This document shows positions 1 to 5,924 of a DNA stretch of 5,924 bases, in pieces. The DNA is from a virus. The notes below the pieces were generated by a model. The model was given only the letters and a program-made list of their open reading frames with translations, was not told the DNA's origin and made no database searches. Position 1 is the stretch's first letter. Each line of letters starts with the position of its first letter. The stretch is from IMG/VR virus record IMGVR_UViG_3300030243_000892, positions 1 to 5,924 of that record. One strand, written 5' to 3'. The translations under genes were made by a program, and so were the position numbers.

Positions 1-99
1 GAGCCTAACGGCCAGACGCGCACCCGAGGGAAAACGGACAGGAGGGAGCTTGCGACTGGATGCGTTTTCCCGTGCGCAGAGCATCGTTCTTGACGGATT
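1..99. repeat. Terminal direct repeat, copy 1 (overlap from linearising a circular genome)
   Basis: Bases 1-99 match 5826-5924 base for base (compared by eye in 10-mers). The repeat runs exactly to both window edges, as expected for a circular contig with k-mer overlap. Unit length is 5825 nt. Confidence 0.95.
18..77 (+). other. Large imperfect hairpin in the non-coding arc, also present as 5843-5902
   Basis: gcgcac (18-23) pairs with gtgcgc (72-77) and gggaaaacg (28-36) pairs with cgttttccc (63-71). That gives 15 bp in total, a 4-nt bulge (24-27) and a 26-nt loop. The loop contains gagcttgcga (46-55), which also occurs at 5818-5827. Confidence 0.5.
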
Positions 100-118
100 A
101 CCCTTTGATCCGCATAAA
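89..118 (+). promoter_or_regulatory. Candidate sigma70-type promoter upstream of the gene block
   Basis: cTTGACg (89-95) is followed by a 17-nt spacer and then CATAAA (113-118, 4/6 to TATAAT). It is the only such pair I could find in the non-coding arc. The implied transcription start is about 123-127, which would make the ATG at 124 leaderless, and that is a weakness. Confidence 0.25.
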
Positions 119-123
119 CAGGC

Positions 124-342
124 ATGAAGTCATTGCCCATACTGCCTATGTGCCTGATCTTCGTTGCTGCTCTCACGGGCTGCACGGCCACCACGTCTCT
201 GATCGTGGTGGCCGTTTCCATTAAGACCCCCCGCACCATTGAAAGGCCAGTCTATGACGTTACTCCCAATGATACCTCCGGCGGCCATGGGTCCGCTGAT
301 CTCAGCAGGCGGAGCAATCGCCCAGCAGCTTTTAGGCTCTAA
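124..342 (+). CDS. Small secreted/membrane protein with lipoprotein-type signal peptide (72 aa); function unknown, candidate lysis or exclusion factor
   Basis: The N-terminus is MKSLPILPMCLIFVAALTG|C: a basic n-region, a hydrophobic h-region and an L-T-G-C lipobox (Cys codon 181-183). A second hydrophobic stretch (SLIVVAVSI) and a polar/basic tail follow. In the unique part (124-253) third codon positions are A-poor (about 4 of 43), as in the confident genes. The last 89 nt overlap VP2 in another frame. There is no clear SD. Confidence 0.45.
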   Translation: MKSLPILPMCLIFVAALTGCTATTSLIVVAVSIKTPRTIERPVYDVTPNDTSGGHGSADLSRRSNRPAAFRL

Positions 343-1159
343 CGCTGATTATGAAACTGCGGGGGACGCGGGCTCCCGCTCGCGCCGCGAAATGCGCCAT
401 CAAAGGCGCATGATCGCGATGCAGAACAAACAGGCTCGCCAGTTCATGGCGGATACGGAAAAGAACCGTTACTCTTGGTTGGTGTCAGGAGCGCAAAAAG
501 CGGGGTTCAACCCGCTTACAGTTCTTGGTGCTACCGGCGGCGCTATGTCCGGCGGTGCGTCAGCAGGCTCGCCACTCATGCAACCCGTTCGGGGGTCTTC
601 GCCTACCGTCGGGGATGCTTTAGGAGCTGGCGTTGCCGCCTTTGCTGACAGTTACGACCCTGTGGGCTTTGCCACACGGCAGCAGCAGCTTGAAAACATG
701 CGGAAGCTGGGCAATGTGTACGACGCGGAGCTTGCGAAGTTCGGCACAGTGCCCGTCAACACCGTGAACAACTCGCCAACGCGCGTGCAGAATGACCCCC
801 TTCGCGTTCAAGTCGGTGAGCCTGCACAGGTGCGGCAAAATGACGGTCGCCCATACGCGCGGGAAGACATGTTCGATGATCGTCCGCGCATTCCCATTCG
901 TGAGAACGATGGGACGCTTTCTACGCTGGATAAGAAGATGGCGGATGCCATGGGCTATGAGCCATGGGACCAGATGCCTTCTGGCGATATGACCCACTTG
1001 CTTGGGGAGATCGCTGAAGTCGAAACGGCCTTGGAAGGAACTAAGGTCCGTCAGGAAATGCTCGGGAAAGGCTCGCAAGAAAGGAAGGCCATCAGGGATG
1101 CCGAGCGCTTGAAAAGACAGCGCGAGCTTTCGCCGTTTATTAATCAACCTATGCCATAG
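254..1159 (+). CDS. VP2: VP2-like minor capsid / DNA pilot protein (about 301 aa)
   Basis: The frame is open from TTG 239. ATG 254 has GAAAGGC (241-247) 7 nt upstream, the same arrangement as the capsid gene. The N-terminus is Gly/Ala-rich. The segment NRYSWLVSGAQKAGFNPLTVLG (AGFNP = 500-514) resembles the Y...AG(L/F)NP motif I recall from gokushovirus VP2 / H-class pilot proteins. The C-terminus is charged and helical-looking. The gene is adjacent to the capsid gene. Confidence 0.8.
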   Translation: MTLLPMIPPAAMGPLISAGGAIAQQLLGSNADYETAGDAGSRSRREMRHQRRMIAMQNKQARQFMADTEKNRYSWLVSGAQKAGFNPLTVLGATGGAMSGGASAGSPLMQPVRGSSPTVGDALGAGVAAFADSYDPVGFATRQQQLENMRKLGNVYDAELAKFGTVPVNTVNNSPTRVQNDPLRVQVGEPAQVRQNDGRPYAREDMFDDRPRIPIRENDGTLSTLDKKMADAMGYEPWDQMPSGDMTHLLGEIAEVETALEGTKVRQEMLGKGSQERKAIRDAERLKRQRELSPFINQPMP

Positions 1160-1171
1160 AAAGGCTACCCA

Positions 1172-2797
1172 ATGCAGAAACAACATTCACGCAATGTGCT
1201 ACCAACTCAGGTTTGGGACCAACAGGTCCGACGTACGCCTGTTGCTCACCAACCCACGATGCGGGATGATACCGCAGCGGTCGTTACGACTGGCAACGGC
1301 GGTAAGTTCGTTCCGCTCAAGATGTTCCCTCTTTTTCGGGAAGACGGGATGATGAACAGCAGTCTGACCATTTCGTTTGAAATGGCGGAGCTGTCGAATA
1401 TGATCATCAACCCTGTGCGCGCTACTGCTGCCGCATACTTTGTTCCTAAGCTGGCTCTTGATCGCTTCCCCGATATGGGTGCGATCGACAGGTCTTGGAA
1501 CGGCGAACCAGAGATTGACGCGAGCGTGATCCCTTGGTTCAAGCCGCTGACGGGCAATCCTTCGACCGATTGGCCTATCCTTGAGACGCTCGGGCTGCAC
1601 GGCTCTGCTGTTGACACGCCAAATGACGAATACGTCGAAGCCTATAACCAAGTTTGGAACTACATCGCGACCCAGCGGTCGCCTTCTCTGACAAAACGCG
1701 ACGTTCTTGACCCGAGCCTTGCGCCTGCGTTCTGGGAACATACCCAGATGCGCTACGTGAAACCGACTTTCGACGAGGCTATGGTTTCCGGCCGTGTGCC
1801 GCTCTCGTTTACGGGCGGTTCTGGCGAACTTCCCATAGTGTCTGCTCGGGGCGCGCTCCAGTCTGGCGGCTATCCTCCTATTGGTGCCATTATGGAAGAC
1901 ACTGGCGTCGATAACACTGTCGGTTCGGTTTTCCGTTTCGAGGACGTTTACGCTGAGCTGACAGCGGAGAGCGCCGTGATCTCGCTGGCTGACATCGATC
2001 TTGCCCGTGAAACCGTTGCTTGGGCGCGTCTTCGCAACCAGTTCCAAGGTGTTTCTGAGGAATGGATGATGGACCAGATGCTTGCTGGTATTCGGATTCC
2101 CGACCAGTCGCTGAAAAGCCCTATGCTTATTGATCATTCGTCAACGATTTTCGGCCTTGAGGAGCGCTATGCGACCGATGCCGCTAACCTTTCGGAAAGC
2201 GTTGCGCAGGGCAGAACAGCCGTACAGCTCAATATGCGCGTGCCACGGACCACTTGTGGCGGCGTGGTCGTTGTGGTGGCGCAGTGCCTTCCAGAACAGC
2301 TCTATGAGCGCCAACGGGACCATTATTTTATGGCGAGTACAGTGGAGGATTTGCCTAACCGTACCGCTGACGAGCTGGACCCGCAGCCTGTCGACATGGT
2401 CAAGAATAAGGAAGTCGATGAGGCTCATACGTTGCCCGATGATCTCTTTGGCTATCAGCCTCTCAATGCAAAGTGGATCAGGACCACTCCTCGGGTCGGC
2501 GGCGATTACTACAAGGCCAGCCCCACGTCACCATGGACCGAAATCAGAAACCGGATTTGGGACACAAATGTTGTCGACCCCGAACTCGGTCCTGATTTCT
2601 ATCTTGCCACCGATATTAAGCAGGACGTCTTCGCCAACCAGACGGTGGATACATTCGAGTTCTGGTGCTCCGGCACTGCTCGGATTAACGGCCTGACTTA
2701 CTTTGGACCTGAGCTTCTTGAGGGTTCCGACGATTACGAAAAGGTGGTCGCTCAAGTCGACACCACGCCTTTGAAAGGTGATGGCACGGATGTTTAA
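1172..2797 (+). CDS. VP1: Microviridae major capsid protein (F/VP1 family), 541 aa
   Basis: This is the longest ORF, and its size is typical of gokushovirus-type VP1. GAAAGGC (1159-1165) lies 7 nt before the ATG. The C-terminal segment DDLFGYQPLNAKWIRTTPRVGGDY (FGYQ = 2447-2458) matches the conserved FGYQ.R...YR....V.G.F block of VP1 proteins. Third codon positions are A-poor throughout. Confidence 0.93.
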   Translation: MQKQHSRNVLPTQVWDQQVRRTPVAHQPTMRDDTAAVVTTGNGGKFVPLKMFPLFREDGMMNSSLTISFEMAELSNMIINPVRATAAAYFVPKLALDRFPDMGAIDRSWNGEPEIDASVIPWFKPLTGNPSTDWPILETLGLHGSAVDTPNDEYVEAYNQVWNYIATQRSPSLTKRDVLDPSLAPAFWEHTQMRYVKPTFDEAMVSGRVPLSFTGGSGELPIVSARGALQSGGYPPIGAIMEDTGVDNTVGSVFRFEDVYAELTAESAVISLADIDLARETVAWARLRNQFQGVSEEWMMDQMLAGIRIPDQSLKSPMLIDHSSTIFGLEERYATDAANLSESVAQGRTAVQLNMRVPRTTCGGVVVVVAQCLPEQLYERQRDHYFMASTVEDLPNRTADELDPQPVDMVKNKEVDEAHTLPDDLFGYQPLNAKWIRTTPRVGGDYYKASPTSPWTEIRNRIWDTNVVDPELGPDFYLATDIKQDVFANQTVDTFEFWCSGTARINGLTYFGPELLEGSDDYEKVVAQVDTTPLKGDGTDV

Positions 2798-3449
2798 GAC
2801 AGACAGCCAATGGGAAGCGGTCTCTGACCGCTTCTCCTACGATGCCAGGACGGCAAAATTCAGTTTAAGGAGCGATGGACATGCGAGGCTGTACCTTGTG
2901 CCAGAAGATGCGGCGGAGATTTTTGTCGGCGCGGTCAACTGCGGCGAAACACGTATCGAGGTTCAAGGGAAAGCGCCCCTTCGGTTCTCGATCATTACCG
3001 ACGATGAAACGCTCGTCTGGATACGGTTCCCTGAGATCGATCAAACGGCGCTGAAAACGACCGACCAGACGTTTACGACACTGGATCGGCCCGAGCCGCT
3101 CAGCGCCGAAATGCTTGCAATCCAGAGGTTAATGCGTAGAAACGAACTCGACCGTGAGGAACAACGGCGCGACATGGAAAGGATCATCGATGCTCGATTG
3201 CACCCACCCGTTGCTCGAAAGGATAAACGAGCTGCACCAGAAGATACGTCAACCGATGCCTCGGGGAACGTGGGCAAGAAGTCAGGCGGAGGCAAGGCAG
3301 ACGCTGCGAAACAAAGCGGCAAGCCAAAAGGCGATGCCATACCTGAATTGGATGCACTGCCTGACGGAGAAACAAAGTCCCGACCTGCTGGTTCAAAGGG
3401 CGATGAGGACGTTCAAAGCGATGGAGATACCGATGGCGGGGGAAGTTAA
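2790..3449 (+). CDS. Hypothetical structural/scaffolding-position protein (about 220 aa) with a long disordered C-terminal tail
   Basis: The ORF is open from GTG 2778, with ATGs at 2781 and 2790. GAAAGG (2773-2778) is 11 nt before ATG 2790, the same spacing as for Rep, and ATG 2790 overlaps the VP1 stop (gATGtTTAA). The N-terminal ~100 aa look beta-rich, followed by a charged helix (LAIQRLMRRNELDREEQRRDMERIID). The last ~85 aa are a Gly/Lys/Asp/Ser low-complexity tail. I recognise no family motif, so the function is inferred from position only. Confidence 0.75.
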   Translation: MFKTDSQWEAVSDRFSYDARTAKFSLRSDGHARLYLVPEDAAEIFVGAVNCGETRIEVQGKAPLRFSIITDDETLVWIRFPEIDQTALKTTDQTFTTLDRPEPLSAEMLAIQRLMRRNELDREEQRRDMERIIDARLHPPVARKDKRAAPEDTSTDASGNVGKKSGGGKADAAKQSGKPKGDAIPELDALPDGETKSRPAGSKGDEDVQSDGDTDGGGS

Positions 3450-3672
3450 CGCTGGCCGCGACAGCTCCAGTTCCCTCGTTCGGTTCCTGCATTACGATTT
3501 CGCGCAGGATTTCAGCGCTGCTGAGCACGTTTTCATCGGGCATGTACTTAGGGAGCTTGCTCACGAGCTCGATGCCAGTTTGCTCCCCGAATTTGAGCCG
3601 CATACGTACACGTTTAAGGCGAATGAATTTCGGCACGACCCACCCCGTACAATGGAGATTTTTGACATTTGA
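3433..3672 (+). CDS. Small acidic hypothetical protein (79 aa core; may start at 3190)
   Basis: GGAGA (3423-3427) lies 5 nt before ATG 3433. Third positions are A-poor. The sequence looks helical and non-repetitive (SLVRFLHYDFAQDFSAAEHVFIGHVLRELAHELDASLLPEFEPH...). Without this ORF there would be a 355-nt gap between 3449 and 3805. It is followed directly by a strong hairpin. The same frame is open back to ATG 3190, which carries GAAAGG-N7-ATG. Confidence 0.5.
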   Translation: MAGEVNAGRDSSSSLVRFLHYDFAQDFSAAEHVFIGHVLRELAHELDASLLPEFEPHTYTFKANEFRHDPPRTMEIFDI

Positions 3673-3678
3673 CGGTAA

Positions 3679-3716
3679 GCCCAGCGTTTCAATCCATCGG
3701 ATTGATAACGCTGGGC
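3679..3716 (+). terminator. 17-bp stem-loop downstream of the 3433-3672 ORF (possible terminator or ssDNA structural element)
   Basis: gcccagcgtt tcaatcc (3679-3695), loop atc (3696-3698), ggattga (3699-3705), a bulged t at 3706, then aacgctgggc (3707-3716). It starts 7 nt after the TGA at 3670-3672. The downstream sequence cgttctcccc is only weakly T-rich, so this is not a canonical intrinsic terminator. Confidence 0.35.
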
Positions 3717-3804
3717 GTTCTCCCCCTCTCGTCTTCTGTTGCGCTACTGACACCTTTACCAAACCACCCCACCTCATTTTTCACTCTGAAAGGCAGATAA
3801 TCAG

Positions 3805-4974
3805 ATGTGTTCCCAAGCCGGCCAACTCAACCTAGGCGATAAAACAGTGACAATTTCTTGTAGAAAGTGCGATCAATGCGTTGCCGCTCGAAAACGGCAC
3901 TGGATTGGCCGTATCAACGCGGAAGCGGAGACCGCCAAATCCGTTACTTTCGCAACGTTTACCTATGATGGCGGCTATGACCGGAACGAGGCGTATTACC
4001 TTAAATACAGCGATTTTCAGCGCTTGATTAAACGCCTTCGCCGTCGCGGATATCGCTTTACTTACGTGGCTGTCGGGGAATACGGCTCTAAAGCCTCCCG
4101 CGCCCATTTTCATGCGCTGTTCTTTTGGGACGGGCCGGAACCGCCCGTTCCATACGATCACCGCATCCCTTACGCCAAGAACCCTTGCGGCCAAGAGCAA
4201 AATATCTGGCCTGATGGCTTCATTCAATTTGAACGCCCTCGCTCTAGGCAAGCCTGCGCGGCGTATCTCATGGACTACTTAGACAAGGATAACGTTGACT
4301 GCCTGAAATACTCCAAGGTGCCCGCCCTTGGTGAAAAATACCTGATCGAATACGCCCAAAAGCTGGGCCGTTGCGGCCTCACGCTTTTTCGCGAAAGCGA
4401 CCGTTATACGATCCCTTCTAACACGCGGGCCAACGGCCAGCTGTTCTACTACCCTGTCGGACGCGACACCGCGATTTATCGCCGGATGATCGCGGCGTTT
4501 TGCTCGGCTCATTATGCCAGCGGACGCACTGGCGCCCCAAGATGCGGCGTCGAGGTCTCCGAATACCTTTGGGACTACTCGCAAGACCTTTGCGCTACCG
4601 ACCCGCTGGAAATTATCCAAGCCTGTCATGATCTCTTTGGATCACAGGCCATTCAAGACGGTGAAAACCTCGGCCATGGATATTTCGGTTCCGAACAGGG
4701 GGAAATTTATCTGACAGACGCGAAAGGCTCGAAAATATGGGAAGCTCATATCGACAACGGAAGCGGCGACAGTCAAAGCGCAAACCTGCTGCGCCTGCTG
4801 CGCCTAAAGTTTCAACATCTAAAAACACGGGGGTATCTTCCCGACGATCTCCCGTCACAAAACCTCAACCTTTCTCCACTGCCCAACGGCTCGCTGGATA
4901 CCGCCAGTTTGCTATCGAGGTTTCCCGAGATAAGAAACGCGCAGCCGAGAGAAAGCAAAAAGAGCGCGCGTTAG
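3805..4974 (+). CDS. VP4: Rolling-circle replication initiator, HUH endonuclease (Microviridae VP4 / gpA family), 389 aa
   Basis: N-terminal C-x2-C-x2-C (CRKCDQC, 3859-3879). Motif I is FATFTY (3949-3966). Motif II, the HUH, is HFHALFF (4105-4125). Motif III has two tyrosines four residues apart, YLMDYLDK (4264-4287), as in phiX174 gpA. The segments KRLRRRG...YVAVGEYG are also typical of VP4. GAAAGGC (3788-3794) lies 11 nt before the ATG. Confidence 0.93.
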   Translation: MCSQAGQLNLGDKTVTISCRKCDQCVAARKRHWIGRINAEAETAKSVTFATFTYDGGYDRNEAYYLKYSDFQRLIKRLRRRGYRFTYVAVGEYGSKASRAHFHALFFWDGPEPPVPYDHRIPYAKNPCGQEQNIWPDGFIQFERPRSRQACAAYLMDYLDKDNVDCLKYSKVPALGEKYLIEYAQKLGRCGLTLFRESDRYTIPSNTRANGQLFYYPVGRDTAIYRRMIAAFCSAHYASGRTGAPRCGVEVSEYLWDYSQDLCATDPLEIIQACHDLFGSQAIQDGENLGHGYFGSEQGEIYLTDAKGSKIWEAHIDNGSGDSQSANLLRLLRLKFQHLKTRGYLPDDLPSQNLNLSPLPNGSLDTASLLSRFPEIRNAQPRESKKSAR

Positions 4975-5354
4975 CTGCCGCTCCCACGTACAAGCCTGTA
5001 CGCATCACAAAAAACGTTCGTACACGAAAAGGACCCACGACGCATCGAGGGTCGTCACTCGTTCTTGAGCCCTTTGGGCGGGAACAATCTAAGCCTCGCG
5101 GACGGTCTGCCGCGCGCAGCGCTCGCGACAACGTCACGCCCCCTACCAAAACCAACCCCCAACTCACCCCGTTCCAGCTGAGGCGCATCAACCGTTCCCG
5201 AAAGAACACACGGAATGACCATTCTTCCAAAACCCCCTGCAAAGAGCGCCCCGACGCCTCGAAAGCAGCTAAAAAGCAGGGGAAAGGCACTGGCCTTGCC
5301 TTCAAGTCCCCTGAACGCCCGAAACAAAAGCGGCGTTTCGAGAAGTGGTGCTGA
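4737..5354 (+). CDS. Hyperbasic Lys/Arg/Pro/Ser/Thr-rich protein (205 aa) overlapping the Rep 3' end; candidate DNA-binding/packaging protein
   Basis: GAAAGGC (4722-4728) lies 9 nt before ATG 4737. This is the only ATG/GTG/TTG in the frame, so the ORF must start inside Rep (238-nt overlap, frame -1 relative to Rep). It covers the otherwise unassigned 4975-5354. The composition recalls J/ORF8-type DNA-condensing proteins but the ORF is several-fold longer. Third-position A is higher than in other genes, partly from AAA Lys codons, so the coding signal is weaker. Confidence 0.5.
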   Translation: MGSSYRQRKRRQSKRKPAAPAAPKVSTSKNTGVSSRRSPVTKPQPFSTAQRLAGYRQFAIEVSRDKKRAAERKQKERALAAAPTYKPVRITKNVRTRKGPTTHRGSSLVLEPFGREQSKPRGRSAARSARDNVTPPTKTNPQLTPFQLRRINRSRKNTRNDHSSKTPCKERPDASKAAKKQGKGTGLAFKSPERPKQKRRFEKWC

Positions 5355-5422
5355 CCTCGAACCCGATCTCATCGGTTCTCAGCCCCTTACTGTGCTGAAC
5401 CGCAATTCTATGCCGTTGCGGA

Positions 5423-5489
5423 TCTGCCAAGCTCCGAGCCGACCGTAGGGAGCCCGTAGGGTGGCGAAGCCATCTCGGTGCTTGGCAGA
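5423..5489 (+). repeat. Structured repeat copy A: 16-bp stem with a conserved 35-nt loop
   Basis: tctgccaagcTccgag (5423-5438) pairs with ctcggTgcttggcaga (5474-5489), with one T:T mismatch (5433/5479). The loop (5439-5473) is ccgaccgtagggagcccgtagggtggcgaagccat and contains GCGAAGC at 5464-5470. Confidence 0.7.
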
Positions 5490-5542
5490 GCTGCAACACG
5501 CCAGCCCCATTCAGCGGCGGAGCCGCAGCCTTAATTCGACTT

Positions 5543-5568
5543 CCCCTCCCCCCGACCCACCGGAGGGG
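5543..5568 (+). other. C-rich/G-rich hairpin
   Basis: cccctcc (5543-5549) pairs with ggagggg (5562-5568) across a 12-nt C-rich loop. A second mini-hairpin, gcggc-gga-gccgc, lies at 5514-5526. Confidence 0.4.
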
Positions 5569-5598
5569 GGTACTTAGGCAGCAAGCGAAGCGCGCAGC

Positions 5599-5694
5599 AA
5601 GGCCAAGGGGCTGACAGGGTACGAGCCGACCGCAGGGAGCCCGTAGGGCGGCGAAGCCGTCTCGTTCCCTGTCAGACACGCAGTGCCGCCCCTT
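5599..5694 (+). repeat. Structured repeat copy B: 15-bp stem, conserved 35-nt loop, outer 6-bp stem
   Basis: ctgacagggTacgag (5611-5625) pairs with ctcgtTccctgtcag (5661-5675), with a T:T mismatch at 5620/5666. The loop (5626-5660) is ccgaccgcagggagcccgtagggcggcgaagccgt, with GCGAAGC at 5651-5657. An outer stem pairs aagggg (5605-5610) with cccctt (5689-5694). Confidence 0.75.
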
Positions 5695-5706
5695 CCTTCC
5701 TTCCTT
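5691..5706. repeat. (CCTT)4 tetranucleotide tract between copies B and C
   Basis: ccttccttccttcctt is read directly at 5691-5706. Confidence 0.8.
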
Positions 5707-5707
5707 C

Positions 5708-5802
5708 AAGGCCAAGGGGCGGACAGGGTACGAGCCGACCGCAGGGAGCCCGTAGGGTGGCGAAGCCATCTCGTTCCCTGTCAGACACGCAGTGCCGCCC
5801 TT
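5708..5802 (+). repeat. Structured repeat copy C: direct repeat of copy B (period 109 nt, about 96% identical)
   Basis: cggacagggTacgag (5720-5734) pairs with ctcgtTccctgtcag (5770-5784). The T:T mismatch (5729/5775) is retained, and there is one extra mismatch (g5721/a5783). The loop (5735-5769) is ccgaccgcagggagcccgtagggtggcgaagccat, with GCGAAGC at 5760-5766. Confidence 0.75.
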
Positions 5803-5825
5803 GTCTGGTCGTAGTGCGAGCTTGC

Positions 5826-5924
5826 GAGCCTAACGGCCAGACGCGCACCCGAGGGAAAACGGACAGGAGGGAGCTTGCGACTGGATGCGTTTTCCCGTGC
5901 GCAGAGCATCGTTCTTGACGGATT
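5826..5924. repeat. Terminal direct repeat, copy 2 (same sequence as 1-99)
   Basis: Identical to 1-99. It duplicates the hairpin (5843-5902) and the first part of the candidate promoter. Confidence 0.95.

Follow-up and report, generated by a model that had tools for sequence, protein, structure and literature searches.

The open reading frame (ORF) at positions 4737 to 5354 of the viral DNA analysed here is a gene with its own start codon, and its very basic product is probably an internal virion protein of the family of Gp10 of Rhodobacter phage Ebor, a protein that would neutralise the charge of the packaged ssDNA. The gene is of a known but usually unannotated kind; the Ebor Gp10 family was described in 2025, and databases mostly miss it. 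The whole stretch analysed, referred to below as the window (5,924 nt), holds the complete genome of a microvirus, circular and 5,825 nt long, with bases 5826-5924 duplicating bases 1-99. Its IMG/VR entry carries direct terminal repeats, and the genome is that of an uncultured virus. Every gene of the window is on the + strand, and the features relevant here are the following.

254-1159, + strand: pilot protein VP2 (ORF).
1172-2797, + strand: capsid protein VP1 (ORF).
2778-3449, + strand: conserved gene for an acidic-tailed protein (pI 5.0), directly 3' of VP1, the usual scaffold slot.
3805-4974, + strand: Rep, a replication initiator of the VP4/A-type HUH class (PF23343, 1.3e-16; phrog_942, 1e-30), overlapped at its 3' end.
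4722-4728, + strand: GAAAGGC, a Shine-Dalgarno-like element, the last base of which is 9 nt before the A of ATG 4737, with 8 bases between.
4737-5354, + strand: basic-protein gene, 205 aa (ORF list, leave-one-out HMM, BLASTP, hhalign and selection in relatives).
4737-4974, + strand: stretch coding in two frames, where the first 79 codons of the basic gene (frame +2) lie over the last 79 of Rep.
5106-5126, + strand: SAARSAR motif, residues 124-130, common to the nearest family subgroup.
5169-5213, + strand: conserved basic helix FQLRRINRSRKNTRN, residues 145-159 (alignments; predicted as a helix by AlphaFold2, with a pLDDT of 81-92 for the block).
5238-5351, + strand: C-terminal module, C168-K-E-R-P172 ... 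W204-C205-COOH, the invariant family signature.

The frame of the basic ORF, +2 (= -1) relative to Rep, is open from 4665, following a TGA, which is 24 codons upstream of the ATG, and ATG 4737 is the sole ATG, GTG or TTG across the entire open frame. The gene overlaps Rep by 238 nt, and the 380 nt (4975-5354) beyond Rep make up ~60% of its length. The single start, the overlap and the tail had been described in the initial annotation, as had a GAAAGGC 9 nt before the ATG, like those upstream of VP2, VP1 and Rep, and a very basic product; the ORF listing and the sequence upstream of the ATG confirm the former features, and the computed composition (pI 11.88, K+R 27.8%, D+E 5.9%, net charge +45) the latter. 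The GAAAGGC heptamer occurs six times on the + strand versus 1.33 expected, a number reached in 2 of 200 shuffles, and GAAAGG is present upstream of the ATGs not only of VP2, VP1 and Rep but also of ORF 2790 and ORF 3190. Alphaproteobacterial 16S rRNA carries CCUUUC close to its 3' end, and complementarity to this sequence makes GAAAGG a plausible Shine-Dalgarno variant. The openness of the 380-nt tail is, on its own, weak evidence for a gene, with the tail staying open in 8.4% of dinucleotide shuffles. When the Rep codons were redrawn synonymously 5000 times, the part of the basic frame within the overlap stayed open in just 4 cases, and codon-position composition inside the window does not discriminate between the frames. 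By itself, an open frame here is no more than a moderate surprise, and it is the comparison with relatives that decides.

Used as a single query, the window ORF had no match by tblastn in 50,697 phage records or by a word-indexed search of 5.8 billion proteins, matched no Pfam family at E values up to 0.1 and retrieved nothing from the ESM Atlas; Rep, as a single query in IMG/VR, similarly found no relatives. The family surfaced only when the ORFs of relatives reached through VP1 and Rep were read. Searches with these two proteins identified six microviruses from the gut of Ciona robusta, with VP1 sequences ~48-56% identical to that of the window and, more distantly, isolated Rhizobium and Roseobacter phages and tortoise microviruses, and in each of these relatives a very basic ORF straddles the end of Rep. 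This ORF is annotated as 'hypothetical' in the isolates RHph_TM24 (QIG67100), RHph_X92 (QWY83450) and CRPss-152 (XAO36511) and is unannotated in five of the Ciona records (MH572517-20 and MH572491), and publications about the Rhizobium, Roseobacter and Sulfitobacter phages leave the basic protein undiscussed. An alignment-based scan with VP1 contributed another 44 genomes from IMG/VR and 18 contigs from metagenomes. No close relative of the window was found in IMG/VR, JGI metagenomes or GTDB genomes, the best VP1 matches being at ~53-63%. The sole prophage match, in a Maritimibacter MAG, is to a sequence that ends before Rep. The window VP1 has ~53% identity to its counterparts in the Ciona genomes, 36-39% to those in Tortoise microvirus 43 and the Rhizobium and Roseobacter phages, and only 25% to that of Ebor. 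The Ciona genomes were assigned by Zucker et al. to the 'Occultatumvirinae', and the window belongs to this Occultatumvirinae-like clade, outside the Tainavirinae in which Gp10 was described.

The basic ORFs of these genomes share a C-terminal signature. Under the relaxed motif C-x-x-[RKP]-P...W-C, the ORF is present in 54 of the first 56 genomes, and there are 64 loci, the window included, where the Rep 3' end is accompanied by a basic ORF terminating in this motif. Its frame is +2 in nearly all cases, and +1 in Ebor, RHph_X92 and Tortoise microvirus 43. In the relatives reached through VP1 and Rep, the motif takes the form C-K-x-R-P...[FY]-[VI]-P-W-C or C-x-x-[RK]-P...[RK]-W-C, and a search of the 56 genomes with the strict form, C-x-x-R-P...W-C, gave 46 matches on the + strand and none on the - strand. 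Full-length family ORFs have pI values of 10.5-12.0, and a K+R content of ~20-29% was taken as characteristic of a family product. Only Met1, C168, P172, W204 and C205 (window numbering) are invariant columns of the family alignment, but the N-terminus (M-A-K-R-x-R-R) and the basic helix (consensus LAAxNxxRRxxRNS) are also conserved. The window and its nearest subgroup have in common SAARSAR, the helix LAALNxRRxxTRN, C-x-x-[RK]-P-D-S-x-K-A and a terminal [RK]-W-C, with AARSAR present in the family members P0019-P0022, P0024, P0028-P0032 and P0037. A Shine-Dalgarno-like tetramer is located at -17 to -4 of 51 of the 56 distinct family starts, versus a background of 14% in Rep genes, and in most relatives the open frame starts only a few codons before the basic ATG.

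The homology search that the initial annotation had called for succeeded once these relatives were available. An HMM was built from 56 family members, with the window excluded, and used to search the window's full set of 111 stop-to-stop frames; it matches the basic frame alone (E 1.6e-12; the next best frame is at 0.53), with an alignment that begins at Met 4737, and BLASTP of the window ORF against the relative P0030 gave 2e-9. When the family of the window was compared by hhalign with the set from Ebor and the Rhizobium and Roseobacter phages, a match with a probability of 84% and an E value of 7.5e-6 was obtained over the C-terminal 33 columns; direct BLASTP of the window ORF against Ebor Gp10 was not significant (E 0.27). 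The link to Ebor is based on this 33-column C-terminal profile match, together with position and composition. The family is sparsely represented in protein databases. A profile search of 1.84 billion representative predicted proteins retrieved just 36 members, the family profile retrieved nothing from the PDB sequences, neither the window ORF nor any of 43 family members matches a PHROG, and these 43 members had no relevant Pfam family at E values up to 1, in a collection that would include the models for J, scaffolding protein B and gokushovirus proteins.

As the window has no close relative, selection was measured in a sister cluster of 13-14 genomes with basic proteins that are 70-89% identical. 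The dN/dS values for the three frames were as follows.

Tail beyond Rep: basic frame 0.11, Rep frame 1.90, remaining frame 2.13.
Rep body before the basic ATG, aligned on Rep: basic frame 2.77, Rep frame 0.05, remaining frame 1.80.
Overlap, aligned on Rep: basic frame 0.42, Rep frame 0.81, remaining frame 1.36.
Overlap, aligned on the basic protein: basic frame 0.34, Rep frame 0.81, remaining frame 1.62.

The basic ATG occupies a single alignment column in 13 of 13 genomes of the cluster, and it is exactly at this ATG that the dN/dS of Rep leaps from 0.05 to 0.81. In these relatives, the Rep tail is the weakly constrained partner and the basic frame the selected one. Consistent with this, the window Rep ceases to be homologous to that of the relatives at about residue 326 or earlier, the basic gene starting at Rep codon 311. 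The dual-frame test suggested in the initial annotation, run here on the sister cluster rather than on the window, comes out with the basic frame under selection (0.34-0.42 in the overlap), but the constraint that overprinting had been expected to place on Rep runs in the opposite direction, with Rep at 0.81 in the overlap versus 0.05 in its body.

The family has a three-part layout, with a long and mostly disordered region rich in Lys, Arg, Pro, Ser and Thr, the conserved basic helix and the C-terminal module. The full-length AlphaFold2 model of the window protein, based on a 43-sequence alignment, has a mean pLDDT of 65.6; residues ~1-45 are predicted as low-confidence coil without secondary structure, residues 48-81 as a lineage-specific charged helix, residues ~100-123 as disordered (pLDDT below 50), residues 145-159 as the conserved basic helix and residues 174-182 as a short helix. 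The same topology was obtained when the C-terminal 70 residues were modelled from a 55-sequence alignment (pLDDT 72) and, in both models, a beta-bridge between residues 168-169 and 203-204 draws the two Cys together. Foldseek searches with this model of the C-terminal module retrieved no related fold from the PDB, and the BFVD hits were no more than noise.

Within the family, presence in the virion has been demonstrated for Ebor Gp10 only. The gene g10 overlaps the 3' end of Ebor rep and encodes a protein of 145 residues with a pI of 11.3 (Bardy et al., mBio 2025, PMC11980548). LC-MS/MS of purified Ebor virions identified Gp10 as the only protein present in significant amounts besides the capsid and pilot proteins, with Rep and the other non-structural proteins not present in significant amounts, and Gp10 has no density in the icosahedral maps (PMC11980548). 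It was described as a putative charge-mitigating virion protein, an analogue of VP8/J, with a position and size that also resemble those of scaffolding protein B, and was stated to be conserved in the 'Tainavirinae' (PMC11980548). The GenBank label (PP754850, XAV39057) is 'putative bifunctional structural protein'. As in the window, the Ebor gene (5719-6156) begins inside the 3' end of rep (4776-6065), on the same strand, and passes the rep stop; both products are low-complexity and very basic (pI 11.3 for Gp10 vs 11.9 for the window protein), and both carry C-K-x-R-P...W-C at the C-terminus (CKMRP...FVPWC in Ebor), the Gp10 C-terminus, HCKMRPMDHSSKGGGSRPFVPWCKKV, conforming to the family signature. 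The window protein is, however, longer (205 vs 145 aa) and more charged (net +45 vs +22), its frame relative to Rep is +2 rather than +1, and it has a 31-residue Pro-Trp linker and ends with ...RRFEKWC at the very C-terminus, whereas Gp10 has a 15-residue Gly-rich linker and F-V-P-W-C followed by three more residues. The proteins of the Rhizobium and Roseobacter isolates and the Ciona microviruses resemble that of the window in position, basicity and C-terminal motif. The window protein is, then, a long and highly charged member of the Ebor Gp10 family.

The window protein most likely serves inside the virion as a companion of the packaged ssDNA, and we infer its DNA binding, copy number and capsid anchoring. 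Translation would start at ATG 4737, within the rep 3' end, from the gene's own GAAAGGC site, and the product would be packaged with the ssDNA. There, the disordered basic region and the helix would neutralise phosphates, the job of the ~40-residue J/VP8 proteins in other microviruses, and tethering of the chain to the capsid interior or to other copies would fall to the structured C-terminal module. As computed, 60 copies would offset 46% of the genome charge, versus 20% for Ebor Gp10. The same 60 copies of this 23-kDa protein would add ~1.4 MDa inside a T=1 shell, which may exceed the space, and the real copy number may therefore be lower.

No other conserved basic ORF is present in the window. 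ORF 2875-3054, which is basic and has AAGGAG upstream, was considered as a J-like candidate and rejected, having no counterpart in any relative. The initial annotation had interpreted the product of ORF 4737-5354 itself as a greatly enlarged J-like DNA-condensing protein. The type of function fits the proposal made for Ebor, but descent from J does not hold up, as there is no Pfam or PHROG match. The J gene of phiX174 is located between D/E and F, a position different from that of the basic gene in the window. The role proposed for the window protein is that of J and gokushovirus VP8, a basic internal protein that offsets the charge of the packaged ssDNA, and binding of this ssDNA with displacement of the internal scaffold at packaging is likewise proposed by analogy. 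At 38-39 residues (PMC11980548), versus 205, J and VP8 are far shorter, and they have no sequence similarity to the window family and no Pfam match to it. The likeness to J/VP8 is one of analogy, not membership; judged by sequence, the window protein is not an enlarged J, and it and its relatives make up a family of their own, distinguished by the C-terminal module.

Among other functions, scaffolding deserves the most attention. The B protein of phiX174, which is not basic, is encoded wholly within gene A and binds the coat protein by its aromatic C-terminus, and the invariant C-terminal Trp of the family, in a conserved and structured C-terminal end, recalls this coat-binding end. As with gene B, the window gene covers the 3' part of the Rep gene in a different frame, and the two genes are similar in size, a likeness of position and size also noted by the Ebor authors, and the GenBank label of Gp10 has the protein as bifunctional. 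It is conceivable, although rather unlikely, that the basic protein is mainly an internal scaffold, the counterpart of B, or is bifunctional, with charge neutralisation secondary. About 60% of the window gene lies beyond Rep, unlike gene B, the extreme basicity of the product is unlike B, the window protein has no sequence match to B in Pfam, and family members are without any Pfam match. Gp10 stays in mature Ebor virions, whereas phiX174 B exits the capsid at packaging (PMC11980548). In addition, the scaffold slot of the window is already filled by the separate, conserved acidic-tailed gene (2778-3449, pI 5.0), which favours a core role over a pure scaffold role.

The two roles might also be combined. 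We suggest, tentatively and with low confidence, that the C-terminal module, in which the two Cys are drawn together with the Trp and the chain mostly stops right at W-C, might be a clasp that fixes ~60 copies to the inner capsid wall or cross-links them, so that the protein would serve as both a scaffold and a DNA-condensing core. If so, one large protein would replace the separate B/VP3-type and J/VP8-type proteins, and close to half of the genome charge would be offset by the basic protein.

That the protein is instead non-structural and has a DNA-directed role in the cell, such as in the switch to ssDNA synthesis or packaging or in the control of Rep, with the signal from Ebor virions due to passive co-packaging with DNA, seems improbable. 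Translation of the basic gene is tied to the end of rep, the composition is of a nucleic-acid-binding type, and the capsid maps show no Gp10 density; nevertheless, Gp10, unlike Rep, is present 'in significant amounts' in purified Ebor virions, and the invariance of the C-terminal module points to a specific contact with a protein.

Very little can be said for translation of the basic frame by ribosomal frameshifting from Rep, resulting in a Rep-basic fusion. The 24 open codons 5' of the ATG and the fixed frame of the overlap in most relatives would be compatible with such an event, but the conserved ATG is accompanied by a Shine-Dalgarno-like element in 51 of 56 starts, the conserved M-A-K-R N-terminus begins exactly at this ATG, the open frame of the relatives mostly starts just a few codons before it, the overlap in Ebor, RHph_X92 and Tortoise microvirus 43 is in the other frame (+1), and no common slippery site was seen. 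Equally implausible is a non-coding region with an ORF that is a by-product of T-poor, A/C-rich composition, for although chance openness of the 380-nt tail is not rare and the codon-position composition of the window is not decisive, this reading is refuted, as far as computation goes, by the HMM match (E 1.6e-12), the shift in dN/dS at the basic ATG and the dN/dS of 0.11 for the tail in relatives which, with the motif confined to the + strand, also uphold the initial annotation of a protein-coding gene, a homologue of which has been detected in virions.

Identification of the window protein as a Gp10-family member, probably acting in the virion core, extends the family. With a VP1 only 25% identical to that of Ebor, and with Ciona kin in the 'Occultatumvirinae', the clade of the window places the Gp10 family beyond the 'Tainavirinae', and its range now takes in Rhizobium and Roseobacter phages of the Occultatumvirinae type. 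Most public records of the clade omit or truncate the gene, and a 600-nt coding region is consequently routinely read as non-coding. A simple rule for its detection is available, the motif C-x-x-[RKP]-P...W-C together with an internal Shine-Dalgarno element plus ATG and a collapse of the constraint on Rep at this ATG. With its net charge of +45, the window protein is an extreme case with which to ask why a core protein of 100-260 residues replaces one of 40 residues.

Besides the basic gene, the window has an ORF that overlaps the acidic tail of the gene directly following VP1 (capsid); it is listed here with another ORF, inside that gene, and with a repeated element.

3154-3672, ORF of 172 codons, in a different frame from gene 2778-3449 and overlapping its acidic tail
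2875-3054, basic ORF of 59 codons, 31% K+R, within gene 2778-3449, with AAGGAG upstream
5411-5800, element of ~94 nt in three copies, each of which forms a long hairpin

For the 172-codon ORF, tblastn similarity is present in many relatives, with E as low as 3e-17, and its ATG at 3190 is preceded at 7 nt by GAAAGG; this is probably a second genuine overlapping gene. The same GAAAGG is located 6-10 nt before the ATGs of VP2 (pilot), VP1, the ORFs starting at 2790 and 3190, Rep and the basic gene (window 241-4728), and acts as the ribosome-binding motif of this phage; the ORF at 124 has no GAAAGG before its start. The 59-codon ORF has a counterpart in none of ~70 relatives and is therefore probably spurious.

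The basic gene is poorly represented in public records. In L001-L005 (MH572517-MH572520, MH572491), microviruses from the gut of Ciona robusta, annotation is absent or wrong over the 600-940 nt 3′ of Rep, and it is in this region that the Gp10-like gene is located in each genome. L006 (MH572490) is alone among the Ciona relatives in having no basic ORF with the C-terminal signature of the family. Its Rep (2668-4116) is annotated as 482 aa, ~100 aa longer than that of its neighbours, and its basic gene may have been fused or destroyed through a frameshift or sequencing error. L029 (6,417 nt) and L030 (an 11,056-nt contig) each have the basic gene twice, the copies being near-identical in the former and clearly different in the latter; both look like concatemeric or chimeric microvirus assemblies rather than single genomes.

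Two of the three hairpin copies are 97% identical, and the entire non-coding arc (5355-5825) folds much more strongly than its shuffles (z -5.55). Rfam gave no match.

One end of a 53.8-kb bacterial contig from a Maritimibacter sp. MAG (L076, CAXRHZ010000029) carries a VP2-VP1 block with 38% identity to the VP1 of the window. This block is probably a prophage in a Rhodobacterales host, truncated before Rep, and, as such, provides a hint at the host of the wider clade.
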